A stretch of DNA of 62,710 nucleotides, filler included, from a bacterium (GTDB lineage: Bacteria > JAMORN01), in NCBI GenBank assembly GCA_027063545.1. It is 21 parts of 21 records of this genome, joined end to end, with 100 filler letters (N's around TTAATTAATTAA, not from the genome) between each part and the next. Parts side by side here need not be neighbours in the genome. Positions count along the whole stretch, not along the records: positions 1 to 1,744 come from JAMORN010000072.1; 20 more parts are not named here. One strand, written 5' to 3'. Below, piece after piece: positions 1 to 62,710 of the stretch. The position numbers were made by a program, and so were the translations under genes. A model generated the notes under the pieces. The model searched no databases. It saw only the letters and a list, made by a program, of their open reading frames with translations, and was not told where the DNA came from. How positions within the stretch are numbered: position 1 is the stretch's first letter; each line of letters begins with the position of its first letter.

Positions 1-1
1 A

Positions 2-1744
2 CAAGACTTTTTTAAGAGAGAATGATGAATTAAATTAGACGAATTAGCAGATAAACAAATAGTTAGAATTAAAAATTCTTTTGAGGTATATTATAATCAT
101 CCTTACTTTGAATGAGATATAAATGAAATATCCGCCACTATAATGACATTTCTTTGGATAATTGAGTTTCTAAAAATATCTTCAGACATAACTGGTCCAT
201 ATAATGATTTTATTAAAAATATATCTTTGCATGCTGCGATATGACAAATAACAGATGTAATGTCATTACTGCCAACAACTAAAAATATAGGGTTATTAGT
301 ATATATTTTTGCTAAAAAAAATTTCAATGAAATGCTTAATGAATTAGAAAGACTTTGACAAGAATTATGAGTTTCATTATCATGAGAACAAATTTTAAAA
401 TTTGATGAATCCTGGTCTAGGTTGTCTGATTATTATCAAAGGAAAATAAAGGAAGTACTAAAAGAGACTATTTATACACCTTATTCTATTGTACAAAAAC
501 AATTATGAGATGCTGTAGAATATACTCTATTAAATAAGGAAATACTATTTCTAATGAGAGTAAAGAAAATAGCAAAATTTAATGTTTCAAATATTTGATT
601 TGTGATTTGACCTATTATTAATGGGTTAGGTAGATTATCTTCTGTGGAAGAATTATTAAATTTCTTTATTTATCTAACAGAAGATCAATCTACTTTATCC
701 CAGAAATATCCTGAAATAGAAAAATTTAAAAATATTACTGAAATTATAAATATTAGAAAGAAAACTGTAGATGAATGAAAAAGATTATTAGAGAGATTTC
801 TTTGATTATATTGAACTCTTAACCAAAAAGAAATGTTATATTTACCTGAAGAATATATCCAGTTTTTATTTCTTATAAGTAAAGAAAAATTTAATTTTAA
901 AGAATATTTAGAACTAGACTCAAAATTTATTGAATTATCTAATAAATGAATTATTCAAACTAAAAAGGATTTATATAAAATATGATTAGATTATTGAATT
1001 TCTGATGAATATATCAGACTTTATAATAAAAATATTTTTAGTTTTATCAGCCCTTTTAATGGATTAATTGCATCTAAAATATCAGATACATATGATATAT
1101 CTACTATTGTTTTATCTGCAATTAAAGATCCTTATCTTAGATTTCATGGGTCTTGAAGATGAATTGGAAATATAAATCTAAATACGCTTCTTCAAGATCT
1201 AAAATGAATTTTATTACAATACTGAATTAATATTAACGGATGAGGACATTCTGATGCTGTAGGTTTAGAAATGGAATACGACACTTGAAAAAGAGTATTT
1301 TATTATGAAGATATTCTAGATCTATATTACTTTATTCAAAGTATTATTAAACAATATTTAGATTGATATTTATTTCCAAATTGAAATATTAATGAAGAAG
1401 CTATTTATGATTTCTATAAACCTATAGTTTATAAAAAACTAATTTTAAAATATTCTTGACAAGATATTATTTGACTATTAGATGAATTAATGTTTTTGGC
1501 GGATAAATGGACTATCTTTGGTAATTGATTTAGCTGGAAACCAGTATATATTCCTATAGATATATTTTTTAATACATTATGGAATTCTAATAAGATTAAA
1601 AATTTTGATAATATAAATTTTCAAATCTGATGAAAGTATTTATATGCTGATATTTATATGAGAAAAATTTATAAAAATTTAATTAAAGATAAAGATTTAA
1701 ATTGATTGTTAGAAGAGTTTAGTTATGTTAAAATAGATGTTATG
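2..1744 (+). CDS. recJ: RecJ-like DHH/DHHA1 ssDNA exonuclease encoded with TGA=Gly (translation table 25); truncated at both ends
   Basis: Frame +2 has no TAA/TAG over 581 codons but 30 TGA. Reading TGA as Gly gives RecJ motifs in the canonical order: AAI[G]QITDVMSL, NI[G]FVI[G]PIINGLGRL, INIRK, GLIASKISDTYDISTIVLS, GS[G]R[G]IG, G[G]GHSDAVG, IFGN[G]F. The supplied ORF track misses it. Confidence 0.9.
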
Positions 1745-1844
1745 NNNNNNNNNNNNNNNNNNNNNNNNNNNNNNNNNNNNNNNNNNNNTTAATTAATTAA
1801 NNNNNNNNNNNNNNNNNNNNNNNNNNNNNNNNNNNNNNNNNNNN
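1745..1844. other. Artificial contig-joining linker (N44-TTAATTAATTAA-N44), first of 20
   Basis: An identical 100-nt linker with stops in all six frames also starts at 3587, 5426, 7239, 17725, 19521, 21316, 23108, 24879, 35163, 36928, 38690, 40448, 50626, 52366, 54098, 55825, 57551, 59273 and 60995. Confidence 0.99.
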
Positions 1845-2648
1845 CATTACAGCTATACCATGGGATACTACCTTATACTTTCCTGCAGTTTCTATTACAT
1901 GTCCAAAGGTATGTCCATAATTTAATAATCTTCTTAACCCCTTTTCCTTTTCATCTGCACTTACAACTTGGGATTTTATCTTTACATTATTGTATATTAA
2001 ATCTATTAGAAGATTTTTTCTCTCTTCTTTAATTAATTCAACTATATTATTATTTTCAATAATATCCCTTAAAATCTTATTCCCACTTATAAAATAGTGT
2101 TTTATTATCTCTCCTATACCATTTAATATGTTTTTTAAATCTAAAGTTGATAACAAATTTAAATCTATAAAAACAGCATCTGGTTGGTAAAATGTTCCTA
2201 TTAAATTTTTACCAAGTTTATGATTGATACCTGTTTTCCCTCCCACTGAAGAATCAACCATTGAAAGCAGTGTAGTAGGAACTTGTATTAAATTTATACC
2301 TCTGTATAAAGTACTTGCTACAAATCCAGCTATATCACCAACAACCCCTCCCCCAAAAGCAATAATACAGCTCTTACGAGAAAGGGAAGAATCAATAAAA
2401 AAGTCAATTGCACTATAATAAGTCTCTATATTTTTATATTCTTCTCCATCTCTCATTTTAAATATTGTATTAATTTGACTAAAAAGAGATATATCTTTAT
2501 AAATATCATAAATTGTTTCATTGGTAAAAATACCAACCTTATCACTTTTTATATTTGTTTCAATAAAATCTAATATCGAGTCTACAATATTATAAGATAT
2601 ATAAATATCATAAACCTTACTTTTGGCATTAACCTTTAATATTTTCAT
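1845..2648 (-). CDS. aroB: 3-dehydroquinate synthase (3'-truncated)
   Basis: GGGVVGDIAGFVAS, PTTLLSMVDSSVGGKTGIN, KNLIGTFYQP and LNYGHTFGH motifs; follows aroK. Confidence 0.97.
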
Positions 2649-3159
2649 CCTTTATTATCCTTATTATGTTTTCTACAACCTCAGGTATTGAATCCTCTAA
2701 ATTACTCCTTACAGTATAATGAGCCTGTTTGTATAAAGGTAATCTCTTCTCTAATAGAGTTTTAATCTTTTCTATCTTCTGTTCTTCTGTTAATCCTGCC
2801 AGTAAAGGTCTATTTTGATCACCTTTAACCCTATGATAAATACTTCTTACATCTGCATCCAAAAATATTAAAATTCCATTTTTCTTTATATAATCAATTA
2901 CATTCTTATTTTGTAATGTGCCTCCACCTAAAGATAATACAATATTATCAATACCTTCTAAAGTTTCCTTTAAATATTTTATTTCAATCTCTCTAAAATA
3001 CTTCTCCCCATATTCTTTAAAGATATCTGGTATAGATCTTTTTTCCTTTTGGATAATATACTCATCTAAATCTATAAACTTATATCCTAACTTTTTAGCT
3101 AATTCCCTTCCAATATATGTTTTTCCACTTCCCATAAATCCTGTTAATATTATCCTCAT
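2629..3159 (-). CDS. aroK: Shikimate kinase
   Basis: GFMGSGKT P-loop, DLD, GEKYFR, LGGG, RPLL. Confidence 0.96.
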   Translation of the reverse strand: MRIILTGFMGSGKTYIGRELAKKLGYKFIDLDEYIIQKEKRSIPDIFKEYGEKYFREIEIKYLKETLEGIDNIVLSLGGGTLQNKNVIDYIKKNGILIFLDADVRSIYHRVKGDQNRPLLAGLTEEQKIEKIKTLLEKRLPLYKQAHYTVRSNLEDSIPEVVENIIRIIKDENIKG

Positions 3160-3586
3160 GTTAATTTCTCCATTAAATAACCCTTTAATGAATCAATATA
3201 TATATGACGTAAATGCCCATACTCTGCAATACTAATTCTTCCTGTTTCCTCTGATAAAATAATAGATATAGCATCTGTTTCTTTAGTAATTCCAACACCA
3301 GCTCTATGTCTTGAACCCACATGATAATGGGATACATAATCACTAGGAATCTCAGCTAGAGGCAACATACATCCGGCTTGTATAATCTTATTGGATTTTA
3401 TTATAACAGCTCCATCATGTAAAGGCGTATCTTTATAAAAGATAGTTACTAATAAATCCTTCTTAACATCTGCATTAATAAAAACACCCCTTTGTTGTAC
3501 ATTATCTGATACATTTATATTCCTTTCTATAACTATAATAGCTCCAAATTTTAACTCCTGCAATTCCTTAATAGCTTCTATTATCT
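3156..3586 (-). CDS. cdaA: Diadenylate cyclase (DisA_N/DAC domain, CdaA-like), 5'-truncated
   Basis: TPLHDGAV (DGA) and GSRHRAG (RHR) catalytic motifs, SEETGRIS; frame open to the contig edge. Confidence 0.9.
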
Positions 3587-3687
3587 NNNNNNNNNNNNNN
3601 NNNNNNNNNNNNNNNNNNNNNNNNNNNNNNTTAATTAATTAANNNNNNNNNNNNNNNNNNNNNNNNNNNNNNNNNNNNNNNNNNNNT

Positions 3688-4692
3688 AAAAAAAGAATAA
3701 ATGATATTAAATTACCTTCTAAAATAGACTTTGAAGAAAATATAGATAATATTTTGGTTGTTTCAAAACAAATAGAAGACTATATGCAGTCTCATATTAG
3801 AGGGAACTTTAGAATTGATCATAGTGCTATTACTTGTGCTTCTATTGCGGGTATGCTTTATTTAGTCGGGCAAGTGAGTAGATTGGTATCTCAACCAGGA
3901 AATTACAAAATATCGAAAAAATTAAAATACAATAAGCATTTTGGCTTAAAAAACGCAGATGATAAATTGAAATATTTGTTTTATGAGATAGGGTACTGGC
4001 AATATTTTGGAATTGGAAAGCCATATCATATTGAAAAAAACATCAAAGAAAATTATTTTTTATCTATTGAGAGTAATAGTAAAAGTGATATAAAACTTTT
4101 GAATAAAATTAAAAAATTTATTAAAGGAAAAGTATCTATATTCGATAGTTATGTGAAGGAATATAAGTTTGATGATGCCATTAAAGAAGCAATGGGAAAT
4201 GCACTGGAGCATGCGTATACAGAAGATTTTCTTCAACCAGGTAAGATAAAAGGAAAATGGTGGATTTGTGGACATTATGATAATATTTGTAAAACATTAG
4301 AGTTAGTATTTTATGATTATGGTATTGGTATTAGAGAGTCTATGAAGAATAATATGGGTGAAGAAGCTAAAATATTTCTCATGGATAAATTATCTGATAA
4401 ATTTATAAAAAACGATGCCGATTTAATTGGTGTTGCGATGGAAGGTAAATTATCAAAATACAAACGCTACAAAGAGCGAGATCGAGGAAAAGGTTTCCAA
4501 AGATTTAAAGATTTTGCTAGAAGTTCTGAATTAGATTGTGAGTTGAGTGTTGTTTCAGGATCGGGATTATATAAATATATATATCAATATAACAAAAATA
4601 TAGAAACGGTAAAAAAGAAAACATTATCTAATAGTATTGATGGTATGTTAATTAAGTGGAAAATTAAGATAGGAGATAGAGATGGAGCGTAA
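3688..4692 (+). CDS. GHKL (HATPase_c) ATPase/Ser kinase with an N-terminal STAS-like region, 5'-truncated
   Basis: N-box EAMGNALEHAY, G1 YDYGIGI, G2 RGKGF, then SVVSGSG and GMLIKW; frame open to the contig edge. Confidence 0.8.
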   Translation, partial: KKRINDIKLPSKIDFEENIDNILVVSKQIEDYMQSHIRGNFRIDHSAITCASIAGMLYLVGQVSRLVSQPGNYKISKKLKYNKHFGLKNADDKLKYLFYEIGYWQYFGIGKPYHIEKNIKENYFLSIESNSKSDIKLLNKIKKFIKGKVSIFDSYVKEYKFDDAIKEAMGNALEHAYTEDFLQPGKIKGKWWICGHYDNICKTLELVFYDYGIGIRESMKNNMGEEAKIFLMDKLSDKFIKNDADLIGVAMEGKLSKYKRYKERDRGKGFQRFKDFARSSELDCELSVVSGSGLYKYIYQYNKNIETVKKKTLSNSIDGMLIKWKIKIGDRDGA

Positions 4693-5020
4693 GAAATATA
4701 ATTTTGCAGAAGAATTTACAAAAAACCCAGGACTTCGTTTTAGAAAATTGAGCGAATTCTCAGGAGAAGAGTTTAGAGAAGAAGTATTAGAAAATTTTTT
4801 TAAGAAAGACCAAAAAGTCATTATAAATGTTGATGGTATCGAAAGCTCATTAGGGTCTTCATTCCTTTCAGAAGCATTCGGAAATATTGCTGTAAAATAT
4901 GGTAAGGATAAATTCATGGATATTATTCAAATTGATACATCTTCAGATATTGGATATGTGACCAATGAAGAGATGTTAAAAAGAGTAGATGAGGCTATTC
5001 GAAGAGCCAATGGAAAATAA
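4682..5020 (+). CDS. STAS-like (DUF4325-type) small protein
   Basis: PGLRF..LSEFSGEEFREE, INVDGI, GSSFLSEAFG signature; AGGAG RBS; overlaps the upstream kinase gene. Confidence 0.85.
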   Translation: MERKKYNFAEEFTKNPGLRFRKLSEFSGEEFREEVLENFFKKDQKVIINVDGIESSLGSSFLSEAFGNIAVKYGKDKFMDIIQIDTSSDIGYVTNEEMLKRVDEAIRRANGK

Positions 5021-5420
5021 TATATTTTTAACTTTATTACCTATTTTAGTGTCAATATTTTCTGTTTGGTTTGCATATAGAGCAAATTCCATAAATGCAG
5101 AATTAGCTCAAGAAAATTTTAAAAACTCTTTAATAGATAAGCTGAAAAATGCTAAATATATGATATTACAACTTGAAGCAAAGAATTATGAGCATAGGGA
5201 AAAGATGTTGCTGATTGATACAATAATGGATCATTTGTTATATCAGCAAAACAACCAACAAAAAGAAAAATATTTAACAGCTTTGGAAAGAAATACTTTA
5301 TCAAACCTACAGGAAGAAGTTGAAGACAATATTGGGATTTTTTTGAGTACTAATAGTGGTTCTGAAGATAACAAGAACTTAGCAATTAATGCAATTAAAA
5401 ATTATTTAAAAGATTTATAG
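5010..5420 (+). CDS. Hypothetical protein with one N-terminal TM helix and a helical C-terminal domain
   Basis: Hydrophobic IFLTLLPILVSIFSVWFAY; ATG at 5010 overlaps the end of the STAS gene. Confidence 0.65.
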   Translation: MENNIFLTLLPILVSIFSVWFAYRANSINAELAQENFKNSLIDKLKNAKYMILQLEAKNYEHREKMLLIDTIMDHLLYQQNNQQKEKYLTALERNTLSNLQEEVEDNIGIFLSTNSGSEDNKNLAINAIKNYLKDL

Positions 5421-5525
5421 CAAAGNNNNNNNNNNNNNNNNNNNNNNNNNNNNNNNNNNNNNNNNNNNNTTAATTAATTAANNNNNNNNNNNNNNNNNNN
5501 NNNNNNNNNNNNNNNNNNNNNNNNN

Positions 5526-5767
5526 TGAGTGTATTCCCCGGTTTTGGAGGTCAGAAGTTTATTGATGATAGTCTTGATAATTTAAGAAAATTAAAAGATT
5601 ATAAAGAGAGCCAAAATTTAGATTTTCTAATAGAGATAGATGGAGGAATAAATCAGGATACTATAGAATTAGCAGTAAAAAATGGAGCAGAAGTTTTGGT
5701 TGCAGGCTCATATACTTTTAAGGGGAATTATAAACAAAAAATAGAGTCTTTAAAGGTAAATAGATAA
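5526..5767 (+). CDS. rpe: Ribulose-phosphate 3-epimerase, C-terminal fragment
   Basis: Own translation: SVFPGFGGQKF...IEIDGGIN...GAEVLVAGSY; stop TAA at 5765-5767; not in the ORF track. Confidence 0.93.
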
Positions 5768-5782
5768 AAAAGGAGTGTCTGA

Positions 5783-7238
5783 ATGAGATTCTTAATATAT
5801 TTTTTTCTAACATCTTCAAATTTAATTTATTCTTATTATAATGATATCTTTTATAATGATGTTATTGATTCTTTAAGATTTAATCTTTATAAGTTAGAAA
5901 ATTTTTACTCTTATTTTCCTTTAAATAACAATGTTTCATATTTAAAGGTTGATTATCAAAGTTTTAAGATGGAAGATTATAATGATTGGAGTATAAAAGA
6001 GAATGTTCTTCCGTACTTTGAATATGTTTCCCATAATGAAGATAGATTTGATATTTTAATTAGTTATAAAAGATTAGCAGATGTGTTAATTTTAAACTCT
6101 TCAGATAGTATTTATTATAAAAACTCTATGAATAAATTAGATTTCTTTTGGATTATAGGTAATCCTAAAACAAAAGCAGGACTTTTAATAAATATTTTAA
6201 TAGGTAATGGATATTTCTATTCAAATTATCCTTACTCTGCTTATGATTATGATATTCCATTAATAGGAGGGATAAAATTTGGTTTTGTTTCAAGGACAAC
6301 CCCAACTCCTAACTTAGGAATAAATTTTGAACTATATTTTGATGGAGCAGGTGATAGTATATCTTATATTGATGAGACAAGAAATTATATTGATGGAAGT
6401 GTAAGAGGCGATTTTATGCCAGATGTAAATTTTAGTTTAGATTATAAAACTGAGAAGTTTTTTACAATGGGATTTTTAAAATATTATACCTATTCAAGAA
6501 TTCAAAATACTCATTTTTATTATAATGAAACAGATGTAAAGCCTAAAACTCGCGTAGATCAAAACACCACAAGTATTTTAAGTTATGGTGTATATGGTAG
6601 TTATTATTTGAGAGAATTTAATCATTATTTTTTAGGACTAACCTTTAAAAAATCAAAAACTCAGTTTTATAAGCCAACAGAGGATAATAATTTCCCAACA
6701 TCTCATGGTGATATAATTGATAGTTTATATTATAAGTATAGTTTATTTACCTTTCCTTTAGGTTTAGATTATTTTTATAATAAGTTTAAATTTTATTTTA
6801 AAATAGAATATAGTAGTGTTAAGTTTGATGTTGGTAGTTTTGTTGAGGATAGAAATCTTTTTAGCAGTAGTTTTTTTCCTCCAGAGGATAACATAACATA
6901 TAGATACCCTATAGATATAGATTTTACTAAAGAGAAAGAATCTGGTTATAAGATAAACTTTTTATCAGAGTTTGAAGTTAATAAAAATATAACAATTTAT
7001 TTACCTTTGGGATTTATTAAAGCAATAAAAGAAGGAGATTTATTTTCAGGTGATTTTTTAGCCTATACAAAGGTGACAAATTTTGCTGATCAAGAGATGA
7101 ATTTAGGGCTTTTATATAATACTTCTTCAAAGGCAGGGGATCTTTATTATTTCCCAACAGGTTATTACAATTCAACAACAGATATGTTTTTTGTTAAGCC
7201 TTTATACCAAAAATATTTTGGTTTAGGTTTTGATGGAG
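5783..7238 (+). CDS. Hypothetical exported/outer-membrane protein (3'-truncated)
   Basis: AGGAG RBS; Tyr/Phe-rich alternating beta-strand patterns; no recognised family. Confidence 0.6.
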
Positions 7239-7338
7239 NNNNNNNNNNNNNNNNNNNNNNNNNNNNNNNNNNNNNNNNNNNNTTAATTAATTAANNNNNN
7301 NNNNNNNNNNNNNNNNNNNNNNNNNNNNNNNNNNNNNN

Positions 7339-8252
7339 ATCCAGTAGTTAGATACTAAATCATATTTATGATATTCTAAAGGTAAACCTATGGTAAAATT
7401 ACCGTTAATTTTATACCCTGGTTCTACATAAATAAAATAGTCTTCATCTGGTATAAAATCTAAAACCTTATCATCATCTAATTTCTTATATACTGATGTT
7501 GAAATATAATACTTATCAAAATCAAAGTTACTTTCTACAAGAAAATTTAATCCTGAGGAATCAGATTTTTTCATATATCCTAAATCAAATTTCAAATCAA
7601 AAAAATTCTTTTTAACCTTAAATTCAACACCTGCATTTATTATTGTATCAAAATCTATTTTCTTTAAAGTAAAAATAGTTTGTGATTCTATTTTAAAATC
7701 TTTCTCTGTAGTATTTTTATAAGTTAAAATTAATCCACCTTCCCTAGATCCCTTTTCATCATCTAAAGCACCTATAAAAAATCCTAAATCCAAAGAATCA
7801 TATACCATTTTATTTATCTGTATCCCCCTTACATATTGCTCTGGAGTAATAACACTTTTTCTTAACTTATAATAGTAGTAATTAAATGTTCCAAATTGAT
7901 AAGCTAAATCACCAACAATCCAGCTTAACCCTACAAGATTAAACTCAAGCCATGCACCATCAAAAGCTATATTTGTCCATCTTTGATTAGAAGTTACAAG
8001 ACCTACTGGTGGATATATAGCCTCTCCTGCTGTATCTTCAGTAGTAGCACTAATAGCTAAATTAACCTTTACATCTTCTGAAAATTCTTTTGTAATAGTT
8101 ACTCCTAAATCATGAGAATTATAAGACTCTCCCGTTTGAAAATCATACCAAACATCACCATCAAAATCACCTGAAATTTTAATATTTCCGTCTTCAGCAT
8201 ATAGAGTAGTGAATCCTATTACCATTAGCATTACTAAATACCACCTTTTCAT
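7339..8252 (-). CDS. Putative outer-membrane beta-barrel/porin (3'-truncated)
   Basis: Signal peptide MKRWYLVMLMVIGFTTLYA, start of a porin-like IKISGDF strand, amphipathic strands; GGAGG RBS. Confidence 0.65.
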
Positions 8253-8306
8253 ACAACCTCCTTTGTTTTAAACTTTTTTATTTTTCATTTTATTATTTTT
8301 TCTAGT

Positions 8307-8323
8307 AGCAAATATAATACCAA
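8307..8323 (-). promoter_or_regulatory. sigma54 (-24/-12) promoter motif upstream of the porin-like gene
   Basis: Minus strand TTGGTATTATATTTGCT: GG-N10-GC, 55 nt upstream of the start codon. Confidence 0.6.
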
Positions 8324-8506
8324 TTTTTTATCTTTTTTTTAATATAAATTCATTATTTGTTTTATGCATATAATATATATACATTTTTGTTTATATATTA
8401 TATTTTTTAAATTTTAAAAAAAAAGTTAGATATATCTAACTATTATTATTTTGACAGAAAAAATTAGTATTTTTAAACCTTAAAGTCAATAATTTATTTT
8501 TTTTAT

Positions 8507-9130
8507 ATGGTTCACTTTGAGAATATAAAAAAAGATATAAAAAATCTTAAAATATTCTCTAAAGGCTGGAGAGGTCTTATTTTTACCGGATTCTATAATA
8601 ATGAAAAGGTAGCTATTAAAGTTGCCAATCGAAAAGAGGTTATAGAAAATATAAAAATCGAGATAGATAATATTATGTTATTAAGATCTAAAAATTTTTA
8701 TAATATTCCTGAAATTATTGAATATGGAGAGGATTTTTTTATATATAAATTTATAGATGCATTTACGTTAAAAGAGGTATTTACCTCTATAGACTTGGAA
8801 CAAAAAAAAAATATTCTAATTAAAATATTGAATGTTTTATATCAATGGGACAAAATAGGTTTTTTTAAAAACGAATTAAAAAAATTAACCACTAATATCC
8901 TAATTTCAAATAAACTTGATGTATATTTTATTGATTTTGAAAAATCTAGGCAAAATAAATTCTATAAAAATATACCACAATATATTCAGTTTCTTAAAAA
9001 TTTAAATATTCTATCAATGGATGAGGTTTTATATTTCGGTAAAAATTATAAAAGTAATCCTGATAAAATTTATATAATATTAAAAGATAAAATTTTGTCA
9101 TCAAAAAAAGATTTTTCTACTTTATTTTAA
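8507..9130 (+). CDS. Small Ser/Thr protein kinase-like protein (RIO/Bud32-like fold, COG2112-type)
   Basis: SKGWRGLIF Gly-loop, VAIK, alphaC Glu, NILI and FIDFE. Confidence 0.7.
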   Translation: MVHFENIKKDIKNLKIFSKGWRGLIFTGFYNNEKVAIKVANRKEVIENIKIEIDNIMLLRSKNFYNIPEIIEYGEDFFIYKFIDAFTLKEVFTSIDLEQKKNILIKILNVLYQWDKIGFFKNELKKLTTNILISNKLDVYFIDFEKSRQNKFYKNIPQYIQFLKNLNILSMDEVLYFGKNYKSNPDKIYIILKDKILSSKKDFSTLF

Positions 9131-9168
9131 TTTTTATTTTTTACTAAATTTTAAAAAAGGAGGTTATT

Positions 9169-9615
9169 ATGCCAAAAATTTTAATAATAGTAGGGAGTAA
9201 ATCTGATCTACCAAAGGTTGAAAAGTATCTATCTGTTTTAGAGGAGTTAAATTTAGAATATCAGTTAGAGGTAGCCTCTGCTCATAGAACACCTGAAAAA
9301 GTTAAAGAATTAGCAGAAACAGCAAGAGAAAAAGGATTTGAAGTTATAGTAACAGGTGCTGGGCTTGCAGCAGCACTTCCTGGAGTAGTAGCTGCTCATA
9401 CAACACTGCCTGTTATTGGAGTTCCCATAGCAGCAGGTGCTTTAAATGGCATTGATGCCTTGTATTCAATCGTTCAAATGCCACCTGGTATACCTGTTGG
9501 CACAATGGGAATTGATAACTTTAGAAATGCATTTATTTACGCTGCACATATTCTATCTGTTAAATATCCAGAAATAGAACAATCGCTAAAAAAGTATAGA
9601 GAAAATCATAAATAG
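9169..9615 (+). CDS. purE: N5-carboxyaminoimidazole ribonucleotide mutase
   Basis: GSKSD, VASAHRTP, GAGLAAALPG, PVIGVP, SIVQMPPGIPV. Confidence 0.97.
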   Translation: MPKILIIVGSKSDLPKVEKYLSVLEELNLEYQLEVASAHRTPEKVKELAETAREKGFEVIVTGAGLAAALPGVVAAHTTLPVIGVPIAAGALNGIDALYSIVQMPPGIPVGTMGIDNFRNAFIYAAHILSVKYPEIEQSLKKYRENHK

Positions 9616-9637
9616 TAAAAAAAAGAGTAATATAAAT

Positions 9638-9666
9638 AGGGAGGATTCTCCTCCCTTTTTTCTTTT
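9638..9666 (+). terminator. Intrinsic terminator after purE
   Basis: AGGGAGGA-TTC-TCCTCCCT stem-loop followed by a T-run. Confidence 0.8.
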
Positions 9667-9760
9667 ATATCCCAATATCTAATTTCTTTTTATTCAATAC
9701 ATAAAAAAATTGTTAAATATTTTTTTCTCTATTCGTATAATCATATTGAAAACTAAAAAA

Positions 9761-10110
9761 AGAGGTATTTTATGTATGACATTACATTTACTTTATACTC
9801 TAATAACAGACAAAAATCCATTTTGTTCAACCTATTGTCCTCGGTGATCATTTTTATCTATAATAATGGAGAAAATCTCAATGAAATGGGAAATTTCCCC
9901 TTTTATTAAATCTAAATATACTAGATATGCTGTTTTATATATTTTATTATGTTCCTTTCCATTGGATCTTAAAAAGTCTAGAAAATGGTATAACTACAGG
10001 CTATGTAATTTCTACTATATTTTTTATCATTTTTGCTATTTTATATCAACCTAGAACATGGGGTAGTATATGCCAAATTGGTGTTAGGTTAAGATTTTTA
10101 CAAAAATATA
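9761..10110 (+). pseudogene. Decayed 4Fe-4S-binding membrane protein (Fer4_5-type); boundaries approximate
   Basis: One frame reads GILCM...FCSTYCPR*SFLSIIMEKIS (TGA at 9845 where CxxxCPRGSF is expected). After a frameshift it reads ILYQPRTWGSICQIG, a degenerate PRTWCxxCPxG. Confidence 0.7.
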
Positions 10111-10350
10111 ATCTAACACATGTAATTAATCCAATCTATGTTATTAAATATCAAAAAATTGTAATATCTTTCATAGTAATTATTGATGCAAAAACACCCA
10201 CTGATTATGAAAATTATTTAATAACCTCTAATAGTAGCTATAATTTCTACCAAAATAATATCAATAAAAAAGATTATAGCTACAACTTTATTAATCAAAA
10301 AATTAAGAAATATAAAAAACAATATAGATCCAGAAAATGGGAAAAGAGAG

Positions 10351-10374
10351 GCCTCCACTAATAGAAGTGGAGGC
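10351..10374. terminator. Stem-loop downstream of pgi (probable terminator)
   Basis: GCCTCCACT-AATAGA-AGTGGAGGC, perfect 9-bp stem. Confidence 0.65.
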
Positions 10375-10404
10375 TTTATTACGATTATATGATTAATTAA
10401 TATT

Positions 10405-11877
10405 TTATCTATTCTTTCTTTGCTTAATTTCTTTTAATTTAGGTCCTAAAAGTTTTTTATAAGCCTCAACTCCCGGTTGATTAAAAGCATCTACATCTGC
10501 AAGTTCACCTTCATATGCAACGGTTAAAGCTAAAAGATATAAAAGTTGACCTAGATAATACTCATTTAATTCTGGTAAAACAAACTTAGCAGAATATCTT
10601 CCTTCTGATATTAAGGCTTCAGCATTTGACTCTAACGCAGCATTTAAAGCCTCACTCATCATTATTCCGTCTAAAGCCTCTAATTTTTCAAATTCTTTAT
10701 ATGGATTATGAATTTCTATATCATTCTTCCAATTTCTAATTTCTATAAATTGAACCACTTTATCTAATTTTCCTTCTTGATGCTGTTGTGTTTGAGCATG
10801 CATATCTGTAGTACCAACCGCTACAATTGGTGTTCTTCCATAATAAACTACTTCTCCCTTTCTATTATATTTCTTACCTAAAGATTCTGCTAATAATTGA
10901 ATATACCACTCACTCATTGATTTTAAATAATCTGCATATGGCATCATTACTTCTATATCCCTACCATGATTTTCACTTGCTAAAAATTTTAGTACAGCAT
11001 TCATTAATGCAGGATTTTTATATACATCAGCACTCTTACAAGCCTGATCCATATCCCTTGCACCTTCTAAAAACTTTTCTATATCAAATCCTAAAACTAC
11101 ACCTGTAGACAGACCTACTTCGGAAAAAATTGAAAATCTTCCTCCAACTCCATCAGGCACACTAAACATCTGCCATTCATTAGCTTTTGCTATTTTATGT
11201 AAAATTGTTTCCTTTTCATCTTCTCTTAAATCAGTAATAGCTGTTACATCTACTTCAAAAAGCTCATTCTTATTTTCTAAATATTCCTTTATTACAAAAA
11301 AATTAGCCATTGTCTCTATTGTAGAACCACTTTTAGAAATTACTACTAACATAATTTTAAACTTCTTACCTGTATGTTTTACTTTTTGTTCAGCTTTTAA
11401 GGTTAAAGTCTTTAATAAATCAGTTGTTCTATGAGGGTCCAAATTATTTCCACTAAAATAGTATTCTGGTCTTCCATCTCTTTCTTCTGGAGTTTTATAA
11501 TTCCAAAATTCTCCGCCCATAATATCAAAAATAACTTTATTACCTAAAAAACTTCCTCCTATTCCTAAAGAAATAACTGCATCAAAATTGTATCTTAAAG
11601 ATTCTCCCCAATCTTTTAATGCTTTAATCCTTTGTGGTGTATTTATACCATTATTTGTAATATAAGGTAATTTTGCAAAACAAACCTTTTCAGGTTCTCC
11701 ATCTTTTGATAAATGGCCTTTTATAAAACAATCCTTTCTCATTACCTCTATTGCTTCATGAGCCTGTTTAATTTTTTCAGAGATAGATTCAATTTCTTTT
11801 TCTTCAACTAATCCCTCACCTAACAATTTACTAAAATCAAACTCAAATCCTGAATCTAAAACTATCTTCTTCTCCAT
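10405..11877 (-). CDS. pgi: Glucose-6-phosphate isomerase
   Basis: GIGGSFLG, VISKSGSTIET, GVGGRFS, QLLAESLGK, GTTDMH, FNQPGVEAYK. Confidence 0.96.
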   Translation of the reverse strand: MEKKIVLDSGFEFDFSKLLGEGLVEEKEIESISEKIKQAHEAIEVMRKDCFIKGHLSKDGEPEKVCFAKLPYITNNGINTPQRIKALKDWGESLRYNFDAVISLGIGGSFLGNKVIFDIMGGEFWNYKTPEERDGRPEYYFSGNNLDPHRTTDLLKTLTLKAEQKVKHTGKKFKIMLVVISKSGSTIETMANFFVIKEYLENKNELFEVDVTAITDLREDEKETILHKIAKANEWQMFSVPDGVGGRFSIFSEVGLSTGVVLGFDIEKFLEGARDMDQACKSADVYKNPALMNAVLKFLASENHGRDIEVMMPYADYLKSMSEWYIQLLAESLGKKYNRKGEVVYYGRTPIVAVGTTDMHAQTQQHQEGKLDKVVQFIEIRNWKNDIEIHNPYKEFEKLEALDGIMMSEALNAALESNAEALISEGRYSAKFVLPELNEYYLGQLLYLLALTVAYEGELADVDAFNQPGVEAYKKLLGPKLKEIKQRKNR

Positions 11878-11930
11878 ACTACCATACTCCTTTTTTCTTA
11901 TTTAAGTTTAAAAATTTACTTAAATATTTA

Positions 11931-13211
11931 CTAAAAAATAAATGTATTTGATACAAAAATAGAAAATTTTTTTTCTTTATTTATACCTATGTCAATACTT
12001 CCATATTGAGAAAATTTTACATTCCAACCTCTTATTCCTACTCCATACGACCAATAATAATTCCCATTTACTCCAAAATCTCTTTGTAGTCTTGCCACAT
12101 CAAACCATATACCTATTAAAAAATATGTTTCTAAAAAATCTCCTATCCAATTTAACTTTATATTATCTTTTAAATGATATATAGGATATACAAGCTCTGT
12201 CTGTAAAATATTAAGAATATTTACACCTTCTCTATCATAAGGAAGGGAACTAAGAGGATATACTCTTATTGTATTATCACCACCTGCAAAAAAACGTTGA
12301 TAGAAATAAATTTTATTACTATTGAATATTAAATATTCTCCCTTTCTAATCATAAATAGAAAATTATAAAAATCTCTTATTAAAGACCCTTCCAGTATTA
12401 ACTTATAATAATCTACATCCCAGGATTTCCCCCCATATCGTTTCAACATAACCTTTGCATAGGTCCTTTTTTTAGGATAATATCTAAAATCGCTTTCAAA
12501 AAATTTCCATTCAATACCTACAAATGGATATTTATTTTGTTTTATATATAAATTTAAAGAATCTACTCTATCTAATTGAAAACCAATATATAGTCTTACA
12601 CCTTGAAGTTTATTATTTTGACGTCCTAAAATAAAACTTATATTTTCTTTTTCTTCTGTTAAATTCTCGATTTTAAGCGAGGGAGTATTTATATATAATG
12701 TATTTACTCCTAATATTATCTTATTTTTTGTTAGGGAAGGGTTATATAATCCAAAACTAAAAATTTTTCTTTTATAACCTTCTATATAAAAAGAATTTAA
12801 CTCATTAAAACCATTTAGATTTTTTAAACGTAATAAAAAAGAAGCTGTTATAAACCATTCGTTTCCATTAGGTAAAGATATATAATGTAATTGGGGTAAA
12901 AAATAACTATATGTTTTATCTTCTAAATAATATATTAAAGTAGCGCTATCATGATTTTCTTCTATAAAAATTTTTACATCTCTAAAAATCTTTTCATCAT
13001 ATAGTCTTCTAATATCCCCATTTATATCTTTTATAGAATACTTTTTTCCTTCTTTTATTTTAATAATATTCCTTAAAATAGGCTCCTTAATTTTATAATT
13101 CCCCTCAAAAAATATTTTCTTAATATATAGAGAATCTTCAGTAAGAGAATTAGCTGATATATTAAATAATGAATAAAATATAAATAAAACTATTAATAAT
13201 CTTTTTATCAA
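11931..13211 (-). CDS. Omp85-superfamily (BamA/TamA-like) protein with a single POTRA domain
   Basis: Signal peptide, POTRA-like IKKIFFEGN...DIRRLY, barrel motif FFAGGDNTIR, SYGVGIR, C-terminal Phe. Confidence 0.8.
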   Translation of the reverse strand: MIKRLLIVLFIFYSLFNISANSLTEDSLYIKKIFFEGNYKIKEPILRNIIKIKEGKKYSIKDINGDIRRLYDEKIFRDVKIFIEENHDSATLIYYLEDKTYSYFLPQLHYISLPNGNEWFITASFLLRLKNLNGFNELNSFYIEGYKRKIFSFGLYNPSLTKNKIILGVNTLYINTPSLKIENLTEEKENISFILGRQNNKLQGVRLYIGFQLDRVDSLNLYIKQNKYPFVGIEWKFFESDFRYYPKKRTYAKVMLKRYGGKSWDVDYYKLILEGSLIRDFYNFLFMIRKGEYLIFNSNKIYFYQRFFAGGDNTIRVYPLSSLPYDREGVNILNILQTELVYPIYHLKDNIKLNWIGDFLETYFLIGIWFDVARLQRDFGVNGNYYWSYGVGIRGWNVKFSQYGSIDIGINKEKKFSIFVSNTFIF

Positions 13212-13214
13212 ACT

Positions 13215-14108
13215 TTATTCCTTTTTTATAATCATAAACCTCCAGTTTCCAAAAGAATCCTTTACTATATCTATTTTAAAATTTTTATATATATTTTTCA
13301 ATCCTTCTATCTGTTCTTTTCTACCAAACTCAAAAATAAAATATCCTCCTTCTCTTAAAACTTTCATTATAGATTCAGAATTTTTTCTATGAAATAATAA
13401 CCCATCTTTCCCAGAAATTAAAGCAATCTCAGGCTCCCATCTCTTTATTTCATCTTGTAAAGTTGGAAATATATCTTCTTCAATATAAGGAGGATTAGAA
13501 ACTATAATATCAAATATTTCTCTTTTAAAACAAGTAGTCCCATCGCAATTTACTATATTCACATCTAAGTTATATCTATCTCTATTTATTTTACTGACAT
13601 CTATAGCTTCTTTAGATATATCAGATAATGTTATTTCTAAATCTTTTTTTAATAATTTTAAGGTGATACCTATTACCCCACTACCTGCTGCTAAATCTAA
13701 AATTTTTAATTGGGTACTATTAAAATTATTTCTTATTATATTTAATACAACATCAATTAAATCTTCTGTCTCTTGTCGAGGAATTAAAACACCTTCTCTT
13801 ACATAAAATTCATAACTGTAAAAATTTACTTTCCCAACTATATATTCTATTGGTTTCCTTTCAAAAACTCTCTGTCTTATTAATTCTCTTATTTCTAGTT
13901 TTTCTTCTTCTTTTATTTCTTTTTCAAAATTCAAGTAAATATCTACTCTATTTTTAAAACCCAAAACATGTTGAAATATAAGTTCAGTATTGAATCTTGG
14001 ATTTTCAATTTTCTTATCCTTTAGATAATTGAGAGTTGTATCAAAGAGATCCTTTAGATTCCAATATCTACGAGCTTTAGGATCATAACTTTTTGAAATA
14101 TTCCTCAT
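13215..14108 (-). CDS. prmC: Release factor glutamine methyltransferase
   Basis: [30 protein letters not shown]; overlaps prfA. Confidence 0.95.
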
Positions 14109-15153
14109 ATTCCGCAGATTTTAAAGCTTCTATAAATGGCATAATATCACCATCTAATACTTCTTCTAAATTATATAAAGTTAAATTTATTCTATGATCT
14201 GTAACTCTATTTTGAGGGAAATTATAAGTTCTTATTTTTTCAGATCTATCCCCACTCCTAACCATAGATTTTCTCATAGAAGATTCTTTTTCCATCCTCT
14301 TTCTCATCTCTATTTCATAAAGTTTAGATCTCAAAATTCTTAATGCTTTTTCTTTATTTTGATGCTGAGATCTTTCATCCTGACATGAAACTACAATACC
14401 TGTAGGAATATGAGTAATTCTAACAGCAGATTCTGTTTTATTAACGTATTGTCCTCCAGCTCCTGAGGCCCTAAATGTATCTACTCTTAAATCTTCCTCT
14501 TTTATATCTATATCAAACTCTTCAGCTTCAGGCATTACTACAACACTTGCTGCTGAAGTATGGATTCGGCCTTGAGATTCTGTTACAGGAACTCTCTGAA
14601 CCCTATGGACACCTCCTTCATATTTTAAAAGTCCATAAGCATCTGGCCCTGAAACCATAAAAATAATTTCCTTATATCCTCCTAAATCAGAGGGAGTAGA
14701 TGACATAATCTCTATCTTAAAACCCTGCCTTTCAGCAAATCTAACATACATTCTATATAAATCTCCAGCAAAAATAGCTGCTTCCTCCCCTCCTGTCCCT
14801 GCTCTTATTTCCATAATAGCATTTTTATGATCTTCAGGAGAAGGTGGTACTAAAGCTAACTTAACCTTCTCTTCTAATTTTTGTAGTTTCTTCTGAGATT
14901 CTATCAATTCTTTTTCTATAGATTCCTTTAACTCTTCATCATCAAATGCTTCTTTCAACATTTCTTTATATTCTTCTACTTCCTTCTGAGCATTCTCATA
15001 CTCATCAATTATACTTATATTCTTTTTTAATTTCGCATACTTTTGGGATAATTCTTTAAATTTATTATTATCACTTATAACATCAGGATCCTGCAATTTA
15101 TTTTCTAATTCTTTAAATTCCTCTCTTAATTTGGAAATTGCCTTCTCAAACAT
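14083..15153 (-). CDS. prfA: Peptide chain release factor 1
   Basis: PVT anticodon motif (RVPVTES), [19 protein letters not shown]; ends in TGA used as a stop. Confidence 0.98.
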
Positions 15154-15374
15154 TACTTCTTACCTAATTTTCCCAAATAATCTCCATATTTCTTTTTAAA
15201 TTTATCAATCTTACCCGCTGTATCCACAAATTTTTGTTTTCCTGTATAAAATGGATGGCAATTAGCACATACTTCTACTCTTAAATCTCCCACCGTATTT
15301 CTTGTTTTTAAAACAAATCCACATGAGCATGTAATTGTTGCTTCTTTATACTCTGGATGTATACCTGGCTTCAC
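15153..15374 (-). CDS. rpmE: 50S ribosomal protein L31 (Zn-binding type)
   Basis: [25 protein letters not shown]. Confidence 0.97.
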
Positions 15375-15444
15375 TTCTACTCTCCTTTTTACTTTTTTGT
15401 TTAAATTTATGTGTTTAAAAATAAAAAATTTAGATTAAATAATC

Positions 15445-15490
15445 AAAAAAAAATACCCCTTTCTCCAGGGGTAACCTAAAGAAAGGGGTA
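15445..15490 (-). terminator. Intrinsic terminator between the 398-aa gene and rpmE
   Basis: Minus strand TACCCCTTTCT...AGAAAGGGGTA (11-bp stem; an alternative 7-bp stem also fits) followed by T9. Confidence 0.7.
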
Positions 15491-15523
15491 GGAGGGGACT
15501 ATGAAAGTTTTTGTTAGTTATTA

Positions 15524-16720
15524 TTATTTTGTTAGTTCTAGCATTGTATTTGGTATTTGTTCTTCTTGGGCTGTATTATCATCACTATTTTGATCTTGTA
15601 TCTCTTTTGTTTGTGTTGGTACTTTCTCTTGTGTTGGTATATTTTCTTCTATTTTATTTTTTTCATCCATTGTTGGTTCTTCATTTGTTGGAAGATTTTC
15701 TTCTATATTTTGTTCATCTTGTGTTGGTACATTCTCTTCTATCTTTTCTTCCATATTTTCTTGTGTTGTTGGTTTTTCTTCTTCTGTAGAAGGTAAGTTT
15801 TCTTCTATCTTATCAATAACCTCTTGTTTATCTTTTTCTGTCTTTTCTTCTGATGATAAAATATCTTTATATACATCATCTAACTCTTCTCTTAAATCTT
15901 GATAAAGATCTTGTTGTTCCTCTGGTGGTAATGTCTTTACATAGTCTTGAATAGCATCTAATATTTGAACTTTTACCTTTGGAGAAGCTATCTCTTGTTT
16001 TACTTGTTCTTTAATTTTTTCTACAACATTTGGTGGAAGTTTTTCTTTCAATTCTTTCAATAATTCTTGCTTTTTTTCTATTCTTTCTTTTACAATATCA
16101 CCAACTTGAGCTTTAACTTGATTTTTTAACATAGCTTTTTCTTGTTCTAATTTTTCTAATTTCTTTTCTAGTCTCTTCATTACCTTCTTTCTTTGTCTTT
16201 CTGTTATTACCTTATTATTCTTAACTTGCTCTAATCTCTCTTTTGTCTTTATATATTGTTCTACAACTTCTCTGTATCTCTTTAAATCTTCTTTTGTTGC
16301 TCTTTCTATTTCCTTCTTTAACTCTTCTGATTTTTTTTCAATCTCTTCTTTTTGTGCCTCTATTTTTGCCTTTGTTTCAGGATCTAATTCCTTCATAAAT
16401 TCTTCATGAATCTTCTCTATCTCTTCTTTGTTTTTTAATTGTGTCTTGATTTCCTTTGTTTCACCTTTATTCTCTACTTTTACCATATTTTGATTCTTTT
16501 CTACCTCTACAGATGTATTATTTCCTTGAGCATCTACTTCAACACTTATATTTGCCTTTACTTCTTCCTTATTAGCATTAATCTCTGCCTTTTGCTCTAT
16601 ATTATTATTCTCAACCTCTGCTTTTACCTCTTCCTTTACATTCACTTCATCTTGAGCAAAAGATGCTGTTGTTAATCCACCTACGATTAATCCTATAGTT
16701 AGTAATTTTACCCATTTCAT
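15524..16720 (-). CDS. Secreted Glu/Lys-rich coiled-coil protein with C-terminal repeats
   Basis: Signal peptide ending ASFA, GGAGG RBS, long E/K-rich helical region. Confidence 0.8.
   Translation of the reverse strand: MKWVKLLTIGLIVGGLTTASFAQDEVNVKEEVKAEVENNNIEQKAEINANKEEVKANISVEVDAQGNNTSVEVEKNQNMVKVENKGETKEIKTQLKNKEEIEKIHEEFMKELDPETKAKIEAQKEEIEKKSEELKKEIERATKEDLKRYREVVEQYIKTKERLEQVKNNKVITERQRKKVMKRLEKKLEKLEQEKAMLKNQVKAQVGDIVKERIEKKQELLKELKEKLPPNVVEKIKEQVKQEIASPKVKVQILDAIQDYVKTLPPEEQQDLYQDLREELDDVYKDILSSEEKTEKDKQEVIDKIEENLPSTEEEKPTTQENMEEKIEENVPTQDEQNIEENLPTNEEPTMDEKNKIEENIPTQEKVPTQTKEIQDQNSDDNTAQEEQIPNTMLELTK
15611..15811 (-). repeat. Four imperfect intragenic repeats encoding [K/N]IEEN[L/V/I]P[S/T]
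   Basis: Copies at 15791-15811, 15725-15745, 15689-15709 and 15635-15655. Confidence 0.8.
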
Positions 16721-16767
16721 CTTGTACCTCCTTTTTTCATTTTTTTCCGTTTCTATTATATTATAGA

Positions 16768-16784
16768 AGCAATTACAATACCAG
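16768..16784 (-). promoter_or_regulatory. sigma54 (-24/-12) promoter motif upstream of the 398-aa secreted protein
   Basis: Minus strand CTGGTATTGTAATTGCT: GG-N10-GC, 48 nt upstream of the start codon. Confidence 0.6.
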
Positions 16785-16875
16785 TTACATGTATCTATAA
16801 TAAAACAAATAAGTTAAATAAAAAATTATATAAAATATACGATAAAAAACCGAAATATAATAACCTATTTATGGG

Positions 16876-17724
16876 TTAAAATACCATATCCAAAACATTC
16901 CATTTAAGAAGTAATAATTTTGTATATGGATCTAACAATTGTAGTTTATTTTCTTTTAATAAAACATAAACTTTATCTAAATCTATATACTTTTCTATTG
17001 GAGCAACCTTTAAAACAGAAAAATTTTTTTCCCAGTTTTCCTTTAATACTAAAGAATTATATTCTGAAGAAACAAACGATGGATAATCTTTAAAAATATT
17101 TCTATGATTCATATATAATAGATTATAATTTTTATATTGTTTAATATTTCTATTATATAAAGTTTCCCATAGATCTAAATATTGCTCTATAATCCTTTTC
17201 CATGAAAAATATTTTATAGCTGATCCTTTGGCATTTATTGACATCTTTTTTAACTGATCTTTGTTTTCTATTAAATAATTTATTTTATTAAAAAAATCCT
17301 TATAATCTATAAAAATACTTTGAGAATAAATATAATTATAACTATAGAAACCAAAACCTTCATTTAAATAGTCAAAAACACTCCTCTCATAGTAGCTATA
17401 AGTCTTTATCTTAAATCCATCTTGCCCATCATCTACTATATCCTTATATCCATCCCAATCAGTTACTATTGGGACAACCCCAAAAAATTTAGCTTCTACA
17501 ACAGAAATACCAAACGTTTCCTGAAGATTATCAACAAAAGAAACCAGAACATCTGAAGCTTTATAAATATAAGGCTTTAAATTATCATCAAAATTTGTAA
17601 ATATTTTTATTTTTGACTTATTTATCTCTAAATAATCTATTATATTATTTATTAAAACTATCTCTTCTTCTGTTGCAGAACCTGCTAAAATCAAAGTAAT
17701 TTTATTACGATTGTTTAAAAAATC
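16876..17724 (-). CDS. Glycosyltransferase family 4 (GT-B), 5'-truncated
   Basis: ETFGISVVEA (EX7E), PIVTDWDGYKDIV, FSW; frame open to the contig edge. Confidence 0.88.
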   Translation of the reverse strand, partial: DFLNNRNKITLILAGSATEEEIVLINNIIDYLEINKSKIKIFTNFDDNLKPYIYKASDVLVSFVDNLQETFGISVVEAKFFGVVPIVTDWDGYKDIVDDGQDGFKIKTYSYYERSVFDYLNEGFGFYSYNYIYSQSIFIDYKDFFNKINYLIENKDQLKKMSINAKGSAIKYFSWKRIIEQYLDLWETLYNRNIKQYKNYNLLYMNHRNIFKDYPSFVSSEYNSLVLKENWEKNFSVLKVAPIEKYIDLDKVYVLLKENKLQLLDPYTKLLLLKWNVLDMVF

Positions 17725-17901
17725 NNNNNNNNNNNNNNNNNNNNNNNNNNNNNNNNNNNNNNNNNNNNTTAATTAATTAANNNNNNNNNNNNNNNNNNNN
17801 NNNNNNNNNNNNNNNNNNNNNNNNTATAGATATTAACAAAAACAATATTAATATCAATATATCTTTTTTTATCATCTTAAAATATGGCACTAATTTTTTA
17901 A

Positions 17902-18258
17902 TCATCTTATCATCACCTTATTGGAATTATTATGTAGATAATATAGAATATACATGTTTCTCTCTGTTTTTAAAATGTTTTTATCTATTCCTGCGATATA
18001 CACCTCATCAAATCGAGAACAATCATATAATTGATTGTTTACCTCTAAAAAACCCAATGAAGGTGACCAAGAATATTTTTTAAAAGGATTTCCGTAATCA
18101 TCCTTGAAATATTCATGTGGCCAATCTCCCACAATTAATATCTTTTCTTGAAAATAGGTAACATAGATATTTAAACATAGCCACATTAGTAATATTGCTA
18201 TAGAAACTTTTATTTTTTTGTTTGTGTTTATTGTTTGATATTTCATAATGCTTATCAC
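17902..18258 (-). CDS. Hypothetical membrane-anchored protein
   Basis: Overlaps the stop of the methyltransferase gene; one hydrophobic segment. Confidence 0.45.
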   Translation of the reverse strand: MISIMKYQTINTNKKIKVSIAILLMWLCLNIYVTYFQEKILIVGDWPHEYFKDDYGNPFKKYSWSPSLGFLEVNNQLYDCSRFDEVYIAGIDKNILKTERNMYILYYLHNNSNKVMIR

Positions 18259-19091
18259 CTTTTACAGAATATCCAATATCTATGATGCGCCCAAAATCTT
18301 TTTAGACAGTTTGGTAAATTCTCCAACAAAGAATACTTTTTTAGCATTTTTTCTTCAATATCTGGTGATTTTATATATTTGCAGTATTCTGGAAGAACCA
18401 TATTATTTTTTTCCATATTGCCTGACATACTTTTATTTTTATTTAAAAATGGTATTAACTCCTCTTTCTTTATGGCAAAGTCTGGCCAAGGTGGAACATC
18501 AAAATAACCCCTATCTACAAGTTTAAATCCCTTCTGTGTAAAAATTTCAATCATTTTATCCTCTATTTCTAATATATTTTCATCAACATATTCAAAAAAT
18601 TCTTTATCAAATACTTTTCTAAGAGGATAGAATATATTTTTATTAGGTAAGGATATGAATATCAACTTTTTAGAAATCCTTGCTAATTCTTGTAGTACCA
18701 TTTCTATGTTACAATCTTTTAAATACCACAAAGCGGCAAAATTCCAAACTAAATCAAATTCATCATTTTTAAATGGTAAAGAAGTGTAATCATCAATTTT
18801 TATAAATTTTGCATTTAAATTAGCCATATTCCATAATTTTTTAATCCATTCCAATCTTTCAGAATCATTATCGCATATATAAACAGTTATATTATATTTT
18901 GCAAAATACCAACTATTTATACCACTAAATCCAGTCATACCAAATGAAGGACATTCTATAACACTTTTTATTTTATACTCTTTAATAAATTTTTCAAAAA
19001 ATTTGTGTAATATCAATCGTTCATAAAGCGTTCCAAGACCTTCAGATTCACTAAAGAAGAAATTTTTCCAATTTTCTGGTGTAATTCCCAT
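18255..19091 (-). CDS. Class I SAM-dependent methyltransferase-like protein
   Basis: SLPFKNDEFDLVWNFAAL and LQELARISKK post-motif patterns; GAGGTG RBS before ATG 19091. Confidence 0.75.
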   Translation of the reverse strand: MGITPENWKNFFFSESEGLGTLYERLILHKFFEKFIKEYKIKSVIECPSFGMTGFSGINSWYFAKYNITVYICDNDSERLEWIKKLWNMANLNAKFIKIDDYTSLPFKNDEFDLVWNFAALWYLKDCNIEMVLQELARISKKLIFISLPNKNIFYPLRKVFDKEFFEYVDENILEIEDKMIEIFTQKGFKLVDRGYFDVPPWPDFAIKKEELIPFLNKNKSMSGNMEKNNMVLPEYCKYIKSPDIEEKMLKKYSLLENLPNCLKRFWAHHRYWIFCKR

Positions 19092-19107
19092 TTTATTGCA
19101 CCTCACC

Positions 19108-19520
19108 TCACTTTAAATACCAATTAACATATTTTTTAAGATGAGATAAAGTTTCTCCAAACTCTATATCAAAATATTCACAAGCTTTTCTATTATTATA
19201 ATACCAAGAGTGTGTAATGAGCTTAGCTTTTATTTTTAAAACTTCTGTAGGGCATATACTCACTAAAAATTTTCCAAAATGTTTGGGTAGTGAACAATAC
19301 CTTCCACCATTAATGTTAGAAATATAACTTAAAAGATCTTTTAGTCCTATGGGCTTGTCTGCAATATTAAAAATACAATCAGAAATAGCACTATCACAAG
19401 CATTAATAACTTTCAAACATGAAATTGCAAAAGTTTCAACATCTACAAGGTTTATCTTAGGATTTCCAAATAATATAAATAAACCTTTTTCAACTAATCT
19501 AAAAATTTTATATAAGAACC
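19108..19520 (-). CDS. NAD-dependent epimerase/dehydratase, C-terminal fragment
   Basis: Frame open to the contig edge: INLVDVETFA...IFNIADKPI...VNWY. Confidence 0.6.
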
Positions 19521-19622
19521 NNNNNNNNNNNNNNNNNNNNNNNNNNNNNNNNNNNNNNNNNNNNTTAATTAATTAANNNNNNNNNNNNNNNNNNNNNNNN
19601 NNNNNNNNNNNNNNNNNNNNCC

Positions 19623-20750
19623 CTTGATGAAAATTTAAATATAACCTCTGATAAAAGAATTGTAGCTGCTCTACCTTCAATTAAATATGTAATTGAAAAT
19701 GGTGGAAAATTAATTTTAATGTCTCATTTAGGAAGACCTAAAGGACAAAGAATTGAAAAATATTCTTTAAAACCTGTTGCTAAAAGATTATCTGAATTAT
19801 TAGGTAAAGAAGTAATTATGGCTCCTGATTGTATAGGAGAAGAAGTTGAAAATATAGTTAATAATCTTAAAGAAGGTGATGTTGTACTTTTAGAAAATGT
19901 AAGATTTTATAAGGAAGAAACAGATAATAATCCTGAATTTGCAAAGAAATTAGCTTCACTTGGAGATGTTTATGTTAATGATGCTTTTGGAACTGCTCAC
20001 AGAGCACATGCTTCAACTGTTGGTGTTACTCAATATATTGCTCAATGTGCTATGGGATATCTAATGAAAAAAGAAGTAGAATTTTTAGTTGGAGCTGTAG
20101 AAAATCCTCAAAGACCATTTGTAGCTATAATTGGTGGAGCTAAAATCTCTGGTAAAATTGATGTAATAAAGAATTTATTACCAAAGGTAGATAAACTTTT
20201 AATTGGTGGTGGAATGGCTTATACATTCTATAAAGCTATGGGATATGAAATTGGTAAATCTATTTTAGAAGAGGATAAAATTGATTTAGCTAAGGAACTA
20301 CTTGAATTAGGAAAAGATAAAATAGAATTACCTGTTGATGTATTAATTACAAACGAACTTGATTTTGATGGAAGAAAAGTAGGTGAAACAAAATATGTAA
20401 AAGCAACAGAAATACCTACAGATTGGGAAGGAATTGATATTGGACCAGAAACAATAAAGAAGTTCTCTGAAATAATCTTATCTGCCAAAACAATTGTTTG
20501 GAATGGACCTATGGGAATCTTTGAAATAGATGAAAGTGCAAAAGGAACTATTGAAATAGCAAATGCCTTAGCAAAAGCAACACAAGAAAATGGTGCAATC
20601 ACAATTGTAGGTGGTGGAGACAGTGCAAGTGCTATTAAAAAAGCTGGAGTTGAAGATAAAATATCTCACGTATCTACAGGTGGTGGAGCTTCTTTAGAAT
20701 TATTAGAAGGAAAAGAATTACCTGGGCTTGTTGCTTTAACAGATAAGTAA
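19623..20750 (+). CDS. pgk: Phosphoglycerate kinase (5'-truncated)
   Basis: [48 protein letters not shown]. Confidence 0.98.
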
Positions 20751-20770
20751 AGATATATTTAATCTAACAT

Positions 20771-20827
20771 TAAAGCCCTTCTCCAATTTAATAAATTTTA
20801 TGTGGGGGGAAGGGCTTTATTTTTTTA
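20771..20827 (+). terminator. Intrinsic terminator after pgk
   Basis: TAAAGCCCTTC...GAAGGGCTTTA stem followed by a T-run. Confidence 0.7.
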
Positions 20828-20852
20828 TAAATTATAATATTTTATTTAAAAT

Positions 20853-21315
20853 ATGAAAGTTGCTGAAATAAAAAAGAAAAAAAACAATAATAGCTTTTTT
20901 TATTTATTTGGTATATTTATTATTATTTTATTCTTGCTATTCTATAGAAATAGAGAAAAATTAAATAAAACCAAAACTTATATAACTACTGATAGTACTA
21001 AAATTTCTCTAGATTCATTAAGTCATAATCATAATAAAAATATAAATAACTTCATTGAAGGCTATGATTATGTTATATCCTCCAATGAGTTTAATAGGAA
21101 AATTCTATATTATTATGTAATTCCTAAAAATCTCTTAAAAACTAAATTTGGAAACTATAAGGTCTTATTTTGTATTAATCAACCAAGAATTGATCCCAAA
21201 GTATTATGTAATTATAAAGATTTAAAAGTATTTGCTCAAAAAAATAATATAGCACTTATCTCTATTAGATTTTTATTCAATCCTCAAGATTACGCCAAAA
21301 AACAAAGCTTTGAAT
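20853..21315 (+). CDS. Hypothetical membrane-anchored protein (3'-truncated)
   Basis: N-terminal TM helix; the downstream YYYVIPKN..KVLFCI pattern is weakly reminiscent of an alpha/beta-hydrolase start. Confidence 0.55.
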
Positions 21316-21548
21316 NNNNNNNNNNNNNNNNNNNNNNNNNNNNNNNNNNNNNNNNNNNNTTAATTAATTAANNNNNNNNNNNNNNNNNNNNNNNNNNNNN
21401 NNNNNNNNNNNNNNNATAGAGAGTATAAGGTATATTCATATTTTTTTATAGGAGGATTAATTTTAAATAGATTTATTTCTAATATTGATTTATATTTTTC
21501 TACAAGAAATCTTAAAGTAGAACTAAAAAAGACTATTGGTAATTAAAG

Positions 21549-23099
21549 ATGTATGGAGATGATAGATTTTTAGTTTTATATAGGATTTTAAAAGAATATG
21601 ATTGGACAGGTGAATTACCTGAATATTCTAAATTATTAAAAAAGGATATAAATAAGTTAGAGGATATTCTGAGAGATTTTATAAAATATCAATTAGTTAA
21701 ACCTAAACAACTAGAACTATGGCAGAAAATATCCTCTGATAGCCAATATTCTTTAATTTACGATACTCTTAAATATTTAATTCAAAAAGCTTTAAATGTC
21801 GATATAAATGTAGCTCATGAATATGCTATAAAGCTTTTGACTTTTTCTAATAAAAAAGAAATCGAAAAATTAAATAGAGAAATAAAAAATTATATACTAA
21901 AAGATGAAACCCAAGAAATAATTACAGAATTAAAAGAAACGATTACATTTTTAATTTCATACTTTTATACTGAAAATGAAGAGATAAATAAACAACTGGA
22001 TGAGATAAAATTAAATTTAAGAAATTCTGTAGAAGCAAAAGAAATCAAAAATATAAGAGAAATGATTTTAAATATTATATTAAAAAATAATAATGTAATT
22101 TCTTCTCAGGAATGGGCAATATCTATTTATAAATTTTTATTTATAGTGTTAATAACCAATTTAAAACATCCGGATAATAAAGATTTTAATAAAAAAGTAG
22201 ATGAATTCAAAAGAAAAGTAGAGAATATAGATATATCAACTGATTTTTCTGAGATTCAAGAGGATATAAAGCAATTAATAGCGGAATATAAATCATTAAT
22301 TTCTAAAATTGACCAAAGTAAATATATAAAAGAAGTAAAAAATCTAATTATAGAATTACTTGAGATATTAAAAAATATTCTTATTATAGAAGTAGATGAG
22401 CAGGATATTATAGAGGAAAATATTGATAAAATAAGGGAATTAATAGAAGATTCGGAGAATATAGATGATATAAGAGAAAAAATTTTATCATTTATTTATA
22501 ATATAAAATCAAATATAAAGGACAGAAAGAATAATTTAAATAAAGTAAAAAATGAATTGACAGAACTAAAAAGAAAAGTAGTTGTATTAGAGGAGAAGTT
22601 AAAAAATACATTAAGCGAGATGTATTATGACCCATTAACCAAAGTTTATAATAGACGGGCTTTAGAGGAGAATTTGCCTCTTATAAATAAAGAAATACAA
22701 GATTTAAAAATAGATTATTGTATAGCTTTTATTGATTTAGATAATTTTAAACATATTAATGATAATTATGGCCACCAGATTGGAGATATTGTATTAAAAA
22801 AGATAGTTTCTATAATAAAAGCTATGATACCAAGTGGTGCAGATATTTATAGGTATGGGGGAGATGAATTTTTAGTTTTATTTAAAGATATAAAAAAGGA
22901 TAATGCTAAAATAATCTTGAGTTCTATTAAAGATAAGGTAAGTTCTTTAAAATTTAAATATAACGATAAATATTTAAATGTTACTTTATCAATTGGATTA
23001 ATGAAAGTTAAAGATGATATATATAAGGCTATTGATGAAGCTGATAAACTAATGTATGAAAGTAAAAAACATGGAAAAAATAGGTTGGTAGTAAAATGA
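21549..23099 (+). CDS. Diguanylate cyclase (coiled-coil N-terminus plus GGDEF domain)
   Basis: DPLTKVYNRR, IDLDNFKHINDNYGHQIGD, RYGGDEF, ADKLMYESKKHGKN. Confidence 0.93.
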   Translation: MYGDDRFLVLYRILKEYDWTGELPEYSKLLKKDINKLEDILRDFIKYQLVKPKQLELWQKISSDSQYSLIYDTLKYLIQKALNVDINVAHEYAIKLLTFSNKKEIEKLNREIKNYILKDETQEIITELKETITFLISYFYTENEEINKQLDEIKLNLRNSVEAKEIKNIREMILNIILKNNNVISSQEWAISIYKFLFIVLITNLKHPDNKDFNKKVDEFKRKVENIDISTDFSEIQEDIKQLIAEYKSLISKIDQSKYIKEVKNLIIELLEILKNILIIEVDEQDIIEENIDKIRELIEDSENIDDIREKILSFIYNIKSNIKDRKNNLNKVKNELTELKRKVVVLEEKLKNTLSEMYYDPLTKVYNRRALEENLPLINKEIQDLKIDYCIAFIDLDNFKHINDNYGHQIGDIVLKKIVSIIKAMIPSGADIYRYGGDEFLVLFKDIKKDNAKIILSSIKDKVSSLKFKYNDKYLNVTLSIGLMKVKDDIYKAIDEADKLMYESKKHGKNRLVVK

Positions 23100-23207
23100 T
23101 AGTATTANNNNNNNNNNNNNNNNNNNNNNNNNNNNNNNNNNNNNNNNNNNNTTAATTAATTAANNNNNNNNNNNNNNNNNNNNNNNNNNNNNNNNNNNNN
23201 NNNNNNN

Positions 23208-23665
23208 AAAGATAAATTATTTGCATAAATTCTTGTTACATCTGTTGGATCTTCATCTTCCATAATTCCAAGTTGTGTATCTGCAAGAGTAAAAACAATA
23301 GTTGCTTTATATGCAGGAATATTATTATTTAATAATGTATATTTTTCTGAAATCTCATCTCTTACATCTTGATTTGGAGAATAACCTTTCCAATTACCAC
23401 CATCAACGATCCAAACTGAATGAACTTCTTCTGGAAGAGTTGATATATTGATATTTCCGCTTACCACACTTCTCCCTCTTGATAAGTCAAGCATTGTACT
23501 ATTATCATTTGTACTATTATCATTTGTACTATTATCATTTGTACTATTGTCATTTCTATAATCTAACATAACTGCTAAATTATCATTAAGAATACTAGAA
23601 ACAGCACTCACAACAAATAGAGAACTAAATAGTAATGAAACTGTTGTCACTTTTGTAAATTTCAT
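23208..23665 (-). CDS. Secreted protein with tandem NDNST repeats (3'-truncated)
   Basis: Signal-peptide-like N-terminus, (NDNST)x4, then a globular region containing WKGYSP. Confidence 0.75.
23495..23554. repeat. 15-bp tandem repeat x4 encoding NDNST
   Basis: TGTACTATTATCATT x3 plus TGTACTATTGTCATT on the + strand. Confidence 0.95.
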
Positions 23666-23674
23666 ATTTACCCT

Positions 23675-23707
23675 TTTTATATTTTATATTTTATATTTTA
23701 TATTTTA
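23675..23707. repeat. 7-bp simple sequence repeat (TTTTATA) x4.7 directly upstream of the RBS
   Basis: Four exact units at 23675-23702 plus a partial unit. Confidence 0.85.
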
Positions 23708-23831
23708 GAGAATAATTCTCACCTAATATATAAACAATCTTTACATACAAAATAATTAACTCAAGAGATATAAAATAAAAAGATGAAAAAGATAGTCTAT
23801 AAATAATATAATATCTATATTATCTTTAATA

Positions 23832-24878
23832 TTACTTTAACTTTAAGATTTTTATATTAGAGCTATTCGCTATATTTGTAAACAGTTGCGTATCTTCTCT
23901 ATTTAAAAGCATAGATTGTATTAAAAAACTATCAAGGGTATTTAAATTCATATAAAAAACTCTATTGTTACTTAGTATAATTAAAACTTTACTTTTATCA
24001 TAATATTTTTTAGAATTTAGAATTTTCCCATTTTTTAGATTAATTACCCCATAAAGTTTGGCAATATTATTATATGAGTCAATAATAAGACCTTTTTTAA
24101 TATCTATTTTAAAGTTATTTGTTATTATATAATCTTGATTTTTATCTTTTAAATGTGATTTATTAAATATCCGTTGTTGTTTTATATCTCCTGTTAAAAT
24201 ATCTCTATCTGAAAATTGAGATAGCGTAAGTAGTATATTAATCATATTTTTATGAAGCATTATATAGGTATCTTTATTTTTAATACTATTTGCTTTTTGA
24301 CTAATACTCTCTTGTGATTTTAAAACAGATAAATCTTTTGTATTAGTAGATATTATTTTAGCTAGTTTATAGCTTTCTTGTGATGGAGATAAAAGCATTT
24401 TAGAAACAAAAATAGTTCCACCTTTTGTATTAGCTCCATTATCAATATATGTATTTTTTTGCCCCGTATAATACCATAAAGGCCATCCATAATCCCACCA
24501 AGTAATTAAAGAATCCTCTTTTTTTAACTTTAATTTATTTAAAATTTTTATCTCTTTATTTAAGAAATATTTAGGCTTTATATATGAATTAATTCTAAGA
24601 ATATTAAAAAACATTAAAAATATAGCACTAGCCACACCTATATATATATAATTCTCTTTGAAATAATATAATATATAGACAAATCCAAAAGCAAATACAA
24701 AAGATGAGTACATTGTAAATCTAATGCCTATCTTAAATGATAAATATCCTAAAATTAAAAGTGGTAAAAAGAAGATAAACTCACGATGTTTATAGACTAA
24801 TAGAAAATATCCAATTGTAGCAATTAATACATAATATTTAATCCCTATAAAATTATCATATATAGAAAATATCCCCCG
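23832..24878 (-). CDS. pglB: STT3/PglB-family oligosaccharyltransferase, C-terminal part (5'-truncated)
   Basis: WWDYG motif, LPLLILGYLSFKIGIRFTMY (PglB G-x-R-F-T segment), YIDNG; frame open to the contig edge. Confidence 0.9.
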   Translation of the reverse strand, partial: RGIFSIYDNFIGIKYYVLIATIGYFLLVYKHREFIFFLPLLILGYLSFKIGIRFTMYSSFVFAFGFVYILYYFKENYIYIGVASAIFLMFFNILRINSYIKPKYFLNKEIKILNKLKLKKEDSLITWWDYGWPLWYYTGQKNTYIDNGANTKGGTIFVSKMLLSPSQESYKLAKIISTNTKDLSVLKSQESISQKANSIKNKDTYIMLHKNMINILLTLSQFSDRDILTGDIKQQRIFNKSHLKDKNQDYIITNNFKIDIKKGLIIDSYNNIAKLYGVINLKNGKILNSKKYYDKSKVLIILSNNRVFYMNLNTLDSFLIQSMLLNREDTQLFTNIANSSNIKILKLK

Positions 24879-25004
24879 NNNNNNNNNNNNNNNNNNNNNN
24901 NNNNNNNNNNNNNNNNNNNNNNTTAATTAATTAANNNNNNNNNNNNNNNNNNNNNNNNNNNNNNNNNNNNNNNNNNNNTTATTGAAGAAAAGATAGCTAC
25001 TACT

Positions 25005-26408
25005 CTATTTCTCAAATATATCTTTATCGACTGATAAATCAACTTTTTCATAATACTCTCCTGAAAAGCAAGCAAAACAATAACTCTGCTTCTTTTCTTC
25101 TGCTACAACCTCTTTTAATCCCTCTAAAGAAAGATATTTTAAACTATCTACTTCCAAAAATTTTTCTATCTCATCTATCTTCATATTATGTGCTATTAAT
25201 TCTTCTTTTGAAGGGAAATCCATACCAAAATAACATGGATATTTTATAGGCGGTGAACCTATTCTTAAATGAACCTCTTTAGCACCTGCCTTTCTTAAAA
25301 TCTTTGCTAATTTTTTTATAGTTGTTCCTCTCACTATAGAATCATCTATTAAAACCACTCTTTTACCCTCTATTACATGCTTTATGGGATTAAATTTTAA
25401 CAATACCTTAAAGTCTCTTAAACTTTGATGTGGTTGTATGAAAGTTCTACCAACATAATGATTTCTTAATAAGCCCATTTCAAAAGGAATGCCACTTCTT
25501 TGAGAAAAACCTAATGCTATAGTATTTGCACTATCTGGTACTGGAATAACAATATCTGCATCAATAGGATCCTCTTCATATAGCTTTGCCCCTAATTTAC
25601 GTCTGATTAAATCGCAATATTCTCCAAAAATTATTGAATCTGGTCTTGAAAAATATATTAATTCAAATACACAATAAGCCTTTCTTGTGTTTTCTTCACT
25701 ATATTTAATACTTTTAACACCTGAAGAATCTATAACAACCATCTCTCCCGGTTCAATATCCCTTATATATTCAGCACCTACTATATCAAAAGCACATGTC
25801 TCACTTGCTACTATATATGAAGATTTTAATTTTCCTAAAGCTAAAGGTCTATACCCCCTAGGATCTCTAACAGCTATTAATTTATCCTCTGTCATAAATA
25901 TTATAGAAAACGCTCCCTGAAGTTTTTTTACAGCATCTATTATCATCTCTTCTATTGTAGACTTTTTACTCTTAGCAATTAAATGAAGAACAACCTCACT
26001 ATCTGAGGTTGACTGAAATATATGACCTTCTTCCTCCATTTCTATTCTTATCTTATGCGCATTAGGAATATTTCCATTATGAACAACTGCTAATTGACCT
26101 TTTTTATAATTAATAACAATTGGTTGAATATTAGAAAAATTTGTTGTACTACCTGTTGTTGAATATCTATTGTGGCCTATTGCAATATGCCCCTTTAATT
26201 CAGAGATTATCTGTTCATTAAAAACATCTTTAACTAAACCATGATTTTTATAATAATAGATCTTTTTACCATTAGAGCTCGCTATTCCTGCACTTTCTTG
26301 ACCTCTATGTTGAAGAGCATAAAGCCCTAAAAAGACTAACTTTGAAGCTATATTGGAGCCGTAAACACCTACAACCCCACAATACTCTTTTATAATATCA
26401 CTACTCAT
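25005..26408 (-). CDS. purF: Amidophosphoribosyltransferase
   Basis: Propeptide then CGVVG, QHRGQESAG, GHNRYSTTG, FSRPDS, VLIDDSIVRGTT, Fe-S cysteines (CFAC). Confidence 0.98.
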   Translation of the reverse strand: MSSDIIKEYCGVVGVYGSNIASKLVFLGLYALQHRGQESAGIASSNGKKIYYYKNHGLVKDVFNEQIISELKGHIAIGHNRYSTTGSTTNFSNIQPIVINYKKGQLAVVHNGNIPNAHKIRIEMEEEGHIFQSTSDSEVVLHLIAKSKKSTIEEMIIDAVKKLQGAFSIIFMTEDKLIAVRDPRGYRPLALGKLKSSYIVASETCAFDIVGAEYIRDIEPGEMVVIDSSGVKSIKYSEENTRKAYCVFELIYFSRPDSIIFGEYCDLIRRKLGAKLYEEDPIDADIVIPVPDSANTIALGFSQRSGIPFEMGLLRNHYVGRTFIQPHQSLRDFKVLLKFNPIKHVIEGKRVVLIDDSIVRGTTIKKLAKILRKAGAKEVHLRIGSPPIKYPCYFGMDFPSKEELIAHNMKIDEIEKFLEVDSLKYLSLEGLKEVVAEEKKQSYCFACFSGEYYEKVDLSVDKDIFEK

Positions 26409-26926
26409 ATATCAGCTACTCCCTTTTTATGTTCCTCTTTTAATTTAATATATTCTAAAGCATTTTCTTTTATTGTTTCTATTTCTTTAGATGTTAATTC
26501 TCTAATAACTCTTGCTGGTACTCCCATTATTAACACTCCAGATGGATATTTCTTATTTGGGGGTAGTACACTTCCTGCTGCAACCAAGCTATTACTTCCT
26601 ATTTCAACATTGTCAAGAATTATTGCCCCATTTCCAATTAAACAATTATCTCCTATTCTGGCATTATGAACTATTACATTATGACCTATTGTCGTATAAC
26701 TTCCTATTCTAACCTCTCCTCCTGTTAATATATGAATAACACTATTATCTTGAACATTTGTCCCTTTTTCTATAAAAATATTTCCAACATCTCCTCTTAA
26801 AACAGCCCCATACCAAATACTAACATCTTCTTCCAAAAAAACATTACCTATAATTGTAGCAGTTTTGGCAATAAAAACACCTTCTTTTGTTTTTGGTATC
26901 TTATTCCCTAATTTTAAAACTACCAT
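26405..26926 (-). CDS. Gamma carbonic anhydrase family (YrdA-like) hexapeptide-repeat protein
   Basis: IWYGAVLRGD, NVQDNSVIH, TIGHNVIVH, GVPARVIR. Confidence 0.92.
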   Translation of the reverse strand: MVVLKLGNKIPKTKEGVFIAKTATIIGNVFLEEDVSIWYGAVLRGDVGNIFIEKGTNVQDNSVIHILTGGEVRIGSYTTIGHNVIVHNARIGDNCLIGNGAIILDNVEIGSNSLVAAGSVLPPNKKYPSGVLIMGVPARVIRELTSKEIETIKENALEYIKLKEEHKKGVADI

Positions 26927-27444
26927 ATAGAATCTCCCTTAGAATCAATAGCTACTATTACTGGGAAATCTTCCACATAAAGTAATCTTATAGCCTCTGG
27001 ACCTAAGTCTTCATACATTATTACTTTACTTTCCTTTATTTTCTTAGATAAAAAAGCCCCTGCTCCCCCTATTGTTATCAAATATAATCCATTATTTTTC
27101 TTTATAGCTTCTACTACTTCTATAGATCTTTTCCCTTTTCCAATAGTGGCTCTAACTCCCATATCATATAAAAAAGGAGCAAATCTATCCATTCTTGAAC
27201 TAGTTGTAGGACCTGCTGAACCTATAACCTGATTTTCCTTTGAGGGAGTAGGCCCCATATAGTAAATAAAACTATTTTTAATCTCAAAATTGATATTTCT
27301 ATTATTTTTAATATCCTCTACAAGCCTTTTATGTGCTTGATCTCTAGCTGATATCAAATAACCTGTCAATAAAACATAAACACCGGCAGAAAGGTCTAAA
27401 AATTTATCAAAATCTCTTTCAATATTTAATTTTATTACTTCCAT
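26920..27444 (-). CDS. Fe-S hydro-lyase (fumarate hydratase/tartrate dehydratase) beta subunit
   Basis: ARDQAHKR, GPTTSSRMD, IGKG, DLGPEAI. Confidence 0.92.
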   Translation of the reverse strand: MEVIKLNIERDFDKFLDLSAGVYVLLTGYLISARDQAHKRLVEDIKNNRNINFEIKNSFIYYMGPTPSKENQVIGSAGPTTSSRMDRFAPFLYDMGVRATIGKGKRSIEVVEAIKKNNGLYLITIGGAGAFLSKKIKESKVIMYEDLGPEAIRLLYVEDFPVIVAIDSKGDSIW

Positions 27445-27468
27445 AGTATAAAAATCTCTTTTGTTTAG

Positions 27469-28311
27469 TTAAAAATTAATAATTGTATGCCTTACACTAT
27501 GGCAATTAAAATTAACAGCCACAGATAAACTGGCTATATGGGAAGCATATGTTTCTATAAATACATCAATTACTGTTGGATATCCTCCAACTCCCATAGG
27601 ACCTATATCCAACTCATTTAATTTTTCTATTAATTCTATTTCTTTATCTCTATAAAACTCAATTTTATTTCTTTCTCCTATATTTCTAAATAAAGCTTCT
27701 TTAGCCATCAACATTGCTTTTTCTGCTGTTCCTCCTATACCAATACCAACAATAACTGGAGGACAAGAATTTATAGCTTTATTTTTCACAACATCTATTA
27801 TAAAATCTTCTATATCTTCCCAAGATGAAGTAGGTGTAAACATTTTAAAAACAGCTGTATTCTCACTTCCTGCACCTTTTAACATAATCTTTATAGTCAG
27901 CCCTTTGCTCTCACTATTGAATTTATAATAGAAAATAGCAGGGGTATTATCTCTTGTATTAACTCTATTAATAGGGTCTTTAACAACAGATTTTCTTAAA
28001 TGACATTCTATATAAGCTTCTTTTACTGATTGATTTAATACATCTTCTATATTAAAATCTATATATACATCCTTCCCTATTTCTATAAAAAATAAAACAA
28101 TCCCTGTATCCTGACATAAGGGGATTCTTTCACTTTCAGCTATTTTATAATTCTCTATTAATATCTCTATAACCTTTTTTGATAATCCAGAAGTTCTACC
28201 TAGAATGTTATTGAAATAATCTTTTATATCTTGTGGTAACTCTGTTGCTATTCTACAAATTTCTTCTTTAATTTTTTCTTTCAAAAAATATTTATCTATA
28301 TACTTACTCAT
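27469..28311 (-). CDS. Fe-S hydro-lyase (fumarate hydratase/tartrate dehydratase) alpha subunit
   Basis: PLCQDTG, KGAGSEN, CPP, GIGIGGT, NCHSVR. Confidence 0.92.
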   Translation of the reverse strand: MSKYIDKYFLKEKIKEEICRIATELPQDIKDYFNNILGRTSGLSKKVIEILIENYKIAESERIPLCQDTGIVLFFIEIGKDVYIDFNIEDVLNQSVKEAYIECHLRKSVVKDPINRVNTRDNTPAIFYYKFNSESKGLTIKIMLKGAGSENTAVFKMFTPTSSWEDIEDFIIDVVKNKAINSCPPVIVGIGIGGTAEKAMLMAKEALFRNIGERNKIEFYRDKEIELIEKLNELDIGPMGVGGYPTVIDVFIETYASHIASLSVAVNFNCHSVRHTIINF

Positions 28312-28422
28312 AATGAAAAAATAAAAAAACATAACTTATATTTCCAATAATTTATTTTTTGGGGTATTGTATTTTAAAATTTATTTTTATTCTACAAAAA
28401 CAATAAAAACAAGGAGGAACGC

Positions 28423-28902
28423 ATGAAAAAATATACCTTACTTTTCATAATACTACCTATTTTAATGTTTAGTACTATAAGTATTAAAGCTCAAAATTTA
28501 GGTTTTGGATTTAAAGTAATTCCTCAACTATGGGGAGATCCAGAAGGACAAATGATTAGAACTAAATTTATTGTAAATCCCGATAATGATTTAGCTGTAG
28601 AATTAAGATTGGGTTTTAATGGAGATACCACATCAACTAATTTAGCTATGGGATTTTATTTATCAAAAGGTATTATCTTAAAAGAAGATTTTTCTCTTAA
28701 TGGATTAGGCGGCATTGTTTATAAAAATTTCTGGGGTAATCAATTTATTTTAGAAGCAGGTGCTGAATTTGAATATTTTTTTGCGGATTATTTTAGTGTA
28801 TCTGCAGAAGCACTATTATATTTTAATGTATCAAATACTATGTATGGTATAGGGGCTCACTCATTTGGGACTAGTGTAACGTATTATATTATTCAGGAGT
28901 AA
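28423..28902 (+). CDS. Small outer-membrane beta-barrel protein (hypothetical)
   Basis: Signal peptide, amphipathic strands (GAEFEYFF..FSVSAE), GGAGG RBS. Confidence 0.65.
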   Translation: MKKYTLLFIILPILMFSTISIKAQNLGFGFKVIPQLWGDPEGQMIRTKFIVNPDNDLAVELRLGFNGDTTSTNLAMGFYLSKGIILKEDFSLNGLGGIVYKNFWGNQFILEAGAEFEYFFADYFSVSAEALLYFNVSNTMYGIGAHSFGTSVTYYIIQE

Positions 28903-28927
28903 AATCTAGTGTTATAAATTATTTATT

Positions 28928-28957
28928 AAATTCCCCTACTTTGAAGTAGGGGAATTT
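28928..28957. terminator. Bidirectional terminator between convergent genes
   Basis: AAATTCCCCTACT-TTGA-AGTAGGGGAATTT, perfect 13-bp inverted repeat. Confidence 0.8.
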
Positions 28958-29496
28958 TTGTCTTTATTTTTGTATAGATCAAAATATTTCATAAATAATT
29001 GAAAACCTTCTTCGGAAAAGATCTCTTTTATAGGTTCTTTAAGAAAATCAACTAAATATATATCACTATTTAAAGCTAATCTACACTCTCTATAAAAAAC
29101 AAACTTTAAATATTTATTTCTATATGCCTCAATTATTCTTAAAGGAAATAATCTACATGATAAAGGCTTAGGAAAATCTATAACTCCTTCTTCATAGGCT
29201 CTTTGAAAAGCACATCTATATAAACCATTACTATCTCTTATTAAAAAGATACATTCTCCATATTTATCAACAAATGTATAACATTTATCCCCAGAACATG
29301 TTATACCTTTATTAAACTCTACAATCCTTTTCTTTTCTTCTGGTAAAAATTCCAATATTTTATAATAAATGTTGTCCCATAGAATAACTTCCTTTCTAAA
29401 AAGAGGAGCTCCTATACCATCTTCTCCACGACAGCAAAAACTATTACATCTATTATAATAACATGAAAATTTTATAGAAAAAATAGAAGTATCCAC
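28936..29496 (-). CDS. DUF3109-type Cys-cluster protein (YkgJ-like); start uncertain
   Basis: FSC...CNSFCC, GAPL, ECIFL, CAFQRAY, KPLSCRLFPLR, FLKEPI. Confidence 0.75.
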   Translation of the reverse strand: MDTSIFSIKFSCYYNRCNSFCCRGEDGIGAPLFRKEVILWDNIYYKILEFLPEEKKRIVEFNKGITCSGDKCYTFVDKYGECIFLIRDSNGLYRCAFQRAYEEGVIDFPKPLSCRLFPLRIIEAYRNKYLKFVFYRECRLALNSDIYLVDFLKEPIKEIFSEEGFQLFMKYFDLYKNKDKNSPTSK

Positions 29497-29513
29497 TAAA
29501 ATATCATCTATCT

Positions 29514-30410
29514 TTATAAATCCTTTGTAAATAAGTCCTCCACAAATTTTTCAGGATTAAATTCCTCTATATCTTCTATTTTCTCTCCTGTTGTTATGTA
29601 ATAAACAGGAACATTTAAAAATTCTTTTATAGAAAAAATAATTCCACCTCTAGCTGTACCATCTAGTTTTGTTAAAATAATAGAAGTAACTCCTACTATA
29701 TTACTAAAAACTTTTGCCTGTTCAATACCGTTTTTACCTGTTGTAGCATCTAATATTAATATAGTTTCATGAGGTAAATCTGAAGAATGTTTTTTTAATA
29801 CTCTCACAATCTTTTCCAATTCAGCCATTAAATACTTTTTATTATGAAGTCTTCCTGCTGTATCTATAATAACCACATCAAAATTTTTAGATTTTGCTTT
29901 TTCATAAGCACTATAAGCTATAGCTGCTGGATCACTTCCTGGCATACCCTTCATCAATTCCACGTCTATCATTTCTGCCCATTTTTCAAGTTGTTCAATC
30001 GCTCCAGCTCTAAATGTATCAGCTGCAGCTATTAAAACTTTTTTCCCCTTATTTTTTAAAAGATTTGCCAATTTAGCTATTGTTGTAGTTTTACCGACAC
30101 CATTAACCCCAACTATTAAAATCACAAAAGGAGATTGGGTATTATCTATCTTTTCTATGAGAGGTGTTGTTTCATTATATAAAAGTTCTTGCAAATGCTT
30201 TTTTAATATATTCAAAAGTTCTTCTTTATCAACTTTTTTATCTATCTTTTCTTTTAATTCCTCTATTATTTTATCCACCGTCTTTACAGAAATATCACTT
30301 TCTATTAAAAGTTCTTCTATTTCCCATAAATCCTCCTCTTCTATCTTTTCTTTTTTAAAAATACTTCTAATCTTAGAAAAACTATTTTTTATACCTTTAA
30401 ATATAGCCAT
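29514..30410 (-). CDS. ftsY: Signal recognition particle receptor
   Basis: GVNGVGKTTTIAKLA, DTFRAGA, DTAGRLH, TKLDGTARGG. Confidence 0.97.
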   Translation of the reverse strand: MAIFKGIKNSFSKIRSIFKKEKIEEEDLWEIEELLIESDISVKTVDKIIEELKEKIDKKVDKEELLNILKKHLQELLYNETTPLIEKIDNTQSPFVILIVGVNGVGKTTTIAKLANLLKNKGKKVLIAAADTFRAGAIEQLEKWAEMIDVELMKGMPGSDPAAIAYSAYEKAKSKNFDVVIIDTAGRLHNKKYLMAELEKIVRVLKKHSSDLPHETILILDATTGKNGIEQAKVFSNIVGVTSIILTKLDGTARGGIIFSIKEFLNVPVYYITTGEKIEDIEEFNPEKFVEDLFTKDL

Positions 30411-30422
30411 TTCATCTCCTTG

Positions 30423-31325
30423 TTAAACGCTATTTAATAGATTATTAAAATCTAAAATCTTTTCTTTTATATCGGATTCTTTATCTATTAAAAATTTTAT
30501 ATTAAAATTATATTCTTTGCTTATTCTTTCTATTATATTCTCTTTGCTTTCGTCAAAAACTTCTCCTTTAAACATATTAAAACCTAATTTATGAGAATAA
30601 AAATCTGCTATACTCACAATAAAAATGATTATTTTTTCTTTAGATATACAATCCTTTATCTCCTCAACAATTTTTTCTAGCTCTTTATATCCTTGATCCA
30701 TACTCAATGCCTTACTAATAGTAGATGGCAACTTCCATGTTTTAGCTATTGCTTCCCCCACCATTGCTCCTGTTATTCCAAAAATTTCTAACTCCAGTTC
30801 CCTACATTCTATATAATTTTTACACTCGCCTAACCTTTCAACATACTCTTTATATTTATCCTTATATTTTCCATATAAAAATACCTTTCCTATATCATGA
30901 AGTAATGAACCTATATATCCCTCATCAGGTTCCAATTCCTTAAAAATTTCTGCATTTGTATTATATTGTAAAATCTCACGGCAAATAACTGCAGAAGCCA
31001 AAGAATGAAGCCAAAAATTATTCTTATCATCTGTATAAGGTAAATCTATATCCATAAATTTTTTTAAACCTATAGATATTAACATAGCAAATATTGCATT
31101 AAACCCTAGAAATAAAACAGCTTTTCTTACTGTTGTAATCTCTTCAGGTGGTGAATAAAAAGCTGAATTAGCTAGTTTTAATAATCTTATAGTAAAGCCT
31201 GGATCCTTTTCAATTAATGAAATTATTTTATCCGTATCAGGCTCTTCTTTTGATAATTCATTAAAAAGTAATGTTATAATCTCAGGAAGAACCGGAAGAT
31301 CTGAAATATTAAATTGGGTATCCAC
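30423..31325 (-). CDS. HDOD-domain protein
   Basis: LPVLPE, DPGFTIRLLKLANSAFY, FWLHS, LLHDIGK, WKLP. Confidence 0.92.
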   Translation of the reverse strand: MDTQFNISDLPVLPEIITLLFNELSKEEPDTDKIISLIEKDPGFTIRLLKLANSAFYSPPEEITTVRKAVLFLGFNAIFAMLISIGLKKFMDIDLPYTDDKNNFWLHSLASAVICREILQYNTNAEIFKELEPDEGYIGSLLHDIGKVFLYGKYKDKYKEYVERLGECKNYIECRELELEIFGITGAMVGEAIAKTWKLPSTISKALSMDQGYKELEKIVEEIKDCISKEKIIIFIVSIADFYSHKLGFNMFKGEVFDESKENIIERISKEYNFNIKFLIDKESDIKEKILDFNNLLNSV

Positions 31326-31345
31326 AAATGCTCCTTGTTTTTTTA

Positions 31346-32107
31346 TTATAATATAATTCCTACCATTATATCAAAATAAGGTGATACACCACCTGTTTTA
31401 CTATTTGTTTCATCTGACACAACAGCATTAAAACTTGCTCCGAGATCGATAAATAATATTGGTACAGCAGGTGGGTGAAGTCTTATACCAGCAGACCCAC
31501 CTACAAAGGTAGCGCTTCTATATTCATCAATTGATGGGTTATTATCTGGAGGAGCATATAATTCTCCCCAAAAACCTAATTCTCCTATAACAGAAAACAT
31601 TTCATTCATCTTTTGTCCCATACCTAAGCCTATTGCAACTTTAGAATCTGCACCATTAAATCCTACTCTTCCTGAAATAGAAACAACACTTTTAAAATAT
31701 GATGTATTTCTAATATATTGAGTATAGAATAATCCTAACTGATTTTTTCCTGCAAGTCCAAATCCTAAAGCAACATTAGGCATAAGTCCAAACTTAAATC
31801 CTAGTCTTAAATCAGATATATGCTCAAGTATAGAAGCCTGAACCTGCCAACCACTTCCTAATCCAAATGAAATCTCATGAAGTCCGGCAACAAAGCCATA
31901 CATTGGATCAACATCTGGTAAAGCTGTATAGTAAAGATGGGTTGGAGTTGTTGAAGCTAAAGTAGTCTCAGCAGAATGATAAGTCTTTTTTGTATTAGAT
32001 GAATTTCCTTCATCATATATAACAGATGATTCCTTTGTATTACCAGCATATATTGATATATTTGCAAAAATAATTACTAGCAAAATATAAATTATAAATT
32101 TTTTCAT
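31346..32107 (-). CDS. Hypothetical exported protein (possible beta-barrel)
   Basis: Signal peptide, Gly/aromatic alternating strands, GGAGG RBS. Confidence 0.6.
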   Translation of the reverse strand: MKKFIIYILLVIIFANISIYAGNTKESSVIYDEGNSSNTKKTYHSAETTLASTTPTHLYYTALPDVDPMYGFVAGLHEISFGLGSGWQVQASILEHISDLRLGFKFGLMPNVALGFGLAGKNQLGLFYTQYIRNTSYFKSVVSISGRVGFNGADSKVAIGLGMGQKMNEMFSVIGELGFWGELYAPPDNNPSIDEYRSATFVGGSAGIRLHPPAVPILFIDLGASFNAVVSDETNSKTGGVSPYFDIMVGIIL

Positions 32108-32124
32108 ACAACCCTCCTATTATT

Positions 32125-33261
32125 TTAAAAATAATATTCTTCTATTGGTGGTATAGGTTCTATTTTTATATTATAAAACGTTAAATTTATCTCTATAGGC
32201 TTTGGTAATCTTCTACCCTGCTCATCATATAATAAATGTATAACAGGAATCTTATCTTTTCTTTCTATATTATCTCTTACTACAACTCCTTTATAATTCG
32301 AAAATCTCCCTCTATCTTCAACTTTTACCCAAATTCCCTCTGGATATATATTTAATTTAAATCTTAAGGCTTTTACTACATCTATATTAAATTCATCGGG
32401 ATTTAAGTACAAATCTCTAAGTACATCTCTTAAATTTATATAAAAATCATCATTATTACTATAATTTACATTTTTTTCGTAAAAAAATACAACTTTTATT
32501 ATTGAACTAGATAGAGTTATGGTATCCTTTTGAGGAATATTAATAAACTTTTTACTTCCATACTTAACAATCCTACCTATAATAATTGGAGAAAAAGGAA
32601 TCTTAGAGATTAAATAGTAAGAATAATCCCCTATTGCCATAGGAAAAAAATCATTCCAGTAATCGTCTAAATCTTCTATTGAAAGAATAAGTCTTCCAGA
32701 AAAGAACAATAAAGAAGCTATTAATAAAAAGGACAGCTGGGTTAAATCTAATTTAAGTCGATATCCTGTAATTACAGAAATTATAGAGATTGAGATAGAC
32801 CTCCAATAAAGGGATTCATCATATTTTCTTAAAAGTAATAAAGGATATAACAAAAGATCACCATCTCTATTTTCTAAATATATATTCCATATATTTTTTA
32901 TCTCGTCTCTTATTACTCTTGAATAAACTACTCCCTTATAATTATCACTATATATACTAAATCTTTTAAAATAGTCTTCTTTTATAATATTTTTTACTAT
33001 TTCTTTTATACATTTTTTATGGTTAATATAGTGTTTTGAATATATCTCTATTTTTTTTGTAAAAAAATCAAAATTTCTCTGTAAATCATCTTCTATAGTA
33101 TAATCTACTATAACCTCATCTATTTTTAACTTTTTTAGAATATCTATAACCTCTTTTGTTATTACAACTCCAGGGACTAATACTGCTACTCTATTTTCAT
33201 CATATATGTAGGTTGCAATTATATCCCCTTCTTTTAAATCTTCTATTTTTCTCTTTATCAT
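32125..33261 (-). CDS. HD-GYP-like protein with degenerate catalytic motifs
   Basis: Typical N-terminus (IEDLKEGDIIA..IYD) and C-terminus (IYPEG..V..GVVV), but HD is replaced by FF and there is no HHE/GYP. Confidence 0.65.
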   Translation of the reverse strand: MIKRKIEDLKEGDIIATYIYDENRVAVLVPGVVITKEVIDILKKLKIDEVIVDYTIEDDLQRNFDFFTKKIEIYSKHYINHKKCIKEIVKNIIKEDYFKRFSIYSDNYKGVVYSRVIRDEIKNIWNIYLENRDGDLLLYPLLLLRKYDESLYWRSISISIISVITGYRLKLDLTQLSFLLIASLLFFSGRLILSIEDLDDYWNDFFPMAIGDYSYYLISKIPFSPIIIGRIVKYGSKKFINIPQKDTITLSSSIIKVVFFYEKNVNYSNNDDFYINLRDVLRDLYLNPDEFNIDVVKALRFKLNIYPEGIWVKVEDRGRFSNYKGVVVRDNIERKDKIPVIHLLYDEQGRRLPKPIEINLTFYNIKIEPIPPIEEYYF

Positions 33262-34499
33262 ATAATAGTAGCCTCGTAGAATGGATATTCTAATTTATCT
33301 TTTATTTTAATATAATAAATATTATCCCTTCTTAAAAAATTTGATTTAACTTTTATATCTATAAAATTTTCTGTCTTACCAGTATAATAAACACCATGTT
33401 TTTCCTCTGGAATAAAAGAAAACTCATAATGTTTTATAGATTCTATAAAATTAATCTTCTTTCTTTTACCTAGTTCCTGAAGAATCTTTAGCCTTCTTTT
33501 TTTTTCTTCTGTTGAAATATTATCATTCATTTCATTAAATATCAAACTCCCTTTCCTATGGGAATAGGTAAAAACATGGTAATGTTCTATAGGTTGACTC
33601 TCAAAAAATCTATATATCTCCTCAAAATCCTTTTTTGTTTCTGAAGGGAAACCTACAATAATATCTGTTCCTAACATAATCTTTTCATTTATAGATTTAA
33701 TTTCATATATCAATCTTTTATAAAAATCTAAATTAAAAGGTCTTCTCATTAATCTTAATATCTTTTCACTTCCTGATTGTATTGGAATATGAAAAAAAGG
33801 ACAAAGTCTTTTATCTTCTATTGTTAATTTAGCTAGTTCTATATTAAAATCCCAAGGTTCTATTGATGATATTCTTAGTCTAAACTCTAAAGGTATATTT
33901 AAAATTTTATCCACTAATTTTACTAAATTATAACCATTATAATTATACCTAGCTATATTGGTTCCTGTTAATATTATCTCTTTTACACCATTTTCTAAAA
34001 CAAAGGTTACCTCTTCTAATATTTCATTTATATTCCTTGAAGTCTCCTTCCCTCTTAAATTAGGAATTATACAATAACTACATTTACTATTACACCCTGT
34101 CTGTATTAAGATGTTATAGCGTGTTTTAAAATCCTCTATTGAATCTTTTTTTCTATATGCTACATTTTGGATTCCTAAAATTTCATAAAATTTTGTAAAT
34201 TTATCTTTATTTTTTATTAATATTATATTCTTATTACTTTTAAAATCATCCTTTATCCCATTACCATCTATTAAGCAACCTGATACTATTATTTTAGAAT
34301 TAGGATAGTTCTTTAATAAAGTCTTTATCTTATAATTTGATTTTCTTTCGGCATTTTTTGTTACCATACATGTGTTTAATACTACAATATCTGGGTTACC
34401 AAAATCTATGATAAAATCATTTGATAGAGTATTAATCCATCTTTGAATTTCAGATATATTAGTTCTACATCCAATATTAAAAAAAGCTATTTTCTTCAT
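33258..34499 (-). CDS. mtaB: tRNA methylthiotransferase (MiaB/MtaB family), MtaB-like
   Basis: GCRTN, NTCMVT, SGC, GCNSKCSYC, RLRISSIEP, DIIVGFP. Confidence 0.85.
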   Translation of the reverse strand: MKKIAFFNIGCRTNISEIQRWINTLSNDFIIDFGNPDIVVLNTCMVTKNAERKSNYKIKTLLKNYPNSKIIVSGCLIDGNGIKDDFKSNKNIILIKNKDKFTKFYEILGIQNVAYRKKDSIEDFKTRYNILIQTGCNSKCSYCIIPNLRGKETSRNINEILEEVTFVLENGVKEIILTGTNIARYNYNGYNLVKLVDKILNIPLEFRLRISSIEPWDFNIELAKLTIEDKRLCPFFHIPIQSGSEKILRLMRRPFNLDFYKRLIYEIKSINEKIMLGTDIIVGFPSETKKDFEEIYRFFESQPIEHYHVFTYSHRKGSLIFNEMNDNISTEEKKRRLKILQELGKRKKINFIESIKHYEFSFIPEEKHGVYYTGKTENFIDIKVKSNFLRRDNIYYIKIKDKLEYPFYEATII

Positions 34500-34514
34500 A
34501 TATTATTAATAAAA

Positions 34515-35162
34515 CTAAATACTTAATAACATTTCCTTTAAGTGTTTAGGATCAAAAATAACACTATAATAATTGGAAGCTAGTTCAAAACCAGCCTCTG
34601 TATTTACTCTAAGATATATTCTAAAGAAAGGATAAAATCCCTCTATCTCTATACCTAACGGCTTATAATAGAAAACCTCATTATATGGAATATTCCATTC
34701 CAATTTTGAATAAATCCACCTTAATGAAAATATTAGATCTTCAAAATTTCTTTCTATTACTTCAAAAACTTCTCCTTTATCGTAAATTAATATCTCAATA
34801 CAAGGATACTTACAACCATAAGGTAAATAGATAAAAATTTTTCCTTGATTATATATAATTAAATCTTCTTTTTGTAAATATTCCAATCTTTTTTCTAAAT
34901 ACTCTTTATCTTCTTTTAAATGTTTTAATAATCTTTCTATAAAATTACCCCAGAAAAAACTCCCTATTATCTGTTTATGCATATGATAGATAGAAGCCCC
35001 TGCTTCTTTTAAGTGATTTTCAAAAAGGAAAATATAAGAAATATTGGTAGCATTATATAGATATTTAACATATTCAAAAGCTGTTTTGTAATAATAATAA
35101 AGCTCAATTTTTGACATAAATTTTTTGGTATAAGGAAATAATTCACCATATTTATCTTTATA
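34515..35162 (-). CDS. GalT-like HIT-superfamily nucleotidyltransferase (5'-truncated)
   Basis: FENHLKEAGASIYHMHKQI (HxHxQ), AGFELAS. Confidence 0.75.
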   Translation of the reverse strand, partial: YKDKYGELFPYTKKFMSKIELYYYYKTAFEYVKYLYNATNISYIFLFENHLKEAGASIYHMHKQIIGSFFWGNFIERLLKHLKEDKEYLEKRLEYLQKEDLIIYNQGKIFIYLPYGCKYPCIEILIYDKGEVFEVIERNFEDLIFSLRWIYSKLEWNIPYNEVFYYKPLGIEIEGFYPFFRIYLRVNTEAGFELASNYYSVIFDPKHLKEMLLSI

Positions 35163-35262
35163 NNNNNNNNNNNNNNNNNNNNNNNNNNNNNNNNNNNNNN
35201 NNNNNNTTAATTAATTAANNNNNNNNNNNNNNNNNNNNNNNNNNNNNNNNNNNNNNNNNNNN

Positions 35263-35721
35263 ATAGTTCATTCTCCAAAACTTTTAATTTTAGATGAACC
35301 TATGACTGGGCTTGATCCAATTGGAAGAAAGATTTTTAGGGATATATTTATTGAGTTAAAAAATCAAGGCACAACAATATTTTTCTCTTCACATATATTA
35401 ACTGATGTAGAATTAATTGCGGATAGAATTTTAATTTTAAATAAAGGTCAAAAAGTTTTAGAAGATTCTCTTATATCTATTTTAAATAGTAGAAAAGGGG
35501 ATTATGAAATAATTATTCAGGGAGAAGTTAAAGATTTACCTATAAAACCTAAAATATTAAATATTGAAGGAAATTTTACAAAGATTATAATAGAAGAAGA
35601 TAAAAAACAAGAGTTTTTAAAATTCTTGCTAGAAGAAGGATTGGATATTAAATCTTTAGATATAGCAAATAAAAATTTAGAAGATATATTTAGTGATATA
35701 ATAAAAGATGAAAGAAATTAA
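35263..35721 (+). CDS. ABC transporter ATP-binding protein (5'-truncated)
   Basis: LLILDEPMTGLDP (Walker B, D-loop), FFSSHIL. Confidence 0.93.
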   Translation: MVHSPKLLILDEPMTGLDPIGRKIFRDIFIELKNQGTTIFFSSHILTDVELIADRILILNKGQKVLEDSLISILNSRKGDYEIIIQGEVKDLPIKPKILNIEGNFTKIIIEEDKKQEFLKFLLEEGLDIKSLDIANKNLEDIFSDIIKDERN

Positions 35722-36493
35722 ATATTTATTAAAAATCATATTAAATACTTATAGGGAAATAATAAGAGACAGAGTACTATATAACATTCTATTTTTTGCT
35801 GTAATAATAATAGGAAGTAGTTATTTAGTATCTGAATGGGCGGCGTTAGCAAGAGAGAAGGTAATAAAAGATTTTGCTTTAGTTAATATAGAACTTTTTG
35901 GCCTTATAATAGGAGTTTTTACAGCAATTAACTTTATTTATAAAGAGATAGATAAACGAACTATTTATATAATAATTTCAAAGCCAATTCCAAGATATTT
36001 TTTTATTATAGGTAAGTATTTAGGTTTATCTTTAGTGCTATTTCTTAACACAATATTTCTCAGTCTTGTAAGTTTTATTCTTTTTGTATATTTTGGTTTT
36101 AAGTTTGATATAAATTTTTTACAAGCAGTAATTTTAATATATGTTGAGATACTTACAGTAATAGCTTTTACCACTTTATTTTCAACTTTTACAACACCTT
36201 TTTTATCTTTAGTTTATACTGTTTTAATAGTAGTTTTAGGAAAGTTATCTTATGATATTACTTTATATGCTCAGAATTTACATAAAAAAGGTCATATTTT
36301 TTATGCAAAACTACTTGATACTATTTATTATATTGTTCCAAATTTAGAGAATTTCAATATAAGAAATTTAATTGTCCATTCTATACCTGTTGATGGAGAT
36401 TATATTAAGTTTGCTCTATATTATGGATTTTTTTACATATTATTTGTGCTAACTATTGCTAGTATAATATTCTCAAGAAGAGATTTTAAATAA
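35708..36493 (+). CDS. ABC-2 type permease
   Basis: NTYREIIRDR, KEIDKRTIYIIISKPI, six TM segments, FSRRDF C-terminus. Confidence 0.9.
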   Translation: MKEIKYLLKIILNTYREIIRDRVLYNILFFAVIIIGSSYLVSEWAALAREKVIKDFALVNIELFGLIIGVFTAINFIYKEIDKRTIYIIISKPIPRYFFIIGKYLGLSLVLFLNTIFLSLVSFILFVYFGFKFDINFLQAVILIYVEILTVIAFTTLFSTFTTPFLSLVYTVLIVVLGKLSYDITLYAQNLHKKGHIFYAKLLDTIYYIVPNLENFNIRNLIVHSIPVDGDYIKFALYYGFFYILFVLTIASIIFSRRDFK

Positions 36494-36502
36494 ACTTAAA
36501 CT

Positions 36503-36927
36503 ATGAAATATATAAAATATATCTTAGTATTTTTAATTCTTGTTTTATCTCCAATAGGTTGGATAAAATCTCAAAAAAAGATAGATTCTTTATCAGAAGA
36601 TAAATTTATAGAAACAATAGTTTATATTCCATCTGGAAAATTTCTTAAAACTTTAACATTAAGTTATGGAGATGTTGTGGCTGATATTTTATGGATAAGA
36701 ACCACTCTTTATTTTGGTACCCATGTTCTTACAGATAGAGAATATAAATGGCTATATAGATTCCTAGAAAGTATTACAGATTTAGATCCTTATTTTCATT
36801 TTCCTTATATATTTGGTGGTATAGTTCTTTCTGAAGAGTTAGGACAACCAAAATTAGCTATTGATTTATTATATAAGGGATATATGTATATTGATAATGA
36901 TTGGAGGATACCCTTTTTTATAGGTTA
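36503..36927 (+). CDS. Membrane-anchored TPR-like protein associated with the ABC exporter (3'-truncated)
   Basis: VADILWIR...ITDLDPYF..PY...G...WRIPF pattern. Confidence 0.6.
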
Positions 36928-37027
36928 NNNNNNNNNNNNNNNNNNNNNNNNNNNNNNNNNNNNNNNNNNNNTTAATTAATTAANNNNNNNNNNNNNNNNN
37001 NNNNNNNNNNNNNNNNNNNNNNNNNNN

Positions 37028-37132
37028 GATGAAGAGATGACAAATTTAATTGTATATCAGCATGCTTATATAGCTTCTACAAAGGTAATATCAACAGTTG
37101 AAAAAATGTTAGATGCTCTTTTTAATATGTAA
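37028..37132 (+). CDS. flgK: Flagellar hook-associated protein FlgK, C-terminal fragment
   Basis: Own translation DEEMTNLIVYQHAYIASTKVISTVEKMLDALFNM*; precedes flgL. Confidence 0.9.
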   Translation, partial: DEEMTNLIVYQHAYIASTKVISTVEKMLDALFNM

Positions 37133-37148
37133 TTTTTTTTAATAATAC

Positions 37149-37175
37149 TAAAAAAAAAATTTTATTATCCGATTT
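37149..37175 (+). promoter_or_regulatory. sigma28 (FliA)-like promoter upstream of flgL
   Basis: TAAA-N15-TCCGATTT versus consensus TAAA-N15-GCCGATAA. Confidence 0.5.
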
Positions 37176-37214
37176 AAAAATATAGGAAGGAAGTAAGTAG
37201 CAAGGAGGCTAAAG

Positions 37215-38363
37215 ATGTCCTTAGGTGTAAGAATAACATATAAAGGTAAAAGTAACCATATCCTATTTAATCTTCAAAGAAGTTATGCTAAAATGTTAGC
37301 AGATCAAATGAAATTATCTGATGGTAAAAAGATTCATCGTCCTTCAGATAGTCCGATAGATGTAACTAATGCTTTAAAGATAAGAACAAAAAAGTCACAA
37401 ATAGAACAATTTAAAAGAAATATAGAAGATGGAAAGGCTTTTATGATGAATTATGATACTGTTTTACAATCTACAGTTAATAGTTTACAAAGAGCAAGAG
37501 AATTAGCTATTCAAGGTAGAAATGATACATATGATGCAACAACAAGAAGATATTTAGGCCAAGAGGTTGCACAAATAATAAGAGGAATAGTACAATTTGC
37601 TAATACTACATATAAAGGTAATTATATATTTAATGGAACTATGACAGATGAGCCTCCATATATATTAAGAAGTGAACAAGAGGATATGACTATAACAGCT
37701 TCTGATGTGGGGACACCTTTACAAATAGGGGCATCTTTAGAACCGCCAACAGAAAATATTATTCCTACAAGTGTAAAGGTTACCAATAGTACAGGAAGTG
37801 TGATTTATCAAGAAGGTGTTGATTATAAAATAGATTATAAAAATGGGACAATTACCATATTATCAGGAGGAGCAATAGCATCTTCTACACCAACAGATAT
37901 CACTATTTTCTATGAGAATATAAATAAAAATCCTAAATCAAGTAGGGATCATATATATAGACAAATTGGAGAAAATGAAATAATTCCTATTAACTTAACT
38001 ACACATGAAGTTTTCGAAAATACAGCTCATGGTACAGATATTTTTGATTCGTTAATAACACTAGCAGAAGGTTTAGTTGAAAATAATGTAAATGATATAG
38101 AGACTTCTATTGACAAAATTGATATTATTCAACAACAAGTAGTTTCTGCATCTGCTAAGAATGGTGCAAGAATAAATAGAATAGAAAATGCTTTATTTGA
38201 TATTAAAAAAGAGAATCAATATGTAACAGATTTAATGTCTCAATTTGAAGATATTGATTTTGCAGAGGTTATTAGTGATTTTCATTTACAAGAGAATTTG
38301 TTTAATGCCTCATTACAAGTAGCTTCTAAAATACTACAACCATTTTTAGGAGATTATCTATAA
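37215..38363 (+). CDS. flgL: Flagellar hook-associated protein FlgL
   Basis: Flagellin-like termini (LSDGKKIHRPSDSP, GNYIFNG, EDIDFAE, ASLQVASKILQ), downstream of flgK. Confidence 0.92.
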   Translation: MSLGVRITYKGKSNHILFNLQRSYAKMLADQMKLSDGKKIHRPSDSPIDVTNALKIRTKKSQIEQFKRNIEDGKAFMMNYDTVLQSTVNSLQRARELAIQGRNDTYDATTRRYLGQEVAQIIRGIVQFANTTYKGNYIFNGTMTDEPPYILRSEQEDMTITASDVGTPLQIGASLEPPTENIIPTSVKVTNSTGSVIYQEGVDYKIDYKNGTITILSGGAIASSTPTDITIFYENINKNPKSSRDHIYRQIGENEIIPINLTTHEVFENTAHGTDIFDSLITLAEGLVENNVNDIETSIDKIDIIQQQVVSASAKNGARINRIENALFDIKKENQYVTDLMSQFEDIDFAEVISDFHLQENLFNASLQVASKILQPFLGDYL

Positions 38364-38587
38364 TATTTTTTTATCTATATTTTTTTATCTATCTTTATTC
38401 ATTTTTCAACAATGTTTCAATTTTAATCATTTTTTTGTTTTATTTCTGTTTCTCTTGTTATTGTTTGTTTATTTTATAATTTATTAATTTTATTATAAAT
38501 ATGATAGAAATATTTTTTGGCATTATTATTGTTATAAAATATTATACTAAACAAAAAATGATCAAAAACTAAAAAGGAGGCAGAGGG

Positions 38588-38689
38588 ATGAAGATAAGAC
38601 CAATAGGTGATAGGGTAGTGGTTGAACCTTTAGAAGAAGAACAAAAGACACCAAGTGGTATCTACATACCTGATACAGCTAAAGAAAAA
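38588..38689 (+). CDS. groES: Co-chaperonin GroES (3'-truncated)
   Basis: Own translation [43 protein letters not shown]. Confidence 0.95.
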
Positions 38690-38791
38690 NNNNNNNNNNN
38701 NNNNNNNNNNNNNNNNNNNNNNNNNNNNNNNNNTTAATTAATTAANNNNNNNNNNNNNNNNNNNNNNNNNNNNNNNNNNNNNNNNNNNNCA

Positions 38792-38947
38792 ATACCTTTT
38801 ACTCGTGCAGTCCAGACAGCAGAAAATGAAATCGTATCTATTATAGATTTGCCGAAAGCAGGAGGGCTTAAAAAGCATACTTATTCTAAAATTGCAAAGA
38901 ATTTTGAAGAATTAATGGAGATTATAAAAAATAAAATTAAAGAGTAA
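38792..38947 (+). CDS. Probable ParA-family ATPase, C-terminal fragment
   Basis: Own translation IPFTRAVQTAENEIVSI...KNFEELMEII*; resembles ParA C-termini and precedes an RHH gene. No Walker A motif is visible because of truncation. Confidence 0.5.
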   Translation: MPFTRAVQTAENEIVSIIDLPKAGGLKKHTYSKIAKNFEELMEIIKNKIKE

Positions 38948-38980
38948 TTATCTTATGTTAAGTAAATTAAGGAGGTTATT

Positions 38981-39232
38981 TTGGGTAAATTCGATAAAGT
39001 CAGTTTGGAATTTGAGGAGGTTGAAACTCATTCGGAATTGCAGCGTTATAAAAAGCCAGGGCGTCCAAAAGGAAGTGTTAAAAAAGGAGAGGTGCATGAT
39101 GCAAGTATTACTGTTAGTCTTGCTAAAAGTCAAAAAGAGGATTTAGAAGAATATGCAAGAAAGCATCAAAGAAGTATGAGTAGTATAATTAAAGAGCTTC
39201 TGGTAGAAGCAGGAATTATTAAGCCTGTTTAA
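38981..39232 (+). CDS. Ribbon-helix-helix (CopG/ParG-like) DNA-binding protein with an AT-hook-like motif
   Basis: KKPGRPKG followed by SITVSL-QKEDLEEYARK-RSMSSIIKELL; GGAGG RBS before TTG. Confidence 0.75.
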   Translation: MGKFDKVSLEFEEVETHSELQRYKKPGRPKGSVKKGEVHDASITVSLAKSQKEDLEEYARKHQRSMSSIIKELLVEAGIIKPV

Positions 39233-39249
39233 GAAATAATTAAGGAGGT

Positions 39250-39795
39250 TTGATGAAACGAATGATATTATTTATTGGATTGTTTTTATCCATATTGTTT
39301 GGTAAAGAGCAAGAAGGAGTTGTGTCTTATTATGCAAAACAAGCTAATTTTACTGCATGTTCTTTAACTGTTAAGTGGTTAGATAAGAGTTTAGCTAATT
39401 ATTCATTTAAAAATTGTTGGTGGATATCTAATAAAAAAAATCCTAATAAATATCCATTCTATTTAAATTTAGAAGGATTGTATAAGGATGGTAGTTATAT
39501 TTTTATTACTCTTTTTATAGAACCTAAAAATAATAATGATTGTTCCTTTTATGTTAGTAAAAAGATGATTTTTAATCAGAGTTGTATTTATTTAGCTAAT
39601 TTTTTTGCAAAAGATGGTTATGAATTTAAAGGTGTTTTAAATCAAAATATTAGTGTATTAAGTAATCCTAAAACAGGTGTTAGAATGTTTTTAAGTCCTG
39701 TTAGTGGAAACAAATGTTATATTGAAATTCAGGATGGTATGTATAGTTCTGAAAGTTTTTTGAGAAAAAATAAGAGTTATTTGAATAATAAATAA
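39250..39795 (+). CDS. Hypothetical secreted Cys-containing protein
   Basis: Signal peptide ending ILFG, GGAGG RBS. Confidence 0.65.
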   Translation: MMKRMILFIGLFLSILFGKEQEGVVSYYAKQANFTACSLTVKWLDKSLANYSFKNCWWISNKKNPNKYPFYLNLEGLYKDGSYIFITLFIEPKNNNDCSFYVSKKMIFNQSCIYLANFFAKDGYEFKGVLNQNISVLSNPKTGVRMFLSPVSGNKCYIEIQDGMYSSESFLRKNKSYLNNK

Positions 39796-39818
39796 AGTTT
39801 AATAAAAGGATTTGAAAC

Positions 39819-40304
39819 ATGTTTGAGTATGTGAAGCTTTATTTCATATCACTTGGTTTTTCATTGATTATTGCTGTATTGATAATAGTTTTTTTGAAAA
39901 TTTTAAAGAAAGATACTGTTGATATAAGAAATTGGTTGGCTAAATATATAAATTTTAAATTAGCAGAGTGGATAGTTGTTTTTTTCCCTTGGATATTAGC
40001 TTTTATTTTGTTTTTTCCTGTAAAAAATTACCTTTATGTGCCTTCAAAAGAAGAAGTAAAGCAAATGGTATTGAAACTTTATCAAAATAGCCCTGTTTTA
40101 AAAAATAAGCAAGTTAATTTGGATAAAGTTGTAAGGGATATTAATGTTTTATATATAATTGAAAGAGATTCCAATGTCTTTGAAGCTGAAGTTACATATA
40201 AATTTTTAAATTTAGAATGTAGTGGAATATTAAGAATAGTTGAACCTAAATTAAGAAAATATGTATTTGAATTTAAAAAGAACAAATGTTATCCTAGATT
40301 TTAA
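39819..40304 (+). CDS. Hypothetical membrane protein (2 TM helices)
   Basis: Two hydrophobic segments, then a soluble domain. Confidence 0.65.
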   Translation: MFEYVKLYFISLGFSLIIAVLIIVFLKILKKDTVDIRNWLAKYINFKLAEWIVVFFPWILAFILFFPVKNYLYVPSKEEVKQMVLKLYQNSPVLKNKQVNLDKVVRDINVLYIIERDSNVFEAEVTYKFLNLECSGILRIVEPKLRKYVFEFKKNKCYPRF

Positions 40305-40313
40305 GATATTAAA

Positions 40314-40343
40314 CTCACCCTAACCCTCTCTTAAAAGAGAGGG
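40314..40343 (+). repeat. REP/BoxC-like palindromic unit or terminator
   Basis: CTCACCCTAA-CCCTCTCT-TAAA-AGAGAGGG. Confidence 0.5.
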
Positions 40344-40547
40344 AGCTTCAATATTATTTCCCAATTATAGTAATTTACTACTATATAGTAATGAAGTAGT
40401 AAAACATATCTGATAGTTCAGATTTGTCTCTGTAATCATAGACACCTNNNNNNNNNNNNNNNNNNNNNNNNNNNNNNNNNNNNNNNNNNNNTTAATTAAT
40501 TAANNNNNNNNNNNNNNNNNNNNNNNNNNNNNNNNNNNNNNNNNNNN

Positions 40548-40790
40548 TTCATCTATATCTCTTGACCCTATTGGCAAGTGTTTGGGATCTGTTTTATAAC
40601 CCTTTATTTTTCTATCAAGAACATCCCTTAAATATTCCTCAAATCTTACTTCTCTTCTTCTATAACCCGGTGTAGATACATTAGCGATGTTATTTGCTAT
40701 AACCTGGGATCTTAAATAATATGCATCTAATGCCTTTCTTAAGACAGGTATTGAAGTCTTATTGAAGATCATTTTATCTAATATTGTCAT
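40548..40790 (-). CDS. flgB: Flagellar basal-body rod protein FlgB (3'-truncated)
   Basis: ALDAYYLRSQVIANNIANVSTPGY..EVRFEEYL...TDPKHL. Confidence 0.95.
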
Positions 40791-40834
40791 ATTTCCCTCC
40801 CTTTCTCTTTTTTTACCTTTTCTATTAATTTTTT

Positions 40835-40851
40835 TGCAATAAATATGCCAA
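40835..40851 (-). promoter_or_regulatory. sigma54 (-24/-12) promoter upstream of flgB
   Basis: Minus strand TTGGCATATTTATTGCA, near-consensus, 45 nt upstream of the start codon. Confidence 0.8.
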
Positions 40852-40919
40852 AAAATAATATGATGATATATATCTTTGATATTTAGAAACTAATAAAATA
40901 AGATTAAAATAAGATTATA

Positions 40920-41834
40920 TTAATAGAAATTTACGTATAAATCTAAATTTAATTGAGAATAGCAGTATCTTATCCATTCTGTAAAAAATTCATTTCTATG
41001 ACTTCTCCAACGATTTATTGGATTGGTGAAATCTATATTTTTAGGTGGATCAACATCTGTTCTTCCTTTCTTCATATCTCTCTCATATTCTTCTATAAGT
41101 CTTCTAGTATTATATTCAGGATGTCCTAAATGAATTAAAAATTTTCTATCATAGCTTTCAAAAATAGTATAACCAACCTCTTTTCCATATGCCAGAAGCC
41201 TTACTTCATTATTTCTTGCTGCATCTTCTAAATCCTCATCTCTTATTCCTGCATGTCTTGATTGAGGAACCCAAAAAACATCATCCATATTACCTGTAAC
41301 AGGATGGGTTCTATCTATATTCCAAACTTCAAAAACTCCAAAAAGCTTTTTAGGATAATTAATCTTAGGAATCCCCATTAAATAAGCTAGCGCCAATCCT
41401 CCCCAACATATTCCAAGCGTAGAAAAAATATTTTTTCGAGCATCCTCTAGAATTTCTTTTATCTCGTCCCAATACAAAACCTCTTCAAATTCTAAAAGCT
41501 CAACAGGAGCTCCTGTAACAATTAAAGCATCAAGTTTCCCTTCTTTATTTGCTTCTTCATAGGTTTTATAAACATTTTTTAAATGTTCATGGTCTGAACT
41601 TTTATATACATGAGATTCTAATTTTATCCAAACAGGCTCTATTTGTAATACACTTCTTCCTAAAGGATATAATAAATTAAACTCATATTTGTGAGCTTCA
41701 GGCATTATATTTAAAATACCAATTCTTAAGGCTCTAATATCCTGTCTTTGAGCTTGTTCTGGTGTAATACAATGAATTCTTAATTTTTCTAAGTCCTTTC
41801 TATATCTATAATCCTGTGGAAGAATAATAGTCAT
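40920..41834 (-). CDS. metA: MetA-family homoserine O-acyltransferase, probably the acetyltransferase type
   Basis: DIRALRIGILNIMP, TGAPVE (Glu at the acyl-specificity position), ICWG, PQSRH, GHPEY. Confidence 0.92.
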   Translation of the reverse strand: MTIILPQDYRYRKDLEKLRIHCITPEQAQRQDIRALRIGILNIMPEAHKYEFNLLYPLGRSVLQIEPVWIKLESHVYKSSDHEHLKNVYKTYEEANKEGKLDALIVTGAPVELLEFEEVLYWDEIKEILEDARKNIFSTLGICWGGLALAYLMGIPKINYPKKLFGVFEVWNIDRTHPVTGNMDDVFWVPQSRHAGIRDEDLEDAARNNEVRLLAYGKEVGYTIFESYDRKFLIHLGHPEYNTRRLIEEYERDMKKGRTDVDPPKNIDFTNPINRWRSHRNEFFTEWIRYCYSQLNLDLYVNFY

Positions 41835-41909
41835 CTCTAGTACCTCGTATTTTAAATTTAATTTAGTACTTAAAATAAATAAAAACTAAGTAATTATCAA
41901 GAAACTAGA

Positions 41910-42524
41910 CTATCCTAATTTAGGAAGTTCTATATTTTTCTTTATAGCTATTATTCTTAAAAAAGTAGTTGTTATAAAACAAAAAATAAATCCTATATCT
42001 AATGGGAAACCTAAATATTTTACTAATAAATAATAAAGGCTTGCTCCAATAATACTAGCTGATGCATAAAAATCTGCTCTCAAAACAATAGGGACTTCTC
42101 TTACTAAAATATCCCTTATAGCTCCACCCCCAACCCCTGTTAATGTTCCTAAAGAAACCACTGTTAACATATTTAAATTGAAATCATAGGCTTTACTGGC
42201 TCCTATTGCTGTAAATACTCCCAGTCCTATTGCATCTGCATATTTTACAATATCTATTCTTTTTTGAATTTTATCATAAAAAAGAAAAGTTAAGAATCCT
42301 GCAACTACAGAAATAATAAAATAATTTATATCTCTAAAAAATACGGGAGGAAATTCTCCTATAATAATATCTCTTAACATACCTCCACCTGCTGCTGTAA
42401 AAACACTTAATGTAATAAGTCCTAAAATATCTAATCTATGCTTTATTGCGACAGAAGCTCCTGAAATTGCAAAAAAGAATGTCCCGAACAAATCAAACGC
42501 ATAAATAAAAAATTGTTTATCCAT
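41910..42524 (-). CDS. TRIC/UPF0126 (YadS-like) membrane protein
   Basis: Duplicated motifs FAISGA..D..G..TAAGGGMLRD and DAIGLGVF..GVGGGAIRD. Confidence 0.9.
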   Translation of the reverse strand: MDKQFFIYAFDLFGTFFFAISGASVAIKHRLDILGLITLSVFTAAGGGMLRDIIIGEFPPVFFRDINYFIISVVAGFLTFLFYDKIQKRIDIVKYADAIGLGVFTAIGASKAYDFNLNMLTVVSLGTLTGVGGGAIRDILVREVPIVLRADFYASASIIGASLYYLLVKYLGFPLDIGFIFCFITTTFLRIIAIKKNIELPKLG

Positions 42525-42567
42525 ATTAAAAAAATAAATTTTTTTTAAAAAAAAGGAGTTGTATTAT

Positions 42568-43204
42568 ATGTTTGATATATCCGTTATAATATCTACATAC
42601 AATAGACCAAAAATCTAAAAACCCTTCTTCTAAATTTACGAATGCCAAAAAATGTAAACTTTGAAATAATTGTTGCTGAGATGGGTCTCAACCACCTACT
42701 TTTTATGAAAAATTAGTAGATAAATATATATACAGAAAAGATGATAAAAGTGTGAGAAAAGTACAATTATTAAATCTAGCTATAGATTTCTTTGAGGGAG
42801 AATTTTTGCTATTTCTTGATGATAATATAAGAATTCCATCCCCTTATTATTTAGCCACTCATTTAAAATATCTAAAAGAATATTATATAACTAAAGGAAT
42901 GGTTAAGTATTATGAATATGATGAAATAAATGATAAAATTGGACGATTTTTAAATATCATAGAAGGAACAAGCAAACATACTGAAACCTGTATAAATCTT
43001 GATATCAAAAAATCAATAACAATTGATATTAAAAAATTTGATCCTATATATAATAGAAAAATTTCTCTATACGAACAACCAATATATTATATACCAGAAG
43101 AAACAGCCTCTGTATTACATATAGGAAAATTTTTCCAGTTTGAAGAAAATGAAAGAAATCAAAAATTGGTTGAAAAAAATCAAAAAATATTTAAAGAAAA
43201 ATGA
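42568..43204 (+). pseudogene. Frameshifted family 2 glycosyltransferase
   Basis: RBS plus MFDISVIISTYNRPK, -1 shift near 42610, NFEIIVA, -1 shift near 42678, DGS...LNLAI..GEFLLFLDDN. Confidence 0.8.
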
Positions 43205-43268
43205 CATAAAATAAAAGAAATATTTAAGCAAAAAGATATTAAAATATATAATTATGAAGATCTTTTCT

Positions 43269-43307
43269 AAAAAAAAGGCTCCTAGAATTATATTATCCTA
43301 GGAGCCT
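43269..43307 (-). terminator. Intrinsic terminator after the beta-helix lipoprotein gene
   Basis: AGGCTCCTAG...CTAGGAGCCT 10-bp stem with a T-run on the minus strand. Confidence 0.75.
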
Positions 43308-43329
43308 ATAATCCATTTTGATATTTCTA

Positions 43330-44691
43330 TTAATAAGATAGTTCTGCGAAATTAGAAGGTTCTTCTATATAAAGCTCTGGAGCATTACCTTGATATTCAT
43401 CACCTGCAGGATCTCTTGTATTATTCCATGCATAGTTATCATATCCTGAGTAGGCATGAACCATTACACCATCAGATGCATCTAAATAAAATGTATTATC
43501 CCATATCCAGTTATTATTTGCTGTTAAATCATAAGCATTTGAAATATCAGGATTATTTGAACTTATAGATGAAGATCTATCTACAATAGCAACGCCTCTT
43601 GTAACTAACGTATTATTCTCTCTATAAAATGTACAACCATATATTCTTCCAAAAGTACCTTTTAAATTAATAAAAGAATCTGCATAATTTTCACCAGAAA
43701 TCATTCCTCCATAAATTTTTGTATATCTTACTATATCCCCCACAGTTCCTTCTTTTATATCTACGCCTTCAGCTCCAGTATTTTTTATAATAGTATATTC
43801 AATTACATTACTATCACAATGCATATCATATTTGTCCCATTGAGAATTATCTGAACCTATATAAATTCCTTCACCAAATCCAGGTTGAACTAGTCCTATA
43901 GAATCTATTATACAATTTCTTACTATAACATGAGATGTTCCACTCCTTAAATGAAGTCCTTCATCTCCAATTTTATAAATTTCAACACCTTCTATTAAAC
44001 TATAGGAAGCTTCATCTAACATTAATCCTTTTCCCCCATTTTTTAATATTAAATTTCTAATAATCCAATGTCCCCCATTTATCCATAAAATATAACCTGA
44101 GCCTTCTGTAGATAATCCCTCTAAAATAGGTTTGTTATTTGGATCCTGCGCTTCAATAATTATAGGATTATCTTCTGTACCACTTGCTTGAGAATAAAAA
44201 TATATAGTTCTTGTCATTTGTGCATATTCTATTGTATAACTATCCGGAGCCTTATAAACCCCTGGAGCAACAAGTATTCTATCCCCTGGTTTTGCAAACA
44301 AAAGAGCATTTCTTAACTCCTCTACATTTGAAACAACAATTTCGTTGTATTCACCAAAAAAAGAGGTAGTATCCTCTGAAGTAGTTTGATTATCTGTATT
44401 TGTTGAATCTATACTTTCTGTTGTATCTTGAGTTGTTTCATCATTATTAGTGAAATTATCTTCTAAACCTTGATCATTAAAAGTAGATTCCTCGGTATTG
44501 GAATCTGAATTACTTTCTTGATTATTATCAAAAGATTCATATTTTGTAGAATCTGTTGTATTTAAATTTGAACTAGTATCTGTGGTATTTGAATCTACTA
44601 TAACGGTATCAGCGACAGAATTATCGCCACCACAAGAAAAAAGAAATAAATTAATAATAAATGTTAATAATAATATTAATTTTTTATTCAT
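43330..44691 (-). CDS. Lipoprotein with an S/T/D/N-rich linker and a right-handed beta-helix (pectin-lyase-like) domain
   Basis: Lipobox LFSC, about 90-aa low-complexity linker, AKPGDRILVAPGVY, GTEDNPII, IGDEGLHLR, GFGEGIYIG, EGVDIKEG. Confidence 0.85.
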   Translation of the reverse strand: MNKKLILLLTFIINLFLFSCGGDNSVADTVIVDSNTTDTSSNLNTTDSTKYESFDNNQESNSDSNTEESTFNDQGLEDNFTNNDETTQDTTESIDSTNTDNQTTSEDTTSFFGEYNEIVVSNVEELRNALLFAKPGDRILVAPGVYKAPDSYTIEYAQMTRTIYFYSQASGTEDNPIIIEAQDPNNKPILEGLSTEGSGYILWINGGHWIIRNLILKNGGKGLMLDEASYSLIEGVEIYKIGDEGLHLRSGTSHVIVRNCIIDSIGLVQPGFGEGIYIGSDNSQWDKYDMHCDSNVIEYTIIKNTGAEGVDIKEGTVGDIVRYTKIYGGMISGENYADSFINLKGTFGRIYGCTFYRENNTLVTRGVAIVDRSSSISSNNPDISNAYDLTANNNWIWDNTFYLDASDGVMVHAYSGYDNYAWNNTRDPAGDEYQGNAPELYIEEPSNFAELSY

Positions 44692-44793
44692 ATTCTTGCT
44701 TTGAGTTTTTTATAATATTATTCTTTTATTAAATTAAAATAACCTTATAATTTGAATATTCAAGATAAAATTATTATTGTAATAATAGTATTC

Positions 44794-46278
44794 TTAATCC
44801 TGAAGATATTCTAAATATATATCTGCAACTTTTTTCTGAGAATCTGTACTAAATTTTATAGTTGTATCATCAATATTCTGTGGGCATTGTTCACTACATT
44901 CTACATATATCCCATAATATTGATAATTTAATATATCACTATTGGATATATCCAAAGCGTTTTCTCTTTGTACTAAAATTGCTGTTTTACTATTAATAAA
45001 CTTAACATATCTAAAAACTGCTCCTTCTGAAAAATCGTCTATTAAAATACCATAAGGAATACTAGCCTCATAACCCCAATATTTTTCACCCTCAAAGATA
45101 ATAGAATCTTCTTTTGTCCCCTCACATATAAATTTTGTATTTGTCCCTACACTTATATAACCATCTTGTGGGAATATAAATCTTGCACCCGGAGAAACAC
45201 TTACTTCTATTAAAGAATCTTTCCCCGAAATTTCTATACCATATTCTAAATAGTAAGTCAAAGATGGAATAGTACCTGATTTATCTAAATATTCATCTGG
45301 GGTATTTACCACAAAAATATCTTTTTGAAAAAAGTTGTTTTCTGATATATCAAGTAAATCCCTAGGAGAGATTGCTATATCATATTTATTTATATTCACA
45401 AAAGTATTATTTTCCAAAGTTTCTATACCATCATCTTCTGAATATATACCATAATTAAGATTGTTTTTAAATATAGAATTTTTTATAATAACTGAATTTG
45501 GATTTTTTTCTATATAAATCCCTGTTAAAGCGTTTTCAATATATGCATAATTAAATATATTATTTTTACTAGCAGAAAATTGTATCCTTATTGAAAAATT
45601 AGCATCAGTTATATCTTCACCAAATCTTTGTCCCCAATAATATATAGAATCTGAAATTAATGGCATAAATTTTACCATTAAACTATCACTTCCTAAAACT
45701 TCAATTCTTCCACTATCTTGGATATTTATATAAGACTCCCTATCAAATCTGAAAGTGGCTCCTTCATTAATTATTAAAGTTCCATTTGATATTTTACTAG
45801 TAGAATTATTAATAAACCACACATCTACATTTTTACCAATAATAATATCACCCTCGGTTGAATAATAATTACCATCAACAATATAAATCTTCTTTGGGTT
45901 ATCTAAGGTCAAAGGACCTTCAAAAACTACATGCATAGTATCAAAAATCACATATACTTTTCTTTCTAAACTTACAATATTACTATCTAAGGTCATAATA
46001 GAATAAATAATACTATACTTTCCTGCTTTTGTTGTGTCAAGATTTGATTCTACATTTAAACTTCCTATAACTATAGATGGATCTACTATCTTTACTCCCA
46101 GATCCTTATAAGAATCTCCAACTCTTATAGTATCGGGATTTTTCCCTAACATTTCTAAATAATTAGAGACATTTTCTGCGATGTTTAAAGAGTTACCATT
46201 GTTATCATCACAATTAAATAAAAAAATAGAAATTATAAATATACTCACAAGTAATAGTAATCTAGAATATTTCATCAT
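44794..46278 (-). CDS. Lipoprotein with an Ig-like (DUF5011-type) domain and beta-helix repeats
   Basis: Lipobox LFNC, LEMLGKNPDTI.VGDSYKDLG...LDTTKAGKYSIIY..RKVYV; two beta-helix blocks (IIKNSIFKNN, GTKEDSIIF). Confidence 0.75.
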   Translation of the reverse strand: MMKYSRLLLLVSIFIISIFLFNCDDNNGNSLNIAENVSNYLEMLGKNPDTIRVGDSYKDLGVKIVDPSIVIGSLNVESNLDTTKAGKYSIIYSIMTLDSNIVSLERKVYVIFDTMHVVFEGPLTLDNPKKIYIVDGNYYSTEGDIIIGKNVDVWFINNSTSKISNGTLIINEGATFRFDRESYINIQDSGRIEVLGSDSLMVKFMPLISDSIYYWGQRFGEDITDANFSIRIQFSASKNNIFNYAYIENALTGIYIEKNPNSVIIKNSIFKNNLNYGIYSEDDGIETLENNTFVNINKYDIAISPRDLLDISENNFFQKDIFVVNTPDEYLDKSGTIPSLTYYLEYGIEISGKDSLIEVSVSPGARFIFPQDGYISVGTNTKFICEGTKEDSIIFEGEKYWGYEASIPYGILIDDFSEGAVFRYVKFINSKTAILVQRENALDISNSDILNYQYYGIYVECSEQCPQNIDDTTIKFSTDSQKKVADIYLEYLQD

Positions 46279-46360
46279 ATATCTCCTATACAAAAACTTG
46301 AAACATAAAAGTTATAATAAAAAACAATCTAAAATATACGCCTATTAATTTAGTATATAT

Positions 46361-46984
46361 TTATTTTTCTATAATTTCTACAATTTTTTCATATAATTTA
46401 TTATAATCATAAAAACCTTCATATTGAGGAAATTCTTTCATAACCTTTTCAGAACCATTAAAAAAGAAAGCCATATCTGCTTCTTTAAACATTAATGTAT
46501 CATTATAAGAATCTCCTATTGATATAACATAAAAACCCATATCCTTTAAATTTCTAACTGCTCTTTGTTTTCCATTGCCTTTTTGATCCCTCATTACATA
46601 ATCAACAATAAAACCATCTTCTCCTATTATTAAACTATTACAAAAAATTGTAGGATAATCTAATTTATATGCTATAGGCATGAAAAACTCATAAAAGGTA
46701 TCGGATAAGATAATAAACTGAAATTTTTCTCTTATTTTATTGATAAACTCCTTTGCTCCTTCTAATGGCTCTATTTTTTTTATAATCTCTATTAAATCAA
46801 TATATTTTATGTTATTCTCTCTTAAAGTTGTTATCCTCATCTTCATCAACTGCTCATAATCAGATATATCTCTGGTTGTTAACTTTAGTTTTTCAATTCC
46901 TGTGATTGTAGCAACCTCTATCCAAAACTCCGGGAAAATAACCCCTTCTAAATCTGATATTATAACTACTGGTTTATTAATCAT
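46361..46984 (-). CDS. thrH: Bifunctional phosphoserine phosphatase/homoserine phosphotransferase
   Basis: DLEGVIFPEFW, LTTRDISDY, ILSDTFYEF, GDSYNDT. Confidence 0.93.
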   Translation of the reverse strand: MINKPVVIISDLEGVIFPEFWIEVATITGIEKLKLTTRDISDYEQLMKMRITTLRENNIKYIDLIEIIKKIEPLEGAKEFINKIREKFQFIILSDTFYEFFMPIAYKLDYPTIFCNSLIIGEDGFIVDYVMRDQKGNGKQRAVRNLKDMGFYVISIGDSYNDTLMFKEADMAFFFNGSEKVMKEFPQYEGFYDYNKLYEKIVEIIEK

Positions 46985-49074
46985 ATATATCTCCCCTTTT
47001 TCTCTATTAAAACCTTTATTGTGTATGGTTCTACTTTTATCTTCTTTGTATAAACTTTTTCCTCTTTATCTAAAAAGCTATTATCTTCTCTGTAGGTATC
47101 TATTTTAAGAAAAAATTCTCCTTCTGGAATCTCAAAAAATAGATCCTTCTCCCAGAAATTAAATATCATAAATACCTGTTTTAGATTATTACCCTTTATA
47201 TCCTTTTTTTCTTTCAATAGGACTGCTATACTTCTTGAAAAATATGAAAAATCAGGCTTATTTAGTTTTATGCCATGGAAGGAAATATCTAAATAATTTT
47301 CTATCTCCTTATATGTTTTCATTTTAAATATTCTATTTTCTTTTCTAAAATGAATTAACTTTTTTACAAACTCAAAAAACCATCTATTTTTTTCTAAAAA
47401 CTCCCAATTATACCAGGAAATCTCATTATCCTGACAATATGCATTATTATTACCCTTTTGTGTTCTTAAAAACTCATCTCCTCCTAACATCATTGGGGTT
47501 CCTTGAGATAAAAATAATATCGTCATAAAATTCTTCACCTGTCTTTTTCTAATTTTTAAAACCTTTGTATCATCGGTTTCTCCCTCAACCCCATAATTGA
47601 AAGAATTATTATTATTATCCCCATCCCTATTTTCCTCTCCATTCTCCCAATTATGCTTATCATTATAAGAGACTAAATCCCAAAGTGTAAATCCATCATG
47701 AGCAGTTATAAAATTAATAGAATGAACAGGCTCTCTTCCTGAAGGCTTATATAAATCTGGACTACCCAATAATCTATTTACAAAATCCCTTACAACCCCA
47801 TAATCACCTTTTACAAAACGTCTTACATCATCTCTAAACTTTCCATTCCATTCAGCCCATCTTTCCCCTGGAAAATTTCCAACCTGATAAAGCCCTGCCG
47901 CATCCCAAGCCTCTGCAATTATTTTTGTTTTGGAAAGTACAGGATCCTTGGAAATCTGCTCTATTACAGGTGGATTGGGTAAAACATTACCCTTCTCATC
48001 TCTTGAAAGAATACTTGCCAAATCAAATCTAAATCCATCAACATGCATCTCTGTTACCCAATACCTTAATACATCAATTATAAAATTACGAACAACAGGA
48101 TGATTTGAATTAACAGTATTTCCACATCCTGAAAAATTCAAGAAATTTCCATTATCATCTATCATATAATAGGTTTTTGCATCTAATCCCTTAAAAGAAT
48201 AAATCACCTCTGGTGAGGCTCCTTCTCCTGTATGATTAAATACTACATCTAAAATAATCTCTATCCCATATTCATGAGCTTTTTTTACTAATAATTTAAA
48301 TTCATCAACCTGACCACCTCTTATACCACTCTCAGCATAAGAAGCCTTTGGAGCAAAAAAGGCTAAAGTTGAATATCCCCAATAATTATATAGTCTTTCA
48401 CCTGTTTTAGGATTTTTATTAATATTTTCTAGTTCATCAAACTCCATTATAGGCATTAATTCTATTGCTGTTATACCCAACTCTTTTAAATATGGAAGTT
48501 TTTCTATCAATCCTTTGAACGTACCTCTTGATTTAACCCCAGAAGAAGGATGGATTGTAAATCCTCTTACATGAGTTTCATATATTATTGTATCAGCATA
48601 ACATCGAGCAAGTTGTCTATCATCCTGCCAATCGAAATTGGATTTTACAACAAAACTTCTTCTTTGATATCCATAATAATTTCCTTTTCTTTTAAAACGC
48701 TTCCCCCACTCTGCCCCGCCGGATAAGGCCAAAGAATATGGATCAAAAAGCACTTTTTTAGGATTAAAAAACTTACCTTCTTTAGGATTAAATTCTCCAA
48801 AAGCCCTATATCCATATTTTACATTCCCAGGAAGACCCTCTATATAAATATGCCAAATATGGCCTGTTTTATTTAAAACAGGATCAAGTTCTATCTCTAT
48901 AAAAGGAGGCTCTTTTCCACTTTCAAATAGAACTAAATGAATTCTTTCTGCTAAAGAAGAATAAACACTAAAATTTATACCATTCTCTATGAAATTCGCC
49001 CCTAATGGAAGAGGCTTCCCTCTTCCTATTTTTAAATAGTAATCTTTTACTTGAATTTCTTGATAAATAAACAC
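46981..49074 (-). CDS. glgX: Glycogen debranching enzyme (isoamylase, GH13); start approximate (GTG 49074)
   Basis: GKPLPLGA, NYWGY, DVVFNHTGEG, VDGFRFDLAS, IAEAWD, NFITAHDGFTL, GNNNAYCQDNE. Confidence 0.95.
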   Translation of the reverse strand: MFIYQEIQVKDYYLKIGRGKPLPLGANFIENGINFSVYSSLAERIHLVLFESGKEPPFIEIELDPVLNKTGHIWHIYIEGLPGNVKYGYRAFGEFNPKEGKFFNPKKVLFDPYSLALSGGAEWGKRFKRKGNYYGYQRRSFVVKSNFDWQDDRQLARCYADTIIYETHVRGFTIHPSSGVKSRGTFKGLIEKLPYLKELGITAIELMPIMEFDELENINKNPKTGERLYNYWGYSTLAFFAPKASYAESGIRGGQVDEFKLLVKKAHEYGIEIILDVVFNHTGEGASPEVIYSFKGLDAKTYYMIDDNGNFLNFSGCGNTVNSNHPVVRNFIIDVLRYWVTEMHVDGFRFDLASILSRDEKGNVLPNPPVIEQISKDPVLSKTKIIAEAWDAAGLYQVGNFPGERWAEWNGKFRDDVRRFVKGDYGVVRDFVNRLLGSPDLYKPSGREPVHSINFITAHDGFTLWDLVSYNDKHNWENGEENRDGDNNNNSFNYGVEGETDDTKVLKIRKRQVKNFMTILFLSQGTPMMLGGDEFLRTQKGNNNAYCQDNEISWYNWEFLEKNRWFFEFVKKLIHFRKENRIFKMKTYKEIENYLDISFHGIKLNKPDFSYFSRSIAVLLKEKKDIKGNNLKQVFMIFNFWEKDLFFEIPEGEFFLKIDTYREDNSFLDKEEKVYTKKIKVEPYTIKVLIEKKGRYI

Positions 49075-49145
49075 CTTTATTCTCTTAGTTTTGATTATTT
49101 TAATTTTATTATTGATTGAAAAATAAATTTTAAAATAAAGAAATG

Positions 49146-49170
49146 AAAAAAAGCCCTGCATAAGCAGGGC
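49146..49170 (-). terminator. Intrinsic terminator after the NADH oxidase-like gene
   Basis: Minus strand GCCCTGC-TTAT-GCAGGGC-T7. Confidence 0.85.
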
Positions 49171-49184
49171 AAAAATTAATAAGT

Positions 49185-50525
49185 TTAAAACTTCATCTTT
49201 TTCATTGCATTCTCTGCAGCTAAAACTATAGGATACATAGTTGGAGGAGCTGTTAAGAGTGGATGAGTTCCAAATTGCATTGTAAATAGTTCCTCTGCTG
49301 TCATTCCCTTTTGAATTGCAAGTCCTAATATATTTATAATTTCTCCAACACTCCTTCCCCCTAAAATTTGAGCTCCTATTAATACACAAGAACTTCTTGA
49401 AAAGATTAATTTTATCTTTATCTTTTCTGTACCTGGAAGTTTGCCTGGGTGTTTATCTATTGTTTGAGCTTCTCCTATAACAAAATCAAAATATTCTTCC
49501 ATTGCCATTGTTTCATTTAATCCTGCTGCAGCAAATGTTAATCCCTCTATTGAAGAAGAGAATATTGCTATATTTCCTTTATTTTCTCTTATCATCTTTA
49601 TTCCATAAAGATTAGAAGCCGCAATTCTTGCATCAAATGTTGCTGTTGAAGCAAGCATCAATCTTGAAGCCCTTCTAGTATAAAAATCCTTATGTTCAAC
49701 ACAATCACCACATGCAAAAATGTCCTTTTCAGATGTTCTCATATACTCATCTGTCCATATTGCGCCTGTCTTACCTATAAATAATCCTAACTTTTGTGCC
49801 AACTCTACATTAGGTTTATATCCAACTGAAAGTATTGCTGCATCCACATCTATTACTTCTCCATCCTCAAATTCTATCCTTTCAAGCTTTCCATTACCAA
49901 TAAATCTTTTAACCCTTTTTGATGTTTTTATTTCAACCCCTTTAGATTTTAAATTTTCCTCTATAACCTCAGAAAAATCCTTATCAAAAGCAACTGGTAA
50001 TATTCTATTCTGTGCCTCTATTAAATAAACTTTTTCTACCTCTTTTCTAATTTCATCTGTTACCTCAACTCCTATAAATCCTGCTCCTATAACAGCAACT
50101 CTCTTTGCTTTCTTTATTTTTTCAACCATATTTTTTAAATACTCATAATCTTTTGGAACAACAAAAATATTTTCTAAATCTTTTCCTTCAATTGATGGAA
50201 CAAATGGTTTAGAACCTGTTGCTAAAACTAATTTATCGTACTTTATTTTATCACCGCTTTTGGTTATAACCTCTTTGTTATCTTTATCAATATCAACAAC
50301 CTCATCATAAATAAATTTAACCCCTAAATCCTCAATTGGTTTAACACCCATTATATCATCATCTACAGATTTTAATGTAGAAAAAATATATGGAATACCA
50401 CATGGAACCATTGATATCTTCTCTTTTCTTATAACCGCTACCTCTTTATCTGGATACATTACTTTAGCAGTCTTTGCTGCTATTAACCCTGCAGCAGAAC
50501 CTCCAATTACTACTATATCAGCCAT
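49185..50525 (-). CDS. FAD-dependent pyridine nucleotide-disulfide oxidoreductase (NADH oxidase/CoA-disulfide reductase family)
   Basis: VVIGGSAAG, single redox Cys in VPCGIPY, LATGS, IGAGFIG, IFACGDC, dimerisation domain. Confidence 0.9.
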   Translation of the reverse strand: MADIVVIGGSAAGLIAAKTAKVMYPDKEVAVIRKEKISMVPCGIPYIFSTLKSVDDDIMGVKPIEDLGVKFIYDEVVDIDKDNKEVITKSGDKIKYDKLVLATGSKPFVPSIEGKDLENIFVVPKDYEYLKNMVEKIKKAKRVAVIGAGFIGVEVTDEIRKEVEKVYLIEAQNRILPVAFDKDFSEVIEENLKSKGVEIKTSKRVKRFIGNGKLERIEFEDGEVIDVDAAILSVGYKPNVELAQKLGLFIGKTGAIWTDEYMRTSEKDIFACGDCVEHKDFYTRRASRLMLASTATFDARIAASNLYGIKMIRENKGNIAIFSSSIEGLTFAAAGLNETMAMEEYFDFVIGEAQTIDKHPGKLPGTEKIKIKLIFSRSSCVLIGAQILGGRSVGEIINILGLAIQKGMTAEELFTMQFGTHPLLTAPPTMYPIVLAAENAMKKMKF

Positions 50526-50726
50526 CTTTTTCTCCTTGTTTTTTTATTTTTGTTATTTTTTTCACATTTTTAAAAAAATAATTTAAAATGTTAGAACAAT
50601 CAAACTTTTTTTTTGGAAAATTTAANNNNNNNNNNNNNNNNNNNNNNNNNNNNNNNNNNNNNNNNNNNNTTAATTAATTAANNNNNNNNNNNNNNNNNNN
50701 NNNNNNNNNNNNNNNNNNNNNNNNNT

Positions 50727-51116
50727 ATTGGTTTTGTAGTAGGGGTTAAGCCTTTGGGTGAGGCTGTAATAGAGATGGCAATAAGTTCTGCTTTTTCTGA
50801 TCCTCGATTTATGCCTTTATCAAAAGAGGAGTTAGACAAGATTGAGATAGAAATTTCAGTATTAACACCTCTTGAAAAGATTGATGATATAGAAAAAATA
50901 GAGGTTGGAAGACATGGAATTTTAATAAGAAGAGGTTTTTATAGTGGATTACTTCTTCCTCAGGTTGCTGTTGAATGGGGTTGGGATAGATATGAGTTTT
51001 TAACCCAAACTTGTTATAAAGCAGGCTTATCTGGCGATTATTGGAAATATGAGGATACTGAGATTTATATTTTTAGTGCTATTATCTTTAATGAGAGAGA
51101 ATTTGGGTTGGGGTAG
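50727..51116 (+). CDS. amrA: AMMECR1-domain protein (AmmeMemoRadiSam system protein A), 5'-truncated
   Basis: AFSDPRF, IEISVLTP, GRHGI, GLLLPQVAVE, KAGL. Confidence 0.9.
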   Translation: MGFVVGVKPLGEAVIEMAISSAFSDPRFMPLSKEELDKIEIEISVLTPLEKIDDIEKIEVGRHGILIRRGFYSGLLLPQVAVEWGWDRYEFLTQTCYKAGLSGDYWKYEDTEIYIFSAIIFNEREFGLG

Positions 51117-51189
51117 GTTATTTTATCATCTAAAAAAGACAAGAGATAATAAAACCAATCTATAATAAAAAAAATTTTAAAATTTTTTG

Positions 51190-51996
51190 GCTTTTTATTT
51201 TAGTTGTATTATAATATATAACAGATACTCTATAGAAATATATAATAAAGAAGATAGTCTTTTGAATGATAAAAAAAATATAAATAGATTTTATTCAGAA
51301 AATAATAAACTTATTAAAAATGGTGAACAGATTTGGCATATACAATAATATATGATAATGGTAAAATTGTATTATTTGATGATAATTATTTAAAAAAAAG
51401 AATAAATTTTTAATAAAAAACATTTTTTTCTTTTTAAAGTATATATTTTTATCAAAATTAAAAACTTATATAAAAATAAGATTTAAAACTAGAAGATCAA
51501 GCACTAAAAAGGTCATTTTTAATAATCCTAAAGACTTTTTACGTAAATGTATATTACAAAAAATTTATATTTCGTTTTGGTGAAGATAGAAACAAGAAGA
51601 TTAATGCACTGAATAATACATATATAAAATTGTTATATAAAGAACTTAGTAAAGGGTTTAAAGAAAGAATAAAAAGAGAACTGATCTTTTTTCTTAAAAC
51701 AATGTTCTCTCCATTCTAAATAAGTTATATATATACATCTTTAAAAAAAATGGTTATAAGAGGATATATATAAATAAAATTATTGGTATTTATAATGATA
51801 TAGATGGTGTACCTAATTTATACCAGGTAATGTACTAGTAGTATATGATATAGAGTTTATAGTATCTTCTAGTTATTATGAGTTTTCAGAGGGTATACCA
51901 AAAGATATTTCGTCATTCCTTGAAGAGATTAATAATATAATCTCAGAAAACTATGCAAATTTAGAAACACAAAAACTTATCTTGGAATATAAATAA
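51190..51996 (+). pseudogene. Probable decayed gene of unknown family; boundaries approximate
   Basis: Successive protein-like open segments in shifting frames, e.g. DLKLEDQALKRSFL..., IPGNVLVVYDIEF...QKLILEYK*. Confidence 0.4.
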
Positions 51997-52124
51997 ATCA
52001 TTTAAAAATAAATACTTCTTTATAAATATTATTAAGTATAATTTTTTTCAATTTATTGAGATTGATTTTTAATTATATAAAAAATATTTTTTATTTAAAA
52101 TACAAAACAATAGGAGAATTAACT

Positions 52125-52365
52125 ATTTATAAAGTAGGTTTTATCAACATAGGTGATGAACTTTTAGATGGAAGTGTAATTGATACGAATTTCTCTTTTG
52201 CTTCCCAAATTTTATTCACTGCTGGATATAAGGTATTATATCAATTAAAAGTTTCTGATATAAAAGAAGAGATTATTGATAGTTTAAATTTTCTTTATAA
52301 CAAGGTTGATATAATAATAATCTCAGGAGGACTTGGTCCAACAGGTGATGATCTAACAAGGTTTG
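52125..52365 (+). CDS. cinA: CinA-like (molybdopterin-binding domain) protein, 3'-truncated; start uncertain
   Basis: INIGDELLDGSVIDTN, ISGGLGPTGDDLT. Confidence 0.85.
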
Positions 52366-52465
52366 NNNNNNNNNNNNNNNNNNNNNNNNNNNNNNNNNNN
52401 NNNNNNNNNTTAATTAATTAANNNNNNNNNNNNNNNNNNNNNNNNNNNNNNNNNNNNNNNNNNNN

Positions 52466-52777
52466 TTCACAGGTTTTTATGATGACAACGTAGAGGAGTA
52501 TTATATTGATAAGAAAAAAATGGGAGAGATGAGTGTTGGACAAGTTAGAGAAAAGACTTCTGATTTACATCTTGTTGATGTTAGAATGCCGTTTAAGGTA
52601 GGTGATATACTTTTTGCTTATAATTCAAATGTAAAAAAGGAAGTGGAAGTAGAAGAGATGTATGATATTTTCAAAAATAGCAAAAAACAGGCACATCCAA
52701 ACGATATAGTATGGATAAGATTCTCTAAAGATATCCCTAAAGGAACTATTTTAAGAAAAAAAGCAAATTGGTTTTGA
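52466..52777 (+). CDS. U32-family peptidase, C-terminal fragment
   Basis: FTGFY...VGQV...FKVGD...AHPN...ILRK pattern; frame open to the contig edge. Confidence 0.6.
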   Translation, partial: FTGFYDDNVEEYYIDKKKMGEMSVGQVREKTSDLHLVDVRMPFKVGDILFAYNSNVKKEVEVEEMYDIFKNSKKQAHPNDIVWIRFSKDIPKGTILRKKANWF

Positions 52778-52784
52778 TTTAAAT

Positions 52785-54097
52785 ATGAAGAAAGATTATC
52801 CAAAGTATTCTGTAGAAACTCTTAAATCATTATGGTATAAAGTAAAAAATCCTGGAAGATATATAGGCAAGGAGATAAATTCTGTCATAAAAGATAATTA
52901 CAAAGTTCTATTTACAATTATATATCCAGATCTTTATGAAATAGGTATGTCTAATTTAGGATGGCAAATATTATATCATATTTTAAATAATATAGATAGA
53001 ATCTCTGCCCAAAGAAGTTTCATGGTAGATTATGACTTTAGGAAAGAATTGAAGAATAATAATATTTTTTTATATACATTAGAAGAATATATTCCATTAA
53101 AATTTTCAGATGCAATTTTGATAAGTAATCAATATGAACTTAATTATACAAATATTTTAGATATTCTTCATCTGTCAGGAATTGAGATAAAAAGAGAAAA
53201 GCGGCAAGAAGAAGATCCTATAGTTATAATGGGAGGTTCAGCTGTTGTTAATCCTAAGCCTTTGGAAGATTTTGTTGATGTCTTTTTCTTTGGTGAAGGA
53301 GAGGAGGACATAAAAAAAATAGCAGAAATATTTCTAACAATCGAAGATCGTAGAGCCAGATTAGAAAAGTTAAATAGATTGTCTTCAACATATATTCCAG
53401 AACTATATTCAGAAAATAAAAAGATTATCATAGCAAAGGTTCCTTTTTTAAAAAAAGAGAATTATCCAATAAAAAGAATAATTCCAAATATAGATACTAT
53501 TCAAAATAGATTTACAGTTGAGATAATGAGAGGATGCGTTAGAGGTTGTCGATTTTGCAGTGCAGGATATTTTTATAGACCATATAGGGAAAGAACTATT
53601 AAAGACATTTTTTCAGAAATAATAGATGGATTTATAAATACAGGATATGAAGAGTATGGATTTTTATCCCTTTCATCAACTGATTATTCAAAAATTGATA
53701 AATTAATAGAAAAGAGTCAAGAATTACAGAAGATTTTAAATATAAAATTTTCTTTGCCTTCAACAAGAGTAGATAAACTTCCTCCTGATATGGGAGGTGA
53801 TATATATAATAAAAATACTCTTACATTGGCTCCTGAAGCAGGAACTCAAAGGTTGAGAGATATTATAAACAAAAATATTACAGAAAGTGAAATAATAGAT
53901 GCCGTAGAATATGCCTTTAAAAACAATTGGAAAATAGTGAAACTTTATTTTATGATAGGTCTTCCTTTTGAAACTCAGGAAGATATTGATGGAATTATTT
54001 CTTTAGTTAAGAAATTAGAAAAAATTATGAATAAAATAAAAGGTAACAAAAAGAAAGAGATTCATGTTTCCATAGGAGCATTTACCCCAAGACCTTT
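52785..54097 (+). CDS. B12-binding-type radical SAM protein (TIGR03960-like), 3'-truncated
   Basis: PGRYIGKEINS, YPDLYEIGMSNLG, RGCVRGCRFC, APEAGTQRLR, KLYFMIGLP. Confidence 0.88.
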
Positions 54098-54199
54098 NNN
54101 NNNNNNNNNNNNNNNNNNNNNNNNNNNNNNNNNNNNNNNNNTTAATTAATTAANNNNNNNNNNNNNNNNNNNNNNNNNNNNNNNNNNNNNNNNNNNNCT

Positions 54200-54526
54200 A
54201 TTTGTATAGGTCAGGCTGCTAGTATGGCTGCTATATTACTTGCTGGTGGTACTAAAGGGAAAAGAGCAGCTTTACCACATTCTAGAATTATGATACATCA
54301 ACCATTGGGTGGTGTAAGTGGACAGGCTAAAGATATAGAGATTCATGCAAAAGAAATTATAAAAATAAGGGATATGTTAAATGGTATTCTAGCTAAGCAT
54401 ACTGGCCAACCAATAGAAAAGATAGCTCAGGATACTGATAGAGATTTCTTTATGACCCCAGAGGAAGCTAAGGAATATGGTATTATTGATTTTATAATAT
54501 ATCCAGAGGAAAAGAAGGATAAATAG
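54200..54526 (+). CDS. clpP: ATP-dependent Clp protease proteolytic subunit (5'-truncated)
   Basis: [24 protein letters not shown]. Confidence 0.97.
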
Positions 54527-54538
54527 TAAAGGTTCTAT

Positions 54539-55789
54539 ATGGTAGATCATCAAAAAAATACTCCTAAAAGATGTTCCTTCTGTGGACGCTCCGAGAGAGA
54601 GGTAGGATTACTTATTGAAGGTTTAGATGGTGCTTTTTTATGCTCTGATTGTGCAAAAACAGCAAATGAGATTTTTAAGAAAATAGAGATAGAAGATCAT
54701 ATTCAGGATATAGAACAAGGAGTAAGATTATATTCTCCTAAAAAAATAAAGGAATATTTAGATCAGTATGTTATAGGCCAAGATAAAGCAAAAAAGATTT
54801 TATCAGTTGCTGTATATAATCACTATATAAGAGTTCTTCATAATATAAAAAGCTCTAACAATGACGATGTAGAAGTTGAAAAGTCTAATATTTTAATGGT
54901 AGGTCCTACAGGTTCAGGTAAGACATATATGGCTAGAATATTAGCTAAGTTATTAAATGTACCTTTTGCTATATATGATGCTACTTCTCTAACAGAGGCA
55001 GGTTATGTTGGAGAGGATGTTGAGAATGTTTTGGTAAGACTTCTACAGGAATCGGATTATAATGTTAAAAGAGCAGAATTAGGAATTGTTTATATAGATG
55101 AAATAGATAAAATAAGTAAAAAGCATGCTGGCCCTTCTATAACCCGTGATGTTGGCGGAGAGGGTGTTCAGCAGGCATTATTAAAAATTGTAGAGGGTAA
55201 TATAGTTGGAGTTCCACCGCAGGGAGGTAGAAAACATCCTGAACAAAAATTAATATATGTAAATACTAATAATATTTTATTTATTGTAGGTGGAGCTTTT
55301 GATGGAATTGATAAGATAATATCCAAAAGAATGAAAAAGGTCAACATCGGATTTGGAAAAGAAAAAATTTCAGTTTCTAATATGTCATTTAATGATTTAA
55401 TCGAGTATATAATGCCAGAAGATTTGATAGAATATGGTCTTATTCCAGAGTTTATAGGAAGATTTCCAATCATATGTCCAATACATGAATTATATAAAGA
55501 TGATATAAAAAGAATATTAATAGAACCAAAGAATTCTTTAATAAAACAATATAAGAAGATTTTTGAATATAATGGAGTTGAACTAGAATTTGAAGATAAA
55601 GCTTTAGATGTTATAGTTGAAAATACATTAAAGAAAAAGGTGGGAGCTAGAGGATTAAGAGGAGAATTAGAAAGAGTTTTAATAGATGTAATGTTTGAGT
55701 TCCCATTTGATGATAATGTGAAGAAGTGTATTATTACAGAAGATTATGTTAAAGGTAAGGTTAATTTTCCCCTTTTGGTCAAAGAATAG
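54539..55789 (+). CDS. clpX: Clp protease ATP-binding subunit
   Basis: C4 zinc finger, [22 protein letters not shown] loop, GARGLR. Confidence 0.98.
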
Positions 55790-55924
55790 TTTAAGGGGAG
55801 GGGTTAGATAGTGATTATAGAATTNNNNNNNNNNNNNNNNNNNNNNNNNNNNNNNNNNNNNNNNNNNNTTAATTAATTAANNNNNNNNNNNNNNNNNNNN
55901 NNNNNNNNNNNNNNNNNNNNNNNN

Positions 55925-56104
55925 CTTGCTGAAATGATAAAAGAAATTATTGGATTTAAGGGTGAGTTTTATTTTAATACGAGTAAACCTGACGGAACAA
56001 TGAAAAAAGTTACGGATGTTAGTAAATTACATAGTCTTGGGTGGAAGCATAAAGTTGAGCTTGATGAAGGGATAAGGAAGATTTATGAATGGTATAAAAG
56101 ATAA
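55925..56104 (+). CDS. fcl: GDP-L-fucose synthase, C-terminal fragment
   Basis: Own translation LAEMIKEIIGFKG...SKPDGTMKKVTDVSKLHSLGWKHKVELDEGI..YEWY. Confidence 0.88.
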   Translation, partial: LAEMIKEIIGFKGEFYFNTSKPDGTMKKVTDVSKLHSLGWKHKVELDEGIRKIYEWYKR

Positions 56105-56867
56105 ATATATAGTTTTTTTTGATGAAAAAGTAAAAAATGCTTTAAAAAAATTAGAAGATAATAAAAAAAGATTTTTAATTGTTTTAAATAAAGAAGAAAA
56201 AGTAATTGGAACTTTAACCGATGGAGATATAAGAAGAGGGTTGTTAAATAGGTTAACATTGGATAATAAAATTAATAAAATAGTTAATCAAAATTTTAAA
56301 TTTTTAACATTAGCTTCAACATTTGATGAAGTTTGTGAGTTATTTAAAAGTGAAAGAATAGATTTTCTACCTGTTTTAGATAAAGATAAAAGATTAAAAA
56401 ATATAATCACTAAAAAACAATTCCATTTATTGCTTTTAGAAGATGTAAAATTTAATTTATTATATGATTTTAGCAAATTAGATAATAAGATATTAGAACA
56501 TGAAATTTATAATCGTCCTTGGGGCTTTTATAAAAGTACATTGTTATCTCCTTATGCTCAGTCAAAAATAATTACTGTATTTCCAGGTGGGGAGCTCAGT
56601 TTACAAGAACATAAAAAAAGAGAAGAGCATTGGGTAATTATTAAGGGTAAAGGTAAAGTTATTTTAGGAGAATCAGAGTTAGATGTATATCCCGGAAAAT
56701 ATATTTATATTCCAAAAGGATGTAAACATCAAATTATTAATACATCTAAAGATGAAAATCTAATATTTACAGAAGTCCAACTTGGAGAATATTTTGGGGA
56801 GGATGATATTATTAGATATTCTGATAAATATGGAAGAGTAGAAAATAATAAAAAGGAAGAGAAATGA
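56085..56867 (+). CDS. CBS-pair plus cupin (mannose-6-phosphate isomerase type II-like) fusion
   Basis: GTLTDGDIRR and LPVLD (CBS); RPWG, LSLQEHKKREEHW, EVQLGEYFGEDDIIR (ManC-type cupin). Confidence 0.88.
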   Translation: MNGIKDKYIVFFDEKVKNALKKLEDNKKRFLIVLNKEEKVIGTLTDGDIRRGLLNRLTLDNKINKIVNQNFKFLTLASTFDEVCELFKSERIDFLPVLDKDKRLKNIITKKQFHLLLLEDVKFNLLYDFSKLDNKILEHEIYNRPWGFYKSTLLSPYAQSKIITVFPGGELSLQEHKKREEHWVIIKGKGKVILGESELDVYPGKYIYIPKGCKHQIINTSKDENLIFTEVQLGEYFGEDDIIRYSDKYGRVENNKKEEK

Positions 56868-57550
56868 AATTTAATTTTGATTATGAGAAGCCAAAAGTAG
56901 TAGCAGAAATTGGATGTAACCATATGGGTGATTTTGAAATAGCAAAAGAACTTATTAGATTAGCAAAGGAAGCAGGTGCAGGGTATGTTAAATTTCAAAA
57001 AAGAGATAATGATTGGTGGAGAAGCATTAGACCGGAATGGGATAAGCCACATCCAAATCCTTGGAATAGTTATGGAGACACTTATTATAAACATAGAGTT
57101 GCGCTTGAATTTAGCTTTGAGCAACATGCAGAGCTTAAAAAGTATTGTGAAGAATTAGGAATAGTTTATTCAACATCAGTTTGGGATGTAAACAGTGCAA
57201 AGGGTATAATTGAACTTAATCCAGAGTTTATAAAAGTTCCAAGTGCTTGTAATACAAACTTTGAAATGTTAAAAGTTTTAAGAGATGATTATAATGAACA
57301 AGTACAACTTTCAGTTGGAATGACCACAAGAGAAGAAATTGAAGAAATAGTTAAATTTTTTGAAGAAACAAATCAGGCAAAAGATAGACTTATGATATAT
57401 TCTTGTACATCAGGTTATCCAGTTCCGCCAGAAGATGTAGCTCTTTTAGAAATAAATTATTTATATGAAAAATATGGAGATAGAGTTAATGAAATAGGAT
57501 TTTCAGGACATCATTTAGGAATTGCACTTGACATTGCGGCTTATACACTT
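56864..57550 (+). CDS. NeuB-family nonulosonic acid synthase (3'-truncated)
   Basis: VAEIGCNHMGD, VKFQKR, YSTSVWD, IKVPS, CTSGYP, GFSGH. Confidence 0.9.
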
Positions 57551-57652
57551 NNNNNNNNNNNNNNNNNNNNNNNNNNNNNNNNNNNNNNNNNNNNTTAATT
57601 AATTAANNNNNNNNNNNNNNNNNNNNNNNNNNNNNNNNNNNNNNNNNNNNAT

Positions 57653-58837
57653 TATAGTGTTTCTCAGATTTCTCGTATAGTTAAGGAAAAGATTGAAAAT
57701 ATATTTGATGACTATATATGGATAAAGGGAGAGGTCGTTAGGCCAAGGACTTCCCATTCTGGTCATATCTATTTTAGTATGAAAGATGATGATTCTTCAA
57801 TAACAGCGATTATATGGAAAGATTCAAAGATAAAACAACCTAAAGAAGGTAAAGTTATTTTAGCTTTGGGTTATTTAAACTTTTATATAAAACAGAGTGA
57901 GATTTCTTTTATTGTAAAAGATTATATATATGTTGAGGAGGGGGCTTATAGTCTAAGATTTGAAAGATTAAAAAAGATGTTCTTTGAAAAAGGATATTTT
58001 GATGAGGGTAAAAAAATAGAGATACCAAAATTTCCAAAAACAATAGGGGTTATAACAAGTAAATCTGCTGCGGCATTAAGGGATGTTATAAGAACTTTAA
58101 AAAATAAATATCCAATAGCAAATATTAAATTATTTTATACTTCTGTACAGGGAGAGGATACATACAAAGAGATTATAAAAGCATTAAATTTAGCAGCAGA
58201 GTATTCTTTAACAAAACAAAAGCTTGATGTAATACTACTTGTAAGAGGAGGAGGTTCCAAGGAAGATTTGGAGGTTTTTAATACACCTGAGTTAATAGAA
58301 TTTCTTTATGAATTTAAAAAATATAATATTCCTGTTGTATCAGGAATAGGACATGAGATAGATTTTACTTTAACTGATTTCGTAGTAGATAAGAGAGCCT
58401 CAACTCCTACTATGGCAGCAAGTTATATATCATCTGATATAGAGGAGTTAAAAGAGCGATTAAACAGATATGAAAAAATATTAACATTAAATTTTTATAA
58501 TAAAATAAAAGTATTATTTGAAAAATTTAAATATTATAGAGATCTTTTTTTGAAAAAGACTATTATTTTAAATAGGATAAATTATTATACTCGAGAATTA
58601 GATTTTTTATTTGATAAATTAAATACTTCTCTATTAAATAAAATTAGTTTGTATGAAACAAAATTAGAGAAATTAGAAACAGAAATAAAATTAAAAAGCC
58701 CTTATAAAATACTAGAAAAAGGATTTGTATTAGTAAAACAAGAAGGAAAATTTATAAAGAAAAAAATTGAATTTGATCCTAAAAAAGAATTTTCTCTTCA
58801 ATTTATTGATGGGGAGATAGTTATAAAAAATTATTAA
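57653..58837 (+). CDS. xseA: Exodeoxyribonuclease VII large subunit (5'-truncated)
   Basis: YSVSQ..WIKGE..SGHIYFSMKD, IGVITS, RGGGSKEDL, SGIGHEID, STPT. Confidence 0.96.
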   Translation, partial: YSVSQISRIVKEKIENIFDDYIWIKGEVVRPRTSHSGHIYFSMKDDDSSITAIIWKDSKIKQPKEGKVILALGYLNFYIKQSEISFIVKDYIYVEEGAYSLRFERLKKMFFEKGYFDEGKKIEIPKFPKTIGVITSKSAAALRDVIRTLKNKYPIANIKLFYTSVQGEDTYKEIIKALNLAAEYSLTKQKLDVILLVRGGGSKEDLEVFNTPELIEFLYEFKKYNIPVVSGIGHEIDFTLTDFVVDKRASTPTMAASYISSDIEELKERLNRYEKILTLNFYNKIKVLFEKFKYYRDLFLKKTIILNRINYYTRELDFLFDKLNTSLLNKISLYETKLEKLETEIKLKSPYKILEKGFVLVKQEGKFIKKKIEFDPKKEFSLQFIDGEIVIKNY

Positions 58838-58896
58838 TTTTTATATATTATATATTCTTAAAAATTTATTTTATAAAAATTAAAAGGTTAGAATAT

Positions 58897-59118
58897 ATGA
58901 CAATAGAAGAAAAATTTAGAAAATTAGAAGAAATAGTAAAAAAGATAGAATATGAAGAAGTTGATTTAGAAGAGAGTTTAAGATTATATCAAGAAGGTAT
59001 AAATTTAATAAAAGAATTAAAAGAAACTTTAGAAAGTGCAAAGTTAAAGATAGATGAAGTATTAAAGGAAAGCAATATAATAGAGGAAAAACCTTTAACT
59101 GAAGATGAATTAAAATGA
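58897..59118 (+). CDS. xseB: Exodeoxyribonuclease VII small subunit
   Basis: LEEIVKKIE..LEESLRLYQEG..L; between xseA and ispA. Confidence 0.93.
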   Translation: MTIEEKFRKLEEIVKKIEYEEVDLEESLRLYQEGINLIKELKETLESAKLKIDEVLKESNIIEEKPLTEDELK

Positions 59119-59272
59119 AGGACAAAAAAGATTTTAATTTACAAGAATATTTAGATCATTATAAAAAAGTAGTAAATAAAAAATTAAAAGAACTTCTTCC
59201 CTCTAAAGATAAATACCCTCCAAGCATACATCAGTCTATGCATTATTCTGTGTTTGCAGGAGGAAAAAGAAT
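59115..59272 (+). CDS. ispA: Polyprenyl synthetase (IspA-like), N-terminal fragment
   Basis: SMHYSVFAGGKR; xseA-xseB-ispA synteny. Confidence 0.85.
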
Positions 59273-59372
59273 NNNNNNNNNNNNNNNNNNNNNNNNNNNN
59301 NNNNNNNNNNNNNNNNTTAATTAATTAANNNNNNNNNNNNNNNNNNNNNNNNNNNNNNNNNNNNNNNNNNNN

Positions 59373-59769
59373 CCTTTTCTAACCTTCTTTTTAAATCTAC
59401 TCTAACATTCTCTCCCTTTTTTATAAAGTCAATATCTTTATCTCTTGTTAAAAAAACTTTTGCTCCTCTTTTTTCTAAAAGTCTCTTTAAGTATAAAGCA
59501 ACCTTCAAATTAATATCTTTTTCTTTTATTCCTAAGTTTAAACCTACTGCTCCTTTAAAAAAGCCCCCATGACCTGGATCTATAACTATTCTTTTTCCTT
59601 TTAAAACTTTAACCTCTTGAGTATCTATTTTCATTGTGTCTATTATTTTATATATATCTATATATATTTCCTTTTGATAAATATGTTCTTTTTTAATTAA
59701 ATCTTTTGAGCAATTATATAAAAAAACTTGAAAAACAAAGATAATTATGAGTATTATTTTTCCTTTCAA
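59373..59769 (-). CDS. N-acetylmuramoyl-L-alanine amidase (Amidase_3), possible lipoprotein, 3'-truncated
   Basis: IVIDPGHGG, EKDINL, VFLTR; LYNC lipobox-like motif. Confidence 0.9.
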
Positions 59770-59866
59770 ATAGAAATCCTTTCTTTTTGTTTTTATTGTT
59801 TTTATTTTATATTTGTAAAAAACTAAAAAAGTTAAAAATATAAAATAAAAAAATTTAACTACTAAT

Positions 59867-60796
59867 ATGAAAAAGATTGTTATAGGGATACCTATATATA
59901 ATGAAGAAGAGTTACTGTTAGAATTATATAAAAGGATAAAAAATACTATAGATAAAAATTTAATTGAAAAATATGATGTAGATATACTTTTTGTAAATGA
60001 TGGTTCTACAGATAAAACAACAGAAATATTAAAAGAAATTGCAGAAAAAGATAAAAAAGTAAAAGTTATAAACTTTTCTAGAAATTTTGGGCTTGAAGCT
60101 GCTTTATCGGCAATTATAGAAAATTCTTATGGAGATGCCCTTGTTATAATAGATGGAGATTTACAAGACCCTCCTGAGCTTATACCTGAACTAATAAAAA
60201 AATGGGAAGAAGGATATGATGTTGTTTATACTATAAAACGCTCAAGAAAAGAGTTTTTTATCAAAAAATGGCTAATAGGTTTATTTTATAAAATTCAACA
60301 TGCTATTGCTGATATTACAATCCCTATACAATCTGGTAATTTCTCTCTTTTAGATAAAAAAGTTGTCGATATAATGAAACGATTTAAAGAAAAAAACAAA
60401 TACTTTCCTGGACTTAGAGCCTGGGTTGGTTTTAATCAGTATGGATTATACTATGACAGAGATAAAAGATATGCTGGTAAACCAAAAATGAATTTTAAAA
60501 AATTATTTAATCTTGCTATGGATGGTATCTTTTCATATACAAAACTTCCTCAAAGACTTGCTTATATTATAGGAACATTTTTTATTATTATTGGCATTCT
60601 ATTGTTCATATATGTTCTATATGGAAAACTGGTAAAAGGTTCTCCTATTGGATGGGCTTCTTTAATACTAACAATATATATTGTTGGTGGATTTCAACTT
60701 TTTATAATAGGTCTTCTTGGAGAATATATTATTAGAATTTTTGATGAATCACGAAATCGTCCTGATTATATCATAAAAGATAAAATTAATATATAA
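59867..60796 (+). CDS. GT2 polyisoprenyl-phosphate glycosyltransferase (GtrB/DPM-like)
   Basis: IPIYNEE, VNDGSTD, SRNFG, IDGDLQDPPE, two C-terminal TM helices, GEYI.RI..E...RP. Confidence 0.93.
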   Translation: MKKIVIGIPIYNEEELLLELYKRIKNTIDKNLIEKYDVDILFVNDGSTDKTTEILKEIAEKDKKVKVINFSRNFGLEAALSAIIENSYGDALVIIDGDLQDPPELIPELIKKWEEGYDVVYTIKRSRKEFFIKKWLIGLFYKIQHAIADITIPIQSGNFSLLDKKVVDIMKRFKEKNKYFPGLRAWVGFNQYGLYYDRDKRYAGKPKMNFKKLFNLAMDGIFSYTKLPQRLAYIIGTFFIIIGILLFIYVLYGKLVKGSPIGWASLILTIYIVGGFQLFIIGLLGEYIIRIFDESRNRPDYIIKDKINI

Positions 60797-60891
60797 TAAT
60801 CTTCTATATAACTTAAAATCTTTTTTTTTGTATTTTTTTTAATTTCTTTCTTGTATAATTTATTGATTTTACGTTTATTATGTTAGAAAAT

Positions 60892-60918
60892 TAAAGAAAC
60901 CCAATTGATAACCGATAA
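60892..60918 (+). promoter_or_regulatory. sigma28 (FliA) promoter upstream of a gene truncated at the contig end
   Basis: TAAA-N15-ACCGATAA, one mismatch to consensus; AAGGAGG RBS and ATG at 60987. Confidence 0.75.
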
Positions 60919-61094
60919 TAAAAATGGGATATTGTATAGTTGAGAAAACAAAAAAACTAAAGGAACCCTTAACAAGGAGGTCTAAAATGATTATNNNNNN
61001 NNNNNNNNNNNNNNNNNNNNNNNNNNNNNNNNNNNNNNTTAATTAATTAANNNNNNNNNNNNNNNNNNNNNNNNNNNNNNNNNNNNNNNNNNNN

Positions 61095-62262
61095 TGGCAT
61101 TATATTTATCTGCATTTTTAAACTGTTTTGATATTTTTTCTTTTTTTAATGAATAAATAACACTATAACCATTTTCCCTCAATTTATGAATAATATTCAA
61201 AAAATATTCACTAGGTAAATTAGTAAAATATATTCCGTAAAAATCAACATTATATTTTAAATCAGGTATAAGTCCTTTTGAACTTAAAAGTTCTAAAAGA
61301 ACAGCATCTCCAATTCCAAAACCTACAGCAGGGAGATCAACCTTTCCATCACTTAAAAGAGAAATAAGTTTATTATATCTACCTCCTCCGGCTATTGCTC
61401 TTAAATTCTCTCCTTTTGCATATATTTCAAATACTATATCAGTATAATAAGCAAGTCCTCTTACAATTGAAATATCAAATTCTATATAATCCTTAAACTC
61501 TGTTTTTGATATAAAATTATAAAACTCTATAATATCAATAATACTATCTTCAGATATCTCATATTTTTCTACAAACATGCGAAGAGCCTCTATAGAATTA
61601 CCTACACCAAAAAGCTCCTCTATAGCTCCTATATCTTTTCCATTTAACTCTTTCTTTAAATTATCCCAAAGAACTTCATCAGGGATTTTCCCTTTTTTAT
61701 CTAAATTCTTATAAATTATAGCTATCTCACTGTTGTTAAAGCCCAAACTTTCTAAGATATTCTGTACTGATTTTCTATTGTTGAATTTTAAAACAAAATC
61801 ATCCTTTGTTAAACCAAATATTCTTAAAGAATCTATGGCACAGCCTATCACCTCAAAATCTGAAAGAATTGAATCCTCCCCTATTATATCTATATTAAAC
61901 TGAAAAAACTCTCTTAATCTCCCTTTTTGAGGTCTTTCATACCTATTAAGTCTTGGAATAGAAAACCATCTAATTGGCTTTGGAAGTTCTCCTGCTTTTT
62001 GAATAATCATTCTTGCAAGAGTAGGAGTTATTTCTGGTCTTATTGCAATTTTTCTTCCTCCCTTATCTTCAAAAGCATATATTTGAGCTTCTATCTCTTC
62101 TCCAGATTTTTTACTAAAAAGGTCAAAAGATTCTATATAAGGCCCTTCATATTCTTCAAATCCATAGACTTTAGCAACTTTTCTCCAATTTTCAAATATA
62201 TAATTAAGCTTTCTTTGAAAATCTGGATAAAAATCTCTAGTCCCTTTTAAAGATTTTATCAT
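61095..62262 (-). CDS. hisS: Histidine--tRNA ligase (3'-truncated)
   Basis: KGTRDF, RPEIT, RYERPQKGRLREFFQ, VRGLAYYT, GGGRY. Confidence 0.97.
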
Positions 62263-62267
62263 ATTAT

Positions 62268-62708
62268 TTATCTCCTCTTTTTCAATTTATTAGCATTATT
62301 CCAAAATTTAAGTGATAATTTAATATAAATTTTTTTAAAAATTTTAACAAAAACTAGAAAATATTTATACCAGAATGGGTAAAATATTATTTCTTTCCCT
62401 TTTAAAATATTTTTCACCACATATTTTGCAAAATCTTCTGGAGATGTACCTCCAGAAGGAGTATCAGGCACTTTTTTTGATCCTAAAGAACGAGATGAAA
62501 ACCCTGTATTAATTCTTCCAGGTATAACCTCTATTATTTTTATATTATCATAAAAAAGTTCTGTTCTTAATGTTTTTGTTATCATAGATAAAGCACTTTT
62601 AGAGGCACAATATCCACCCATATATGGTACTTCTAAATAGGCTGCTACAGAAGTAATATTTGCTATATAACCAAAACTCTTTGATTTTTTAACTAAAGGA
62701 TATAAAAT
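62268..62708 (-). CDS. Short-chain dehydrogenase/reductase (5'-truncated)
   Basis: ANITSVAA, YCASK (YxxxK), VIPGRINT. Confidence 0.9.
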   Translation of the reverse strand: MLYPLVKKSKSFGYIANITSVAAYLEVPYMGGYCASKSALSMITKTLRTELFYDNIKIIEVIPGRINTGFSSRSLGSKKVPDTPSGGTSPEDFAKYVVKNILKGKEIIFYPFWYKYFLVFVKIFKKIYIKLSLKFWNNANKLKKRR

Positions 62709-62710
62709 TT

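Follow-up and report, generated by a model that had tools for sequence, protein, structure and literature searches.

A predicted TGA-to-glycine RecJ-like gene fragment among standard-code contigs of a bacterial assembly

Introduction

Translation of UGA as glycine (code 25) is known in Gracilibacteria (BD1-5) and Absconditabacteria (SR1), and Liu et al. (2023; PMC10746230) describe it also in their phages and prophages. Gracilibacteria are counted among the most prevalent Patescibacteria in hydrothermal vent deposits, with ORFs called under code 25 (PMC9793634). TGA=Gly reassignment itself, including its occurrence in phages and in vent communities, is already known.

Here, we have analyzed a window of 62,710 nucleotides, in which 21 contigs of one bacterial assembly (GCA_027063545.1) are joined by spacers of N44, 12 nt and N44. 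The first contig (positions 1-1744, hereafter contig 1) had been described in a first-pass annotation as a RecJ-like gene that uses TGA for glycine inside a bin otherwise following the standard code, and as coming from a different, recoded organism or its virus. We examined the open frames, codon content, homologs, predicted fold and genomic surroundings of this gene and of its relatives in other metagenomes.

Results

An open frame with 30 TGA codons

Frame +2 of contig 1 is open over 581 codons and contains no TAA, no TAG and 30 in-frame TGA codons. Gly-box codons are few (GGA 4, GGT 4 and GGG 3, that is, 11 GGN), and TGG occurs five times; the earlier hand counts of all these codons were reproduced exactly. 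The longest frame under table 11 has 108 codons and lies on the opposite strand, and in 1000 mononucleotide shuffles of the contig the longest frame free of TAA and TAG had a mean length of 77 codons and never exceeded 183. TGA makes up 5.2% of the codons and GGN 1.9% (7.1% together), and TGG makes up 0.86%, compared with 5.8% Gly and 0.84% Trp in the remaining contigs of the window. TGA would be the preferred Gly codon (30 of 41), as expected for DNA of 22% GC. No tRNA was found by ARAGORN in the window or in the two relatives L020 and L021 (∼19.5 kb of recoded DNA covered), and an Rfam scan of the window identified no RNA family. The features discussed below are listed in Table 1.

Table 1. 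Features of contig 1 and TGA-terminated genes elsewhere in the window (g, glycine encoded by TGA)
Feature	Position	Strand	Remarks
RecJ-like DHH/DHHA1 fragment, predicted TGA=Gly	2..1744	+	581 codons; no start, no stop
DHH-domain motif: TGA (242-244), Q, then I-T-D-V-M-S-L-L-P (248-274)	242..274	+	Invariant Asp is residue 85
g-F-V-I-g-P-I-I-N-G-L-G-R motif (TGA at 596-598 and 608-610)	596..634	+	P, N and R invariant
S-g-R-g motif, DHHA1 domain (TGA at 1154-1156 and 1160-1162)	1151..1162	+	Ser and Arg invariant
G-g-G-H motif, DHHA1 domain (middle Gly is TGA, 1241-1243)	1238..1249	+	His invariant in 19/19
TGA in I-F-G-N-g-F	1526..1528	+	Gly in 5/8 standard-code relatives (TGEGGGGG)
Artificial contig joint, N44 + TTAATTAATTAA + N44, not biology	1745..1844	.	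End of contig 1
ORF named cdaA in the first-pass annotation	3156-3563	-	TGA end, ATGA overlap with start of next gene
prfA	14083-15159	-	Ends in TGA; RF1 profile positions 2-344 of 347
GGDEF ORF	21543-23099		Ends in TGA at profile position 166 of 168

A large RecJ-like family

Residues 1-581 of the fragment correspond to residues 379-959 of P0004, a 973-aa relative with 94% identity. By homology, contig 1 is predicted to carry part of the interior of a gene for a RecJ-like DHH/DHHA1 phosphoesterase of large size (∼970 aa), whose activity would most likely be that of a metal-dependent single-stranded DNA exonuclease. The earlier naming as RecJ-like holds for both sequence and predicted fold, but assignment to canonical RecJ does not: the score against TIGR00644 was 57.0 bits, below the equivalog cut-off of 396.9, for a query that is a fragment and highly divergent. 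Pfam DHHA1 scored 22.4 bits in contig 1, under its cut-off (25.9), and Pfam DHH scored 43.1 bits in a full-length relative, over its cut-off (28.1). The catalytic Asp, the DHH motif and the His of the GGH motif are conserved in the family (D254, D256, D258, D325, D350 and H351-H352 in at least 90% of sequences, and D456 invariably). The window fragment includes just one of the Asp motifs of the DHH domain, the last (ITDVM, 248-274); the nine residues I83-P91 (ITDVMSLLP) around this Asp are invariant in all eight aligned family members, and Asp 85 itself in 19/19 sequences, RecJ-sized representatives included. The motif at 596..634 aligns with the 'FRIAPRINAASRL' stretch of Thermus RecJ (1ir6/2zxo) in a weak second domain alignment.

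Searches with the family profile against PDB matched RecJ chains only (4/4), and the fragment with its TGA residues masked as X gave only a chance match to PDB sequences by phmmer (E 0.78). A match to phrog_2484, 'RecJ-like ssDNA exonuclease', reached 60.8 bits (E 1.9e-16). The AF2 model of L020, a full-length relative 46-48% identical to the fragment (pLDDT 82.9, pTM 0.84), had RecJ of Staphylococcus aureus (8y30, E 9e-16) and Deinococcus radiodurans (5f55, E 6e-14) as its first PDB matches, and its top five matches were all RecJ chains (E 9e-16 to 2e-13, target TM 0.47-0.50), which suggests a RecJ fold. Matches of the Gly translation to ToxN_toxin and HspR were under their cut-offs and were dismissed as chance.

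Glycine as the predicted meaning of TGA

Codon composition, HMM ranks, codon alignments and column log-odds all agree with the proposal that TGA in contig 1 stands for Gly (NCBI table 25), TGG being kept for Trp, and on this sequence evidence we predict code 25 for the contig. The alternative that has to be weighed is Trp (table 4), as used by Mycoplasmatota or by TGA-recoded phages whose hosts keep the standard code, under which frame 2-1744 stays equally open. If TGA were Trp, this residue would reach 6% of the protein (6.0% vs 0.84% in the bin). Scores in the HMM comparisons of contig 1 followed the order Gly, X, Trp: 57.0, 49.7 and 41.6 bits for TIGR00644 recJ, and 22.4 bits, 17.0 bits and no match for Pfam DHHA1 (span 356-425), the Trp translation being the lowest in every comparison.

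At the codon level, the 30 TGA codons of the window lie opposite 10 TGA, 5 GGN, 1 TGG and 14 other codons in L020, and opposite 8 GGN, 3 TGA, no TGG, 2 gaps and 17 other codons in L021. Between the two relatives, 16 of the 40 TGA codons of L020 align with GGN of L021 and none with TGG. The single column in which TGA stands opposite a true TGG of L020 is a point in favor of Trp, and a second alignment contained one such column in L020 and one in L021. On the other hand, TGG is retained at a normal Trp frequency and is aligned with aromatic residues (F 11, Y 3 and W 2).

Retranslation with table 25, alignment to HMMs and tabulation of the residue at each TGA column, as proposed in the first-pass annotation, also favored Gly. 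Among eight standard-code RecJ-sized representatives (overall W content 0.2-0.5%), the 30 TGA columns held 133 residues, including G 45, A 19, E 15 and S 11 but no W. Over the 29 columns with data, Gly was the only residue with positive log-odds (+30.1 bits), the next being Ala (-18.2 bits), and Trp had -80.8 bits. Public protein collections do carry relatives with W at TGA; even so, given the evidence above, we regard Trp as a highly improbable reading.

The TGA codons at 242, 596, 608, 1241 and 1526 (residues 81, 199, 203, 414 and 509), which had been assigned to Gly positions of RecJ, indeed fall in columns that are mostly Gly in the eight standard-code representatives; the first four columns read AAGGAGGG, GGGAGGGG, GGGGGGAG and GGGGGGGG, respectively. 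In the S-g-R-g motif, column 385 reads AGAGGGGG, and column 387 is S/T in the standard-code relatives and G in L020 and L021. It should be noted that Gly accounts for only about a third of the residues (45/133) in these distant relatives, many TGAs being located at variable positions.

Recurrence of the TGA codons in other samples

Runs containing contig 1 were labelled hydrothermal vent metagenome. In run X2, which represents another sample from another study, a 6583-nt contig (depth 11.8) spans all 1744 nt with nine differences, none of them in a TGA codon. Misreading of GGA, one of the refutations named in the first-pass annotation, was checked in this way, and 30/30 TGAs recurred. The 94% identical P0004 likewise has W, from translation with TGA=W, at 30/30 TGA columns. 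Runs X3-X8 cover only small shares of the contig 1 stretch, and the uncovered parts in X3 and X4 carry no meaning. An artefactual or untranslated frame (through GGA-to-TGA errors, decay to a pseudogene, several selenocysteines or local read-through by the main organism) would suit the low depth (3.1-4.9) that contigs with an exact match have in what is probably the source run, but its probability is close to nil in view of the X2 contig, of relatives at 30-94% identity that keep long open frames in which TGA is swapped with GGN, of 581 codons of 22% GC DNA without an accumulated TAA or TAG, of the conserved catalytic residues, and of the full-length genes, including prfA, that the main organism terminates with TGA. 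We know of no precedent for thirty Sec residues at Gly columns.

Standard code in the rest of the window

A comparison of the frames of each contig with and without TGA as a sense codon revealed that only contig 1 requires such a reading; for none of the remaining 20 does the length of the longest frame change by more than 11 codons. The view that TGA is a true stop in these contigs was borne out by all three genes on which it had been based (prfA, the GGDEF ORF and the ORF at 3156-3563), and TGA terminates 9 of the 46 frames in contigs 2-21 that are bounded by stops and at least 150 codons long. Since the other 20 contigs use TGA as a stop, including at the end of a full-length prfA, contig 1 appears foreign to the bin, which agrees with the different, recoded source suggested for it. 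Contig 15, whose open-frame cover rose from 0.44 to 0.63, was rejected as a second recoded contig; the effect came from ∼0.94 kb of AT-rich non-coding DNA that separates two standard-code ORFs. The tetranucleotide signature, which had been proposed as a further check, does not set contig 1 apart from the bin (r 0.949, fifth lowest of 34 pieces).

Gene neighborhoods of the relatives and origin of contig 1

Relatives P0004 and P0009 are encoded on contigs of 172 and 246 kb, respectively. In-frame TGA was present in 15/15 examined ORFs of at least 84 aa in L020 and L021, and the genes of the relatives form full-length frames delimited by TAA or TAG. Their recoded neighbors also scored higher with Gly than with Trp: N6_N4_Mtase 156.6/119.7, 167.4/128.5 and 72.1/56.2 bits, CHAP 41.4/35.0 bits and Band_7 119.9/117.8 bits. 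One TGA of a neighbor gene is located inside an FLGSgTT stretch (g, TGA), presumably a SAM-binding motif.

With regard to the origin of contig 1, a phage or another mobile element is slightly favored over a chromosome of the Gracilibacteria/Absconditabacteria type, and we give a large code-25 element infecting a TGA=Gly host about an even chance. The flanking genes of L020 match the phage families phrog_139 (dNMP kinase, 63.8 bits) and phrog_10415 (57.7 bits), one neighbor contains the Pfam domain LPD29 ('large polyvalent protein associated domain'; 31.2 bits, cut-off 27), and several ORFs have no family match. Weak tblastn matches pointed to Sinorhizobium phages of 188-207 kb and to phage dNMP kinases, and L021 encodes three tandem DNA methylases and a MazG domain protein. 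The rarity of the family also fits a phage. Only four clusters were found at E≤1e-10 among 1.84 billion representatives, and the DNA motif for the invariant ITDVMSLLP had 19 matches in 185,579 GTDB species genomes, all of which were due to chance (tblastn with tables 11 and 4, best E 1.1). In addition, phage RecJ models fit the predicted fold no less well than bacterial ones, and code-25 phages and prophages are on record (PMC10746230).

However, Pfam and PHROGs scans of ORFs of L020 (7.7 of 29 kb) and L021 (10.1 of 28.5 kb) revealed no gene for a capsid, portal, terminase or tail protein, the PHROGs scan covering seven and two ORFs, respectively. Two family DNA motifs had no match in IMG/VR, and tblastn of the fragment found none among 50,697 INPHARED phage records. 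The SPFH/Band 7 and CHAP genes of L021 look cell-like, and contigs of the size observed for the relatives would fit CPR chromosomes too. Searches of viral contigs with neighbor genes yielded nothing, or SPFH proteins at an uninformative 26-31% identity, and a search of genome and viral contigs based on the family alignment yielded nothing with peptide patterns that exclude TGA.

Only somewhat less probable as the source is the chromosome of a CPR bacterium of the Gracilibacteria/Absconditabacteria type that shares the vent community. The code agrees with these lineages, Gracilibacteria are prevalent at vents (PMC9793634), and the vent label of the runs, the long contigs of the relatives, and the SPFH, CHAP and methylase neighbors, which are ordinary bacterial genes, are all in keeping with it. 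The phage-family neighbors in L020 point the opposite way, the family members have no NCBI or UniRef source and no functional name, and the invariant motif yielded no true relative in GTDB. The GTDB species genomes include Gracilibacteria and Absconditabacteria lineages. As the family occurs in no named genome, it is the code on which an assignment to these two lineages rests.

Discussion

On the basis of the current results, we consider it very probable that contig 1 is a foreign piece of a RecJ-like gene, derived from an entity that uses TGA for Gly and mis-binned with a standard-code organism. This entity would translate TGA as glycine by table 25 and keep TGG for Trp. By analogy with Gracilibacteria and Absconditabacteria, such decoding should depend on a tRNA-Gly(UCA) and on the lack of a release factor 2 that acts on TGA. 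The short AT-rich contig would then have been co-binned with the standard-code organism because its composition resembles that of the bin.

A more far-reaching proposal, which we put forward tentatively and consider rather unlikely, is that the family marks a TGA=Gly lineage absent from genome catalogues: either code-25 phages of large size (170-250 kb) that infect CPR bacteria at vents, or unbinned cells recoded outside the known Gracilibacteria and Absconditabacteria. Such a lineage would own a private RecJ-like family of ∼970 aa with a new N-terminal domain, which in databases is fragmented or mistranslated with Trp. In public collections, P0004-P0007 were translated with TGA=Trp and contain 4.6-5.5% W, and the other entries of the family are 52-156 aa pieces that carry the name 'hypothetical protein'. 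Studies of homology or structure that use these entries start from wrong sequences.

Knowledge of code 25 itself is left unchanged by contig 1, whose use lies mainly in the quality control of bins and in the rare, mistranslated protein family it represents. Short recoded contigs can hide in standard-code bins because their composition looks the same, and under table 11 contig 1 gives only junk ORFs; a comparison of open frames with and without TGA, contig by contig, flags them at once. Contig 1 would also add a rare large RecJ-like nuclease, possibly derived from a phage, to the TGA=Gly gene pool of vents.

Among the known systems, the closest to contig 1 are the code 25 lineages Gracilibacteria (BD1-5) and Absconditabacteria (SR1). 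TGA of contig 1 falls at Gly columns and TGG is predicted to be Trp, the genes of the relatives end only in TAA or TAG, the DNA is AT-rich, and the vent habitat is one in which these lineages are prevalent (PMC9793634). The difference is that a search for the invariant motif located the gene family of contig 1 in none of the GTDB species genomes. Compared with the code-25 phages of PMC10746230, contig 1 is alike in its dense in-frame TGA and in having almost no long table-11 ORFs, and the neighbors of its relative L020 match phage families, whereas the L020 and L021 stretches held no structural or packaging gene and IMG/VR and INPHARED gave no matches. No rRNA or ribosomal-protein markers were found on contig 1 or the scanned stretches of L020 (7.7 kb) and L021 (10.1 kb).

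Compared with bacterial RecJ (TIGR00644; 8y30, 5f55, 2zxo and 1ir6), which provided the best fold matches of the L020 model, the family has both domains (DHH and DHHA1) in common and retains the conserved residues of the Asp, DHH and GGH motifs, but its members of ∼970 aa have an extra N-terminal region of ∼245 aa without a Pfam match, and identity to solved RecJ structures is only 12-14%. The phage RecJ-like exonucleases (phrog_2484; BFVD models such as A0A8S5V189) match its predicted fold at E 1e-14, with no tblastn match in sequence to any INPHARED record, and are 318-602 aa among the models listed, compared with ∼970 aa here. Finally, genetic code 4 (Mycoplasmatota and some recoded phages), by which public databases have translated the family, resembles contig 1 in its AT-rich DNA and in TGA as a sense codon, but differs in the residue, which in contig 1 is predicted to be Gly, not Trp.

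TGA as a sense codon

Contig 1 (1-1744) is open from end to end in frame +2 (2-1744), whose 581 codons include 30 TGA, 11 GGN and 5 TGG but no TAA or TAG, and the codon counts of the first-pass annotation were matched exactly on recount. When contig 1 was shuffled 1000 times, the longest TAA/TAG-free frame had a mean of 77 codons and a maximum of 183. Under the standard bacterial code (table 11), its longest frame was 108 codons on the opposite strand, and open frames of 100 codons or more covered 19% of the contig, versus 100% with TGA as sense. In the other 20 contigs, this change shifted the longest frame by at most 11 codons. TGA terminated 9 of the 46 long frames in contigs 2-21, and its proposed role there as a true stop was borne out by an RF1 gene, a GGDEF cyclase, glgX and a further ORF (see table). 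Therefore, the earlier observation is confirmed, and contig 1 alone in the window needs TGA as sense.

The spacers between the 21 contigs are artificial (N44 + TTAATTAATTAA + N44). In the main organism, the standard-code genome behind contigs 2-21, the TGA stop of the further ORF shares bases with the ATG of a shikimate kinase gene (2629-3159, minus strand) at 3156-3159. The lowest coding density of the window was found in contig 15 (50726-52365), where an AT-rich stretch of ∼0.94 kb (51117-52055) had no table 11 ORF of at least 60 aa, Rfam match or tRNA; flanked on either side by a standard-code ORF (at 50754-51116 and from 52056 on), it was rejected as a recoding signal.

Features of the fragment, the standard-code contigs and locus L021
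Sequence	Feature	Position	Strand	Remark
Contig 1	ITDVMSLLP	248-274		Invariant; catalytic-type Asp
Contig 1	G-x3-GPxxNxxGR	596-634
Contig 1	SGRG	1151-1162
Contig 1	GGGH	1238-1249
Window	ORF	3156-3563	-	TGA stop within ATGA overlap
Window	RF1 gene, full length	14083-15159	-	TGA stop; profile positions 2-344 of 347
Window	GGDEF cyclase	21543-23099		TGA stop
Window	glgX	46981-49452		TGA stop
L021	Tandem N6_N4 DNA methylases	5-1165, 1251-2390, 2433-3545, 3733-4125		Three paralogs; third looks split

Glycine at TGA

As proposed in the first-pass annotation, several lines of evidence showed that TGA in contig 1 is translated as Gly, TGG being kept for Trp. TGA, GGN and TGG accounted for 5.2%, only 1.9% and 0.86% of its codons, and Gly and Trp for 5.8% and 0.84% in the rest of the window; the Gly reading yields a normal protein composition, the Trp reading 6% Trp. 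Depending on whether TGA was translated as G, X or W, the same fragment scored 57.0, 49.7 and 41.6 bits, respectively, against TIGR00644 (recJ), and 22.4 bits, 17.0 bits and no match against Pfam DHHA1.

Database copies of relatives carry W at TGA, and their conserved motifs vary accordingly (DYDSDG/DYDSDW, DNGG/DNWW, GGH/GWH). Searching with a DNA motif brought up the gene at two loci in metagenomes (L020 and L021), so that codons could be compared directly. The 30 TGA codons of contig 1 faced 10 TGA, 5 GGN and 1 TGG in L020, and 8 GGN, 3 TGA and no TGG in L021; the 40 TGA codons of L020 faced 16 GGN and no TGG in L021. Over all pairs, GGN was paired equally often with TGA (37) and Gly (36), and TGG with F (11), Y (3) and W (2). 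Eight standard-code RecJ-sized representatives (W content 0.2-0.5%) had G 45, A 19, E 15, S 11 and W 0 among 133 residues aligned to the 30 columns. With every ambiguous letter masked, log-odds over the 29 columns with data were +30.1 bits for Gly, -18.2 for Ala and -80.8 for Trp. Two observations speak against Gly: residues vary at many TGA columns, and a true TGG faces a contig 1 TGA in one or two cases, according to the alignment used.

All 15 ORFs examined in L020 and L021 contain in-frame TGA, and the lineage is recoded throughout. Pfam scores, Gly versus Trp, were 156.6/119.7, 167.4/128.5 and 72.1/56.2 bits for N6_N4_Mtase, 41.4/35.0 for CHAP, 119.9/117.8 for Band_7 and an unchanged 29.0/28.9 for MazG. 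In the third L021 methylase, the C-terminal GGxxxGISK...WxGGGEF forms a separate 130-aa ORF ∼190 nt downstream. L020 also encodes two small proteins (949-1206 and 6430-6933 (-)) of a repeated Y/W-H-L-I-K/R-x-G-K-D-L-x-E-G motif, several glycines of which are written by TGA; neither had a Pfam or PHROG match.

By analogy with established knowledge of code 25 (TGA read as Gly), decoding would involve tRNA-Gly(UCA), and UGA would not be acted on by RF2; the ∼19.5 kb of recoded sequence covered here yielded no tRNA genes.

A divergent RecJ-like family

Seven related proteins were found in public collections: P0004 (973 aa, 94% identical), P0005-P0007 (∼44%) and P0008-P0010 (∼31%). The fragment corresponds to P0004 residues 379-959; therefore, the contig lies downstream of the DxD, D and DHH motifs and stops 14 residues short of the C-terminus. 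Five glycines of the fragment motifs are TGA-encoded.

The earlier RecJ-like assignment was supported by the family profile, which matched only RecJ chains in PDB (4 of 4; best E 1.4e-5), by phrog_2484 ('RecJ-like ssDNA exonuclease') and by a full-length relative passing Pfam DHH (43.1 versus 28.1 bits). When the L020 protein, translated with code 25, was modelled with AlphaFold2 (pLDDT 82.9, pTM 0.84), its first match was S. aureus RecJ 8y30 (E 9e-16), followed by the RecJ proteins of D. radiodurans, P. furiosus and T. thermophilus; phage RecJ models were matched too (E 1e-14). However, because the family protein scores far under the RecJ equivalog cut-off, measures ∼970 aa and has an extra N-terminal region without a Pfam match, it is better described as a divergent RecJ-like DHH/DHHA1 nuclease than as RecJ proper; exonuclease activity is predicted. 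The N-terminal alpha/beta region (∼245 aa; residues 1-245 of model m07db6e8022fa, L020 2370-5282 (-)), mostly at pLDDT 70-90, lies upstream of the DHH domain and outside the window fragment.

The family is rare among gene-caller output, which recovered four clusters (E<=1e-10) among 1.84 billion representatives; no member found had an NCBI or UniRef source. The family is mis-translated in public collections (P0004-P0010, P0015-P0017 and P0027), with W at TGA and 4.6-5.5% W in P0004-P0007; three members of the P0009 cluster are JGI fragments of 52-156 aa labelled 'hypothetical protein'.

Origin of contig 1

The chances are roughly even that contig 1 comes from a phage or mobile element. Neighbouring genes in L020 include phage-family matches (phage dNMP kinase, phrog_10415) and an LPD29 domain, and tblastn of these genes gave weak matches to Sinorhizobium phages of ∼190-207 kb and to phage dNMP kinases. 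In L021, a MazG domain protein accompanies the tandem methylases, and the invariant motif of the family was absent from GTDB species genomes. A CPR chromosome, at somewhat below even probability, would fit the long contigs bearing relatives (172 and 246 kb), the SPFH and CHAP neighbours in L021, the lack of family matches in IMG/VR and INPHARED, and the lack of phage structural genes in the L020 and L021 stretches examined.

The tetranucleotide check suggested earlier did not set contig 1 apart: its profile showed as good a correlation with the bin as did pieces of the bin itself, and it was co-binned because of this resemblance. Parts of the stretch occur in eight public runs, the best-matching of which may be the source itself; runs containing it carry the label hydrothermal vent metagenome. 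A sequencing artefact was rejected, since a 6583-nt contig from another sample and study (run X2) spans all 1744 nt with 9 substitutions, no gaps and no TGA codon hit, differences in runs X3 and X4 likewise spare TGA codons, and P0004 has W at 30 of 30 TGA columns.

Relation to known recoded lineages

PMC9793634 describes Gracilibacteria as prevalent in vent deposits, with ORFs called under code 25, and PMC10746230 describes phages and prophages that use code 25 in Gracilibacteria and Absconditabacteria. Our results are of value for bin and database hygiene and point the way to code-25 phages that may be large. The reassignment, its hosts, their phages and the vent occurrence are all already in print; what is new here is a rare RecJ-like family in a mis-binned code-25 entity.
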